A stretch of DNA of 64,000 nucleotides, from IMG/VR virus record IMGVR_UViG_3300001598_000043, positions 1-64,000 of that record, one strand, 5' to 3'. Both the position numbers and the translations under genes were made by a program. The notes beneath the pieces are model-generated. The model saw only the letters and a list, made by a program, of their open reading frames with translations. It made no database searches and was not told the origin of the DNA. Source of the stretch: a virus (taxonomy: Duplodnaviria; Caudoviricetes). Below are positions 1-64,000 of the stretch, one piece after another. Every line of letters starts with the position of its first letter. The first letter of the stretch is position 1.

Positions 1-971
1 GGTGTTAACTGTGAAAAACTCTCCTTTAAATCTGCGTTGCTAGGAATGTTTTCAGTAAATACAATATTACTTATATATTGCTTTGGATTTGAATCATCAG
101 CAGAAGTTTTAAAGATAATTCTTATGAATGATGTTCCACTTGGTGCGTCTACTGAATACCCACTATTCTGCCATCCACTATCGAGCAATTTTGTTCCACT
201 AGCATTGAAGAAGTTTAATGCACACTTGATTGTCTTGCCACCAAGAGCATCAAATTTGATGATGTAATTTGTTCCACCAACAACTGTAGTCTTTCCAATA
301 TTTCTTGCTCTGTCAGCCATTTCAACATCTTCTCCATTTATGTTGAATGAACCACTTTCAATTCCACTAAAGATGTTTTCTGCTATGTATTTGTTATCAA
401 TAGCAAAATTCAGTTCCTTTGTTAAATCTTCAATTAAGTCAGATGTCTTTTGATTTAATACCTTACCTTGTCGAGCAGATAGAGCATCTACACCAGAATC
501 ACTATCAAGATTATCAATTATATTGAATCCATCATCAACATCATCGGTTATTCTATATGTAGCACCAATTGGTATATCGTCTCTCTGTTTAAACTCTTCA
601 AATTCATCCTTTGTACCGAAATTGGCTTTGTAGTTAATTTTGTTATCTTCAACATTTAACTCATTGCCAACATTAGGCATTACTGAACCTGCAATGTCCT
701 TGACTTTCTGAATACCTGCTTCATCTATGTTTTCCATATCTGTAGCCATTCTTGTAGTATATAGTACTTTACCTTGATGGGCTGATAAGGCATCTACTAC
801 TGATTCAGATTCTAAATTATCAATAACATTATGAGTAATTACAGAGCCTGTAATTTTTCTACCACTTGCATCGTGAGCCGTAACGCCTGATAACATATCG
901 TCTGATGTGACTGTATCCTCTGTTAAATCTATGAGAACATCATCACCATATTCGACTTTATTAATTGCCAT
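1..971 (-). CDS. Fibre/whisker-like structural protein, 3' end runs off the window
   Basis: Translated by hand: AGGAGG RBS, ATG at 971, MAINKVEYGDDVLIDLTEDTV..., no stop before base 1. Two copies of the fibre-type repeat (V/I)IDNLxSxSxVDALSAxQGKVL. N-terminus paralogous to 982..1572. Confidence 0.7.
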   Translation of the reverse strand, partial: MAINKVEYGDDVLIDLTEDTVTSDDMLSGVTAHDASGRKITGSVITHNVIDNLESESVVDALSAHQGKVLYTTRMATDMENIDEAGIQKVKDIAGSVMPNVGNELNVEDNKINYKANFGTKDEFEEFKQRDDIPIGATYRITDDVDDGFNIIDNLDSDSGVDALSARQGKVLNQKTSDLIEDLTKELNFAIDNKYIAENIFSGIESGSFNINGEDVEMADRARNIGKTTVVGGTNYIIKFDALGGKTIKCALNFFNASGTKLLDSGWQNSGYSVDAPSGTSFIRIIFKTSADDSNPKQYISNIVFTENIPSNADLKESFSQLT

Positions 972-981
972 AATCTACCTC

Positions 982-1572
982 CTATGATGGTGATTTAGTA
1001 CCTATAGTAACTGTTACGCCACCCTGTGCATTTGGTGTCTCTACGTATGCAATCTTACTGATTTTAACTTGTGATAAATAATCATATCCAGCATCTGGCA
1101 AGATTGTCTGTTCTTTGTCTGTGTATGGTGTTGCAGTCTTAGCTTGTGCAGTTACACCCTCACCTGTATATGTACCAGTTACACCTAAAATCTCTACACC
1201 ATCTTTGATGTTAGTAGCAATGATTTTAGCCTGTTCTACACTATCAATCTTTACTTTACCACTTCCATCGTGATAACCACTCTGAATTACATATTCTTGT
1301 GACTTTGTTGAAATTGTACCATCTACACCACCACGGTTTGTCATGGTACCTTCAACCTTATTTCCTGTTACATAAGCAGTTTTACCACTTAAAATCTCAC
1401 TTGCAGTAGCCGTTGCATCACTTGTATCAGCATCTTTTGTAGATGTACCTGTAATTATATTACCTGATTTATCGTGTGCTGTCTTACCTCTTTCAAGATA
1501 TTGTACTTCTACGGTATCTGCCGTTAAGTCAATGATAACTTCATTTCCAAATACTACTTTATTAGCAGCCAT
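982..1572 (-). CDS. Structural (fibre/whisker-associated) protein
   Basis: MAANKVVFGNEVIIDLTADTV..., internal AxxILxGKTAYVxGxKxxGTM repeat typical of phage fibre proteins; RBS AAGGAG. Confidence 0.6.
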   Translation of the reverse strand: MAANKVVFGNEVIIDLTADTVEVQYLERGKTAHDKSGNIITGTSTKDADTSDATATASEILSGKTAYVTGNKVEGTMTNRGGVDGTISTKSQEYVIQSGYHDGSGKVKIDSVEQAKIIATNIKDGVEILGVTGTYTGEGVTAQAKTATPYTDKEQTILPDAGYDYLSQVKISKIAYVETPNAQGGVTVTIGTKSPS

Positions 1573-1584
1573 TGTTATTCTCCT

Positions 1585-1848
1585 TTACTCAATTCCTATT
1601 GTTACAGTGTCTCCACCAGATTCATTACGCACTGTCGAATATGGTATCTGAAATATTGTGACATCATTTGCCATACTCTTGTTCTTAGTAGGTAATGTAA
1701 TCTCTGCTTTTCTTGGTGTTATCTTATATGAGCCTGTGTAATATGGTAGACGTTCTCCTCCACCACCTCCACCTGTCTCACTCAACTTGATTTTTATGGT
1801 AGGCTCTGTCTCTATTAACTTTATTGGTATTACAATTTCATTAATCAT
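1585..1848 (-). CDS. Small structural hypothetical protein
   Basis: Gly linker, then YTGSYKITP...GGDTVTIG, a C-terminus resembling that of 982..1572. Confidence 0.55.
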   Translation of the reverse strand: MINEIVIPIKLIETEPTIKIKLSETGGGGGGERLPYYTGSYKITPRKAEITLPTKNKSMANDVTIFQIPYSTVRNESGGDTVTIGIE

Positions 1849-2161
1849 TTGACATTATATCCTCATTAAGAATTGCGTTGATATTTACTTTAACTATAGG
1901 ACTGGCATATACCTTGTCTGAGTCTGTCAAGAATTTTAACTGACATTCACCCTCTGCACCTATAAACTTTAGTGTCTCCTCTTGAGTTAACTCAATTTGA
2001 GCATAAGATTCTTCAGCATTTAACAAAACATTGCCATCTGATATCTTATAAGTACTCTTTTGACCTCTTACTTTTAAAGTTACCCATAAATCAGTAACAA
2101 AATTTAAATCTAAATCTGTCTCTATTTCAAATTTTAGTGTTGGTGTCGTTCCTCTGTACAT
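1841..2161 (-). CDS. BppU-N-like (baseplate upper protein N-terminal type) beta-domain protein
   Basis: MYRGTTPTLKF start, ELTQEETLKF and QLKF motifs recalled from this family; first gene after a promoter. Confidence 0.45.
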   Translation of the reverse strand: MYRGTTPTLKFEIETDLDLNFVTDLWVTLKVRGQKSTYKISDGNVLLNAEESYAQIELTQEETLKFIGAEGECQLKFLTDSDKVYASPIVKVNINAILNEDIMSND

Positions 2162-2184
2162 TTCAATACCTCATTTCAATAAAA

Positions 2185-2213
2185 ATTATATCACGATTTA
2201 ATTACCAATACAA
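2185..2213 (-). promoter_or_regulatory. SigmaA-type promoter for the fibre-gene operon
   Basis: TTGTAT-17-TATAAT with extended -10 TG, directly after a terminator. Confidence 0.6.
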
Positions 2214-2214
2214 T

Positions 2215-2244
2215 AAAAAACACGCCATTAATCTGACGTGTTTT
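2215..2244 (-). terminator. Rho-independent terminator closing the left MG(A/S)xG cluster
   Basis: AAAACACGTCA-gattaa-TGGCGTGTTTT stem followed by T-run. Confidence 0.7.
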
Positions 2245-2251
2245 AAGTGTT

Positions 2252-2926
2252 TTACTTTTCTTTTATGAATTGAAATCCATAATCCTTTGCATTCTTATCA
2301 AGCCATTTTATCATATTACTGTTTAAAGTCTTTAATAGTGGTTGTATCTCTTTCTGATATGTGGCCTTATCAATCTTGCCATACTTATAATCTTTGTCCA
2401 ACTTATTCCACTGTGATTCTATAGGGGTATATACTTTGTCATATGCCTTGCTATATGCATTTGTGAACTCTGTTGGCTCATATTTACTTGTCCAATATTG
2501 CTCTTTTTCAAGTTCACCAGTTAGACTGTTCATTATGTATGTATTACTACTAATAGGTTGTTGTCTTACAAGTCTAAATGCACTGAATTCTGACCCTTTT
2601 GGTAATACTGCTGCCTCAGACTTATTTTCCAATGATACCATAGCATCAATATCCTCTGGACTAAATATAGTGGCCTCTGGATGGTTGTGTGTTACGTGAA
2701 CTGTACCACCATTCCATATTAACTGTTCTACCTTGTGATTGAATTCTGCATCATCGTCAATGTAATCAACGTGGTCTTTGTCTCCTGTGGCCTTTACAAG
2801 TGTATTACCATTCTCGTCCATCCAATATATTGTCTCTTTGTCATCATCACGTATAGAATTCTCTATACGTTTTTGATTATCTGGTATTTTAAACTTACTG
2901 ACCGTTGTTGTGCCTGTTGCTCCCAT
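2252..2926 (-). CDS. MGATG-leader protein with JAB/MPN-like domain
   Basis: Upstream Glu (KET), HNHP and FSPED match the JAB E...HxH...SxxD metal motif. Confidence 0.6.
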   Translation of the reverse strand: MGATGTTTVSKFKIPDNQKRIENSIRDDDKETIYWMDENGNTLVKATGDKDHVDYIDDDAEFNHKVEQLIWNGGTVHVTHNHPEATIFSPEDIDAMVSLENKSEAAVLPKGSEFSAFRLVRQQPISSNTYIMNSLTGELEKEQYWTSKYEPTEFTNAYSKAYDKVYTPIESQWNKLDKDYKYGKIDKATYQKEIQPLLKTLNSNMIKWLDKNAKDYGFQFIKEK

Positions 2927-2927
2927 A

Positions 2928-3668
2928 TTACTTCAATCTCTCCTTTAACACTTTTACAATCTCTTGCGAATATTTGTTTGACTTCTTACCGTTTGCAATA
3001 TAGTCTGCAACTGCTTCTGCCATAGTCTCTGAATAGTTAGGATTATCGTTCTTATTGTGTATAGCCGCATAATGTGATATATGTCCTGCCATATTCTCCC
3101 ACTTATCCCCTAAATTACTTGCGGCTTGTTTAACTATATCTTCTGGTATCTTACCCATTAATGCATCTATCTGTTTTTGGTATGATACAATACTTCCATC
3201 ATGTTTTATTTGACTCTGCATTAAATGACGTTCTAGTGCATGTGTCAATTCGTGAGATATTACTGATGTGTAATCTGTTCCTTGTGGGTGTAGTGATGTT
3301 AATACACCTGCGTACCATTCTTTATGCAATGTTTTATCATATATGCTCTTATCCAATGCTTTTGGCCCAATTAGTATATTATTCACATCATAATCATATT
3401 TTGCCGCAAATCCAGCATCATCTAACTTCTTTGTCATAACATCATCGGCTATGTCTAATGATACGTGTAAATCTTTCAATATTGGAAATTCTTGTGACAT
3501 CTTCTCAAGTGTGTTTGTAAGTTCTTTTATCTGTTTTGATGATAAATCTTCCATCCCACTGTGATATGTTCCATCATCCTGTTCATCCATTGATATATTA
3601 ACACCTAAATTATGCCAGTGTTGTCGTAATTCTTTAAATGACATTGTTTTTGTGCCAACTGCTCCCAT
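2928..3668 (-). CDS. MGAVG-leader zincin metallopeptidase-like protein
   Basis: HELTH (HExxH) plus downstream ETMAEAV third-ligand motif. Confidence 0.7.
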   Translation of the reverse strand: MGAVGTKTMSFKELRQHWHNLGVNISMDEQDDGTYHSGMEDLSSKQIKELTNTLEKMSQEFPILKDLHVSLDIADDVMTKKLDDAGFAAKYDYDVNNILIGPKALDKSIYDKTLHKEWYAGVLTSLHPQGTDYTSVISHELTHALERHLMQSQIKHDGSIVSYQKQIDALMGKIPEDIVKQAASNLGDKWENMAGHISHYAAIHNKNDNPNYSETMAEAVADYIANGKKSNKYSQEIVKVLKERLK

Positions 3669-3678
3669 TCAATACTCC

Positions 3679-4182
3679 TTATTTTTTAGGGAAATATCCC
3701 CACTCTTGAAAACTATCTCCTGCCCATACTACTGTATCTGCTGGCACTGTTGCTTTTACTATGATATAGTTACCATTTAATGCATTCATGCCGTGTTTAT
3801 CTGCGTATGCTTTGCTTAATGTTACCCATGCACCATTTGGAATTGATGGTGTATAGTCTTTAGATACTGCTCTATAGATAGTAACCATCTTTTTGCCAAT
3901 TTGGCTTGCACTTGCACTGTCTCCATCATTACCATATGCGTCCTTGTATTCAGGAAATGACTTAAAATTGGCTGCCGTTGGTACTTCATCGTATCCCATA
4001 TCGTCAATCCAATCACTTGGTGACATAGGATTGTGACCTTCTGACATCTCTGCTACATCTGACACATTTATGCCTTTGGTCACATCTCCTGTAACTTCTA
4101 CAACTTCACCATTTTTATACTCTATCTCTCCACTTGTAGATATCACTCGTCTTCGTGTACTACTCTTGCCAACACTTCCCAT
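3679..4182 (-). CDS. MGSVG-leader protein with ADP-ribosyltransferase-like fold
   Basis: VTIYRAV (R), WVTLSKAYA (T/S) and QEWGY (E) in R-S-E ART spacing. Confidence 0.5.
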   Translation of the reverse strand: MGSVGKSSTRRRVISTSGEIEYKNGEVVEVTGDVTKGINVSDVAEMSEGHNPMSPSDWIDDMGYDEVPTAANFKSFPEYKDAYGNDGDSASASQIGKKMVTIYRAVSKDYTPSIPNGAWVTLSKAYADKHGMNALNGNYIIVKATVPADTVVWAGDSFQEWGYFPKK

Positions 4183-4184
4183 TA

Positions 4185-4313
4185 TTATTTGCCTTTCTTA
4201 CTTACGTGCATTGCTTGGCACTGTTTTGTGGCCTTTTTCTTGGCATCCTTGCTTGTATATTCCTTACCACTGCTGCCACATTTGTACCCTTTAGCTGTCT
4301 TCATAACTGGCAT
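4185..4313 (-). CDS. 42-aa basic protein, not in the ORF track
   Basis: MPVMKTAKGYKCGSSGKEYTSKDAKKKATKQCQAMHVSKKGK; AAGGAG RBS; stop 2 nt before the next start. Confidence 0.7.
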   Translation of the reverse strand: MPVMKTAKGYKCGSSGKEYTSKDAKKKATKQCQAMHVSKKGK

Positions 4314-4438
4314 TGTATATTACTCCTTTACACTCATATAATGTATATGTGACTCATTTAGACGCATATTCCCTTTACTTAATATTTTTATTATTTAATA
4401 CCCTTAAACCGTCTTATTTGACATTCTACGTAGTATTT

Positions 4439-4912
4439 TTAGTATAATGCATATTTTAAAATCTGCATCAATTCAGGTGTCTGATTAAACTGTACTTTGC
4501 CTACATACTTAACATTGATATATGCTTTTTCTGGATTCTTCGCATATGAGATTTTATCATCAAACATTGAATTGCTCATTTTAGTTCTCATATAGTATGA
4601 GCCATTTTTCTCATATACATTGTAAATTATCTGGTCGTCACCTACATTACGATACCATTTACCATCTATAACGCCACTTTTACGATTCTTAATTATAATG
4701 TCCTTAATTTGCTCCATAACTGGCATACTTATATCATCATAATTTACATCTATACTTGAACCTCCTAAAATGGCTTGAATTGTGGTCTTATCTGTACTCA
4801 TAACTTCATCATTATTCTTTACCCACTGTGCAATGTCCTTGGCTGTCAAATCACCTACAACATAGTCTCTTGGTCTTGTATTTTGATTACTACTCTTTCC
4901 TACTGCTCCCAT
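4439..4912 (-). CDS. MGAVG-leader protein, unknown domain
   Basis: 157 aa, GGAG RBS, shared leader MGAVGKSS. Confidence 0.7.
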   Translation of the reverse strand: MGAVGKSSNQNTRPRDYVVGDLTAKDIAQWVKNNDEVMSTDKTTIQAILGGSSIDVNYDDISMPVMEQIKDIIIKNRKSGVIDGKWYRNVGDDQIIYNVYEKNGSYYMRTKMSNSMFDDKISYAKNPEKAYINVKYVGKVQFNQTPELMQILKYALY

Positions 4913-4925
4913 TGTTTTATTCTCC

Positions 4926-5114
4926 TTAATAGTCTCTTAACATAAACATATTTTCTGGTGATATTATTTCACCATATTCATTCTCACCAAAAACAGGCTC
5001 AGTGCCCTTGTATGCACTTACATTATACCCGTTTTTTATCAACATGTCATCACTTTCTGTATTAACTACCGCCAAAACTTCATCACTGTATGCTTTCTTA
5101 AATACATATACCAT
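4926..5114 (-). CDS. Hypothetical protein
   Basis: 62 aa, GAGG RBS. Confidence 0.6.
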   Translation of the reverse strand: MVYVFKKAYSDEVLAVVNTESDDMLIKNGYNVSAYKGTEPVFGENEYGEIISPENMFMLRDY

Positions 5115-5260
5115 CTATATACGTCCTCTCGTTGTCCTGCTGCCTCATTTTCCCACGTGTACACGCATATGCACACATTTGTATGCCTACGCACGTGAAA
5201 ACGTCTAAAATGTCAAAATACACGGTCTTATGATGTCCCTGTATTTTGACATTCTGTTGA

Positions 5261-6568
5261 TTAGTTACCCTTTCGAGACCAGTACTTATTCAATGCGTAT
5301 CTCACTGCATCTATACTATGGTTATTTGCGTCTGGGTATGCACTTATAAAGTTACCGTCTCGGTCTTGTTCATACTCATAATTTACGAATTCCTTGTATG
5401 TGGCTGGGCATGTTCTCTTGTCTATATAGATATGGCTTAAACCTTGTAGCCACTTAATACCATATCGTACTGATTCTGGCCCTTTTTCTGCACCTCTTAT
5501 GAATGCTCCATAGGCCTTAAAGTCGGCTATAGATTTTTCTTCTGCACTATCGGCTATTACCTGTTCATCTCGACTTACTAACGCCAATTCATCATAGATG
5601 GTATGGAATACGTCCTCATTACGTGTACGTGTAGTACTGTATTCTCTAAAGATATATAAATCTAAATGCTTTGGGTCAAAATGCATTCTAACATATCTAA
5701 ATGGGTCTTTTGCAAAGCCCCAGTCAATTCCACTATATATGTGGTCAAATGTCTGCCACATTGGCACTTGTCTCTCTTCCCCATATGCATCTATGGTAAC
5801 TAACTGTTCCATGTCCAAATCTGTTGCATTTGGGAATACGTCTCCACCTGTACCGATTGCAATTCCTAAATACTCGTGTGTGTATGCACGTTCATTTATG
5901 GCTTTTAGGTCTTCTGCTTCTTCTATAAACTGTTTTCCTAGCCATTCCACTGGTACATCTAAATAGGTGTTACGCACTACCAATGTATTGGCTTTTCTCT
6001 CGGCCTGTTCTGCATACTCATTAGCCCAATTAAGTTTACTTATAGGGGGGTTGAATGTTCTAAAATCCCAGAATAACTCACCACCACGCATTGTAGACTG
6101 TAATACCTTACGTAGTTCTTGTTCTCCACTGAATTGGTCTAACTCTTCCCACCACGTAATACCTATATATCCAAATGGCAACTTAACTGATTTTACTTTG
6201 TTTGGGTCATCCATACCCATAAATAAAATACGTTGTCCTGTCGGTATATAGACTATAGGTGTGCTATATGTCTTTGGTATGTGAAATAACGATTCTAACC
6301 CTAACTGGTAGATTCCCCACACTACCTGTGAATAAATACTATTTTGAATAGTATTACCTACTTTTCTAAAACATAAAGCGTGAATGCCAGGATGGCTCAT
6401 TATTAATAATGGTATACAGATTCCGCCAAAAAATGATGACTTTGTACTACCTCGACCTCCTGCCCCTACATAATGCGTGTGTCTATGTTCTAATACATCT
6501 TGCAACACATCATCATACATAGGAATAATACTATCTCTAATTGGTATGTTAACAACTTCTGTGCTCAT
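5261..6568 (-). CDS. terL: Terminase large subunit (PBSX-like family)
   Basis: Walker A GGRGSTKS, Walker B WWEE, TFNP motif, nuclease GIDWGF...ADSAE...NHSIDAVRYAL. Confidence 0.95.
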   Translation of the reverse strand: MSTEVVNIPIRDSIIPMYDDVLQDVLEHRHTHYVGAGGRGSTKSSFFGGICIPLLIMSHPGIHALCFRKVGNTIQNSIYSQVVWGIYQLGLESLFHIPKTYSTPIVYIPTGQRILFMGMDDPNKVKSVKLPFGYIGITWWEELDQFSGEQELRKVLQSTMRGGELFWDFRTFNPPISKLNWANEYAEQAERKANTLVVRNTYLDVPVEWLGKQFIEEAEDLKAINERAYTHEYLGIAIGTGGDVFPNATDLDMEQLVTIDAYGEERQVPMWQTFDHIYSGIDWGFAKDPFRYVRMHFDPKHLDLYIFREYSTTRTRNEDVFHTIYDELALVSRDEQVIADSAEEKSIADFKAYGAFIRGAEKGPESVRYGIKWLQGLSHIYIDKRTCPATYKEFVNYEYEQDRDGNFISAYPDANNHSIDAVRYALNKYWSRKGN

Positions 6569-6578
6569 TACTCACCTC

Positions 6579-6788
6579 TTACTTACTCTTACTATATTTA
6601 TTCTTACTAAAGTTTGTTCTATGTGACCAAACGACTGCTTCACGTGAAACTTTAATAAAGTTTTCTGCACGACTTTTCTTAATTACTTCATTCTCTGCAT
6701 TTAGATTCTCTCTATACTGTTTATAATCCTCACAAGTCGAATGACATCCAATAGTTCTATTCTTACAATCTTTGCAATTGTTCTGCAT
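6579..6788 (-). CDS. Small Cys-rich hypothetical protein
   Basis: CxxC...GCHSTCxxY motif. Confidence 0.6.
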   Translation of the reverse strand: MQNNCKDCKNRTIGCHSTCEDYKQYRENLNAENEVIKKSRAENFIKVSREAVVWSHRTNFSKNKYSKSK

Positions 6789-6840
6789 CTGCCCATCTCT
6801 TTTCCGTTTGCACGTGACGTGAAACTTATTTTTATTTTTA

Positions 6841-6915
6841 CAGGGATAGTTGGATTTGAACCAACGAAAATACAGGAGTCAAAGTCCTGTGCCTTAACCA
6901 CTTGGCAATATCCCT
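6841..6915 (-). tRNA. trnQ: tRNA-Gln (UUG), CCA not encoded
   Basis: Acceptor AGGGATA/TATCCCT, D-arm GCC..GGC, anticodon stem CAGGA/TCCTG with CT-TTG-AC loop, T-arm GTTGG-TTCAAAT-CCAAC. Confidence 0.92.
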
Positions 6916-6920
6916 AAATA

Positions 6921-7077
6921 ATTCTCCCCCAGGTGACGTATCTAAGTATCGAAGAAAATACGCCACCCTTGAGGAGGATTCATTATATTAAAATTGGCTT
7001 GGCATGTTTGTGTACGATTGGTTTTTATCAAATAGTATAGGAGTTTATCTTTAATTCATGCCACGCCAAATTTTAAT
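6921..7077 (-). other. Two long hairpins between terS and the tRNA (structured RNA candidate)
   Basis: ATTAAAAT-TTGGC-GTGGCATG/CATGCCA-GCCAA-TTTTAAT stem and GGTGGCGTAT/ATACGTCACC plus TCCTCCTC/GGGGGAGA stem. Confidence 0.45.
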
Positions 7078-7096
7078 CTCATTTTCTTGACCGTTT

Positions 7097-7645
7097 CTAT
7101 TGTGGTCTTGCCCAATCTAAAGTAATCTTAACTTCTGGCTGTTCATTTCCTTGTAATCTCTGTGGGATGTCAATCTTTCTCTTGGCCAACTCTTGGGCTG
7201 CCTTTGTTCTCTCACTTAACGGTGCTTCTAACCCAAACTGGTCTGTAATCTCTCCACGCATTACACTACTGAAATATTCAAGGATTTCCTGTGCATCTGC
7301 AATCTTCTGACTCTTCAATGTCTCAAGTCTGTGATTGATTTCGCCAGTTATGTAAGCTTTATTGAGGAGAGCTTGTGCATACTGTCCTGGTGCTTTAGTC
7401 TTATATCCTGCATCCAGCACGGCTTTTCTACCATTTCCTTCTGCTATATAGATATCTATAAATTGAGCTTCTTGTGGTGTTAATGGATGTCCATCAAAGG
7501 TCTCAAATTGTTCTCTTCTTTTTCTTTTTCCTCTATTATTATTTGTTTTCTTTTTTGGCTGTTTCTTTTCTTCTTTCTCTATTGTTTGTTCTTGTATATC
7601 TTTATTATCTAATAATTGTTGTATTGATGTATTTATATCTTTCAT
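7097..7645 (-). CDS. terS: Terminase small subunit
   Basis: LTPQEAQFIDIY...AVLDAGYK...A..LL HTH, IADAQEILEYFSSVMRGE, ERTKAAQELAKR. Start moved to MKDINT (AAAGGA RBS). Confidence 0.88.
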   Translation of the reverse strand: MKDINTSIQQLLDNKDIQEQTIEKEEKKQPKKKTNNNRGKRKRREQFETFDGHPLTPQEAQFIDIYIAEGNGRKAVLDAGYKTKAPGQYAQALLNKAYITGEINHRLETLKSQKIADAQEILEYFSSVMRGEITDQFGLEAPLSERTKAAQELAKRKIDIPQRLQGNEQPEVKITLDWARPQ

Positions 7646-7778
7646 ATAAATCCTTTCTTTTTCTTTATTTCCCGCCACGCCAAAAATTTCTTTTCTTTTC
7701 TGTTTTTCCGCTTGAGGATACTACTTATTGTGTCTCTCACGTATTTATTATACTATTTATTGTGTTTATTTGTAAACT

Positions 7779-7814
7779 AAAAGAAGACACTAATTATTTA
7801 TTAATGTCTTCTTC
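7779..7814 (-). terminator. Terminator between the right MGAxG cluster and terS
   Basis: GAAGAAGACATTAA.../...TTAGTGTCTTCTTTT hairpin with T-tail; TTTACA-18-TATAAT follows. Confidence 0.55.
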
Positions 7815-7856
7815 CTCGGGGTAAAATTATGAATAAAAACTTGTAAGTTTCTATCT

Positions 7857-8369
7857 CTACTTTAACTTATTCTGAATCCACTTAAGGATGTTCTTGTTCA
7901 TATTCATATTTGCGTATGATGTCTTAATAGCACTTTCTGCTGTTGAATAGTTATATGCAGACGCATTATATATTATAGCGGCCTGTGCTTTTTCCATTCT
8001 CTCTAAAGTAGGTTTTGACCACTTTCCTTTTAATTCATCACCTTTCTGCTCCATCTGTCGTAACTTCTGTAGTGCTGAATAAACATTTGAGCCAAAATCT
8101 GTTGAATGCCAAGCTTTTAATCCATTTTCACTGTACTGAGATGTAATTTCATCCTTAATTAAATTCTTAAATTTATTGAATGTTTCTTCATCTGCTCCCT
8201 GTGACATTGCATCAAAGTTATATGGATACTTAAAGTCTTTACTTACAATATTTGTATAATTAAATAATGCTTTTGACATTGTATCTGATGACTGTTGATT
8301 TTCTTGTTTATTTTCAATATCTCTTAATCTTACATTTCCGCCATTTTTTGACGCACCTACTGCTCCCAT
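7857..8369 (-). CDS. MGAVG-leader protein, unknown domain
   Basis: 170 aa, leader MGAVGASK, AAAGGA RBS. Confidence 0.7.
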   Translation of the reverse strand: MGAVGASKNGGNVRLRDIENKQENQQSSDTMSKALFNYTNIVSKDFKYPYNFDAMSQGADEETFNKFKNLIKDEITSQYSENGLKAWHSTDFGSNVYSALQKLRQMEQKGDELKGKWSKPTLERMEKAQAAIIYNASAYNYSTAESAIKTSYANMNMNKNILKWIQNKLK

Positions 8370-8387
8370 CTAATTACATCCTTTCTA

Positions 8388-17354: not shown

Positions 17355-17458
17355 CCTCTTCCTCTTCTGGCTCTGGACACATTAAGTCACATAATTCTTC
17401 TGCATCTTTCCACTCACGTTCCGTAAAACCAAAATATTTACATAACTCTACTGTCTTT

Positions 17459-17956
17459 TCATTCATCTTTGCACTCCATCATTAAGACTGATTCAATGAT
17501 AACTTTTGGGTTTGTTTCATACTTGATATTATACTGTAATTTTATGATTACGTCCAATAAATCTTTGCATCTACCAAACTCATAATCACCATACTGATTG
17601 ATTTCTGATTCATATAATGATGGCATCTCAAGATAATCAAAATTTCTTAATATATCATACTTACAGATATCTAACAAAAACTTCATATAAGTCTGCACAA
17701 ACTGTTTTAAATCCTTTCCACTCATATGAATGTTTTCAATTATCTCAATTACTTTATCTGACTTACAATCCATAATTGCATCGTTAAGTCTGAACATTGT
17801 TTCATAATCTGCAACACCCAATGATTTAATTACATTATCCAAAGTTAAATCTGTACTATATGATAGACATTTATCCATAAGTGTGATTGCATCTCTCATA
17901 CCACCTGAACTAATTTTTGCAATGTAATCTATTGCGTTTTCTTCATACGTTATCAT
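17459..17956 (-). CDS. dnaX: DnaX (gamma/tau) C-terminal piece (lid and collar domains)
   Basis: ITYEENAIDYIAKISSGGMRDAITLMDKC continues the DnaX fold; own GGAGG RBS lies inside the endonuclease 3' end. Confidence 0.85.
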   Translation of the reverse strand: MITYEENAIDYIAKISSGGMRDAITLMDKCLSYSTDLTLDNVIKSLGVADYETMFRLNDAIMDCKSDKVIEIIENIHMSGKDLKQFVQTYMKFLLDICKYDILRNFDYLEMPSLYESEINQYGDYEFGRCKDLLDVIIKLQYNIKYETNPKVIIESVLMMECKDE

Positions 17957-18656
17957 CTATATACCTCCAATGTAATTTACCCGCACTATTTCCAAATCTT
18001 GCGGCTTTGCTTAAATTTCCTATACCTGTTAATTCTGTGGCTTGTGTGACAGTATCATAAACTACCCCAGTTTCTATGCATTGTATTCTTTTGCAATTAG
18101 ATGGTCTAATTCCTTTATGATGTTCACTCATTCGTTGTTTAGATTCCTCATTATGATGAAATTCACCAACTTTTCTAATATATTTTGCAACTCTCGGGTC
18201 ATCTTTAGTCAAACCCTTATTCCACGGTATTTGATTATGTTTTCTGTTGGAGTAAACTCCATTTTGCCAATGTTTTTTAACTGTTTTAGATATTGCAAAT
18301 TTCTGCTCATCTGTTATGTGTCGATTTCGTAAAGTTTCTTTGTATTCATCTGTGTGATGATATCCATTAGTACCCTCACCACCTAAACACTCATTGTATC
18401 CAAAATCTCTATTAGTTAAATTATATTCTGCAATTAGTTGTTTTTCCATAATACAAGCATCTTCTAAAGAGAGATTCTCTGCCATTATTATATGTTCAAT
18501 ATTATCCCAACCATATTTCAATATAGCATTATAAAAATGAGGGCTACTTGCATAACCATATCCATTTTTCCATCGTGTCTTCGGATTTTGTTTTGTTATA
18601 CCAACATATCTCTTATTATTAGGCGCTACGTGCATGTATACATAATAACCGTTCAT
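17943..18656 (-). mobile_element. Free-standing GIY-YIG homing endonuclease (NUMOD3/NUMOD1-type tail) inserted in dnaX
   Basis: YVY...YVGIT...RW...E..LI...GYN catalytic domain; HTDEYKE/HNEESKQRMS repeats; KRIQCIETGVVYDT C-terminus. Confidence 0.88.
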
Positions 18657-18687
18657 TTAGTCACCTCGCTAGTTTTGTTATATAATA

Positions 18688-18716
18688 ATTATATTATAAA
18701 GATAGCAGTATGTAAA
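18688..18716 (-). promoter_or_regulatory. Promoter brought in with the endonuclease
   Basis: TTTACA-17-TATAAT in the 64-nt gap after the dnaX-N stop. Confidence 0.65.
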
Positions 18717-18720
18717 TAAA

Positions 18721-19251
18721 CTATTTCATATTCTCCTTATCTATAATATACTTCAATCTACTTACAATACCCTGCTGACTAATTCTGGTAAAATCATATC
18801 TCTGCACTCTTGAAAGAATAGTTTTTGGTATCTTCTGTGGGTCTGTTGTTGCAAAGATAAAAATAGTCTTTGCTGGTGGTTCTTCAATTAACTTTAACAT
18901 AGCATTCCAAGCACTGTTTGATAACATATGACATTCATCAAGAATGTATATTTTATATTCACTATCCAAACTCTGCATCTTTGCCTGTTGAATAATGTTT
19001 CTGATATCTTCAACTGAATTGTTACTAGCCGCATCCATCTCAATTGGATTACCCTTAAATTGATTTATTTCATTTGCAAAGATTCTTGCACAAGTTGTCT
19101 TACCTGTACCAGCACCACCACAAAATAGGTAACAATTCTTAATTGTACCAGTCTTTAACTGTTCTTTTAAAATTACTTTAATCGCATCTTGTTCCGTAAC
19201 ATCATCAAATGTTTTCGGTCTATATTCAATTGCTAAACTCTTACTTGCCAT
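18721..19251 (-). CDS. dnaX: DnaX (gamma/tau) N-terminal AAA+ piece
   Basis: LAIEYRPKTFDDV, GGAGTGKTT, DAASNNSVEDIR, ILDECHML, NAMLKLIEEPP, TILSRVQR. Confidence 0.92.
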   Translation of the reverse strand: MASKSLAIEYRPKTFDDVTEQDAIKVILKEQLKTGTIKNCYLFCGGAGTGKTTCARIFANEINQFKGNPIEMDAASNNSVEDIRNIIQQAKMQSLDSEYKIYILDECHMLSNSAWNAMLKLIEEPPAKTIFIFATTDPQKIPKTILSRVQRYDFTRISQQGIVSRLKYIIDKENMK

Positions 19252-19262
19252 AACTAACTCTC

Positions 19263-19502
19263 CTACTCGTGTAGTATGTATCTTGCATATGTTACTGTGT
19301 TACCATATCTATTTCTGCAAGTCTCATCAACAGTTTCAATATTTAAAGTATCATCTTTTCTTAAATTCCACACAACAGCCGCAAGTCTTGTAATTCCGTA
19401 TCTTTCAAAAGCTTCGATACTTGTTATACTTCCCTCATCTCTTAAATGTTTTAAAACAACCTGTGCCTGTGACTTACTTTCTATCTTCTCTTTGTTAATC
19501 AT
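19263..19502 (-). CDS. Winged-HTH protein
   Basis: VLKHL..EGSITSIEAFERYGITRLAAVVWNLRK. Confidence 0.7.
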   Translation of the reverse strand: MINKEKIESKSQAQVVLKHLRDEGSITSIEAFERYGITRLAAVVWNLRKDDTLNIETVDETCRNRYGNTVTYARYILHE

Positions 19503-19848
19503 TATTTCTCTCCTCTTCTCTCAAATAATTTTCAAGTTTTTTAAATAGTTTCTCATTGATGATAAAATGCTGTTTTCCGTCACCAAAATCAAATACAACT
19601 GTGGAATAAGGTTTATTCATAGCAAAGGCTTCTTCTTCGTTCTTCTTTATCCAATCACGTTTAATTGTAAAATTATCTCTTTCTTTGGTAACGGTTTTAG
19701 CCTCAACTAAAAATAAATCTGTTAATACATCACCCTTTATAAATGCCGTTGCACCACTATTTGATGTCTGTTTACCACCCAATGACTTTGCAATCTTCTT
19801 CTCTTGCTGGTCACTGTAAAATCTTGTTGGTCTATTTGGTTTCAACAT
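19495..19848 (-). CDS. PD-(D/E)xK nuclease, Holliday-resolvase-like
   Basis: QEKKIAK...SGA...KGDV...LVEAKT. Confidence 0.7.
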   Translation of the reverse strand: MLKPNRPTRFYSDQQEKKIAKSLGGKQTSNSGATAFIKGDVLTDLFLVEAKTVTKERDNFTIKRDWIKKNEEEAFAMNKPYSTVVFDFGDGKQHFIINEKLFKKLENYLREEERNND

Positions 19849-19964
19849 TTTTCTCGTTCTCCATATACATCTTGGCAGTCTCTTTTACTATCTTTAATTT
19901 AAGAACATCGTCAATCTCTGCACCTACCATCTTTGCATACTTATCAACGTAATCCTTAAAATTT

Positions 19965-20564
19965 TCATTCTCTTGATATAACTTTTGCATCTGCCATCTC
20001 CTTAAACTTATCAAAAAATTTTCTACTAGCCGTATAATCAGCCATATGTACTAATTTGCATACACGTACTATTTCTTCGTCATTTGAAAAGTCTAATAGT
20101 CTCGCTGATTTACTTCCCCACTGACCCATATGTTTCACTATGCCAGCATACACACAATCTACATAGGATGGTCGTATATTATCTAAACTTAATATGTACT
20201 TTACCCATTCATCAGCTGCTATTAAATCGTGTGTAGTTACAGTATAACCACAATCCGTGTATCCGTGTTTAAATGTGTCGTGTAATATACAAGCAGCTAT
20301 TACACTATCCTGTATATCTTCACTAAAATCAAACTCTTCTAATCGCATTAATTCGTTTGCAACTTCCACAACCATTTTTGTATGTTTCACCAATCCGTGT
20401 TCACCTACGGTAATACTGGGATGATACTTGCCACTACTTGAAGCTGGCACTGTCCAAAAATAATCAGGTACTTTGCACTCTAAAAAGGTAATAACTTTTT
20501 TACGTAGATTTGCATCTTGTATCATATTTAATTCGTCTTTAAGTAATCCTATTACACTACTCAT
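19965..20564 (-). CDS. HD-domain phosphohydrolase
   Basis: PASSSGKYHP, GLVKHT, ILHD, HMG, VHMADY. Confidence 0.85.
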   Translation of the reverse strand: MSSVIGLLKDELNMIQDANLRKKVITFLECKVPDYFWTVPASSSGKYHPSITVGEHGLVKHTKMVVEVANELMRLEEFDFSEDIQDSVIAACILHDTFKHGYTDCGYTVTTHDLIAADEWVKYILSLDNIRPSYVDCVYAGIVKHMGQWGSKSARLLDFSNDEEIVRVCKLVHMADYTASRKFFDKFKEMADAKVISRE

Positions 20565-20919
20565 AAATAACCTCACTGTTCATAATACCATTATAAATAA
20601 AATTGTCCAGGACTTTTCTCTGAATATGATTTGGTTTTCCCATATAACCTTGACTCCAAACCATCAAACATCCAGTTTCTTCCATCAGCCAATCACCAAA
20701 ATCTACCCATTTTTCTTTTGGACACAACTTATAAAACACATCATCATGAGAACACTTGTGCTTTTGCATCATTATGTTCACAAGTTTCTCTTGATGACTG
20801 GGTACTGCATATTCAACCTTGCCACTTGGATGTACAATGACTTCAAGATAGTTAATAAATGTTGACATATGTTTCTGTATATCAAAATCAGAATAAACAC
20901 TATAGTTACTCATTAACAA
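20557..20919 (-). CDS. Hypothetical protein
   Basis: 120 aa, AVPSHQEKL. Confidence 0.6.
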   Translation of the reverse strand: MLMSNYSVYSDFDIQKHMSTFINYLEVIVHPSGKVEYAVPSHQEKLVNIMMQKHKCSHDDVFYKLCPKEKWVDFGDWLMEETGCLMVWSQGYMGKPNHIQRKVLDNFIYNGIMNSEVIYE

Positions 20920-21499
20920 TCACATCCTCACGTTCTTCTATAGCACTCTTAATAACCCATCCTTCCCAAGTTATCTCACGCAATCTCTTACGATACTCAC
21001 CAACTGCTTTCTTGAGTTCCGTATCATTCTCGAATGGATTAACATAGTTGTGACCACCACACTCTGGACCCATTCCAAAATATCTACTAACAGGATTTGT
21101 AATCTGTCTTCCACAACACATACAATGTGATGTCTGCTCCTGTAAGATATCAGCGTGTAACTTCATATAAACCATACCTTTGGTCTCTTTAACTACACTT
21201 CCAACCATAACTCTCATTGGCATTGGAATATCATTGTTCCACTTCTTCATAAAATCAAATGTTCCAGAAGATTTCTTTGTCATATACTGACGAACCTTAA
21301 TCTTTGTAAGAGCACTTGTAGATACGTCCACAACCTTGTTATTTGACTCATTTTCAACTGTTTTCTTATTAGACTGTAAAAGAATACTAACAGGACCTTT
21401 AACTGTCTTAAAATCGAAATTTGATGCATCTAAACCATTATTAAATTCAATGTTATTAATAGTAACTAAACCGTTCCAATTCTTAATAGCGTTTACCAT
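20906..21499 (-). CDS. Hypothetical protein with Zn ribbon (CxxCGR..T...S...G.GPEC)
   Basis: HCMCCGRQITNPVSRYFGMGPEC. Confidence 0.6.
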   Translation of the reverse strand: MVNAIKNWNGLVTINNIEFNNGLDASNFDFKTVKGPVSILLQSNKKTVENESNNKVVDVSTSALTKIKVRQYMTKKSSGTFDFMKKWNNDIPMPMRVMVGSVVKETKGMVYMKLHADILQEQTSHCMCCGRQITNPVSRYFGMGPECGGHNYVNPFENDTELKKAVGEYRKRLREITWEGWVIKSAIEEREDVIVNE

Positions 21500-21549
21500 A
21501 GTAGTGTCTCCTCTCGTTTTTAAAGTTTTTCAAGTATCTTTGGTGTAGG

Positions 21550-21885
21550 TTAATTAAACTCTACACCAAATGCCTTATCCATTACTGAATAAAATCCTAA
21601 TCCCTTAAATGATGGATTGTGATAAGTGTTGTAATCCACAAAATTGAGGAATCTTCTCACCTTATCATCTGTCTGCTTGCAACAGATGTCTAAATCTGAA
21701 AACCAACAATCTTCATCAGTATTGTCTCTGATATACTCATCAACTTTATCGTTAGTCATTGTTGCTCTATGCTTTCCAAATTCATCCTCAAGTTCAACCA
21801 TCATTATTACATTGTTCTCAAAATACTCTCTTGTCATTGTCATAATACTGTTCTCCTTTTGACTAATAAGATTGACTATATTCAC
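21550..21885 (-). CDS. Hypothetical early protein
   Basis: Directly behind the 21907 promoter. Confidence 0.55.
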   Translation of the reverse strand: MNIVNLISQKENSIMTMTREYFENNVIMMVELEDEFGKHRATMTNDKVDEYIRDNTDEDCWFSDLDICCKQTDDKVRRFLNFVDYNTYHNPSFKGLGFYSVMDKAFGVEFN

Positions 21886-21906
21886 AAATCGTCTTTCGAC
21901 ATAAAC

Positions 21907-21935
21907 ATTGTATCAAACTATTCTATATTTGTCAA
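21907..21935 (-). promoter_or_regulatory. Consensus sigmaA promoter (repeated cassette type)
   Basis: TTGACA-aatatagaatagtttga-TACAAT. Confidence 0.8.
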
Positions 21936-21942
21936 CAGTTAT

Positions 21943-21968
21943 AAAAAGGGAAGTTTTTACACTCCCCT
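21943..21968 (-). terminator. Terminator after recA
   Basis: AGGGGAGT-gtaaaa-ACTTCCCT followed by TTTT. Confidence 0.7.
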
Positions 21969-21973
21969 AATTA

Positions 21974-23017
21974 TTAATCTTCTGTTATTTTACTCTCAAT
22001 GTATGATTCAATCTTGACCAATGTTTCTGTGTTCTCGTCATCTGCCAGGAAATCATATACTCTTGACTGTCCTTGTAGTTTTTCTACTACCTCACCTGTC
22101 TCTGGGTCGATAATACTAAACCAAGCACCAGCTTTGTCAATTAATCCATACTTAATTGCAACCTCAACCAAGTCTTTTAAATAGTCAATACCTGTCAAGT
22201 AATTAATTGTGTAATAACCTGTACGTCTTGTAGGTGGACAAGTCTTATTCTTTACCATAGACACCATTACAATATTGCCAGCTGGGTTTTCTGCACCTCT
22301 CGTTAATTCATTTCCCTTATCATCAAGATACTTACCCATTCTAAATTCAAGTCTCACTGCACAATTGTGTTTCCAAGCTTGACCACCAGTTGTAGTCATA
22401 CCACCAAACTGACTGTTCAGATTAGCTCTCATCTGATTAATACCAATGATTGTACAATTATGTTTCTTACACGACATCTCTGCTTTCTTACTAAAATTAG
22501 TAAGTGCCATTGCAATACCACCGTAGGTTTTATCTTCCACAGACTTCTCTAATGCTTGATTAGATACCATTACACCCAATGAATCTAATATAACTAATCC
22601 TATCTCACCTGTGTCTATCATCTTTAACATCTTCTCAAAGATTGTCTCTGCACCTTGATTTGTAGGATTAAATATATAGAAATTTTCATCCTCTACATCT
22701 ACACCAAGCTTTGTTGCCCATACTGTATCAAGTGTGTTTTCAAAATCACCATACACAACACCTCTTGGATTTTCTTCGTTTCTCTGCATATTCTGAAAGT
22801 TTGCAACAACATCCAAAGCAGTAGTGGTTTTTCCACCGTGTTCTTCACCATAGAATTCTATTAATTTACCCATCGGTATTCCACCGAATGTCATATAATT
22901 CAATCTAGGACTTGTAAAGGGAATTCTAACATAATCATAAGATGCCAATCCTTGATGAACCAATTCTTCTTTGAATTCCTTATTTATCTCCTTCATCAAT
23001 TCCTGCATTTTTGACAT
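21974..23017 (-). CDS. recA: RecA-family recombinase
   Basis: GGIPMGKLIEFYGEEHGGKTT, ILDSLG, INQMR, TTTGGQAWKH, KNKT. Confidence 0.93.
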   Translation of the reverse strand: MSKMQELMKEINKEFKEELVHQGLASYDYVRIPFTSPRLNYMTFGGIPMGKLIEFYGEEHGGKTTTALDVVANFQNMQRNEENPRGVVYGDFENTLDTVWATKLGVDVEDENFYIFNPTNQGAETIFEKMLKMIDTGEIGLVILDSLGVMVSNQALEKSVEDKTYGGIAMALTNFSKKAEMSCKKHNCTIIGINQMRANLNSQFGGMTTTGGQAWKHNCAVRLEFRMGKYLDDKGNELTRGAENPAGNIVMVSMVKNKTCPPTRRTGYYTINYLTGIDYLKDLVEVAIKYGLIDKAGAWFSIIDPETGEVVEKLQGQSRVYDFLADDENTETLVKIESYIESKITED

Positions 23018-23306
23018 TTTCGTATTCCTCCATAACTATTTTTCTTGCCAATTCGGTATCAAAGTTTGTTGGACTTCTCCATTTTTTAGATAGTTTCTCT
23101 GCATAATCCATATACCACTGTGCCTTACTCATATCCTGTTCCATTGGATTATCGTCTTTACTACCAGCTCTATATAGATACTTATAAGCCGTGATATAAC
23201 ACCAAACCGTAGTAAACTTTGGGCCAAACTTCTCTTCCATTTCAACAATACATTCTTTTCTTCCACTCTGATTATAATGAGATGGGTGATTTACCTGTTC
23301 TTTCAA
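22980..23306 (-). CDS. DUF3310-like protein
   Basis: QVNHPSHYNQ..ECI...KYLYRAGSKD...QDMSKAQWY. Confidence 0.75.
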   Translation of the reverse strand: MKEQVNHPSHYNQSGRKECIVEMEEKFGPKFTTVWCYITAYKYLYRAGSKDDNPMEQDMSKAQWYMDYAEKLSKKWRSPTNFDTELARKIVMEEYENVKNAGIDEGDK

Positions 23307-23639
23307 CTATATAACCTCCTTAAATATGTTTATAATAATTGGTTTTCTATCGTCTGATATATAATCTAATGCTCTTATTGTATTAAAATCTATCCACTCT
23401 ACAGATTCTTCAAAACTCCATCCTTGTGTCTCGATTAAATACTCAACCATTAAATCAAAATCATATACTGCTCTTCCATCTTCTGACACTCCCACAATTG
23501 CAGTTTCATAATCAAAATTTCTGAATACCATTATTTCGTCTGGGTCGTATCCGTTATTCTCTAACAGTATTTTTACTCTGTCAATATTATTTCCTTCGCA
23601 TAAGGTAGACTCTCTATCCATTTGCAAAATTCCATCCAC
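23307..23639 (-). CDS. Hypothetical protein (start uncertain)
   Basis: YETAIVGVSEDGRAVYDFDLMV...EWIDFNTIRAL. Confidence 0.55.
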   Translation of the reverse strand: MDGILQMDRESTLCEGNNIDRVKILLENNGYDPDEIMVFRNFDYETAIVGVSEDGRAVYDFDLMVEYLIETQGWSFEESVEWIDFNTIRALDYISDDRKPIIINIFKEVI

Positions 23640-24268
23640 TCTGTAAGTTTATGGTCTTTTCTCCAAGTATAAATATTCTTCAATACTTCGTAATTTAACA
23701 TCAGTGTTCGTTTCTGATTGTATGATGATGGTAACAACTGAATCATCTGTTCCCAATATGATTTCTTTCTTATTGCAAATTCTTCATCAGTCTCACCGTC
23801 AAGTTTCTCTGCATTATTAAATCTGTCTCTGTTCTCGTTCAAGAATGCAAGTACTGTATTAATACAAGCCATAGATTCTTGAGTTAACCTATCTGTACTA
23901 AAGTCAATTGGTTCAAACTCTTTTGCGTGTATCTTATGCATTGTACTACAACTATCTGCAACTGTACCAACTTTGTACGTATCAAATTCTTTCCACCAAT
24001 ATAGTGGTGCATTAACATCTACATACACTGCAATCATTCTTCTATACTTTGCATGTACTGGGCCTCCATTAGCTAATACATTAGCTAGTTTTAAATCATT
24101 CTCTCCCATTACATATGCATATCCTAATCCATTAGAACATCCACTGCCATCATAGTCTTCAAAGTCTACCCATCCACTGTCACTTTTATCCCAACTGTTT
24201 TTAGGGTTTCTCATCCCTCTGATTGCGTGTTCCCAACCTACTACAACATAATCACTTATCTCAATCAT
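23573..24268 (-). CDS. ThyX-like (flavin-dependent thymidylate synthase fold) protein
   Basis: HAKYRRMI, APLYWWKEFDTY, SCSTMH, QLLPSSYNQKRT...NYEVL...RKDHKL.EW; the canonical RHRx7S motif is not present. Confidence 0.55.
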   Translation of the reverse strand: MIEISDYVVVGWEHAIRGMRNPKNSWDKSDSGWVDFEDYDGSGCSNGLGYAYVMGENDLKLANVLANGGPVHAKYRRMIAVYVDVNAPLYWWKEFDTYKVGTVADSCSTMHKIHAKEFEPIDFSTDRLTQESMACINTVLAFLNENRDRFNNAEKLDGETDEEFAIRKKSYWEQMIQLLPSSYNQKRTLMLNYEVLKNIYTWRKDHKLTEWMEFCKWIESLPYAKEIILTE

Positions 24269-24471
24269 TACTCATCCTCACTATCTGAATAACCCATTAC
24301 GATATTCATTACTTTCACACCATACATCATAAGTACCATCTGCACTTCAAATGGTAAATCCTTAAACTCTTCTCGTGCTTCTGTAATACCTTTCATAAAG
24401 TCTGTACCTGTGATTGTAACTTCCTTACTTAATTTCTTTTCAGCATTAGCTATTCTTGATGTTTCAAACAT
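24268..24471 (-). CDS. Hypothetical protein
   Basis: 67 aa, overlapping start/stop. Confidence 0.55.
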   Translation of the reverse strand: MFETSRIANAEKKLSKEVTITGTDFMKGITEAREEFKDLPFEVQMVLMMYGVKVMNIVMGYSDSEDE

Positions 24472-24483
24472 TTTTCTGTCCTC

Positions 24484-25017
24484 CTAATTAGATAATCTTG
24501 TTAACTCTATTTCTTGCATTCGTCTACTTAACACTTTCTTAACTGATGATAATAACTCCTGAGCATTATCAACTTTGGATTTCATAGTCTTATATGCTCT
24601 GTTGTAACATACATTAGTTAATTGTTCATGTTGTGATGACAACTCTGCAAAAGTATCTTTATCTGCAACTGTTCCACCTTGTCTTGACTCTCGTGAACTG
24701 TTATAAGTTTCTCTATATAATGCCTTACTGATATCATCTCGTATTCCCAAGTTCTCACACATTCCACCAGCAAAGTAGATATATGTAGCTAAGTTCATAC
24801 AAAAGTCTTCGAGTTCATTATTAGTCGGTGGATTGTTTCCGTCCTTTAAACAATCTGCAATGAATCTAACATAATTGTCTAAATCCTTACAATAAGGAAA
24901 GATGATATCTTTTACAATATCATCTATCGTAGCTGAATTATCCTCGACTCTTAATCGAATATCTTTAATCTTATCAATTACAATGTTCTCATAAATATTA
25001 TCTTTACTCATCTGCAC
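24484..25017 (-). CDS. Helical hypothetical protein, possible recombination mediator (UvsY-like)
   Basis: Coiled-coil pattern upstream of recA; family is a guess. Confidence 0.35.
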   Translation of the reverse strand: MQMSKDNIYENIVIDKIKDIRLRVEDNSATIDDIVKDIIFPYCKDLDNYVRFIADCLKDGNNPPTNNELEDFCMNLATYIYFAGGMCENLGIRDDISKALYRETYNSSRESRQGGTVADKDTFAELSSQHEQLTNVCYNRAYKTMKSKVDNAQELLSSVKKVLSRRMQEIELTRLSN

Positions 25018-25022
25018 TCCTC

Positions 25023-25859
25023 TTATCTGTCGTACTCTTCATTGAATGACTCTTCAAATATATAAGCATTTGAATCCTTTGTCAAAGAATCTGTACCTCT
25101 GATTGCAAAAATAACTTTGTTAAAAGCATTGGCTTCTTTAAGTACCTTTGCAAAACACTTTGCAACTATTCTTGGGTCCTGTCCAAATGCACCACAACCC
25201 CAAGCACCTAATATAATTGTATCTACATTATGACTCTGTGCAGACACTAAAAACTTACGAATTCTATTCAGATATATTCTCTCTGCACTTGCATCCTTAA
25301 TACGTGTATTAGGAGCAGGACACGTAATTACATCTACCATCAGAGGTCTAATAATCTCATAATTGATATCATCTTTAAATACCAATACATTTGGTGAATA
25401 GATTATTGTATCTGTATAAATGTGGTCATTTGTATATGCTACGTCATAATCATTGATATCATAGTAATCTGGACAAGATATAAGTGACTCATAAAGATTT
25501 GAACATCTACAAATATTCTCTTCTTGTGTAGTACCACCAACTTCTACTAATCCACCAGGTACAAGTGCATCTGCAAAATTCAACATTGCAACTCTCTTAC
25601 CCATATTACCAATCTTCTCTGAATAAGCAGTCTCTACTGTTCCGCCTGTAATGAATGATATAGACTGATTAAATCCATCAACGTCATTTAATCTAACATC
25701 GTCATCATACTCAAGTACCTCAGAATCCTTTATTAATTTGTCAGTAGCTTTCTTGAATTTGTTCTGACTCAACTTTCGTGTGTCATTAAAGATTGTAACT
25801 AAATTATTAAAGTTTGGATGTGTTTTAAACCAATTAGATGTGTAAAATGTCATAAGCAA
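25023..25859 (-). CDS. TIGR02452/DUF2263-type macrodomain, bacterial PARG-like ADP-ribose glycohydrolase
   Basis: LNFADALVPGG...GGTTQEENICRCS, DVITCPAPN, LGAWGCGAFGQDP. Confidence 0.85.
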   Translation of the reverse strand: MLMTFYTSNWFKTHPNFNNLVTIFNDTRKLSQNKFKKATDKLIKDSEVLEYDDDVRLNDVDGFNQSISFITGGTVETAYSEKIGNMGKRVAMLNFADALVPGGLVEVGGTTQEENICRCSNLYESLISCPDYYDINDYDVAYTNDHIYTDTIIYSPNVLVFKDDINYEIIRPLMVDVITCPAPNTRIKDASAERIYLNRIRKFLVSAQSHNVDTIILGAWGCGAFGQDPRIVAKCFAKVLKEANAFNKVIFAIRGTDSLTKDSNAYIFEESFNEEYDR

Positions 25860-25944
25860 CTACCTCCGTTTTTCAACTGTTTTAACTCTCTTACTTGATT
25901 GTGTTTATTATAGTGTGTTATCGCATCACACATATAAGGAAGAC

Positions 25945-26223
25945 TTATCGAATGTCGAATCTTACATAAGTAGAAGACTTGAGATATTTGTTGTATGTCT
26001 CTGGTTCTTCCTCTTTAAGTTTTTTAGAATCAAGTGCCTGTCTCTCAACTGGTACATAATGTAATCTAAAATCACCTGTATCAATACAATCAACTTTTCT
26101 CTCATCTAATTCAGATTTGAGTGAATCCTTAATCTCATCCTTAAGGGCTTCTAACTCTTTAATCTTTGCTTCGAGTTCTTTAATTTCCATTACTTTGTGA
26201 TTAATCATTGTGTTTGTCATCAT
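25945..26223 (-). CDS. Hypothetical early protein, loosely similar to 50373..50774
   Basis: Coiled coil, then R..LDxxKL motif. Confidence 0.55.
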   Translation of the reverse strand: MMTNTMINHKVMEIKELEAKIKELEALKDEIKDSLKSELDERKVDCIDTGDFRLHYVPVERQALDSKKLKEEEPETYNKYLKSSTYVRFDIR

Positions 26224-26279
26224 ATTGACTTCCTCCGTTTTTCAAGTGTTTTAAGTTGTCTATGTCTTTCGACATTATC

Positions 26280-26308
26280 ATTATAACATTATATTAAATG
26301 TTTGTCAA
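26280..26308 (-). promoter_or_regulatory. Consensus sigmaA promoter
   Basis: TTGACA-17-TATAAT. Confidence 0.75.
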
Positions 26309-26793
26309 CTGTACTGAATTTCTGCAATATGGGATATTTTGTTAACAAAGTCATTCATATCATAATCAAACATAACTCTCTTCTTTTTACCTTTGATTTC
26401 CACCCAATCTAAATCACTCATAGTACGTATGTTAACACTTTTTAATCCTTGTTCTTTATAAGTCTGTAAACGGTCTATTGGTATGAATATGGTTTTATCG
26501 TGGTCAATAAACCACACAAGAATACCCGCACAGACACCTTTTATCTTACTCATTTCTAACAACCCATCCCACTGACGTTCTGTTATGCAAGAAAATGGCA
26601 ATGTGTTTCCGTAGTGGCATTTACACTCAATAAAAAACTGAACTGGATAATGGTAAACTATAAAATCACATATGTTGGCAACACCAGCATACCCACCCAT
26701 ACTGTCTTGCAATCTATATACGGATGTGTCTGGCACTTTTTCAAAATCACCTCTTACTTGAGTTTCAAACTTCTTACCACGATTCTCACTCAA
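26305..26793 (-). CDS. recU: RecU-like Holliday junction resolvase
   Basis: NRGKKFE, CDF, FIECK, TLPFSCITERQ. Confidence 0.85.
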   Translation of the reverse strand: MSENRGKKFETQVRGDFEKVPDTSVYRLQDSMGGYAGVANICDFIVYHYPVQFFIECKCHYGNTLPFSCITERQWDGLLEMSKIKGVCAGILVWFIDHDKTIFIPIDRLQTYKEQGLKSVNIRTMSDLDWVEIKGKKKRVMFDYDMNDFVNKISHIAEIQYS

Positions 26794-26968
26794 TGTCTAT
26801 TACCTCTTTAATCTTATCAACACACTCATCACATAAGTCTATATTATTTAGTACTGTATTATCTGCAAAACCTCTACTGTCTTTAACACTATATATCTTT
26901 AATCTTCTTACTTTGTTAATATCATTTACTACATTCTTGCATCTATTACACTGAATTACTACTGCCAT
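26786..26968 (-). CDS. Small Zn-finger hypothetical protein
   Basis: CNRC...DLCDEC. Confidence 0.55.
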   Translation of the reverse strand: MAVVIQCNRCKNVVNDINKVRRLKIYSVKDSRGFADNTVLNNIDLCDECVDKIKEVIDIE

Positions 26969-26969
26969 A

Positions 26970-27818
26970 TTAGTTTCTCCTTAAATTACAACAATCACCA
27001 GAATTAGGGTTAAAATTATTCTTCCAATATTCATATGCCAATGATTCATCTTCACATACTGATATCACAGGAATAGTTATTTTTGATATAATCTCTTTCT
27101 TTACATCAAGTGGTAGATGTCTATAATTAGATTGTTTCAATGTATGTTTACTATAATCCACATCAGTAAACCATTTCTGAATCCAACTATTAACTCTTAA
27201 AAATTCTACCTGAGCTTTTCTTATTCCAAGACTATTTAACTTATCAAAATCCATATATTCAGGAATAAGTGGAGATAATCTTATTGCAACATCATATCCT
27301 AAATTTTGAAGTTTCAATATTGCATTAACTCGTTCACTTGGGATAGACGCTTTTTCGTATCCTTTTGATAAATACATCTCATCATCTAATGTTGTTACTG
27401 TAATCTGAATATGAGCCAAATCCTTATCTAACACCTCTATATATTCATCTTCTGCAATAATAGCTGATTTAGTTACTATAAGATACTCGATGCCACACTC
27501 ATTTAGACATTTTAAAGTCTCATAGGTTACTTTATGTGTCTTCTCACAAGGTTGAAAACAATCGGTCATTCCACCCAGTCTAATGACTGTTCCTTTTGGT
27601 AACTTACGTATTTTCTTTCTTATCTTTTCAATATCTGCAACTGATGGACTCTCTGGATTCCATAAGTTTCTGAAATCTAATAACGACTTTGCATAGCAAT
27701 AACTACAGTCGTGAGAACATCCACATCCATATGTATCAAGTCTTGTATTGTACTGACATTTACCACCCTCATTACCATCAACTGTTTTGAAAAAACTTTT
27801 AAATTCTTTTGTCATCAT
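26970..27818 (-). CDS. Radical SAM protein (spore-photoproduct-lyase-like subfamily)
   Basis: DTYGCGCSHDCSYCYA (CxxxCxxC), RLGGMTDCFQP, IVTKS, RLSPLIP. Confidence 0.8.
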   Translation of the reverse strand: MMTKEFKSFFKTVDGNEGGKCQYNTRLDTYGCGCSHDCSYCYAKSLLDFRNLWNPESPSVADIEKIRKKIRKLPKGTVIRLGGMTDCFQPCEKTHKVTYETLKCLNECGIEYLIVTKSAIIAEDEYIEVLDKDLAHIQITVTTLDDEMYLSKGYEKASIPSERVNAILKLQNLGYDVAIRLSPLIPEYMDFDKLNSLGIRKAQVEFLRVNSWIQKWFTDVDYSKHTLKQSNYRHLPLDVKKEIISKITIPVISVCEDESLAYEYWKNNFNPNSGDCCNLRRN

Positions 27819-28045
27819 TCTAATACCAACTCCTCTTCCATAGGCCACCATCTATCAGGCTTATTTGTAATTTCATCCCATCGTTTCTCATCATATTGAA
27901 ATGCCCAATCAGCACCAAATCTTTCAAACATCTTCTCACGTGCCTCAAAGTATGTTCCAAAAAACTTTACATACTTTCCAGCAAATTGTTGTCCAACACC
28001 AAATGTAAAATAATACCAACATTTTGATTCATTTACATCACTCAT
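27815..28045 (-). CDS. Hypothetical protein
   Basis: WYYFTFGVGQ...WAFQY; GAGG RBS. Confidence 0.55.
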   Translation of the reverse strand: MSDVNESKCWYYFTFGVGQQFAGKYVKFFGTYFEAREKMFERFGADWAFQYDEKRWDEITNKPDRWWPMEEELVLE

Positions 28046-28832
28046 TATTACACCTCTTTCTATAACTACAATATTGACAAGTTGATTTTGGTAAATCATC
28101 AGCAGATGGTTTAGGTGGTACGTTATTTAATTTAACAAAATTATCACATTCTTCTATTCTGCCAACAAGTGTCTGTTTCATATCGTCAGTAACATTAAAC
28201 ATAAAAGATTTCATTCCCAATGTATCTCTGTTTATATAAACAAATAAAACTTCGTCTATGCCAAATGCAATAGAGTATGAGATACCTTGATTGTGATGTT
28301 TAGGGTCTACATCATTTCTGCCTTGCCATTTATATACACTCTCGGTCTTTAACTCAAGTATATAGTAATGTCCTTTATATCTAATAATACCATCGCACAA
28401 GAATGACATATTTAATGTCTTGTGGTATAACTTTGTCTCCATTCCATTTTTAGATACAATATCCAAATAATCTAAATTTCTTGATGTTACAAAATCTGCC
28501 ACATTAATATACTCACAATCAATTCCGTTTGAAATCATATTAGCAACTGATTTCTGTATTCTTTCATGAATATCTGTTCCACTATTACAAATACCTACTA
28601 ATGCATATGATGTTTCTGATTCGTCTTGCTCTGCACCTGTCACTTGATAATACATATTCCTAATACAATTCATTGATGACGGTTTATATGTCTGACTTGG
28701 CTGACGTGCATTTAACTTATCTGTAATCTCTATACTACGAATTAAATCAGATAAAAATTCTTTCTCTGGTGGTAATGATTGTGTGGATGATTGTATTAAC
28801 CTACATACGTTCTTTAATGATGACCTTGCCAT
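28038..28832 (-). CDS. Cas4-like PD-(D/E)xK exonuclease (solo)
   Basis: PSSMNCIR..YY, GTDIH, CDG, LELKT, Q..SY, CQYCSY...C. Confidence 0.8.
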   Translation of the reverse strand: MARSSLKNVCRLIQSSTQSLPPEKEFLSDLIRSIEITDKLNARQPSQTYKPSSMNCIRNMYYQVTGAEQDESETSYALVGICNSGTDIHERIQKSVANMISNGIDCEYINVADFVTSRNLDYLDIVSKNGMETKLYHKTLNMSFLCDGIIRYKGHYYILELKTESVYKWQGRNDVDPKHHNQGISYSIAFGIDEVLFVYINRDTLGMKSFMFNVTDDMKQTLVGRIEECDNFVKLNNVPPKPSADDLPKSTCQYCSYRKRCNNE

Positions 28833-29237
28833 TTAAACTGTCTCCTTACTTGTAATCTTATTAATTAAATCCTCATATAAAGATTTATATGATACCATAT
28901 CAGTATTCTCTATTCCCAAGTTTCTCCTAATCTCATTATCAATGATTCCCATTACATCCATGTTAACCATTCCTATCTTCTTTCCAAGTCGAGCTCTTGC
29001 GGCATATGTAACCAATCCACAATGCACATATTTAATACTTCCCATTAAATCTATTGGAATTACATCAAATCCAGACTTACTATCCCCTAACATCAATATA
29101 CTTATTAATTTATCCATACTACGTATATTTGAAGATATCACAAGTACATAATTTTTAACAGTTCCATCTGTCTCAATAAATTCATAAATACAACCCCTAT
29201 CAGCTGGTATAATACATTTCTTATTTACATCGTTCAT
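28833..29237 (-). CDS. PemK/MazF-fold protein
   Basis: RGCIY...VLVISSN...V..IPI...C..V......RL.KKIG.V......ID..IR..LGI pattern. Confidence 0.55.
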   Translation of the reverse strand: MNDVNKKCIIPADRGCIYEFIETDGTVKNYVLVISSNIRSMDKLISILMLGDSKSGFDVIPIDLMGSIKYVHCGLVTYAARARLGKKIGMVNMDVMGIIDNEIRRNLGIENTDMVSYKSLYEDLINKITSKETV

Positions 29238-29354
29238 CTTTATTCTCCTCTTCTTCATTATAAATTTTAATTCCTAATAAAATCATTGATATGATACTCC
29301 ATATGAGCATCCCTATAAGTAAAACTACAGTAAATTCTCTGTCCATTTATTATT

Positions 29355-32300
29355 CTAAACTCCCAATCTACTAAATGCATCAGCTATATTTTCAGCCACA
29401 TTATGAAGTGTTTCTTTTACTTTTTCACTTGTCAAGTACATTCTTGCATATTCAGGATTTTCTAATCCAATCCTTAACCCATTTTCAAAAGCCTCATCAA
29501 TACGCTTCTTATATTCACTCTTCTTAATCTTCATATCTATCCTTTCTCCTACAATGTGTTTTACAGGCATATATTGATTTAGGATTCCAATCCTCACACT
29601 TATCATATCTATCAACACATTTCCATGTTCCGTTTTTATTTTTATGTGCTTTGTTAGGATATTCTGCATAACAAGAACAATCATATTTTCTCATTAACGT
29701 ACCTCTATTCTGAATGTATCTGTTCCTTTTTTGGTTGTTTCAGCAAACACAACTGTTCCATCATTGAAAGTAGTTGCATAACAATAGCAACGACATTCAC
29801 CACTTATTCTGCCTAAATCAACAACTGTTTTTACATAATGCAAAGCATCGGCAGTTGGGATGTCATCAGCATAATTAATTATCAGTCTTCTCATCTCTGC
29901 TCCCTTAGATTTTCTAATTGTTCAATCACGGCATTAATAACACCTATATCCCACATTATCCAACGATTTTTAATTGATTGTATGCACTCATCAATAGCAT
30001 CTGCTCTTACTTTGGCATCGTGTTCACTTGTGTCAATATCAAAAGTTACATTGTATTCTTTACGAATAATATACTTATTTAAATCATCAGTTTCATTCCA
30101 CTCTTCACAACTCTTGTTTATAATTGGATTAATATTTTTAGATAAAAGCAAACTTCCAATTACCATTGTAAATGCTTGTGCTAATTGATTATTTTCTTGT
30201 TTTAGAATATCATCTGCAATTCTATTTATGTCCATTAATCTACCTCTTTCATAAATTGTACTGATTCAATTATAAAATCTTCTATATTGCCACCTACACC
30301 ATTATCTAACTCACAAAGAATACTATCTGCAAATCTTTCAATTGCATCCAATTTGATATGCTTCTCATATTCTTCAAGCATTTTTTCTGCACATTTAAGA
30401 CAGCATTCACCTGTGTTTCCTTCTTCTTCGGGTTTATCACAACTATATTCAGGACAGCTCCAATTATTTTCATTGTCAAATATTGCTTGAATAATATTTT
30501 CTCTGGTCATTTTCCATATCTCACTTTCTCTTTTTCTAATTCAAGTTGCTTTATAGCAAGTTCATAGTCTTTATTTTTCTCTTCTTCCAAATGATTATAA
30601 TGTTGCTGTTGTAATGTAGGAATTATCACTATCAATGCAACTAAAATAATTGTTATACATATAATTAACGCTATTTTCATTTTCCATCATCTCCTATATA
30701 AACTGAACTTCTTAATTGGTTTATTTCCTCTTGCATACTGTTTAATTGTCTAATAAAAAATAAAATTGTTTTATCTTGTTTATCAAGTCTTTTATATATA
30801 TTTACTCCAACTACCAACAAATAACCCATATAAATAACTAATAAACCTATACTAACTATTATCTCAACCATTGTTCTGCTCCTTTAACTGTTCTGCGATG
30901 TAATTCTCAATGACTCCAATTGTATATGCTTGTTGGCATACATCTTGGGAATACAATCTATAATCACATTCATCGCACTTTAATTCCTCGCATCCTAACA
31001 AAATCATTTTGTCAATTTTATCTAATTCATCTGCTCTGCCTTGCTTTATTCCGTCATACTTTCCTAACAAATAAGCATCTGTCAAGCCTTCCTCTTTTAT
31101 TTGATTATTCATTTGTTCTGCTCCTTTAACTTGTCATATAAACCAAAACTTCCAATACTCTTAACAAGACTTAATGGAAAACAAATGTCACTTTCTTCCG
31201 TTGGTCTTAATAATACATATTTGTCGCTATGGTATTTATCATATTCAAGAGTACCTTTTGCTATTTCCCCATCTTTAAATGTTAAAGTAACTTCTTTATG
31301 TATGAACATATCAAGTGTTTCTCTCCTCATTTCTGCTCCTCTTCAATTTCCATCTCGCCACTAACAACATCAGAATCCATTTCTATGTGATGTAATATTG
31401 TTTCAACTGCTCTAGCTAATGCATAAGGAATGTTATAGAACTCAACCTTGCGATTCTTAAATTCGATTGTGACTTTGTTCATTGTTGCTCCTTTACAAAT
31501 TCCTTTGGTAATGGCATCCAAGCCAATACATCATCTTCATCTTCATAATTTTCAAAATAACATCCCATATCTGTGTAAAAAGTAGTTAATGCTATTCCAT
31601 AATGAAGTTGAATTAAAACTTCTTGTCCGTGGTCTGGTAGTTCACAATCATAAATAAACTCATACCATTCAGCTTCGTCTGCATATTCTTCTTTTTCTTC
31701 TTCGGTAAGTGGTCTTGTTTTGATTTCTATCCATTCTCCAAATTTATCCATTATTCTGCTCCTTTAGTTCATAACCACTATGCATAAGTTGGTCATTGAG
31801 ATAATATGTTCTTCCTTTACACCATTGCTCATAATAACTTTGATGTAATATAAAATATTCTTTTCCGTTGCTTTCGATTTTAAATTGGCATTGTCCTAAT
31901 CTTTTTATGCTTTGAATTGGATTGTTCTTTACAAAATCTCTACATATCATTTGAGTGTTTCTTAAATTAATACCTACGATAATGTATGGATAATCAACCA
32001 TTGTCCTGCTCCTTTAACTGTTCTGCCAATGCCAATATATCAAGGCATATCGAGCCATTATGCACTTTTACATCAATATCATTTGGCATTATATCCATTA
32101 TCTTCTCGGCAAATTCATCAATCGCATCTGCTCTTATCTCTGCCACTTGCTTTTCGGTCAGCAACATATACTCTGATACAATTTCTTGATATTTATCTAC
32201 TCTGCCTTTGGAATATCCAAAAGATAATTGGCAAGAAAAGTCACCACAATATTTACATAAACTGCAATCTTCTTGTTCATCACACAGTTTCGTGAACTCT

Positions 32301-34709
32301 TCATATAATAATTCATCAATTTTCATTGTTCTTCTCCTTTAACTGTTCTGCGTATTTCTTGGCATATACTTTTCCATAATCTGTTATTTCTCCATCTGAT
32401 ATACACCTATTTCCCAATATGCCTTGTTCAACTAACCAATTAGCAAATTCATCAATCGCATCTGCTTTAACCTTTGCATTTTGATTTTCAATCTGTCTAT
32501 TAGCAAGTCTTAATTCATCTTTGTTTAGCCACTTAATCCATTTGCCACAATCTCCACAATACAATCCAATATTGTTTCCACTTTGTTCTGTAAACACGTC
32601 TGTGCTACCACACTTACATTCAAATATTTTCATTAGCAATCCTCTTGTATTTTTCATTTTCAGCATCTATATCATACATAGCATCTTCAATTACAAACTC
32701 AAGATTACTTTTGCTGGTATGTATTATATTAAATACCTCTTCATCAATTAATTTACGTTCCATAAATAACACTCTACCAAAATCATCAAAGATAGCAAAA
32801 TCCTTATAAAATTCACTGTTTAAACTGTAGGCAAATGGTTTATATAATTTGCCTACAGTGAATCCCAAATATCTTTTATTGCACATAAATGATATGTTAC
32901 TCGTATGATATGTAAGTCTGCCGAATCTACTTAGTATACTTCTCTTTCTCTGAACAAACATAATGCACCTCAAATATCTCTGGTAAATTCTCTACTGGTC
33001 TCACATTTCCTGCGTGTCTACAAATACCACTTAATACACAATCAATACAAGGTAAACTCTTCTGTACTTCTTCCATTACTTCATCTTTAAATACTGCCAT
33101 TTTAAATTCTCCTCTCAATCCTTTAATTGTTATTACTATTTGATGTCATACCGATAATTCTTGCTGGTAAAACTACTTCATAATTACACTCATCACAACA
33201 CTCTGCATCATTGTCTTTTACAACTGGCCAAGGGTCATTTCCCCATCCCTTAATTTCTTTTCCACAAATACAACACTTCTTCATCATAATTCTATACCTC
33301 ACTAACGGATATTATTCTATATTCACAATCAATACCTAATCCATAAATCCTAATACACTCATTGACATCAGAGACGGTACATCTCTGCCGTCTCCATTCC
33401 CAATTTGACATATTATCACGATATTCAAACTCTACTGTTACCATTCGTACTCCTCATCTGTCACAACAACTTCATTAACATCATAGTACCCTAATGGGTA
33501 AATACCATATTCACAAGATGACGCTCTTCCTGACTTCAACCAACTACGGTTTGTTGCATCTGTACCAAGTTCTCCCTGGTCAGTTGCATACACCTTTTCA
33601 ATTCTTCCACTCTCATACTTGATATTATCACCAGCTTTAATCTCTGTTCCATTCTTATCAAAATATCTATAATTTAAATTGTGATGTCCATCCTTATGAA
33701 CCTCATATCTAATATCTCCTGCCATCTTACTTGTCCTCCTTATTCTCTTTCTCTGTCCATTTACATTCATAATCATCGTAGTTATATGGTTGATGATTAA
33801 TCTCATATCTACTCTTAACTGACACTGCTGAATTACCATTAACAGTAAGTCCAAAAGCCAAATCCTCTGCATAACTTGATGAGAATTCCATCGGTTTTTC
33901 AGACTTATCAAAATGAGCCCATTTTGTTGCATTCTCAATACCTGTTACATATACAGGCCCATCGTTTGTGAAAACTAATACATAGTAATAATATTTTTGT
34001 TTTTTGTTTGCCATTCTTTTGTCCTCCTGTTGACTAATTAATCTGTTGTTCTTAAATAATATGATAAGTCCTCTCCTTTGAGATTATTTAACGCATAATT
34101 GTGTGTCTTCTGATATAAGTCAATATATAACTGACAAAACTTTGTGTTTTTCTCACTCCATTGCCAAGACTTCCAATTAAGTACCATTACTAATTCTGTC
34201 AGATATTCACAATTACTCTTCCAATCCTTAAATGCTCTCTTGTATGTATCCTTAATTGCATTTATTCCAAAATTATCTGCAATTGAAAAATCCTCAAAAA
34301 ATGTTGTCTTCTGTGTGTATCCACAAAATGCCTCTGAATCAAATGTTGATATTCTAAATTCCATATTCTATACCTCCTGTGCAATGTAATTCTTCTTAAT
34401 GTATGCATCCAACTTATTACATAACTCTACATACTTTGGGTCGTTGTTAAGTTCAGCCTGAACCTGTTCACGTGTAGCTATCTGATAGATAACATACGTT
34501 GCACCTTCCTTAATCTTATTGACTGATTCACAATACTGTGTCTCAATAAGATTTGTGACTCTTTCTTTAAATTTCTTGTTAGGGATATATGCAAGTTTGA
34601 TACAGTATGCATCGTCTTTACTTCCAACGAGTAACTGTACTGATTTGCAATGATTAGATTCTAATGTGCTTCTAATTGATTCGATAAGTGCTCTTGTTCT
34701 TGTCATCAT
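29355..34709 (-). CDS. Dense array of about 20 small hypothetical ORFs (accessory region)
   Basis: Track ORFs 29355..34709, mostly overlapping ATGA-type junctions with RBSs; 33438 ORF probably starts at 33725 (MAGDIRY). Confidence 0.6.
31479..31751 (-). CDS. DUF551-like protein
   Basis: EWI....RP...ELPDHGQEVLI...VLAWMPLP. Confidence 0.7.
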   Translation of the reverse strand: MDKFGEWIEIKTRPLTEEEKEEYADEAEWYEFIYDCELPDHGQEVLIQLHYGIALTTFYTDMGCYFENYEDEDDVLAWMPLPKEFVKEQQ

Positions 34710-34749
34710 TTTGTCCTCCTGTGATTGACTTACTCTTGACTACATAAAC

Positions 34750-34778
34750 ATTATATCAAATTATTAAACTATTGTCAA
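34750..34778 (-). promoter_or_regulatory. Consensus sigmaA promoter (repeated cassette type)
   Basis: TTGACA-atagtttaataatttga-TATAAT. Confidence 0.8.
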
Positions 34779-34783
34779 CTACC

Positions 34784-35257
34784 CTAAAAAGAGTAGTCGT
34801 AATAGTAATCGGCAACACCAATTGATATGTTCTTTCTGTAGTATTTCTTTTGGATTCCTTTTTCCATAATTACATCTTTGTCAAATCCGTTATGACATAA
34901 CCATAACTGTATATTTAACTTCTCTTTTGTAAATTCTCCGTCAGCATAGGCTTCTTCAATATCTTCTCTGGTTGCAATTACTTCTGTATACCAATACTTA
35001 CCACGTTTAACTAATGTGATTGCAGGATTCTCTTCATTACTAATTAACTCCCAATCATTACTATAAGCTCCACCTTTTAACTTATGGTCGTATTCTCTAA
35101 TCTTGATATGCTTTTGGTCGGTGACTTCAATAACTTCAAATGCGTGTCTATCACTCCAAAGATATTCAGTGACACCATCACCAACTTTAATCTCTTTTAC
35201 AAACTGTCTGTTTTCTTCAAGTCTGTTATTAAGACTTCCATATAAAGTTCTACTCAT
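34784..35257 (-). CDS. Hypothetical early protein
   Basis: 157 aa; single-gene cassette between two promoters. Confidence 0.65.
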   Translation of the reverse strand: MSRTLYGSLNNRLEENRQFVKEIKVGDGVTEYLWSDRHAFEVIEVTDQKHIKIREYDHKLKGGAYSNDWELISNEENPAITLVKRGKYWYTEVIATREDIEEAYADGEFTKEKLNIQLWLCHNGFDKDVIMEKGIQKKYYRKNISIGVADYYYDYSF

Positions 35258-35302
35258 CTTAAATCCTCCTTTGAGTTTTTCAAGTTTTCTTACTACACAA
35301 AC

Positions 35303-35331
35303 ATTGTATCAAACTATTATATATTTGTCAA
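35303..35331 (-). promoter_or_regulatory. Consensus sigmaA promoter (repeated cassette type)
   Basis: TTGACA-aatatataatagtttga-TACAAT. Confidence 0.85.
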
Positions 35332-35337
35332 CACACT

Positions 35338-35364
35338 AAAAAAGACCACTAAAAAGTGGCCTTT
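35338..35364 (-). terminator. Terminator ending the replication operon
   Basis: AAAGGCCAC-ttttta-GTGGTCTTT followed by T-run. Confidence 0.7.
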
Positions 35365-35381
35365 AATAATTCCTTTAATAA

Positions 35382-35690
35382 TTAAATCTGTAATATCTCT
35401 AATCCGTATTCTTCTGCGACTTTGTGTTCTATTCTACATCCCCTTGAATTCTCCCATCCTTCTCCAAAGAATACGTAATCAGCTTCTGACATTGCTTTAA
35501 TTGAATTTCCTAACATCCTAACTGGATTATCTGATTTAGTAAACAGTGAATCTATTAGATGTATTTCAGGTTCATACGTTTCAATCTGTTTAATCACATC
35601 TCTCGCAATATCAAAATACCTTGCTCGATTTGCAATTATTTCCTCAGATGATAAATCTTTCATTGGCTGACTTATAAATACTTTAACCAT
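35382..35690 (-). CDS. DUF4406 / nucleoside-deoxyribosyltransferase-like protein
   Basis: VFISQPM...ADYVFFGEGWENSRGCRIEH. Confidence 0.7.
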   Translation of the reverse strand: MVKVFISQPMKDLSSEEIIANRARYFDIARDVIKQIETYEPEIHLIDSLFTKSDNPVRMLGNSIKAMSEADYVFFGEGWENSRGCRIEHKVAEEYGLEILQI

Positions 35691-35693
35691 ATT

Positions 35694-36776
35694 TTATTCC
35701 TCTGTGAGTAATCCAATAATACTTACTACTTCATCGTTAACTAACTTAATTGCACTATCAACACCATACCAAATTTCAATAGTATCAGATGTACAAGCCT
35801 TAATCTGTGACTTAAGTGTATTCACGTAGATGTTTCCAACAAAATCTGCAACATTATCTGAATCCTTGTAGTTGATTAATTCTGTACCTGTTGATGTCTC
35901 ACTTGATACAATCAATCCATCTTTTGTGAATGTCATTGTGATTGAACCTTCACTAAATGGGTCTATGAATAACGCAATTCTGTCTAAAGTCTGTAAGAAT
36001 GTAGTCTTATCAATCTTACACATACTCTCGAATTCAGTATTAACAACATCCATAATATCACTAATCTGATATGTTTCAGTATAACTTACCAACTTACCAT
36101 CAATTACACACTTATCGGTAACAAACTGAATCTCACCGTCATTATATCTAACTGATATTGTATCCTCGTTGATAACACCAACTAAATCCATCAATTCTGC
36201 ACTAATAAATAATGGCTCTTCTGTATTAAACAACTTATTGTCTAATGCATTGATTACCATCATATCTGTTGCAACCACGTTGTTTCCAACGAAATAATTG
36301 GTGTAACAAGGTGTATTCATTGCAACTGCTAATGCAGGTTTTAATGAATTAAGAATGGTTTTTACAGTAGATAATTTAAGTGTTCCAATCTCATTATCAA
36401 TTATTGTATCTGCTGATTTTGGGAATTTAACTACGCTACCATCCTCATCAAGAATAATATCAATCTTGTATGTACCATTACCTTTCACCTCTAAATAGGT
36501 ATCCTCAACAGTAAGTGTGATATCCTGACTTGTGGTATTTGCAATTAACTTTGCAAACAAATCTGCTGATACAGTAACTTGGAAATCGTCTGCATTTACG
36601 CCTGTTTCTTTGACAAATAAATAATTGGTCATATCAGTTGTAGATAATGTAAGAACACCATCCTTTAATTCAATTGATAGAAGACTTGTAAGTGGCATTA
36701 ATTTATTATTACTAACACCCTTAATTGATTTTGACATCATTTCCTGTAATTTTGTTGTTGATAAAGTAAGTTTCAT
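35694..36776 (-). CDS. dnaN: Sliding clamp (Pol III beta-like)
   Basis: 360 aa; LSIELKDGVLTLSTTD, VVATD, FLQTLDRIALF three-domain pattern. Confidence 0.82.
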   Translation of the reverse strand: MKLTLSTTKLQEMMSKSIKGVSNNKLMPLTSLLSIELKDGVLTLSTTDMTNYLFVKETGVNADDFQVTVSADLFAKLIANTTSQDITLTVEDTYLEVKGNGTYKIDIILDEDGSVVKFPKSADTIIDNEIGTLKLSTVKTILNSLKPALAVAMNTPCYTNYFVGNNVVATDMMVINALDNKLFNTEEPLFISAELMDLVGVINEDTISVRYNDGEIQFVTDKCVIDGKLVSYTETYQISDIMDVVNTEFESMCKIDKTTFLQTLDRIALFIDPFSEGSITMTFTKDGLIVSSETSTGTELINYKDSDNVADFVGNIYVNTLKSQIKACTSDTIEIWYGVDSAIKLVNDEVVSIIGLLTEE

Positions 36777-36787
36777 TTTTACCCTCC

Positions 36788-37603
36788 TTAAAATAGTTTA
36801 CTTGTCTTTTTAGGTATTGCCTTGTTATAAGGATTTGTGTTTGGTACAACCTTATATGGTCTACCATTTAATCTTGATAAAGATTCTTGATAATAATTCT
36901 CTGATATCTCAAATCCAATAAAATGTCTATTAAGACTCTTTGCAACATAGCAAGTAGTTCCACTACCACTAAATGGGTCTAATACCACATCATTTTCATA
37001 TGAGAATAAATCAATACATAATTGTGGTAATCTCTCTGGAAAACAAGCAATTGTGTATCCTGGTGTAGTTCCTATATGCCATACACCACTACAACCCTCC
37101 ATAAAATCACCTCTACTTATTGTAGATTTCCCTTTATTCTGTTTATTCCACTGATTCTTATATGCAATTAATATTCCCTCATATGGTGTCTGTATGAATG
37201 GGGCAGATGCTGATAACCAACTACCCCAAGCAGTCTGTTTTTTCATTGTTAAATCATCCCACATTGCAATTTTATGTGTATGATAACCAATATCATCCAT
37301 TATGTTCTTAAAATCAAATAATGGGAATCTTGAACAACTATCACCATTCTTTCTTGGTGCATTACAGAAGTAATGATTAATACATATTCTTCCATCATCC
37401 TTGAGTATTCTATAACACTCTGATAACCACTCTCTTACCCATTTAAGGTAATCTTCCCACTGCATATTATCATCCCAACTATCATACTCAATTCCAACAT
37501 TGTATGGAGGTGAAGTTACAATTAGGTCTACAGAATTATCTTCGACTTGTTTCAATCCTTTGACACAATCCATATTGTATATGTTATCAATTTGTAATCC
37601 CAT
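36788..37603 (-). CDS. DNA N4-C/N6-A methyltransferase (beta class)
   Basis: VDLIVTSPPYN ... FPERL ... VLDPFSGSGTT. Confidence 0.9.
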   Translation of the reverse strand: MGLQIDNIYNMDCVKGLKQVEDNSVDLIVTSPPYNVGIEYDSWDDNMQWEDYLKWVREWLSECYRILKDDGRICINHYFCNAPRKNGDSCSRFPLFDFKNIMDDIGYHTHKIAMWDDLTMKKQTAWGSWLSASAPFIQTPYEGILIAYKNQWNKQNKGKSTISRGDFMEGCSGVWHIGTTPGYTIACFPERLPQLCIDLFSYENDVVLDPFSGSGTTCYVAKSLNRHFIGFEISENYYQESLSRLNGRPYKVVPNTNPYNKAIPKKTSKLF

Positions 37604-37616
37604 TGTCATCTCCTTT

Positions 37617-38708
37617 TTAGAATAATTTCTTTTGAGTATGTTTGATTCGATTTTCTGCAATTGCAATATACTCTGGATTTAACTCACAACCTACGTAGTT
37701 TCTGTGATTTTTCTTTGCAACAACACCGACTGTACCACTACCCATAAATGGGTCAAGTACTACTCCACCTTTAGGACAACCAGCTAATAAACACTGTCTT
37801 ACTAATTCCTCTGGAAATGTTGCAAAATGAGCACCTTTAAACTTTGATGGTTGAATTGTCCATACGTCTCTCTTATTACGTTTTCCTGTGTATTCTTTCA
37901 TACCTGGTGTATTAGATGCACCGTCTGGTCTTCCACCACCTAATAATTCTTTCTGCCCTACATTAAATGGAGAATTATATCTTGATGCGTATAAAGGATT
38001 TGCATCCTCTTGCATTGATTCGTGGTCAAAATAATATGTAGGTGATTTAGTTAATAGGAATATATATTCGTGAGACTTTGTACATCTGTCAGTAACACTT
38101 TCAGGCATTGGATTTGGTTTATGCCATATAATATCCTGTCTTAAATACCAACCGTCATTCCTTAAAGCAAATGCCAACATCCACGGTATCCCTATCATAT
38201 CCTTTGGTTTACAGGTATTTACAAGATGTTTACTTGTAATATTATCTACACTACCTACATTTGTTTTCTGCTTATCACTTGTAACCGAACCAGTATTTGA
38301 TGAATTATAAGTATCACCAATATTCAACCATAGTGTTCCATCGTCTGTCATTGCTCTTCTAATTTCTCTAAAGATTTCAACCAAACGATTTATAAAATCC
38401 TCTGGTGTTTCTTCTAACCCAACCTGTTCATCAATTCTAATTGCACCACAATCTGGACATACACTTTTGTATATTCCACTTGCACAAGCAATTCCCATCT
38501 CTCTCATTTTCTTATGAGTTCCTGTTGATGCAGTATCACTTATCGGCTTCATATGTTTACAATTAGGGTCTCCACCTTGCCAAGTAGCAGTTCCATAGTC
38601 ACGTAAACCAAAATACGGAGGAGATGTTATACAACAATTTATACTATTATCTGGAAATGTCTTTAAAGTATCTAAATTGTTACCTAAATAAATTTTATTA
38701 ACGTCCAT
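37617..38708 (-). CDS. DNA N4-C/N6-A methyltransferase (beta class) with CxxC insert
   Basis: CITSPPYFGLRDY, WYLRQDIIWHKPNPMPES, HFATFP, VLDPFMGSGT. Confidence 0.92.
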   Translation of the reverse strand: MDVNKIYLGNNLDTLKTFPDNSINCCITSPPYFGLRDYGTATWQGGDPNCKHMKPISDTASTGTHKKMREMGIACASGIYKSVCPDCGAIRIDEQVGLEETPEDFINRLVEIFREIRRAMTDDGTLWLNIGDTYNSSNTGSVTSDKQKTNVGSVDNITSKHLVNTCKPKDMIGIPWMLAFALRNDGWYLRQDIIWHKPNPMPESVTDRCTKSHEYIFLLTKSPTYYFDHESMQEDANPLYASRYNSPFNVGQKELLGGGRPDGASNTPGMKEYTGKRNKRDVWTIQPSKFKGAHFATFPEELVRQCLLAGCPKGGVVLDPFMGSGTVGVVAKKNHRNYVGCELNPEYIAIAENRIKHTQKKLF

Positions 38709-39723
38709 TTTTTGCCCTCTGTTTATCTACGTCCATTCCGTGAGATGTATTAGTTTCTTTTTCTTTTAGTTTGTTACCATCAATAGTATCACCGTACCAT
38801 CTGTAAGTTATTTCAACGTCACATTTAATAGGCATCTCAAGTATTTCCTCAGCTGCGTGTGACATAGTATCTGCAAGTAATTTAGAGCACTCATATGCAT
38901 TTTCCTCTGGACATTCTGCAATGATTTCATCGTGTACAGGAATAAGAATCTTAAATCCTAATTCTTGAAGTCTTTTATTCCTATGCAATTCAATCATCGC
39001 AAGTTTTGTAAGGTCAGCTGCTGAACCCTGTATTCTTGCATTTACACACTGTCTAACGGCATCAGATATCTTTTTACCATTGTCTATAATCCATATGCCC
39101 TCTGAATTAGCTTCTTCAAATATTCTCTGTTTATCTTTAAATCTGCACTTTGACAGTTTCTTTAGATAGTAATTTTGAATATGTTCTGGTACTTCGTACT
39201 CTATAGGTTCACCGTTCTCGTCTACGTCTGATTCAAAATCAAGTAAATCATCTGATGGAGATGAACCATCTTTCCACTTAAATTCATAATCGGGTAACTG
39301 TAAGTCAGGTAATCTTCTTTTTCTACCACAAACCGTTGTAACAAATCCTACTTCGTGTGCCATATCTAAACTGTCTTGTTCAAACTGTTTAATAGCTGGA
39401 AAACCTTGAAAAACACTATCTTTTATCTGTTGTGCTTTTTCAGTTGTTGTATTGAGCTGTTCAGCAATACTTGGAACTCCTCTTCCGTACAACACTCCAA
39501 GCAAGATTGATTTTGCTTGTGTTCTTCTTTCTTTTCCCTCTTTGTTTGTAGTTCCATCTTCTCTAAACTCTCGACAATCATCGTAGGATTTATTGAAGGC
39601 CTTACTTGCAATCTCACTATATAAGTCCTTTCCTTGCATAAATGTATCATACATCTGTGGGTCACCCTGTTGTCTACATAATGCCGCTAAACACTTCGGT
39701 TCTTGTTGACTAACTAAAGTCAC
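38698..39723 (-). CDS. polA: Family A DNA polymerase, C-terminal piece (motifs A-C)
   Basis: SQQEP (motif A tail), RTQAKSILLGVLYG (B), NARIQGSAAD, VHDE (C). Reading frame broken inside motif A. Confidence 0.88.
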   Translation of the reverse strand: MTLVSQQEPKCLAALCRQQGDPQMYDTFMQGKDLYSEIASKAFNKSYDDCREFREDGTTNKEGKERRTQAKSILLGVLYGRGVPSIAEQLNTTTEKAQQIKDSVFQGFPAIKQFEQDSLDMAHEVGFVTTVCGRKRRLPDLQLPDYEFKWKDGSSPSDDLLDFESDVDENGEPIEYEVPEHIQNYYLKKLSKCRFKDKQRIFEEANSEGIWIIDNGKKISDAVRQCVNARIQGSAADLTKLAMIELHRNKRLQELGFKILIPVHDEIIAECPEENAYECSKLLADTMSHAAEEILEMPIKCDVEITYRWYGDTIDGNKLKEKETNTSHGMDVDKQRAKNGR

Positions 39724-39999
39724 TAGACATTAATACATATTGTGTTCTTGTCCGTAACTTCATAACATAAATCACCCCCTTCAACTTCTTTAATACTATT
39801 AACATAAACTATATCATCAGTATCAACAATTAAAGCATCTCCAACTTTTATACTCGATGCACGTTTAAACCCATTTGGTGTTTCTACTTCACACCACTTA
39901 TTAAGTGTAAAAGTATTATTAGTGTCTACTATCTCATTTTCAGAATTAGTAGCTACAAACATCTTTCTAATGTCTTTGTTGTGAGATGGTATATTTTGT
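39723..39999 (-). CDS. polA: polA exon 2: QNIPSHNKDIRKMFVA plus a Hint-like insert
   Basis: Continues exon 1 (PNL|QNIP) after the intron omega-G; stops at NTICINV*. Confidence 0.75.
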
Positions 40000-40729
40000 C
40001 AAAATTGTTACCTTATAGGCTCTTTATCCTATAATTCAAACACTTGTTTATTCGTGTTTGTTCAGACTATCTCTCAAACCGTTTATAAATTGGCCATTAA
40101 TTTTATTTCTTCTATTTTCTAAATCTTTTATATGATGTACCCCTTGATGTTCAGAGCGTGTAGTTAATTCAAGATTTTCAATTCGATTATCCAGTTTATC
40201 ACCATTTTTATGATGTACTATTTCATCACTATTTAGTGGTCTTCCTAAATAATCTTCCATTACTTTTCTATGAACTTGATATCGTCCACTCACCGTAGAT
40301 ACACATTTGTATCCACCATATATATATACTCTCTGGGTTTACGATTTCCGCCACGTCTATTAGCAATCTTCAAAGCACTTACTTTATGTAAAATTGATGA
40401 TTGTGTTCGTCCTAAATATTTTGAACATTTTACTAATCCAAGGGTCTCATAATTTTCTTTTAGCCATTCAACATCTTTCTCACTCCACCATTTGTACATA
40501 TTTGTACCTCCTTTATCAAGGAATATTTTATCATAAGAAAGTATGTTTTGTAAACGGTCAACGGGCGCTCGTGTCAGTTTTATTGTTTTTGCTACTCAAC
40601 TGTTAGTCGTTACACCTCTTCACTACTTTTATGCAATTCGTGAATTTGGCTCGGTATTCGCATTTCAGCCTTTACCGAATTCACCCGTTTATGCATTGTA
40701 CATATTACTATGCACACGCCCACAAATTT
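40000..40729 (-). mobile_element. Group I intron in polA (730 nt)
   Basis: 5' splice after U in CCAAACCT, 3' omega-G in ATTTTG|ACAAAAT. P3 AACGGG(T/C)G/CGCCCGTT, AATACCGAGCCAA, P7 GACTA/TAGTC, P9 TTATAGG/CCTATAA. Splicing restores PNLQNIP. Confidence 0.88.
40048..40499 (-). pseudogene. Intron-encoded HNH endonuclease, frameshifted at a (TA)n tract
   Basis: VHRKVME..LGR.L...[20 protein letters not shown] in one frame, N-terminal part in another. Removing one TA joins them ([22 protein letters not shown]). Confidence 0.75.
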
Positions 40730-42045
40730 AGGTTTGGTTCACTACTTGAGAATCTACCTGTATCTGCACCGTACTGATTAAACTTACAATGTACTCTACC
40801 GTCTTTTGGGTTAACACAATTAGGCATCTTGTCTATGTAAGTATCAATTAATTTAGATGTTCCTCTATAATCTAAAATAGCTTTACATATTGGATGGTCG
40901 ATATTAGATAATACTTCTTCACCTGTTCCTCTCAATGGTTTTTTAGTTTTCTTATCAATCGGTTGAGGTAGTTTCAATATATCATATAACAATGTAGCTA
41001 ACTGTGTTGGAGATGCAACATTTATTGGGTCATCCAATTTACAATCACTATGAGTTACAATATATCTCGAAATCTCATCTTCATAGTCATTACAAATATC
41101 GTAAAATGTGTTTAGTTTCTCTTCCAACAAACTATGATATTTCTCTTTTAACTCATTATTATAATCTAAATCTAAAGTAATTCCATTATCCTCCATATCA
41201 GCAACTACTGATACACAAGGCATCTCAATATTATTGAATACCCAAGCTATATCCTGTAATCCTCTTGACTTGCATATTTCACTATTCTCATCAAGATATT
41301 TACGTTGATACATATATAACTCATATGTAATCTTTGCATCGTGAGCCGCATACAAATAACCTGTGGTAATTGGAATCTGTGAAAATGGTATACCCTTAAA
41401 TAAATCATCAAATTTAAAGGCATCTCCCTCACCACCAAGTACATACTTTTGATGAAGTTTCTTTAAACCATTATTACCAGCTCCCTCGTTCTCATTTAAA
41501 CATCGAGCAGCTAAATAACAATCCCATTTACATTCTAAATATACACCTAATCCGTGTCTGATGAATCGTATATCGAAAGCTGCATTAAACATTATAATAT
41601 CAACTTTAGCATCTACAATTCTCTGAAATTCTTCTTTAACTACATCAATAGGTAACTGATTCTGTACCTTTGCCATAGTTATATAAGATATGTGATTTAA
41701 AGGGATATATGATGTCTTTTCACCAGGTGTGTAAATACATATACCTACAAGGGTATCTACTAATGGGTCTAAACCTGTGGTCTCTGTATCAATTGCAATT
41801 ACATTATTCTCAATACATTTTGATATGTAATTATGCAATACATCTACATCTTGAATAATCAATGATTCTTCTTTAAAATCACCCAAGTTTTTCTCTACAA
41901 ATGCATTAATTGTAGATATTCTACCCATAATACCGTTACCACCTCTAACCGAAGTAGCAACGGCTTTAGATTTAGCATTAGACTTCTTTGCTATAGACAT
42001 TGATTTAGTTTTATCTGCACGTTGTGGTACATTAAATAAAGCCAT
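40730..42045 (-). CDS. polA: Family A DNA polymerase exon 1 (3'-5' exonuclease and start of the polymerase domain)
   Basis: IAIDTETTG, FNAAFD, YAAHDA, DTGRFSSSEPNL. Confidence 0.9.
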
Positions 42046-42065
42046 ATAGCTAACCCTTTCTTACT

Positions 42066-42764
42066 TTAAAATCCCTCGTCCTCATTTCTTCTGCCAGCAG
42101 GTGTTCTTCTTGATACAGGTTCTCTGTCTGCTCTGTCATCTCTTCTTGCACCTCTATCAGATGGACGACTAGTTGTTTCTCGTCTTCTTGTATCTCTATT
42201 TGATGAATCATCATCTGGGAATTCACCATTATCAAGATAATAATACATCTCGTCTGCATTCTTATCTAATACAAGTCCACCTAAAATTGTAGGCATCTCG
42301 AAATCTTCAAGTGTTGAATCGTCTGAACCCTGTTCATAAATTTCATAAGATGTCTGTGTATCACCAGGTTTTCCGTGTCTTTCAACCTCGAATTTATGTG
42401 ATACTAAATTAGAATAGTGTGAACATAAACTTGAGAGTTTTGCACCAAACTGTTTTCCTCTTTCCCAAGTCTGTACTCTGTCTTCATCAATGTTATAAAC
42501 TGGTACGAAATACTTTGCAGTTGTAAACATCTTCTCTGCACAGAATGGACACACATCAAGTGGCTGTCCGTACTCTCTAATACAGTTTACGTATCTCTTC
42601 TTTCCATCAATTTCTACCTGATGTACTGCAAGTCCTTCTACATCATCAATGTCTCTGTAAAGGAATCTAACTCTTGCTACATCCTTGTCATTCTTGAGTG
42701 AAAAGAATCCACCTCCACCCTGTCCACCGTACTTGTCTGCATCATCAACTGAAAATCTTGCCAT
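42066..42764 (-). CDS. Single-stranded DNA-binding protein (gp32-like)
   Basis: GGFFSLK..VARVRFL, C....CPFC zinc site, acidic C-tail NEDEGF; directly upstream of polA. Confidence 0.75.
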   Translation of the reverse strand: MARFSVDDADKYGGQGGGGFFSLKNDKDVARVRFLYRDIDDVEGLAVHQVEIDGKKRYVNCIREYGQPLDVCPFCAEKMFTTAKYFVPVYNIDEDRVQTWERGKQFGAKLSSLCSHYSNLVSHKFEVERHGKPGDTQTSYEIYEQGSDDSTLEDFEMPTILGGLVLDKNADEMYYYLDNGEFPDDDSSNRDTRRRETTSRPSDRGARRDDRADREPVSRRTPAGRRNEDEGF

Positions 42765-42766
42765 TT

Positions 42767-43480
42767 TTACTTTTCCTCCTTTTTGTTAGTTTTTGATGTT
42801 TTTGTTTTATTCTTCAAGATAAGATTATCTATTGAAGTCTTAATAAGGTCTTCTATGATTCTCAATGTCTCGTCATTATACTCACCAAAGTTAAACTGAC
42901 AAGGCAATGAATAATTAATAACTTTTGTTGGGGTATTACCATTAATGTTTGACTCTTTGCAGAATAACTTAACTTCCTTTTTAGTCCACATTAACTTAAT
43001 AAACTGTCTTCCGTTGTACTGTAGAGGTCTAAATTTGAATGTCTCATCAGATGGTATTCCTACGACTCCACCTAATTCAACTACTTTTGATGTTACAAAT
43101 TCAAGTAACTTTGATATGTCATCAGAATTAACATTATTCTTCTTTGACTTCTTATCTTCCTCTGAATTCTTTGACTTTTTAGCCTTTTTTGTATCTTTCT
43201 CTTTAGGTAATTCAACAGGTGTCTCTTCAACAATCTCAACTGGCTTTTCTTCAACCACTACAGGTTCTTCAACTTCTTCCTTTGCAGGTTCATCTGCAAC
43301 TTCTACCCACTTTCTCTTATCCTTAAGAGTGTGTCTCTGTAGATTTAAAGTCTTACCCTCTGCCGTCTCAAGCATAACTGTCTTTGTCTTCTCATCTTCA
43401 CTGATAACCTTTACAAAGAAGTCCTTATCTGCTCTCTTAAATGTCTTACCTACTAATGTCTCAATACTTACGTTTTTCAT
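42767..43480 (-). CDS. Hypothetical protein with Glu/Lys-rich linker
   Basis: Start MKNVSIET after AAGGAG. Confidence 0.6.
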   Translation of the reverse strand: MKNVSIETLVGKTFKRADKDFFVKVISEDEKTKTVMLETAEGKTLNLQRHTLKDKRKWVEVADEPAKEEVEEPVVVEEKPVEIVEETPVELPKEKDTKKAKKSKNSEEDKKSKKNNVNSDDISKLLEFVTSKVVELGGVVGIPSDETFKFRPLQYNGRQFIKLMWTKKEVKLFCKESNINGNTPTKVINYSLPCQFNFGEYNDETLRIIEDLIKTSIDNLILKNKTKTSKTNKKEEK

Positions 43481-43586
43481 ACTGTTTTCTCCTTTTTTAA
43501 GTGAATGTTTTTTGATTGGGTGTTGCATAGACAGTGATTGTGAATGGTATGCTCACTGTCTATGCAGAGTGTATATACTATCGGTC

Positions 43587-43910
43587 TTATAACATCTTCT
43601 CTAATTTCTTAATTAGTGACCTGTATACATCAAGTTTTAATTTAGACTCATCAGATAATTCATCCTCAGTGATTTCAACATCTCTCCAAACATTTTCCAT
43701 TAATGGAATTGTTTGTTCATCATCTTCCCAGAGTAAATCATACTCATGTGTCTCTGAATTCCACTTACGTTTTTGTTCAAGCTCTTCGGTCTTTCTGTAC
43801 TCTGTTAACAGATACTTAATATCTGTCTGTACTAACTCGTACAACTTATCCAATTCCTCAAGTTCAATCTGCTTTCTCTTGAATACACTAATCTCTTTTA
43901 CCATTTTCAA
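43587..43910 (-). CDS. Hypothetical early protein
   Basis: AGGAGG RBS behind the 43961 promoter. Confidence 0.6.
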   Translation of the reverse strand: MKMVKEISVFKRKQIELEELDKLYELVQTDIKYLLTEYRKTEELEQKRKWNSETHEYDLLWEDDEQTIPLMENVWRDVEITEDELSDESKLKLDVYRSLIKKLEKML

Positions 43911-43960
43911 ATCCTCCTGTTTTTAAGTGTTTTAAGTGATTGTGTCCTTGACACATTAAC

Positions 43961-43989
43961 ATTGTATCAAACTATTATTTATTTGTCAA
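43961..43989 (-). promoter_or_regulatory. Consensus sigmaA promoter (repeated cassette type)
   Basis: TTGACA-aataaataatagtttga-TACAAT. Confidence 0.85.
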
Positions 43990-44257
43990 CACTAAAAATG
44001 AATATTTTTGTCTTCGTTGACTATTCTCATTACATTATGCAATTCTTGTGCAGTACAATGTATTGCTTTTTTCTTTCTTTTTAGTTTGGTATCAAGTCTA
44101 ATATGTTTTCGTTCATCATCTAATTTCTTATTATACTCCTTATAGTATGGTGCATCCATCATATTTATCATCTCCTACAATAAATTAGGTATCAACGCAA
44201 TAAGTAATAATAATACTAAAATTAATCCCATAACCAAATAATGTTTATTTTTCATAT

Positions 44258-44497
44258 CTACACCTCTGATAATCCTAATAAATAATCTGCACTTACATTT
44301 AATGTCTTACATAACAGATATAAAGTATAAGAATTTGGAATCATCGTCTCTTGAACATAAGCATATATATTAGTGTGATTTAAATTTGATATCTTTTCTA
44401 TTTGGATATAAGTTAATCCACTATCAAGTATTGATTGTTCTAATCGTTTTCCAAATCCTGTAGGAATTCTTCTTTTTCTAACAGGTTCGTAACTCAT
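44258..44497 (-). CDS. XRE-family HTH regulator
   Basis: FGKRL...GLTY.Q......P....L..LCKTLNVSADYLLGL. Confidence 0.85.
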   Translation of the reverse strand: MSYEPVRKRRIPTGFGKRLEQSILDSGLTYIQIEKISNLNHTNIYAYVQETMIPNSYTLYLLCKTLNVSADYLLGLSEV

Positions 44498-44802
44498 TCC
44501 TCAACACCTAACCTCTCTGCCTGTTTCTGATTGCCTATCCAAATCCCAGTAACTTCTTCACATACAGTTATTGGGTCTGCATCTCCGTACTTTTCTTGCC
44601 AAGTATCCCAAATATGTTGTGAGTAACCTATTATATATTTAATATCATCATCATTCATATTAGTCACTTCTTTAAGTGCCATAACTAATGTTGAATAAGC
44701 ATACACTACAACATTTTCTGATGCTTCTTTGTAGGCTTCGTCAGTAACCTGACGTTTAGCCCAATCACTCATATTTTGTTTAAGTCTCTGTTTCCTATTC
44801 AT
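44494..44802 (-). CDS. Hypothetical protein
   Basis: 102 aa, coupled to its neighbours. Confidence 0.55.
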   Translation of the reverse strand: MNRKQRLKQNMSDWAKRQVTDEAYKEASENVVVYAYSTLVMALKEVTNMNDDDIKYIIGYSQHIWDTWQEKYGDADPITVCEEVTGIWIGNQKQAERLGVEE

Positions 44803-45385
44803 TATCTTCTACCACTATAGCATTATAATTTTTTGTATGTTCTTTGATGTAATTAAAATAATTACCTTTATTTCCAAGTATCTTCTTGATTACTGCCATT
44901 GCAAATCCTTTTTCAGGGTCGAATGTTTCATTATCTCCACACTTAACTACTGTCTTTGTTCCATCTCCCCAAAATACTATTGTTGCTGGTTCATTGTAAA
45001 TTACATTCTTAATATTCTTAATTGTTGTCATTGTCCTATCCTCAAGATTAAGTAATAATTTATTATATCTAAGTGAATCTAATAAATCATCGTTATGTTT
45101 GTTATATTTTTCCCATGTCCTACACATATCTTTAGTCCTCTTAAATTCTTTATCTAAATCTCTTATAATCTCTCGTTCAAGTTGTGGTACGTATTCATCT
45201 GTTGGTATACTACGATTATATCTACATTGGATACCATTTACGCTCCACTTGAATTTCAAAATTCTTGATACACTTATTAAATTTAAATCCTCAATGCAAT
45301 CAATATAATTAACCTCACAATACCATCGTAAATTTGACATATTTAAAATTATACTTTCTTCTTCTCTACATTTACTAACTAACAT
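44795..45385 (-). CDS. Conserved phage hypothetical protein
   Basis: IKNVIYNEPATIVFWGDGTKTVVKC...FDPEKGFAMA. Confidence 0.6.
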   Translation of the reverse strand: MLVSKCREEESIILNMSNLRWYCEVNYIDCIEDLNLISVSRILKFKWSVNGIQCRYNRSIPTDEYVPQLEREIIRDLDKEFKRTKDMCRTWEKYNKHNDDLLDSLRYNKLLLNLEDRTMTTIKNIKNVIYNEPATIVFWGDGTKTVVKCGDNETFDPEKGFAMAVIKKILGNKGNYFNYIKEHTKNYNAIVVEDNE

Positions 45386-46344
45386 TAAAATAACTCCTTT
45401 AAATTATCAAAATATTCTTTTGTCATATCGTTTATATCTTTAGCAATATTTTTATCCCACTTGTATTGTGTAATAATTTTACCTGGCACATTTGATTTTA
45501 TTCTATTCCTTGCATGAATTCCTGCATCATCCATATCAGTAGCTAATATAAATTTTCTACAAGGCATTTTTCTTAATTGTTCAAATTGCAAATCATTACC
45601 AAGTCCATTCAACGCAACTGCATATTTGCCAAATGCCCAACAAGTCAATGAGTCTATCATTGATTCACATATAATTACTTCTTGTTTCTCCAATTCACAC
45701 GACTGATATAACTCGAATAAACCATATACAGGCTTTTCAGCACCGCTAGGATAATTGAAAAACTTACTATTAATGGAACGCCTAGCAACAAATAAAGTAT
45801 GCCCATAAACATCTCTGATTGGGAATGTAATGCATTGCGTATTTTTGTCATAGCCGATGTCAAATAATTCAATAACTTCATCTGTTAATTTCCTCTTATA
45901 CATATATGGGTGATAATATCTATAACTATCTAACTCTTCTTCACTCACATATTCTTGTTCTTTTTCTACTTTTGGTTGTCTTGATAAATTTAACTTAATA
46001 TCTTTTCTCTCATTTGTCTGAATCGTTGCAAAATTCTTAAGTAGCCAATTCCAACCATATGCACCTATCATATCATCATAGTTACCGAAGCAATGTGAAA
46101 TAACTTCTTGTAATGAATGTGTTTCACCACAAGTAAAACAGTGGAATTGACCATCAGATTTTCTAATTCCAGCTGATGGTCTCCTCTCTTGACCGTTTTT
46201 ATGATAAGGACAACTAATCATAATATCATTTGGTGTCTCTTTAATTGAGTTTAATAGTGGGATTTGATTAATTGTTAATTGAGATTTAAGTTCATTTACA
46301 ATCTCACCTAATTCTGCACTAAAATAAATTCCATTTATCTGCAT
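45385..46344 (-). CDS. dnaG: DnaG-type primase
   Basis: CPYH...ERRPS...FHCFTCG zinc finger; TOPRIM ICESMIDSL...ATDMDDAG. Confidence 0.92.
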   Translation of the reverse strand: MQINGIYFSAELGEIVNELKSQLTINQIPLLNSIKETPNDIMISCPYHKNGQERRPSAGIRKSDGQFHCFTCGETHSLQEVISHCFGNYDDMIGAYGWNWLLKNFATIQTNERKDIKLNLSRQPKVEKEQEYVSEEELDSYRYYHPYMYKRKLTDEVIELFDIGYDKNTQCITFPIRDVYGHTLFVARRSINSKFFNYPSGAEKPVYGLFELYQSCELEKQEVIICESMIDSLTCWAFGKYAVALNGLGNDLQFEQLRKMPCRKFILATDMDDAGIHARNRIKSNVPGKIITQYKWDKNIAKDINDMTKEYFDNLKELF

Positions 46345-46345
46345 C

Positions 46346-46687
46346 TTATCTCTCCAAAATTAAATCTAATTTTCTTAAAGCTTTTACGAGTTCACAAACA
46401 TCCATACCATTTTTTAAGTTATACCAAATCTTATTTGCCATATCCTTATCAAAATAATTAGTTCTGTATGAACCGTTTACGTAACCAGCATCTACGTTAT
46501 ATGCACTTCCATTAACGTATGGTACTATTGATAATTTGAAATCATCTGTTGGTTCATATGTCTTATAATCTCTCATTCCCATATATCCCCAATCTTCTTC
46601 AAAAGCTCTTTCAAAGAATACACAAACCTTATGATTCTTTCCAAATCCTTGAATATCCATTGTCTTGATTGTTCTAATCTCTCTCAT
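46346..46687 (-). CDS. Hypothetical early protein
   Basis: GGAGG RBS behind the 46735 promoter. Confidence 0.55.
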   Translation of the reverse strand: MREIRTIKTMDIQGFGKNHKVCVFFERAFEEDWGYMGMRDYKTYEPTDDFKLSIVPYVNGSAYNVDAGYVNGSYRTNYFDKDMANKIWYNLKNGMDVCELVKALRKLDLILER

Positions 46688-46734
46688 ACTATAGTCCTCC
46701 GTGTTTTAAGTATTTAAAGTTTTACTACACTCTA

Positions 46735-46763
46735 ATAATAACATTATATACAATTATTGTCAA
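46735..46763 (-). promoter_or_regulatory. SigmaA promoter
   Basis: TTGACA-17-TATTAT. Confidence 0.6.
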
Positions 46764-46767
46764 ATCC

Positions 46768-48075
46768 CTAAAATACGTCTGCCTTATCGTTTGAATATTT
46801 CTTCTTTGTGTCCTTTATTGTTCTATTAGCATTTGTATCACTGTCACTTGGAATGTATGTGAAATCACCACTGTCAATATCCCACATATAATTAAACTTA
46901 TCACCGATTCTACCAAATCTCTGTTTCTTTATTCCTATCTCAAGCACACCATTGTTTTTCTGCCTAATAGATAATACTTTAGAAGCATTGTGGGCAATAC
47001 CATCTGAATCTCTGATACTCTCTAATTCTGGTGTTCCCTCGTCTTCATCCTTTGACATTGCACCATTTCTGTTGGCCTGTACTACAACTAATATTGGTAT
47101 CTGCATCTCAACTGATAATGACATTAAGTCCTCACTAATATTTGTAAGTGTTGTAGTCTTATTATCACCACGTCTTGACCTTTCATCTGATAGATATGTA
47201 ATACCATCAATTGCAATCATATCTAACTTATATTTTTTAATCCAATTCTTTAACTTTGTAACAGTAACATTCTTACCAAAGTCATTTGGTGTGGATACAA
47301 TAAACTTATTACCTCTACTCTTAAGTGATTCTATGTAGTTTCTATACTCTTCATCATCGACTTCATTCTTTCCCCACATCAATCCCTTATTAGAAAAGTT
47401 ATTAAATAGTGTATCAAATCTAAATCCAATACTACTTGCACTCATTTCAGGTGACATATATCCTACATTATAGCCTGTCTGCCATACGTGTGTACACATT
47501 TTTTCAAGTACCCAAGATTTACCTTGATTAGTTCTTGCAACTATTACTAAAAATTCTTCTCCTCTTTGTATTCCGTGAGTAACATCATCAATCTCTTTAA
47601 ACCCACTCTCAAAGAATGCATCTTTCTGATGTTGTTTAGTTTCAATGAATTTATCTAATCTTTCAGATGCCTGTGCAACGATATCTACACCTTCAATATC
47701 ATATTCAGGTTCGAGATTTCCAATCTGACTTATTAAATATTCTGAAGCTGCATTACTATCAGTTTTAAGTAAATCTGCCATATGTTCAATAACTGGCACT
47801 GTTTTGTAATATAAATACTCTTCTCTAATAGTACTTACTAAATATTTATCTGATTCTGACACATCTACTAATTCAAATCCATCAAAATTTGCCAAGAATG
47901 TTGATTTATCTGGTACATTTCCATATTTATCATAATGGTTTTGTATGAAGTTTATTTCTTCCTCATAACCAACAAAATAATCTGATGTTAATAAATTTTC
48001 TTCTAATATTGACAAATCTCCAGATGATAAAATCTTTGAGATTATTTGTATTGACACTATTGGTACAGATGTCAT
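46768..48075 (-). CDS. dnaB: DnaB-like replicative helicase
   Basis: VARTNQGKS, SPEM, IAIDGITYL, VVQANR, SDGIAHNAS, KQRFG. Confidence 0.92.
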   Translation of the reverse strand: MTSVPIVSIQIISKILSSGDLSILEENLLTSDYFVGYEEEINFIQNHYDKYGNVPDKSTFLANFDGFELVDVSESDKYLVSTIREEYLYYKTVPVIEHMADLLKTDSNAASEYLISQIGNLEPEYDIEGVDIVAQASERLDKFIETKQHQKDAFFESGFKEIDDVTHGIQRGEEFLVIVARTNQGKSWVLEKMCTHVWQTGYNVGYMSPEMSASSIGFRFDTLFNNFSNKGLMWGKNEVDDEEYRNYIESLKSRGNKFIVSTPNDFGKNVTVTKLKNWIKKYKLDMIAIDGITYLSDERSRRGDNKTTTLTNISEDLMSLSVEMQIPILVVVQANRNGAMSKDEDEGTPELESIRDSDGIAHNASKVLSIRQKNNGVLEIGIKKQRFGRIGDKFNYMWDIDSGDFTYIPSDSDTNANRTIKDTKKKYSNDKADVF

Positions 48076-48077
48076 AT

Positions 48078-48743
48078 CTACACCCTCCTATCTGTAGAAC
48101 CTTTAAGTATGATTTTTCTTGAACCATTCCATATTCTACTGTATAACTTCGGCCCTACTTTTAAATTTAAATCTTTGTCTAATAAATTACCTGTAAATAT
48201 GTTTGACTTTTCTTCTAAATCTCTTTGGTCTAAAAAGGTTAATAACTGTGTCAAATCATAACTTGATAAGTAATCACTACCCATCTCATCCCATACAACT
48301 AAATCTGCACTTATTAGATTATGTTTTAACTCGTTTAACGACTCATCTACACGTTCAAAATCTTTTAGTCGAAGTAATAACGTAGGTACGTGTACAAACA
48401 GTCCTCTTACACGAAATCCGTTGCCTGGCCATATCTCATTGAAGTACTTTAACAATAACTTTATTGACCAACTTGTTTTTCCATTACCATTATACTTACT
48501 TGCAATATATAGATTGTTTCCATTCTCTACAAACTCAACAATATTATCTTTAATGTCTGCAAGTTCTGTAAATGCTTCAAAATCTATTTTTTCTGGTGTA
48601 AGACTTTTTGGAATCTGTTTTGCTTTAGGTAATCCACTTGAGTTCATTAAATAACTCATCTCAAGATATCTTATACAACTATTAGAACATTCATTTTCAC
48701 AAACTTGTTTATACCAACAATCAGAAAACCGCTCTTTGTCCAT
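48078..48743 (-). CDS. DnaC/IstB-like helicase-loader ATPase
   Basis: NGNGKTS, LVVWDEMG, IFTGN, LYSRI. Confidence 0.85.
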   Translation of the reverse strand: MDKERFSDCWYKQVCENECSNSCIRYLEMSYLMNSSGLPKAKQIPKSLTPEKIDFEAFTELADIKDNIVEFVENGNNLYIASKYNGNGKTSWSIKLLLKYFNEIWPGNGFRVRGLFVHVPTLLLRLKDFERVDESLNELKHNLISADLVVWDEMGSDYLSSYDLTQLLTFLDQRDLEEKSNIFTGNLLDKDLNLKVGPKLYSRIWNGSRKIILKGSTDRRV

Positions 48744-49614
48744 TTTTCTCTGCCTCCTTTTTCAACATATCAGTAAATTCAATTGCATCTGTTTCTGATT
48801 CGAGTGATTTAGCATCTGATGCTTGTACTTGCATTGATGTTCTTGGATTTGACTGATTATTAGAAGATGTAGGTTTAAATAATCCTTTGTATTCGTGACT
48901 GATTGAATAATCAATTGTGATTAATGCGTCATCTAAATTATCACATCTCTCATCCAACTTATTTATAATACTCATAAAACTCTTAAATTTATCCAATTTG
49001 AGTCTCATTGTTAAATACTCGACTAATTTACCCTTAAGAGTCTCTTTGTCCTTATCTGACTTAATAAACTTGCACGTATCTACATAAGAATCTATATCAT
49101 CCATACTCTTTTCATATAAATTCTTTTTCTTTGGTTTTTGCTGATTAAATAATTTATTTGATTCAGATTTTTTCGGTTTTTCTTCTAATACTTTAGTATT
49201 AGAATTACTATTATTATCTATTAACTTATTATCTGATGTCATTTTAAAATTACATCTGATGTCATTCTGGAGTGACATCGAGTCATCAAAAAGTAAATTA
49301 ATAGTTAACTCTGATACTGAATAAAATGTTTTAGAACCTCTACTATTTCTCTCCGTTGTAGATAATAAGAATCCTTCTTTTTTAAGGGTACTTAATCTAT
49401 TACGTAGAGTTCCTTCTGATATGCCAAGAATTGGTAAATCTTCTTGTAATTTGTTGTGATTAATCCATACATATGGAATATCATCACATATAAGATGTGT
49501 CATTTTTGGTGACCCATTTGCTTGTATTATATATTCAAGTAAAACTAAATCTGTTAAATCAAGATTAGTTTCCATTACTTTGGCTTGGTTAAAACCTAAT
49601 ATAGAATATTTCAT
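48721..49614 (-). CDS. Replication initiator protein (N-terminal wHTH)
   Basis: MKYSILGFNQ...YVWINH.KL.EDLPILGI...RNRLSTL; position upstream of loader and helicase. Confidence 0.75.
   Translation of the reverse strand: MKYSILGFNQAKVMETNLDLTDLVLLEYIIQANGSPKMTHLICDDIPYVWINHNKLQEDLPILGISEGTLRNRLSTLKKEGFLLSTTERNSRGSKTFYSVSELTINLLFDDSMSLQNDIRCNFKMTSDNKLIDNNSNSNTKVLEEKPKKSESNKLFNQQKPKKKNLYEKSMDDIDSYVDTCKFIKSDKDKETLKGKLVEYLTMRLKLDKFKSFMSIINKLDERCDNLDDALITIDYSISHEYKGLFKPTSSNNQSNPRTSMQVQASDAKSLESETDAIEFTDMLKKEAEKNGQRAVF
49231..49279. repeat. Iteron-like repeats inside the initiator gene (candidate origin)
   Basis: ATCTGATGTCATT twice (49231, 49254) plus inverted TGACATC (49273), beside an AT-rich tract. 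Confidence 0.45.
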
Positions 49615-49636
49615 ATTTACCTCTTACTTGTGAATT

Positions 49637-49740
49637 AAAAAACTCATACAATAGAGCATTTGGGGTACTCTAAAGTATGAGTCTAATGTTGACCGATATT
49701 TAAATAGCATTAACCGATGCCCCAAACATCAGTCAACGAG
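49637..49740 (-). promoter_or_regulatory. Structured leader with terminator upstream of the initiator gene
   Basis: ACTCATAC..TAGAG-loop-CTCTA..GTATGAGT-TTTTT; an upstream hairpin has a loop complementary to the terminator loop. Confidence 0.65.
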
Positions 49741-49831
49741 TTGTGAATGAAATTTAAACCGACAAGTTATCCGTCACAATCTTTAGTTAAAGGTGTTAGA
49801 TAAAGTGTGAATAAACTCTAATCACTCTGTT

Positions 49832-49860
49832 ATTGTATCAAGTGCCATTTTTATAGTCAA
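49832..49860 (-). promoter_or_regulatory. Promoter of the replication operon
   Basis: TTGACT-17-TACAAT with extended TG. Confidence 0.7.
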
Positions 49861-49870
49861 TACAAAATTA

Positions 49871-50104
49871 TTATTTACTTCCAAAAGTTTTTAAGATATC
49901 TGCAATTTGAGTATCTACCTCATTATTTACAGTATCCCATAATAAATTACGTTCTTCTTCAACATCAATATCTTCTAAATCTGGAATTAATCTTTCCTCG
50001 GCATATTCAATTGTATAGAAATTATCTTTGATTTTTACAGATGCTCTTGACGTAGCAGTGATTGATGTGATTATTGCTTTACTTTCATACTTATTCTGTG
50101 CCAT
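49871..50104 (-). CDS. Hypothetical protein
   Basis: MAQNKYESK..., GGAG RBS. Confidence 0.55.
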   Translation of the reverse strand: MAQNKYESKAIITSITATSRASVKIKDNFYTIEYAEERLIPDLEDIDVEEERNLLWDTVNNEVDTQIADILKTFGSK

Positions 50105-50303
50105 TGTTATTCTCTCCTCTGTACTTAACTGGTGTATATCTCCAATAATTTGCAAAAAAGCTTTTACCGTTAGAGTGTTTATTTATGTTCTTACAGTCTA
50201 CACTTTTCATTTTATTTTTAACTACATCTCTTCTAACACTTCTAATCTTACTACTCATTGTTTTTATCTCTTCTCTTTCTAACTTGGATGATTGATAGAA
50301 CAA
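50091..50303 (-). CDS. Small basic hypothetical protein
   Basis: Probable start MSSKIRSVRR. Confidence 0.45.
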   Translation of the reverse strand: MFYQSSKLEREEIKTMSSKIRSVRRDVVKNKMKSVDCKNINKHSNGKSFFANYWRYTPVKYRGENNNGTE

Positions 50304-50372
50304 CTATACCAATACATTCTATTGCTATAGTTAATCCCATTCCAATAAATATTAATAGTGCATTATACATAT

Positions 50373-50774
50373 TTAATCCTCCACACTTTTAGATTTGGAT
50401 ACTCTCAATGTAGTAACCTCTTTAGTTTCTCTACACTTATCCATCTCAATAAGAATCTGATTATCAATCTTCTCATTATAGATTGCAGATTCAAGAGCTT
50501 CCATATCAACATATGGTCTCATTTTTACAATATCATTTGGTATTTCATCTTTATGAGATTCTAAAATAGTTAATAATTTATCTACATTAAGTGTCTCTCT
50601 GTTCTGAACAGTTATCTTTGCAGTGTATCCATTAATCTGATACTTGTCGATATTCATACCAGCCATAATGTTTTTAATCTCGGTATTATTAACATCTACA
50701 ATCTTCTTGTAATCTTCTAAAGATTTCTTGTCATCAACGTATTGCATTATTAAAGCATCTAAAGTTGTTGTCAT
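50373..50774 (-). CDS. Hypothetical protein (coiled coil plus RETLNVDKL)
   Basis: 133 aa, AAGGAG RBS. Confidence 0.6.
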   Translation of the reverse strand: MTTTLDALIMQYVDDKKSLEDYKKIVDVNNTEIKNIMAGMNIDKYQINGYTAKITVQNRETLNVDKLLTILESHKDEIPNDIVKMRPYVDMEALESAIYNEKIDNQILIEMDKCRETKEVTTLRVSKSKSVED

Positions 50775-50776
50775 TT

Positions 50777-51070
50777 CTATTTCTCCTTTTTCTTGTTTTT
50801 CTTGACATATTTTTGAGTGATATCACCCATTATTCCATTTCTTCCTTGAGTAAGACTTTTCTTAAACTGAATGAGTTTCCATACATCTGACTGATGCCAA
50901 TATCTTGTTCCTTTTGCACCCTGTTTTATAAAGTCAGGTAGTAACTGAGCCATCTCGTGTGTTGGATTACTTAACTTCCAACGATACCAATTGTTAATTG
51001 TCTGTATAGAGGAGTCAATTAAGATTGACACCTCTTGTACCTTTAATAATCTTTCCTCTGTATTGTTCAT
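50777..51070 (-). CDS. MerR/excisionase-like HTH DNA-binding protein
   Basis: LLKVQEVS.LI..SIQTINNWY...RYW..SDV.KL. Confidence 0.6.
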   Translation of the reverse strand: MNNTEERLLKVQEVSILIDSSIQTINNWYRWKLSNPTHEMAQLLPDFIKQGAKGTRYWHQSDVWKLIQFKKSLTQGRNGIMGDITQKYVKKNKKKEK

Positions 51071-51088
51071 AATATTTTCACCTCCTAT

Positions 51089-52774
51089 TTATGATAACAG
51101 ATAGTTTAATAATTCTGTTTTATCTACATTATCAAATGCACCATCAACCATTGCCTTTGACATTGTACCCTTTTTGTATACTATCTCGTGAATTCTCTCA
51201 TCAATAGTATTCTTTGCAAGTAATGTATAAACTGTAACATTACTATTCTGACCAATTCTATGACATCTATCAACGGCCTGGTCTTTAAGTGCCATATTCC
51301 AAGGTTCATCTAAAAAGATTTCAACTGAACCAGATGTAAGTGTAAGTCCTGTACCCATAGCACCTACTGTACCAACAATTACTTTGCACTTATCATCATT
51401 CTGAAAACGATTTACCATTGACTGTCTGTCTGCATCATTTGTATCACCTGTGATTACAGCTGGATGATAATTTACAAGTCTCTCAAGTACTACATCTGTC
51501 ATCTGTGTCCAATTAGAGAAGATAACAACTTTCTTTCCGTTAGATACAGATTCTTCTACGATTTCTTCCATTCTGTCTAATTTAGCAGATTCCTTAATTG
51601 TAGATGAAAGAATTCCTGTATAACCTGTTGCCTGTCTCATTCTAATGAGTTCTGCAAGTGGGTTAGATACCATCTTGATTTGGTCAATGTTGCTTTTGAT
51701 TTCCATTGATACTTCTTTGTAGATAACAGACTGTTTTGCAGTCATATCAACATATTCATCAATGAATAATTTCTCTGGTAAATCAAGTACATCATCTTTA
51801 AGTCTACGAAGCATTATGTCTGTAAGATTTTCCTGTAACTCATTGAGATTCTTATAACCTACAACCTGATATCCACCATATCCACCCATTACACAATAGT
51901 GTTGTTTGAATGAGTAGAATGAATGTTTTTCATATCCTAACCATTTAAGGATGATATAAAAATCCATTGGTGTATTCATTAATGGAGTACCTGTCATAGC
52001 AATCTTGCAATCTGCATCAATCTTCAACATTCCCTTACCTTGTTGAGACTGTGGGTCTTTACATTTATGTACCTCATCAATTGCAACTAATCCAATCTCT
52101 CCACACTTGCATAATTCAACGATTTTAGAGGTTATATCTTCATTCCTTAGACTTTCTACGTTAGTAATAATAAAGTAGCTAGAATTAGATGGCAACTCGT
52201 TTAAATCAGTTAATTTATCATTATTACTTCCAATGACTAATCTGTTATTCTTCTGTCTCTGTCCAAGAATGTATCCTGTCTCATCAGAGTGAACAGATAC
52301 TTCATTCTGCCAGTTCCACTTAAGACCATTTACACCACAGATTATAAGACAATGTTTGTAACCTTTCTGTAACTTCTTTGCAACTGCAATATCAATTACC
52401 TGTTTTGTCTTTCCAAGTCCCTGCTCATCTGCAAGTAACCATCTGTCGTGACATAAACCAAAATTAAATCCATCAATCTGATGATTGAATGGTGTTGTCT
52501 TAAAGTTAAAATCACTTGGTACAACTGCCTTTGGTTCTTCTGTATTAAACATATCTAAATTATCTGCATTGATTGTAATATCAAAATCATTAAGTTTAGA
52601 TATGAGATACTCAACTTTCTTTAAAGGTACTTCCCATTCCTTATTTGCACTGTCCCAGTACTTTGAAGGTAACTCACGTATAATGTTTACAATAGTGTTG
52701 TCATATGGGAAAGATATGAATGCACTATATTCTGAACTACATCTGTTTGATTTTTTAATATTCATTGTAATCAT
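51089..52774 (-). CDS. SNF2-family helicase/annealing ATPase
   Basis: LADEQGLGKT, IDEVH, MTGTP, MLRRLK, GTGLTL, QAVDRCHRIGQ. Confidence 0.92.
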   Translation of the reverse strand: MITMNIKKSNRCSSEYSAFISFPYDNTIVNIIRELPSKYWDSANKEWEVPLKKVEYLISKLNDFDITINADNLDMFNTEEPKAVVPSDFNFKTTPFNHQIDGFNFGLCHDRWLLADEQGLGKTKQVIDIAVAKKLQKGYKHCLIICGVNGLKWNWQNEVSVHSDETGYILGQRQKNNRLVIGSNNDKLTDLNELPSNSSYFIITNVESLRNEDITSKIVELCKCGEIGLVAIDEVHKCKDPQSQQGKGMLKIDADCKIAMTGTPLMNTPMDFYIILKWLGYEKHSFYSFKQHYCVMGGYGGYQVVGYKNLNELQENLTDIMLRRLKDDVLDLPEKLFIDEYVDMTAKQSVIYKEVSMEIKSNIDQIKMVSNPLAELIRMRQATGYTGILSSTIKESAKLDRMEEIVEESVSNGKKVVIFSNWTQMTDVVLERLVNYHPAVITGDTNDADRQSMVNRFQNDDKCKVIVGTVGAMGTGLTLTSGSVEIFLDEPWNMALKDQAVDRCHRIGQNSNVTVYTLLAKNTIDERIHEIVYKKGTMSKAMVDGAFDNVDKTELLNYLLS

Positions 52775-52818
52775 TTTCAATTCCTCCGTTTTTTGAGTAG
52801 TCACTATTGACTGTAAAC

Positions 52819-52847
52819 ATTATACTATAATATTTATTCTTTGTCAA
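52819..52847 (-). promoter_or_regulatory. Consensus sigmaA promoter
   Basis: TTGACA-17-TATAAT overlapping the end of the upstream gene. Confidence 0.75.
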
Positions 52848-53274
52848 ATCTCTGCCATAATTCGTATTCACTGAAAGTTAATCCTGTCTTTTCACGTACT
52901 TCATCTAATAAAGTTGGAATATTGATTTTATTATCATATCTTCGAGACATTTTATAAACTAACTTCAATGTTAAAAATACTCCGTCACTAAAACCTTTAC
53001 TTCTTGTACTATCTTCCCAAGTTTTAATGAATTCCATATTGAGAAATGGATTAAAACTCTCAACATAACTTTCATGAGATTTTTTATTATACTCTTTTAA
53101 TTTATTTCTAATATCTTCAACCGAATGTTTTCCAAGATTAGTAATCTTCTTAAAATCATCTTCATCGAGTTCAGATAATTCTTCAACTGTACGTATTCCA
53201 CCACGTATTAATGCATTATATGTTCTTGGATTTAAATCTAATTCAATAATGTGTGTTCTATCTATTCTATTCAT
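52834..53274 (-). CDS. Protein with RNA polymerase alpha-CTD-like domain
   Basis: IIELDLNPRTYNAL.R.GI.TV.EL......F.KI.NLGKHSVEDI..KL. Confidence 0.82.
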   Translation of the reverse strand: MNRIDRTHIIELDLNPRTYNALIRGGIRTVEELSELDEDDFKKITNLGKHSVEDIRNKLKEYNKKSHESYVESFNPFLNMEFIKTWEDSTRSKGFSDGVFLTLKLVYKMSRRYDNKINIPTLLDEVREKTGLTFSEYELWQRFDKE

Positions 53275-53286
53275 TCTACCACCCTC

Positions 53287-53814
53287 CTATTTAACATATT
53301 CTAAAGAACCTCTTGAACTACATACTGCACAGTAGTAGTATTTATTTCTTCCGTACATAATATCTTTTACAGTATTTGTAGTTTTACGATACAAGTATGT
53401 ATAGCCACAATATGTACATCTAAGTTTATGTTTTGGTTGCATTGATTTTCTAGTTTTATCTTTAGGACGTTCAATGCCTTTTTCTTCATATGATGTGCAT
53501 CTCTTAATATTATATCCATAAACATCATTTAATAAGTTAGCTGCACTCTTCCACTCACCTGTATGACGCATACCATCTTTAATAGTATGTAGTAATTCAT
53601 GTGCTACAGTATTCTTAACTGACATATCATCTACAGAATCTTCTAATAACTGACTTGATATTGAAATATAGTACTTACCCTGTCTCTTAGAACACAATCC
53701 CCATCTATTTTTAGCTCTTGTATTAACTGTAACATCTGCGATATCTCCAAGTTCAATTCCTAAAGATTCAATATCATTTCTACATTCGTTTACAAAGTTT
53801 TTTAAGTTTTTCAT
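53287..53814 (-). CDS. SprT-like zinc metalloprotease
   Basis: RWGLC, TVAHELLH, HTGEWK, C-terminal CxxC...CxxC. Confidence 0.8.
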   Translation of the reverse strand: MKNLKNFVNECRNDIESLGIELGDIADVTVNTRAKNRWGLCSKRQGKYYISISSQLLEDSVDDMSVKNTVAHELLHTIKDGMRHTGEWKSAANLLNDVYGYNIKRCTSYEEKGIERPKDKTRKSMQPKHKLRCTYCGYTYLYRKTTNTVKDIMYGRNKYYYCAVCSSRGSLEYVK

Positions 53815-53815
53815 T

Positions 53816-54181
53816 TTAATACTCCTCGTATTCGTCTATTGCCTTATCTTCAAAATCATATTCATCTAATACATAATCACATAAATCATCTAAATTCTCT
53901 TCTACAAAAGATTGAATTTCTGATTTATCCAACTCAATTTCAGAACAGATTAAATCAACTAATGATTCTATAATCTGTTGTTTATAATCTTCATATCCAT
54001 CAACTTCAAACTCTGGGTCATCTCCTGGATACCACTGCATCATATGTGTATCGAAGTAATCATCACTACCTTTGTATACACATACGCAATGAGCATTTAC
54101 TTCAAATGCAACATCACAAATTTCCTTTAAATCTGCCTTTTCAAGTATTTCATAAATCTTTTCAATAAGTTTGTTTGCCAT
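53816..54181 (-). CDS. Acidic hypothetical early protein
   Basis: AAGGAGG RBS behind the 54216 promoter. Confidence 0.6.
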   Translation of the reverse strand: MANKLIEKIYEILEKADLKEICDVAFEVNAHCVCVYKGSDDYFDTHMMQWYPGDDPEFEVDGYEDYKQQIIESLVDLICSEIELDKSEIQSFVEENLDDLCDYVLDEYDFEDKAIDEYEEY

Positions 54182-54215
54182 ATATGATTGCCTCCTTAAA
54201 CTTTAATTCATAAAC

Positions 54216-54244
54216 ATTATATCAAACTATTATTTATATGTCAA
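54216..54244 (-). promoter_or_regulatory. Consensus sigmaA promoter (repeated cassette type)
   Basis: TTGACA-tataaataatagtttga-TATAAT. Confidence 0.85.
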
Positions 54245-54250
54245 ATGCCT

Positions 54251-54281
54251 AAAAAATAAGGAGCAATCACTTGCTCCTTAT
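54251..54281 (-). terminator. Terminator closing the post-lysis operon
   Basis: 11-bp ATAAGGAGCAA/TTGCTCCTTAT stem, GTGA loop, T-tail. Confidence 0.85.
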
Positions 54282-54614
54282 CATAAGTTGAGATTTTAAA
54301 ATATCATATTCTTCTTGAATATCTGCACTACTTAATAATATATTTATGAATTCATTTATCTCTTTACACATAACCTTTAGAGATGTTAATACACGTTCTT
54401 GATTTACTTCTCCTCGTTGAAATTGTTGTTTAAGAATCTTGTAATTATAGTATTCGGGCAAAATGTCTTTATATTCTTTTACAACGTCATTTTCTATATT
54501 TGATACAAGATGTTCTCTAACAGTATAGAGTGAAGCTAACTTCATACATGAGTCATATGTTGTGTTCCCATCTTCTAAATCTTTTATTGTATTTTCAATC
54601 TCATAAATATCCAT
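54267..54614 (-). CDS. Hypothetical protein (post-lysis operon)
   Basis: 115 aa. Confidence 0.6.
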   Translation of the reverse strand: MDIYEIENTIKDLEDGNTTYDSCMKLASLYTVREHLVSNIENDVVKEYKDILPEYYNYKILKQQFQRGEVNQERVLTSLKVMCKEINEFINILLSSADIQEEYDILKSQLMIRSK

Positions 54615-54623
54615 AATATATTC

Positions 54624-54923
54624 CTACATAGCCAACATTTGCTTTATCCAAGCTACTTTTTCTACATACTCTTTATGTGACTTATCCCATTTCTCTTCCA
54701 TCTCTACTGGTGGAGTATAGACTTTTGATAGTGTCTCTATTTCAGAGGTTATAATATCATGTATGTAGGTAGCATGTTTCAACTCGTCATTTGCCATTTC
54801 TCGATACTTGTTAGCCCATTGAGCATTTCCAACTGCCTTATATTCAAGATATGATTCTGCATAATCTTTAGCTCCACAAATCTCCTCGTCAATGTGGTCA
54901 ACCAATCTTTGTATCTTTTTCAT
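54624..54923 (-). CDS. Ferritin-like four-helix protein
   Basis: DEEICGAKDY ... DELKHA (ExxH) pattern. Confidence 0.55.
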   Translation of the reverse strand: MKKIQRLVDHIDEEICGAKDYAESYLEYKAVGNAQWANKYREMANDELKHATYIHDIITSEIETLSKVYTPPVEMEEKWDKSHKEYVEKVAWIKQMLAM

Positions 54924-55122
54924 ACAGCACCTCCAATATCTTATTTATTTTTGCATCTTGAGAATCTAAATGTGTATGAATATCCTTTAATAACCTATCT
55001 ATTTGAGTACTTAATTCATTCGACAAATCTTGTTTATCAGATTGTGTTAAGTTTTCATCGTAATTCATAACACCTATTATGAAACTCATTATGTTTAGAA
55101 TATCCATAGAATCCTTATTCAT
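54898..55122 (-). CDS. Hypothetical protein (post-lysis operon)
   Basis: 74 aa, IH.HL..QD.K. Confidence 0.55.
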   Translation of the reverse strand: MNKDSMDILNIMSFIIGVMNYDENLTQSDKQDLSNELSTQIDRLLKDIHTHLDSQDAKINKILEVLYEKDTKIG

Positions 55123-55520
55123 TAGTCTTTCTCCACTCGTATTGTTGCATTTGTAATTGAGCCAATAACACCTGTAATCATTGCAGTGATTGTTGATTCA
55201 CAACAACATTTCTGTCTAATTACACTTGGTGGCAATACTAATGTAACAGTATCTCCATCAGCTACAGTAGCACTTGCACCTGCACCAGGTATAATAGCAC
55301 CATCTTTTAATAGAGTGACTGTAACAACACCAGCAGCTCCAGCTACAAATGTTACACTTGCATCTATATCAAAATATCCCTCGTTTGTAATAGATACCTC
55401 TCCACCAGACATATTAATACCACAACCGTATCTTCTAACAACCTGTCCAAAGTCGATTCTATCACCAACTACTATTACCTGTGGCGTTCTATTAACTCCA
55501 TATAATAATGATTTACTCAT
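55122..55520 (-). CDS. Beta-sandwich protein (BclA-C/TNF-like, tentative)
   Basis: Alternating beta pattern GYFDIDASVTF...VTLLKDGAIIPGA.A, Cys cluster QKCCC. Confidence 0.4.
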   Translation of the reverse strand: MSKSLLYGVNRTPQVIVVGDRIDFGQVVRRYGCGINMSGGEVSITNEGYFDIDASVTFVAGAAGVVTVTLLKDGAIIPGAGASATVADGDTVTLVLPPSVIRQKCCCESTITAMITGVIGSITNATIRVEKD

Positions 55521-55615
55521 ATATAAACCTCCTTAATGTAAAAAATCTGCATTCTAAGGAGCTTACGTCACTTAAAATGCAGATTTACAACTTTATAACC
55601 TTGCCTTAAGTGACA

Positions 55616-56230
55616 TTAGATGTTTCCACATCCACAACCATTGTTGCAATTACAGAATGGTGATGTACCTGCATTGTAAGTCCAAGAATTTGGATATCTT
55701 ACAACACCACAAAGTGCGTTCTGTAACTGAAGCTGATTAATCTGACCCTGGAGTGATTCAATCTTATTCTGTGAGATTGCATCCAAAATCTTCTGTGTAT
55801 TTGCTGTGTCAGTTGCCTGAATAGCACAAGCATAATTAGACATATCAAATCTTACAGAGTCGATATTTCTCTGTGTTGTGCAGCAACAGTCTGCAATTTG
55901 AGACTGGATTCCTCTACCCTCATCAACAACTCTTCCAGCTACCATTGTATTACCATCCTTAATAGAATTATTAATGGCAAATGTAGCATCAGCTATTCCG
56001 TTTCCTAATCTATCCATCTTATTGTCGAGATTCTGGAATTGCTGACCAAAGAGAATTTCTTGCTGACTAGCGGCAGTAGCATACTGACCAAATTCACCAG
56101 TTCTGTTCCATCCACCAAGTCCACCATTTGCTAAAATGAGAAGAGCAAAAATCCAAAGAAATGAATTTCCACCCCAATTACCATCGTTGTTCAAAAGAGC
56201 AACATCACTAGCTGATAATCCTGATTCCAT
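55616..56230 (-). CDS. Cys-rich hypothetical protein with N-terminal hydrophobic segment
   Basis: FLWIFALLILANGG, DCCCTTQRNID, C-terminal CNCNNGCGCG. Confidence 0.65.
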   Translation of the reverse strand: MESGLSASDVALLNNDGNWGGNSFLWIFALLILANGGLGGWNRTGEFGQYATAASQQEILFGQQFQNLDNKMDRLGNGIADATFAINNSIKDGNTMVAGRVVDEGRGIQSQIADCCCTTQRNIDSVRFDMSNYACAIQATDTANTQKILDAISQNKIESLQGQINQLQLQNALCGVVRYPNSWTYNAGTSPFCNCNNGCGCGNI

Positions 56231-56314
56231 ATTAAGTTTTCCTCCTTTAATTATTTTAGGTTAGCAACAGATTCTTTCATCTGTCGGTATATAATAAATA
56301 GTTGGCCAACTAAT

Positions 56315-56506
56315 TTATTTAAAATTCATAGGTATTTGAGATAGTATTGAATTAGGGTCAATACCTCTTTCTCTTACTTTTTTAAAGAATAAATCTCTTG
56401 CTGACATTCCACTTTGTCTGACTTCTTGCATAATAGAATTTACGTCAGTTTCTCTTCTGCTATTCTGTGATGACTGGTTTAGTTGGTTGAACAGGTTGTT
56501 TGCCAT
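56315..56506 (-). CDS. Asn/Gln-rich hypothetical protein
   Basis: 63 aa, GGAGG RBS. Confidence 0.55.
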   Translation of the reverse strand: MANNLFNQLNQSSQNSRRETDVNSIMQEVRQSGMSARDLFFKKVRERGIDPNSILSQIPMNFK

Positions 56507-56843
56507 TATTCTTACCTCCGTTAAATCTCTTATTTAATATTTCATTTAGTTCATCTTTAGTGACAAACTGTGATGTATCTACAAGATTTTCACTACTTTT
56601 TGGAAAATTAGTAACTTCTTCATACTTGAATGTTCTTAAATTACACATTCCTACGTTATCAGATACCTTAATATAGAATACTCCATCATTTTCACTGTCC
56701 ATTAATAACATATTACTGTTTGGCATTAACTGATATGCTTTTGCTCCTTCTACACCTTGTACCCAAGTTATTCCATTATTTGTTGGTGAATATGAATATC
56801 TTGGCTGATACATATTATTGTATGGATTCTGAAAATTATTCAT
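56460..56843 (-). CDS. Hypothetical protein (post-lysis operon)
   Basis: WVQGVEGAKAY...LLMDSE...FYIK. Confidence 0.65.
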   Translation of the reverse strand: MNNFQNPYNNMYQPRYSYSPTNNGITWVQGVEGAKAYQLMPNSNMLLMDSENDGVFYIKVSDNVGMCNLRTFKYEEVTNFPKSSENLVDTSQFVTKDELNEILNKRFNGGKNNGKQPVQPTKPVITE

Positions 56844-56967
56844 AACACATCTCCTTTAACAATCCCATTTCATCTAATATCATTACTACTTGTATTATAT
56901 ACAGTACAGGAATTTTCTTTGTCCTATCATCCCTTAATACTATTTCTAAAGCATCATCAAATTCCAT
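56836..56967 (-). CDS. 43-aa hypothetical protein, not in track
   Basis: MEFDDALEIVLRDDRTKKIPVLYIIQVV...; AAAGGAG RBS. Confidence 0.5.
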   Translation of the reverse strand: MEFDDALEIVLRDDRTKKIPVLYIIQVVMILDEMGLLKEMCYE

Positions 56968-57001
56968 TGGATATCTCCTTTCTGTAATTAAATTGTACAA
57001 T

Positions 57002-57036
57002 AAAAAAGAGTAGCTAAACTTCTGTCTAACTACTCT
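57002..57036 (-). terminator. Terminator after the lysis/HTH genes
   Basis: AGAGTAGTTAG..CTAACT-type stem (AGAGTAG/CTACTCT) plus TTTTT. Confidence 0.6.
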
Positions 57037-57136
57037 AAAACTTCACTAAAACTTCACTAATACAAAGATGTACACCATATACAAATATGTTCTTTAGGAC
57101 TTATAAATCTAATATTTACCAATCAATATCTTTATA

Positions 57137-57454
57137 TTAGTGAGTGTCCATCCAAACTTCTTCTTTACTGAATTTTCTTGGTGGAAATATTGTATCATCA
57201 TTTACTTCTTGTTGGATGATATCATATTTCTTTTTAAGTTCTCTTACCATTCTGTATATGTTTGATTTTGAATATCCTAAATAATCAGCTTGGACGGATA
57301 CTGGTATTTTGTGGATTCTCGAACGCATAATATAAGCTTCATCATCACTCAACATAGCCATTTCAATGAATTTATCAACTCTACTTTTTGTCCATGCTAC
57401 TTGTGTTCGGCATTTACGCTTTTTAGGTTTATCATACTCATCATGCTTTTTCAT
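57137..57454 (-). CDS. HTH (sigma region-4-like) protein
   Basis: LSDDEAYIMRSRI....V..QADYLGYSKSNIYRMV. Confidence 0.65.
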   Translation of the reverse strand: MKKHDEYDKPKKRKCRTQVAWTKSRVDKFIEMAMLSDDEAYIMRSRIHKIPVSVQADYLGYSKSNIYRMVRELKKKYDIIQQEVNDDTIFPPRKFSKEEVWMDTH

Positions 57455-57462
57455 AAACCCTC

Positions 57463-58227
57463 CTACTCTACATAAACTTCATTACCTGAATTCACTGCAC
57501 AAATCCATCCACTTGGAATTTGAATCCAAATCTGACCATTTGTTGTCTGAACTCCTTTACAAGTAATTTTGGTATTACGCTTTAATATTCCATCACCGTT
57601 GTTATCAGCAAATCCATTCTTCTTTGCGTTAACTGATAATTCAGAGAATTTTTTCTTATCTCCTCTTGGTGATACTCTTACAAATAAATTAACTGTAGTT
57701 GTGTAAGTTTTACCGACAGAATATGTTGGTTGTACAATTATATTCTGACTCTCTTCTTTATCATAAACCGTCAGCCCATATTTCTCGACAGTCTTACACA
57801 ATGAATTTACATATGTGCTTGATGTGGCATAACCATCCTGTTTCAGCATATCAGCATACTGTCTATATGTCGTTGCATTCTTTAAATTAGCATAACGATT
57901 TGTAGATATGAAATCATAGTACCCTTTTACTCCGTCTCTATCGTTATCATATGCCCTAAAATTATCTTTGATTGTGACTAAAGTACCAGTTATGTATTCC
58001 TCCTTAGTCTTCATATTGACTGATTTACCTTTCCAAGAAGAGCCACATTTCATACCAAAGTGGTTATGATAATTTTTAGCAAGTGAAGATGTACCACATG
58101 CACCCTCTATAATTGCCTGAGCAATTACTGTCGAACAAACTTTATAACCTCTTGCCCTTGACTCTATTTGAATTATTGGCGCTATATACGATATGAATGC
58201 TTTTGCTTGTGATTCTGTATATCCCAT
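57463..58227 (-). CDS. Endolysin, GH73 glucosaminidase with C-terminal cell-wall-binding domain
   Basis: IAQAIIEG, NHFGMKC, TKEE, FRAY, YATSSTY; start MGYTES after AAAGGA. Confidence 0.9.
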   Translation of the reverse strand: MGYTESQAKAFISYIAPIIQIESRARGYKVCSTVIAQAIIEGACGTSSLAKNYHNHFGMKCGSSWKGKSVNMKTKEEYITGTLVTIKDNFRAYDNDRDGVKGYYDFISTNRYANLKNATTYRQYADMLKQDGYATSSTYVNSLCKTVEKYGLTVYDKEESQNIIVQPTYSVGKTYTTTVNLFVRVSPRGDKKKFSELSVNAKKNGFADNNGDGILKRNTKITCKGVQTTNGQIWIQIPSGWICAVNSGNEVYVE

Positions 58228-58228
58228 T

Positions 58229-58354
58229 TTATTTCCTTTCTTCAATCCATCTCATAAATGCACTTGCAACATCAAGCGCCACTGAACTGAAAACTACTAA
58301 TGTTGTACCTATTAAAATTAGTATTAAAACAATAGCTGTGATTATATCTCCCAT
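58229..58354 (-). CDS. 41-aa single-TM protein, not in track
   Basis: MGDIITAIVLILILIGTTLVVFSSVALDVASAFMRWIEERK. Confidence 0.5.
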   Translation of the reverse strand: MGDIITAIVLILILIGTTLVVFSSVALDVASAFMRWIEERK

Positions 58355-58357
58355 TTA

Positions 58358-58696
58358 TTAGTCTTCTTTCTTACATCTCTTAACAAATGCTTCTACAATA
58401 GTATCAATGTCATCTAATGACAATGTTATCTTTACTTCATCTTCCATAAACTTAATTACTTTTGACATTACTTCTGATTTCTTTCTTTCCCACTCATCTG
58501 CTGGAATTGTCTGATTAGCCCATTCAACTGCATCTTCAATAAAGTCAATAAGTCTATTAGTTTCAATCTCTCCAATCTTTGATTCAATATAAGGTTTAAT
58601 TACTGTCTTAATAAATGGAATTACGTAGGCAGTGATTATAATACCTAATACTGACATAATACATTTCATAACCTCAATAAAAATTTCTGTTTTCAT
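58358..58696 (-). CDS. Holin (LL-H-like)
   Basis: N-terminal TM, AVEWANQ...KKSEV...IVEAFV; next to the endolysin. Confidence 0.75.
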   Translation of the reverse strand: MKTEIFIEVMKCIMSVLGIIITAYVIPFIKTVIKPYIESKIGEIETNRLIDFIEDAVEWANQTIPADEWERKKSEVMSKVIKFMEDEVKITLSLDDIDTIVEAFVKRCKKED

Positions 58697-58708
58697 TTTG
58701 AATCTCCT

Positions 58709-58966
58709 TTACATTGTAATGTTTTCTGATACGCTATGTTTATGCATATTTTCAGCTTTGGCTTTCCATATGATAAATCCTGTATGAATACTTAATTCGG
58801 CCCATATAAGAGGACATACTACAGATACAAAAGAATAATCATCAATACCTAATACACTACCAAATACTGATAATACAAGACATATAAGTGTATACATCCA
58901 AGTAAATATTAAATTGATTATATATAGTTTATCTGTAAATCCTCGTTTTTTGAAAAATCTAATCAT
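58709..58966 (-). CDS. Two-TM membrane protein of the lysis cassette
   Basis: Two hydrophobic helices, WKAKAEN. Confidence 0.6.
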   Translation of the reverse strand: MIRFFKKRGFTDKLYIINLIFTWMYTLICLVLSVFGSVLGIDDYSFVSVVCPLIWAELSIHTGFIIWKAKAENMHKHSVSENITM

Positions 58967-58971
58967 AATAT

Positions 58972-60000
58972 TTAATCCGTTGTTTTTGTGTATTCAATAA
59001 ATACCCTCACTGTTGCTGAGCTTCTATTGTAACCAAACACAACTTCTATATTTGTTCGGCTAACATCACAAAAGTTCGTCAAAGCAACATTGATACCAGA
59101 TGATGTAAATTGCGCTCCTGGCATTGGTTGTACCATTCCACTACTAAACACTAAAAACATTTCATATCTGCAAATATTTTCAACATTTGCAATATTATGC
59201 GGAAATGTTTGAGTTTTATAAGTTTCGGACGTTGGAGTTATCTCAATCATTTTTCTATAAATAGGCTTGCCATCAATCCATGTTCCTACAACCTGCTCTT
59301 TTGAATAATCATTTAATCCTATATATTCTAAATCGTACTTGATGCAATATAAAACCGACGTATTCGTTGGTCTTGTGGCCATATTACCATTATATGTACT
59401 TGTTCCCCATTGACTACCTTGTATTGCTTTTCCTCTCGTTGCATTTTTATTTATTTCATCTGCGTTAGATATAAAATCTGTAATAGAAGGTTTATCATAA
59501 TATATAAGATGGCCGTTCACATTAGGTGTAATATATGGAATCAATGTAGGTGCTTGATGCACACCTACAGATGAACCTTTTCCACCATACTGATGACTGT
59601 TGGTTCCAGTACCTCTTAAAAATTCACCTCTTAAATCTGGTACAGCAAATGTTATAATTCCATCTCCACCGAAATAATTAAAACTGCCAAATTCTTTATT
59701 GATGTGGTTTGCCAATTTCACATAATCAGAAATATTATATATGCTACCATCACAGGCAAGATAATTTGCGGGCGGTGTATTCCCCATATAAGAAATAATT
59801 GTTCCGACTGGTGCTACGTCAACTGATGAACCACTTCCACCTTTTGGTGCAAATACTTCAGTCGTGATTTCATTTATTGTAACCTCTGCTATTTTTTCAC
59901 CCTCTGTTACAACTTGTTCCCAATATACATCTGAGCCGCCTGAACTCCCCCCACCATTTGAATAATCTATCCCATTTACAATAAGTGTTCCTTTATCCAT
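58972..60000 (-). CDS. Tail fibre protein with tail-collar domain
   Basis: PVGTIISY.G.TPPANYLACDG...FAVPDLRGEFLRG; C-terminal EQVVGTWIDGKPIYRK domain. Confidence 0.85.
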   Translation of the reverse strand: MDKGTLIVNGIDYSNGGGSSGGSDVYWEQVVTEGEKIAEVTINEITTEVFAPKGGSGSSVDVAPVGTIISYMGNTPPANYLACDGSIYNISDYVKLANHINKEFGSFNYFGGDGIITFAVPDLRGEFLRGTGTNSHQYGGKGSSVGVHQAPTLIPYITPNVNGHLIYYDKPSITDFISNADEINKNATRGKAIQGSQWGTSTYNGNMATRPTNTSVLYCIKYDLEYIGLNDYSKEQVVGTWIDGKPIYRKMIEITPTSETYKTQTFPHNIANVENICRYEMFLVFSSGMVQPMPGAQFTSSGINVALTNFCDVSRTNIEVVFGYNRSSATVRVFIEYTKTTD

Positions 60001-60002
60001 AG

Positions 60003-60491
60003 TTAATCACCTACCTTTGTATATTCTAAAATAATATTAGCGTTATAAACAGCTACTGCACCAATATTATATCTAAAATACATTTCTAAATTATTATTAT
60101 TTGGTCTATACCATATTCCACTCAAATATCCATTATTTGTAGAATTTAAAAATTTTGCAGATATAATTTTTATATTTCCAATATTATCGTATATATTAGT
60201 CCATTCATTTGCCGTTATAGAAATATTTTTTGTTATTTTTATAACTTTTCTGTATAAAGGTTCACCGAACCAAGTACCGATAACACGTTCTGTATCATCA
60301 TATATTTGTTTTCCTTCTCCGCCTTCTGAATAATTAGTAATCAATCTAGGAACACCGTCTGTTAATTTGGTGTAAGGTAACGCTTCGTATTCCTCCATTG
60401 TCATTTCGACAAATTCAGTTCCTCCTCCTCCGCCACCTCCGTGTTCAAATAAATATGCTAATCGTTTATCTTTTCCAACATATTGAGCCAT
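60003..60491 (-). CDS. Tail fibre-associated protein
   Basis: Shares the ERVIGTW.G.PLYRK domain with 58972..60000. Confidence 0.65.
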   Translation of the reverse strand: MAQYVGKDKRLAYLFEHGGGGGGGTEFVEMTMEEYEALPYTKLTDGVPRLITNYSEGGEGKQIYDDTERVIGTWFGEPLYRKVIKITKNISITANEWTNIYDNIGNIKIISAKFLNSTNNGYLSGIWYRPNNNNLEMYFRYNIGAVAVYNANIILEYTKVGD

Positions 60492-60495
60492 AAAA

Positions 60496-62715
60496 TCACC
60501 TCACAAATTTGAAATTTCTATACGCAGGCGAACCAAAACATCCGAACATTACTATGTAATCAACATATGGTAATGTAGAAATACCCACTGAATGAGTCTG
60601 CCAATCTGTGACTTCTGTGCAAGTCACATATGGAGATAATCTTGTTACCATTTTACCGTCTATCACGGCCGCCACTCCTGCTTGATATTTGTGCCAATTT
60701 TCAACTGATTCCCAGCCTCTCGGCATACCATTATACTGTATCAATCTTCCATCAAATTTAAAGAAATGATAGCCTCTAATTCTCTTTATAGGTATATAAA
60801 ACAAAACTGAATTTTGTCCAACTCTTCCTTGTATAGGAGCTTTGTCTGTTCCTACTGCTCCTTTTTTTCTATAATATCCGCCCGATGTTTTATAAAACTC
60901 TTCGCCATAATACTGACTATGCATCAATATGTATTTAGATAAATACCATTGCGATAAATGCGATACATCGGGGAAATCTGTTACAGTTGGGCTAGGATTC
61001 ATATATTTCTTAATCATTGATTCAAATTTAGTAGGGTTATTGTCTAAAATTTCCTCATCCATGTATTCGGGAATGATACCATCTGGTAATACATCATAAC
61101 CCCAATTACCAAAATCATCAAAAGCATCATAATCTTCTGTAGAAAATCCACCATCAAATGAATAATCACCACCTGTTGTTGCGGCTGATAATATGTATGA
61201 ACTAACAAGGTTTATAGAATCTACTTTACCATTACTTACTGATAATGTTACAAGGAATGTATGATTACCTTTTGTTAAATCTTTTATAAGATAGTTTAAC
61301 ATCATCATATGTCCACCATCTCCATAATCACAAGTTATAGTTTTTACTACAGTATCATCTTGTAATAATTTGGCTACTACTCTACAATCTGAATATACAT
61401 CCTCGACAACATTTGTTTCAGCCATAAAATTTATACAACTATAGAATGATGCCTTTTCACCCTCAGAACCATTACTAAATTCAAATGTCTCAACAGTATG
61501 TGTTTCACCACTTGCTATTGCTGACTCATTAATACTAGCAGGCAACAAATACTCAACTGTCTTAATTGATAATGACTGTTTTTCCTGTGATGTTCTCTTA
61601 ATAGACTCAATCTGTGTGTGTAAATCTGTAATAAATTCTACCTGGTATTCATCACCCTCTGATATATAAGAATCTTTTAATGCCTGTATTCCAGACATCT
61701 CTCTGTTTAAAACATAAAATGTTTTGTTTATAAACTCTGAATCATCAGGTTTAGATTTATCGTAGTCATAATTATAAACTTCATAACTGACGGCATCTAA
61801 TCCACATTCTATCCACGGTAATCCATTATTACTACTTTTAACTGGTATATACTTAAAACCACTTATTGAATCATGAATGTATTGTGCAATAGATTTTTTA
61901 ACATTCTGACCTAAATCTACAGTAAACATATTACCTTGCACAATGTAAGTATTTTTTCCACCACCATATGCCACCTGTTTAGAATCATCCTCATTCTGTC
62001 TGACAATAACTCTATCCACAGGTTTTACTTCAAACTCTTCAAAATCAACTGTTCTATAAAAATCAAAATGTTCTACATTCTCTAAATCTTTTATTGGTGC
62101 TCTATATTCAAATTTACCATCTCTATTTATAATACCAAACATACCATTAATCTGACATATAGAACGTATAACAGTAATTGATTGTAATGACTCTGGATTA
62201 TATTGTTTATTTACTGATATCGTATCAGCTGGCAATGTTGCAGATACTTGTGTTATACCTAAATAGCTAAATAAACTATTTCTTAAATTAAGTAATGTTA
62301 TAGGAAATGTTAGTGATTTATACCAACCAGCTACGTCTATGTTACCTTTTGAGTATAAAACATCATAAGCAGTAATTTCCTTACTACGTTTATTACTATC
62401 TCGTACAACACTGTCTACAATACCTGAAAATAATTTTATTGGTGATGATGATGTTGCATCTGTATAGATGTAAGCTTCTATCTTCTTACCTTTAATGTCT
62501 TGTTTTAAATTACTAACCTTAATTTTAAAAGAAGATGCAATACAACCTACAAATTCAATATTCTTACTTTCGCATAAAGATTCTTTTAATTTGAGACTTT
62601 CTGTATAAATTTGGTCATTAGTAATTGTCATTCCCAGCTCTGGGAATGACAATCTAATATATTTCATTATTGAATTGTCTCGATATTCGTTTTTTACTAA
62701 ATCTGATACTTGCAT
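60496..62715 (-). CDS. Tail/baseplate hub-type protein
   Basis: 739 aa directly after the distal-tail gene; SICQING.FG.I.RDG.F.Y pattern. Confidence 0.65.
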   Translation of the reverse strand: MQVSDLVKNEYRDNSIMKYIRLSFPELGMTITNDQIYTESLKLKESLCESKNIEFVGCIASSFKIKVSNLKQDIKGKKIEAYIYTDATSSSPIKLFSGIVDSVVRDSNKRSKEITAYDVLYSKGNIDVAGWYKSLTFPITLLNLRNSLFSYLGITQVSATLPADTISVNKQYNPESLQSITVIRSICQINGMFGIINRDGKFEYRAPIKDLENVEHFDFYRTVDFEEFEVKPVDRVIVRQNEDDSKQVAYGGGKNTYIVQGNMFTVDLGQNVKKSIAQYIHDSISGFKYIPVKSSNNGLPWIECGLDAVSYEVYNYDYDKSKPDDSEFINKTFYVLNREMSGIQALKDSYISEGDEYQVEFITDLHTQIESIKRTSQEKQSLSIKTVEYLLPASINESAIASGETHTVETFEFSNGSEGEKASFYSCINFMAETNVVEDVYSDCRVVAKLLQDDTVVKTITCDYGDGGHMMMLNYLIKDLTKGNHTFLVTLSVSNGKVDSINLVSSYILSAATTGGDYSFDGGFSTEDYDAFDDFGNWGYDVLPDGIIPEYMDEEILDNNPTKFESMIKKYMNPSPTVTDFPDVSHLSQWYLSKYILMHSQYYGEEFYKTSGGYYRKKGAVGTDKAPIQGRVGQNSVLFYIPIKRIRGYHFFKFDGRLIQYNGMPRGWESVENWHKYQAGVAAVIDGKMVTRLSPYVTCTEVTDWQTHSVGISTLPYVDYIVMFGCFGSPAYRNFKFVR

Positions 62716-62719
62716 AATC

Positions 62720-63130
62720 CTAATACTCTATAAAATGAAATGTTACTGCGTCATAAATAAATTTTCCGTCACTATCAATGCCAACAATTGGCACTTCTAA
62801 ACTTGGATTAAGATAAAAGTGACCAGTTTTATTTGCACCATATTCTTGGTCGTAGTATTCACAATTGGCATCACGTTCTCTAGGGTTTCTATAATTCCTT
62901 ACTATACCATTCATTATACTACGATACTTATCTTCTGACAATTTAATCGTACTAAATTGGATGTCAGTTTTAGTGTGTTCCAATGCATTTCTTTGTGTCA
63001 AACCACTTGCATCTGTATACGAATCTAGGTCTTGTCTTTGATTTGGCTTTACTTTAAAGGTGTTCCATTGTATGTATTCAAGTGGAAAATTGTAATCACC
63101 AAATTTAAATACTATTCTTGAATTTGCCAT
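62720..63130 (-). CDS. Distal-tail-like protein
   Basis: Follows the tape measure; QDLDSYTDASG...R. Confidence 0.6.
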   Translation of the reverse strand: MANSRIVFKFGDYNFPLEYIQWNTFKVKPNQRQDLDSYTDASGLTQRNALEHTKTDIQFSTIKLSEDKYRSIMNGIVRNYRNPRERDANCEYYDQEYGANKTGHFYLNPSLEVPIVGIDSDGKFIYDAVTFHFIEY

Positions 63131-63141
63131 ACTTTTACTCC

Positions 63142-64000
63142 TTATGTGAATGCAGGACTTCCTGTACGTTTTTTATATTCAGTAGATTGATTTCTTACAG
63201 CTCTAAATACCTCTGCACCATCAATCTGAATAACAATATCACTGTTATCTGTATTTCCACCGTATCCGCCATATGCAGATAAAGCCTCAATCATTGCTTC
63301 TTTCATTGTATTAAGAGGTGAAATAATTTCTGTATCTCTATTATTATCACCGACTCTTACAATATGTTCTTGCATTGTAGGTGGAATTACTGTACCTGTG
63401 GCAGCTCCGTTTATACGATAACCACTATTTGAATAACTACTAAAAAATCCTGTTACTTTATTCTTAACACTTGTAAGTGATGAGAATATGTTACTTATTC
63501 CAGACTTAATTGATGATATCCAACTACTGAATGATGAAGATATTTCTCTAAATACATTAATTACATTTTGTTTTGCTTGATTAAAACTTTGTCTAAATGT
63601 AGTTGGTATATCCTTTAATGTAGTCATCCATTTACTTTGATTTAGTCTATTAACTACGTCATTCTGCCACCAATTTTGAATATCAGTCTTCCACTGTGTC
63701 GTAGTTTCTGTCCATTTGGTTTTTAATGCAGTTTTCATTGTATCATATGTCTTTAACCAATTTTCAGTTGAGAATTTAGGTTTAACTGTATCTTCATACC
63801 ACGATACTATAGCATTTTTAGCATTCTCTTTCCATTCGTTAAATGAATTTTTAGCACTGGATACCACTTCACTTATTTTATCTCCCCATTGAGTAAACTT
63901 ATCAGAAGCACTCACTTTCCACTCTTCAAATGACTGTCCTGTTTCAGCTATCCATAATCCTATATTTTGCTTTGTGTTTGTTGACCACTCGGTAAATGAC
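63142..64000 (-). CDS. Tape measure protein, C-terminal part (5' end outside the window)
   Basis: Trp-periodic amphipathic repeats, AATG.VIPP...VGD C-terminal motif, IQIDGAEVFRAV. Confidence 0.85.
   Translation of the reverse strand, partial: SFTEWSTNTKQNIGLWIAETGQSFEEWKVSASDKFTQWGDKISEVVSSAKNSFNEWKENAKNAIVSWYEDTVKPKFSTENWLKTYDTMKTALKTKWTETTTQWKTDIQNWWQNDVVNRLNQSKWMTTLKDIPTTFRQSFNQAKQNVINVFREISSSFSSWISSIKSGISNIFSSLTSVKNKVTGFFSSYSNSGYRINGAATGTVIPPTMQEHIVRVGDNNRDTEIISPLNTMKEAMIEALSAYGGYGGNTDNSDIVIQIDGAEVFRAVRNQSTEYKKRTGSPAFT

Follow-up and report, generated by a model that had tools for sequence, protein, structure and literature searches.

An uncultured phage, represented by a 79.7-kb (~80 kb) IMG/VR record that CheckV rates 100% complete, carries its clamp-loader gene dnaX in two pieces, dnaX-N and dnaX-C, with a GIY-YIG homing endonuclease gene lying between them. 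The sequence points to a real and probably functional two-chain DnaX. The preliminary description of this locus had proposed that a GIY-YIG endonuclease gene invaded dnaX and left two separately translated pieces, with neither an intron nor an intein. This reading, together with the reassembly of the two chains, is in our view likely to be correct, and it is supported by the use of three reading frames, the lack of a group I signal, and the intact homologues present in related phages. The window referred to below is the whole stretch of 64,000 nucleotides of this record that was analyzed; related loci are designated by L or P numbers.

Layout of the locus and position of the break

The minus strand holds nearly all long ORFs of the window, with few exceptions. 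On this strand, dnaX-N is followed by a 64-nt spacer, the GIY-YIG ORF, dnaX-C, a 43-aa ORF, and a delta-prime-like clamp-loader gene (Table 1). dnaX-N, the endonuclease gene, and dnaX-C occupy three different reading frames. The 3′ end of the endonuclease gene overlaps dnaX-C by 14 nt, and an in-frame TAG (17957-17959) stands immediately 5′ of the dnaX-C ATG. A second dnaX-like gene was absent from the whole record, in which the sole other match to dnaX-N was the delta-prime-like gene.

Table 1. Features of the split dnaX locus and of the neighboring clamp-loader genes (positions in the window)
Feature	Position	Strand	Description
dnaX-N	18721-19251	minus	176 aa; AAA+ Rossmann module and lid helix 1
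Spacer	18657-18720	minus	64 nt; sigma-70-like promoter, degenerate palindrome, and Shine-Dalgarno (SD) sequence of the endonuclease gene
Free-standing GIY-YIG homing endonuclease gene	17943-18656	minus	237 aa; I-TevI-like C-terminal DNA-binding region (weak match)
GGAGG SD sequence of dnaX-C	17964-17968	minus	7 nt 5′ of the ATG; encoded by Trp-Arg codons of the endonuclease gene
dnaX-C	17459-17956	minus	165 aa; remaining lid with the sensor-2 motif, and collar domain III
Delta-prime-like clamp-loader subunit gene	16539-17354	minus	PF13177 (5.2e-21), phrog_5846; next large gene of the operon
Delta (HolA-like) clamp-loader subunit gene	13654-14595	minus	PF21694 DNA_pol3_delta_C (1.8e-13)

dnaX-N matched PF13177 (DNA_pol3_delta2; 2.9e-29) and PF00004 (AAA; 1e-15), spanned positions 1-171 of phrog_5846, a phage clamp-loader family of 380 positions, and aligned with the structure of E. 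coli gamma (1njf) with an E value of 1.5e-34. It contains a Walker A motif (GGAGTGKT), a Walker B motif (DECH), and an SRV arginine finger, with GTGKT, DECH, and SRV aligned to the corresponding gamma motifs. dnaX-C matched PF22608 (DnaX lid) over positions 15-47 of 49 as well as PF12169 (domain III), and its sensor-2 motif GGMRDA aligned with GSLRDA of E. coli gamma. The AAA+ catalytic motifs are all on dnaX-N, and the lid domain is shared out between both chains.

The position of the break was determined by alignment with intact proteins. Residue 174 of dnaX-N corresponds to residue 195 of E. coli gamma and residue 2 of dnaX-C to residue 196, so the join is seamless. The intact relative L059 reads DKENDGITYEKEA at the junction, where the window has DKEN at the end of one piece and ITYEEN at the start of the other. 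The residues without a counterpart in intact homologues are the MK that, with the stop codon, ends dnaX-N and the M that opens dnaX-C. The ORF translations confirmed the ends given in the preliminary description (...RLKYIIDKEN-MK-stop for dnaX-N and M-ITYEENAIDY for dnaX-C), and the alignments with gamma and L059 confirmed that joining the pieces gives a seamless DnaX. The cut had also been placed at the boundary between the AAA+ core and the lid, which is slightly inaccurate, as PF22608 and a model of L059 both put it inside the lid, after helix 1. The break falls between positions of about 14 and 15 of PF22608, and in intact L059 the Pfam lid domain (residues 165-209) straddles the break position. 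In the AlphaFold model of L059, which is confident (pLDDT 94.6), lid helix 1 spans residues 160-174 and helix 2 residues 182-192, and the break falls in the loop that connects them. Among 66 intact relatives, the linker at this site varies freely in sequence and measures about 4 to 60 aa. The two pieces together (176 + 165 = 341 aa) equal the length of the intact gp17 of Dp-1 (1026-nt CDS).

The gene between the pieces was assigned by its N-terminal domain. Pfam missed GIY-YIG in the full-length protein, and the N-terminal 115 residues alone gave a match to PF01541 (29.8 bits, E value of 7.5e-7, cutoff of 22.6) over residues 4-80. The translation shows the YVY...YVG, Arg, Glu, and Asn motif residues, and the protein matched phrog_314, annotated as "homing endonuclease" (2.9e-30). 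Toward its C-terminus, the protein shows weak similarity to the DNA-binding domain of I-TevI (1i3j, E value of 0.0023), and two DNA-binding profiles, PF20987 (E value of 0.025) and NUMOD3 (E value of 0.099), matched below their cutoffs.

Related loci and the signals of the cassette

A search of IMG/VR with dnaX-N yielded 77 loci, most of them intact. Endonuclease-free relatives, whose recovery had been suggested as a check on the proposal, were found at the related loci as 69 single-ORF homologues, of which 66 have an ordinary length (320-399 aa). The window pieces align end to end with these one-frame relatives. Besides the window, 3 of the 77 loci are split in the same loop. The insert is a homologous GIY-YIG gene in L018 (about 60% identical), a different GIY-YIG gene in L068, and a gene for a 227-aa N6/N4 DNA methyltransferase, overlapping both pieces, in L041. 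The N-piece of L068 contains frameshifts, for which decay or sequencing error is possible.

Furthermore, 5.8 billion proteins were searched with dnaX-C under a length limit of 90-289 aa, giving 154 matches. Among the 120 matches listed, about 88 clusters were stand-alone C-pieces starting in the lid loop; these are 158-182 aa long and begin with M and 2-10 residues followed by a conserved A-L-E-Y-I-A-K helix. Genomic contexts were fetched for seven such proteins. The gene between the pieces was a window-type GIY-YIG gene in L087 and L088, a NUMOD4/HNH endonuclease gene in L085, L086, and L090, a methyltransferase gene in L089, and a NUMOD3 endonuclease gene in P0068, the N-piece of which is 477 aa long and may contain an intein. 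The C-piece of P0014 was read on 14 contigs, and 8 of the length blocks searched belonged to the 50-200 kb class. A split at the lid loop is common among related phages.

The comparison of these loci bears on the movement of the inserts. Both dnaX pieces are 93-95% identical between L089 and L090, whereas the inserts differ (methyltransferase versus HNH); the similarity ends ~110 nt short of the stop codon of the N-piece on one side and ~27 nt past the start of the C-piece on the other. As read from this alignment, the difference is a cassette replacement with flanking conversion. Between L087 and L088, the nucleotide identity was 99% for the endonuclease gene and 91-95% for the flanks, and an endonuclease gene much younger than its flanks is a signature of mobility. 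In L088, a Gln-to-stop change falls within the GIY-YIG domain, and both dnaX pieces are intact. The endonuclease of L087 shares 65% identity with that of the window; within the same-site family, amino acid identity was 61-65%, dS was saturated, and dN/dS was about 0.16. Judged by these values, the GIY-YIG family at the dnaX site is old and under purifying selection. The window, L018, and L087/L088 carry an insert at this site, which is empty in their nearest relatives.

The spacer of the window contains a promoter, TTTACA-17-TATAAT (18716..18688), which is an 11/12 match and the top score in 4.3 kb. Promoter-like sites matching at least 11/12 positions numbered 16 on the coding strand of the whole window and 1 on the opposite strand, compared with ~5.5 on both strands in shuffled sequences, a bias indicating that such sites are mostly real promoters in this phage. 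The SD sequence of the endonuclease gene, GAGGTG (18662-18667), lies 5 nt 5′ of its ATG. Thus, the 64-nt gap holds the promoter and ribosome-binding site previously ascribed to it, and the endonuclease gene, which had been said to overlap dnaX-C and supply its GGAGG, does both, the GGAGG coming from its TGG AGG codons. Each dnaX piece therefore appears to have its own translation signals, namely, a stop after dnaX-N and GGAGG-7 nt-ATG for dnaX-C.

The same signals were found in the related cassettes. The dnaX-C start, TGGAGGTA...ATG, recurs in L018, L068, and L087/L088, and L068 shares it despite carrying a different GIY-YIG gene. A start codon with an SD-like sequence is supplied to the C-piece by every cassette type examined. 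L018 has TTGACA-17-TATACT as its promoter, L087/L088 have the perfect TTGACA-17-TATAAT, and the TGA stop of the N-piece sits within the -35 box in L018, L087, and L088. A perfect hairpin of 17-19 bp covers the -10 box and abuts the endonuclease SD sequence in L018 (z of -7.4) and L087 (z of -4.4); the spacer hairpin is weak or degraded in the window (z of -1.6). I-TevI, segB, and mobE have likewise been described with a promoter inside a hairpin (PMC2988022), and the hairpin over the promoter may regulate the endonuclease in these cassettes as well.

Splicing, artefact, and gene decay as alternatives

The two pieces might be rejoined, either by RNA splicing from a group I core overlapping the ORF or by protein splicing through an intein or a split intein. 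Relatives of this dnaX do carry a group I intron (L072) and inteins (L077 and L078), and the group I rules, which call for a U at the end of the 5′ piece and a G at the end of the insert, could be satisfied here, an agreement with a chance of ~1 in 16. However, the non-coding sequence around the endonuclease ORF amounts to 64 nt upstream and none downstream. In addition, the group I signal (RF00028) was absent from the window at E values up to 10 in a 921-nt Rfam scan and likewise gave no match in L018 at E values up to 10 in a ~0.9-kb scan. By contrast, a ~0.9-kb scan of L072, used as a positive control, found RF00028 (E value of 4e-6) and a second partial match; in this locus, dnaX is broken near residue 80 by an HNH ORF flanked by 218 and 128 nt of non-coding sequence. 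Rfam scans of 2.1 kb (window) and 49 kb (multiple loci) were also negative, and because the 49-kb scan missed the L072 intron as well, the scans were repeated at ~0.9 kb for a fair negative.

Protein splicing fares no better. No intein blocks were found at the ends of the pieces, where the tails are only 2 (N) and 1 (C) residues. The differences in frame, the stops on both sides of the junction, and the lack of spare residues exclude an intein, and since the pieces already sum to the length of Dp-1 gp17, no intein residues fit. Also, the same site in L041 and L089 holds a methyltransferase ORF that overlaps both pieces. We consider rejoining by either route very improbable. The earlier statements that the locus has no room for a group I core and no intein residues were both borne out, the former by the 64-nt non-coding total and the negative RF00028 scans and the latter by the short tails and the 341-aa sum.

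The source record is a metagenome assembly, and an assembly chimera or a sequencing artefact could be invoked, as could a long-range ribosomal bypass. However, the same architecture is present in independent assemblies from different samples (L018, L085, L086, L087, L088, L089, and L090). A bypass would have to span a gap of ~765 nt with a complete, expressed-looking gene, far beyond the 50 nt of T4 gene 60. These explanations are scarcely credible.

A more serious alternative is that the insertion killed dnaX, so that the ORFs are young pseudogene halves and the phage uses the host clamp loader. Several splits do look recent or independently acquired, and the L068 N-piece is frameshifted. The DnaX tree does not place the window, L018, and L041 as sisters; intact relatives stand nearer to each of them, indicating that the site has been invaded, or vacated, repeatedly. 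A shared ancestral split of the window and L018 was rejected by this tree. When the window was compared with L018, no tract of raised identity indicative of co-conversion was detected beside the junction. Individual splits may be recent, given the closer intact kin of these three loci and the young endonuclease gene of L087/L088. The dN/dS values of the dnaX pieces between L087 and L088 were 0.07 and 0.20 (distant pairs being saturated), low values that are not assignable to the split state because the endonuclease gene is younger than the flanks.

Against decay, the window keeps 141 of the 149 columns whose conservation among intact relatives reaches 80% or more (intact median of 144, range of 102-149), together with every catalytic motif. 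The pieces are therefore not decayed relative to their homologues, a comparison that had been named as a check on the proposal. The eight changed columns include K to E, K to Q, F to Y, S to T, C to A, A to S, and D to S. dnaX-C alone keeps 43 of the 46 conserved columns on the C side, and the split genes of L018 and L041 keep 143 and 147 of the 149 columns, respectively. The delta and delta-prime genes are retained beside the pieces. The stand-alone C-piece clusters among the 120 matches listed are diverged, and some are found on many long contigs, and the provision of a start codon with an SD-like sequence by every cassette type likewise speaks against pseudogene halves. Moreover, an old endonuclease family under purifying selection at this site requires viable carrier phages. 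This family, the mobility seen in L087/L088, and the nonsense change in L088 next to intact pieces argue that the split-gene phages are viable. We regard loss of dnaX function as unlikely.

Proposed mechanism, known systems, and significance

Under the favored reading of a two-chain DnaX, a self-contained homing-endonuclease cassette sits in a surface loop of the lid that is hypervariable and corresponds to E. coli gamma 195|196. In order, the cassette comprises a stop codon, a sigma-70-like promoter, an SD sequence, the GIY-YIG ORF, and an SD-ATG inside the 3′ end of that ORF. It would stop translation of dnaX-N after two extra residues and express the endonuclease, and translation of dnaX-C would restart from the GGAGG-ATG of the cassette, with no RNA or protein splicing. 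The two chains would then reassemble without a covalent link, lid helix 1 of the N-chain packing back into the lid bundle of the C-chain and the collar of the C-chain anchoring the pair in a pentamer that also contains the delta and delta-prime subunits of the phage. Each ATP site would be composed of the Walker A/B motifs and the arginine finger from one chain and sensor 2 from the other. The endonuclease would cut cassette-free dnaX alleles in co-infection, and the cassette would be copied in by recombination. Homing via cassette-free alleles would explain the presence of related cassettes in the same loop of different DnaX lineages.

The genes-in-pieces arrangement is known, and dnaX is a new host gene for such splitting; a dnaX interrupted by a free-standing endonuclease was not found in the literature searched, an absence that is not proof. 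According to the account in PMC2988022, which cites Friedrich et al. (2007), nrdA of Aeromonas phage Aeh1 is split by the free-standing mobE and forms "genes-in-pieces"; the split nrdA is also treated by Crona et al. (2011; PMC3045599). In both cases, a free-standing endonuclease gene lies inside an essential gene of replication or nucleotide metabolism, two separately translated polypeptides are encoded with no intron or intein, and relatives have one-piece homologues. Like mobE, the present endonuclease gene has its own promoter, and in the cassette relatives L018 and L087 an RNA hairpin lies over the promoter, as is described for mobE and I-TevI. The host gene, however, encodes the AAA+ clamp-loader ATPase DnaX instead of a ribonucleotide reductase (RNR), and the endonuclease is of the GIY-YIG type, whereas mobE encodes an HNH enzyme. 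The break falls in a hypervariable loop here and in a critical region in Aeh1 nrdA, and the insertion-derived tails are 2 and 1 residues here and essential interaction domains in Aeh1. A further difference from Aeh1 is that the dnaX site in relatives also hosts HNH endonucleases and methyltransferases.

Essential replication enzymes are also encoded in two cistrons at the site of a free-standing endonuclease in T4 (genes 39/60 with mobA) and Aeromonas phage 25 (gp43A/B with seg43(25)) (PMC2988022). As with dnaX, the products must reassemble; the enzymes, topoisomerase and DNA polymerase, respectively, and the phage groups are different. T4 gene 60 needs a translational bypass of 50 nt, and nothing comparable is present at the dnaX locus. 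Fractured genes carry split inteins on either side of a free-standing gene for a homing endonuclease (Dassa et al. 2009, PMC2677866). They resemble the present locus in that an endonuclease gene stands between the halves, and their hosts include clamp-loader genes. Unlike them, the dnaX pieces have no intein blocks at their ends, and the site is the lid loop, not Walker B. With tails of only 1-2 residues, there would be no religation, and the protein would have to work as two chains.

I-TevI is the intron-encoded GIY-YIG endonuclease of T4 td. The endonuclease described here resembles it in the N-terminal GIY-YIG domain, in a putative, weakly similar C-terminal DNA-binding domain, and in a promoter that lies inside a hairpin or operator-like palindrome 5′ of the ORF. 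By contrast, its gene is free-standing rather than intron-encoded, and the sequence similarity is low.

The comparative setting is unusually rich, with one loop receiving three or more kinds of insert. Intact alleles, two GIY-YIG families, HNH endonucleases, methyltransferases, an intron, and inteins all occur within a single gene family, and the set is a compact natural system in which the homing-endonuclease life cycle and cassette replacement can be studied. It is possible, though we advance this only tentatively, that the lid loop is a standing cassette dock in a large group of gut and rumen phages, in which inserts interchange around a two-chain ATPase and the cassette tunes the clamp loader. 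If so, the gap between the cistrons that follows a split would be an exchange point at which GIY-YIG, HNH, and DNA-methyltransferase genes swap through recombination, and each insert would come with a stop, a promoter, restart signals, and a few linker residues of its own. The product would be a naturally two-chain AAA+ ATPase that takes sensor 2 from a second chain. The promoter and hairpin of the cassette could set the ratio and timing of the N- and C-chains, and a selfish element would have joined the regulation of the clamp loader.

In practice, the annotation of phage metagenomes wrongly labels such split genes as truncated "DNA polymerase III" fragments. The DnaX lid contains a natural permissive split point at gamma residues 195 and 196, which is useful for split-protein engineering and helps to ask how sensor 2 and the lid transmit the ATP state. 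With dnaX, a clamp-loader AAA+ ATPase joins RNR, topoisomerase, and DNA polymerase among the essential phage enzymes that apparently became two-chain after invasion by an endonuclease gene.

Alternative occupants of the dnaX split site and possible decay

In two related phage dnaX loci, L041 and L089, the lid-loop split site held a methyltransferase gene rather than an endonuclease gene, and the methyltransferase ORF overlapped both dnaX pieces (see table). Both dnaX pieces of L089 were 93-95% identical to those of the related locus L090, whereas the inserts differed, with one methyltransferase gene in the former and one HNH gene in the latter. The endonuclease gene in L088, which has a nonsense change, appears to be decaying, and the flanking dnaX pieces are intact. 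Disruptions were also observed in dnaX itself. Two compensating frameshifts were found within the first ~50 codons of the N-piece in L068, and dnaX in L075 was split over several frames; these reflect either decay or sequencing error.

Features of the dnaX loci in related phages and of the window
Feature	Locus	Position	Strand	Description
N6/N4 DNA methyltransferase gene (PF01555)	L041	2681-3364		At dnaX lid-loop split site
N6/N4 DNA methyltransferase gene (PF01555)	L089	1771-2523		At dnaX lid-loop split site
GIY-YIG endonuclease	L088	1185-1898		CAA-to-TAA nonsense change, codon 23; 99% identical to L087 copy
dnaX N-piece	L068	4001-4540
dnaX	L075	3989-5035
dnaX insert	L072	3103-4006		~900 nt; breaks dnaX near residue 80, after ...AASNNGV
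DnaX ORF	L077	3602-5569		655 aa; intein at ~residue 106, Walker B region
DnaX ORF	L078	3485-5563		692 aa; intein at ~residue 106, Walker B region
ORF within intein	L078	4047-4775		242 aa
Perfect palindrome, 17-19 bp	L018	4535-4590		Overlaps endonuclease promoter -10 box, abuts endonuclease SD
Perfect palindrome, 17-19 bp	L087	675-730		Overlaps endonuclease promoter -10 box, abuts endonuclease SD
Near-consensus promoter sites (examples)	Window	54244, 52847, 34778, 26308, 13491	-
Small ORF	Window	17335-17466	-	43 aa, very acidic; between dnaX-C and delta-prime, overlapping both
353-aa ORF and methyltransferase region	Window	14600-16538	-

Probable intron and inteins in dnaX of relatives

The insert in L072 dnaX contained a NUMOD4/HNH_3 ORF with non-coding flanks of 218 and 128 nt. 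Because it matched the group I intron family RF00028 (E values of 4e-6 and 0.087), this insert is probably a group I intron within phage dnaX. The intein family PF14890 scored 41.3 bits on the DnaX of L078 and 22.2 bits, a sub-threshold value, on that of L077. The L078 intein also enclosed an ORF in a different frame. Furthermore, the start of P0104, a stand-alone dnaX-piece protein (259 aa), resembled an intein C-terminus (...NNILVHN, then CHSLSN), which suggests that dnaX in another relative is "fractured" at Walker B by a split intein.

Clamp-loader operon, promoters and palindrome

In the relatives examined, delta-prime and delta were near-adjacent, with at most one short ORF intervening. 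In the window, they were separated by a 353-aa ORF and an N6/N4 methyltransferase gene (PF01555). The 43-aa ORF of the window was without any family match, and different small ORFs occupied this position in relatives.

Across the whole window, TTGACA-17-TATAAT sites matching at least 11 of 12 positions numbered 16 on the coding strand and 1 on the opposite strand; the shuffled window gave ~5.5 such sites, both strands summed. The phage appears to make use of a large number of strong, host-type promoters. The palindrome at the endonuclease promoter was degraded in the window, compared with the perfect copies in L018 and L087. The perfect palindrome may act as an operator or as a regulatory hairpin, in the manner of T4 I-TevI and Aeh1 mobE.
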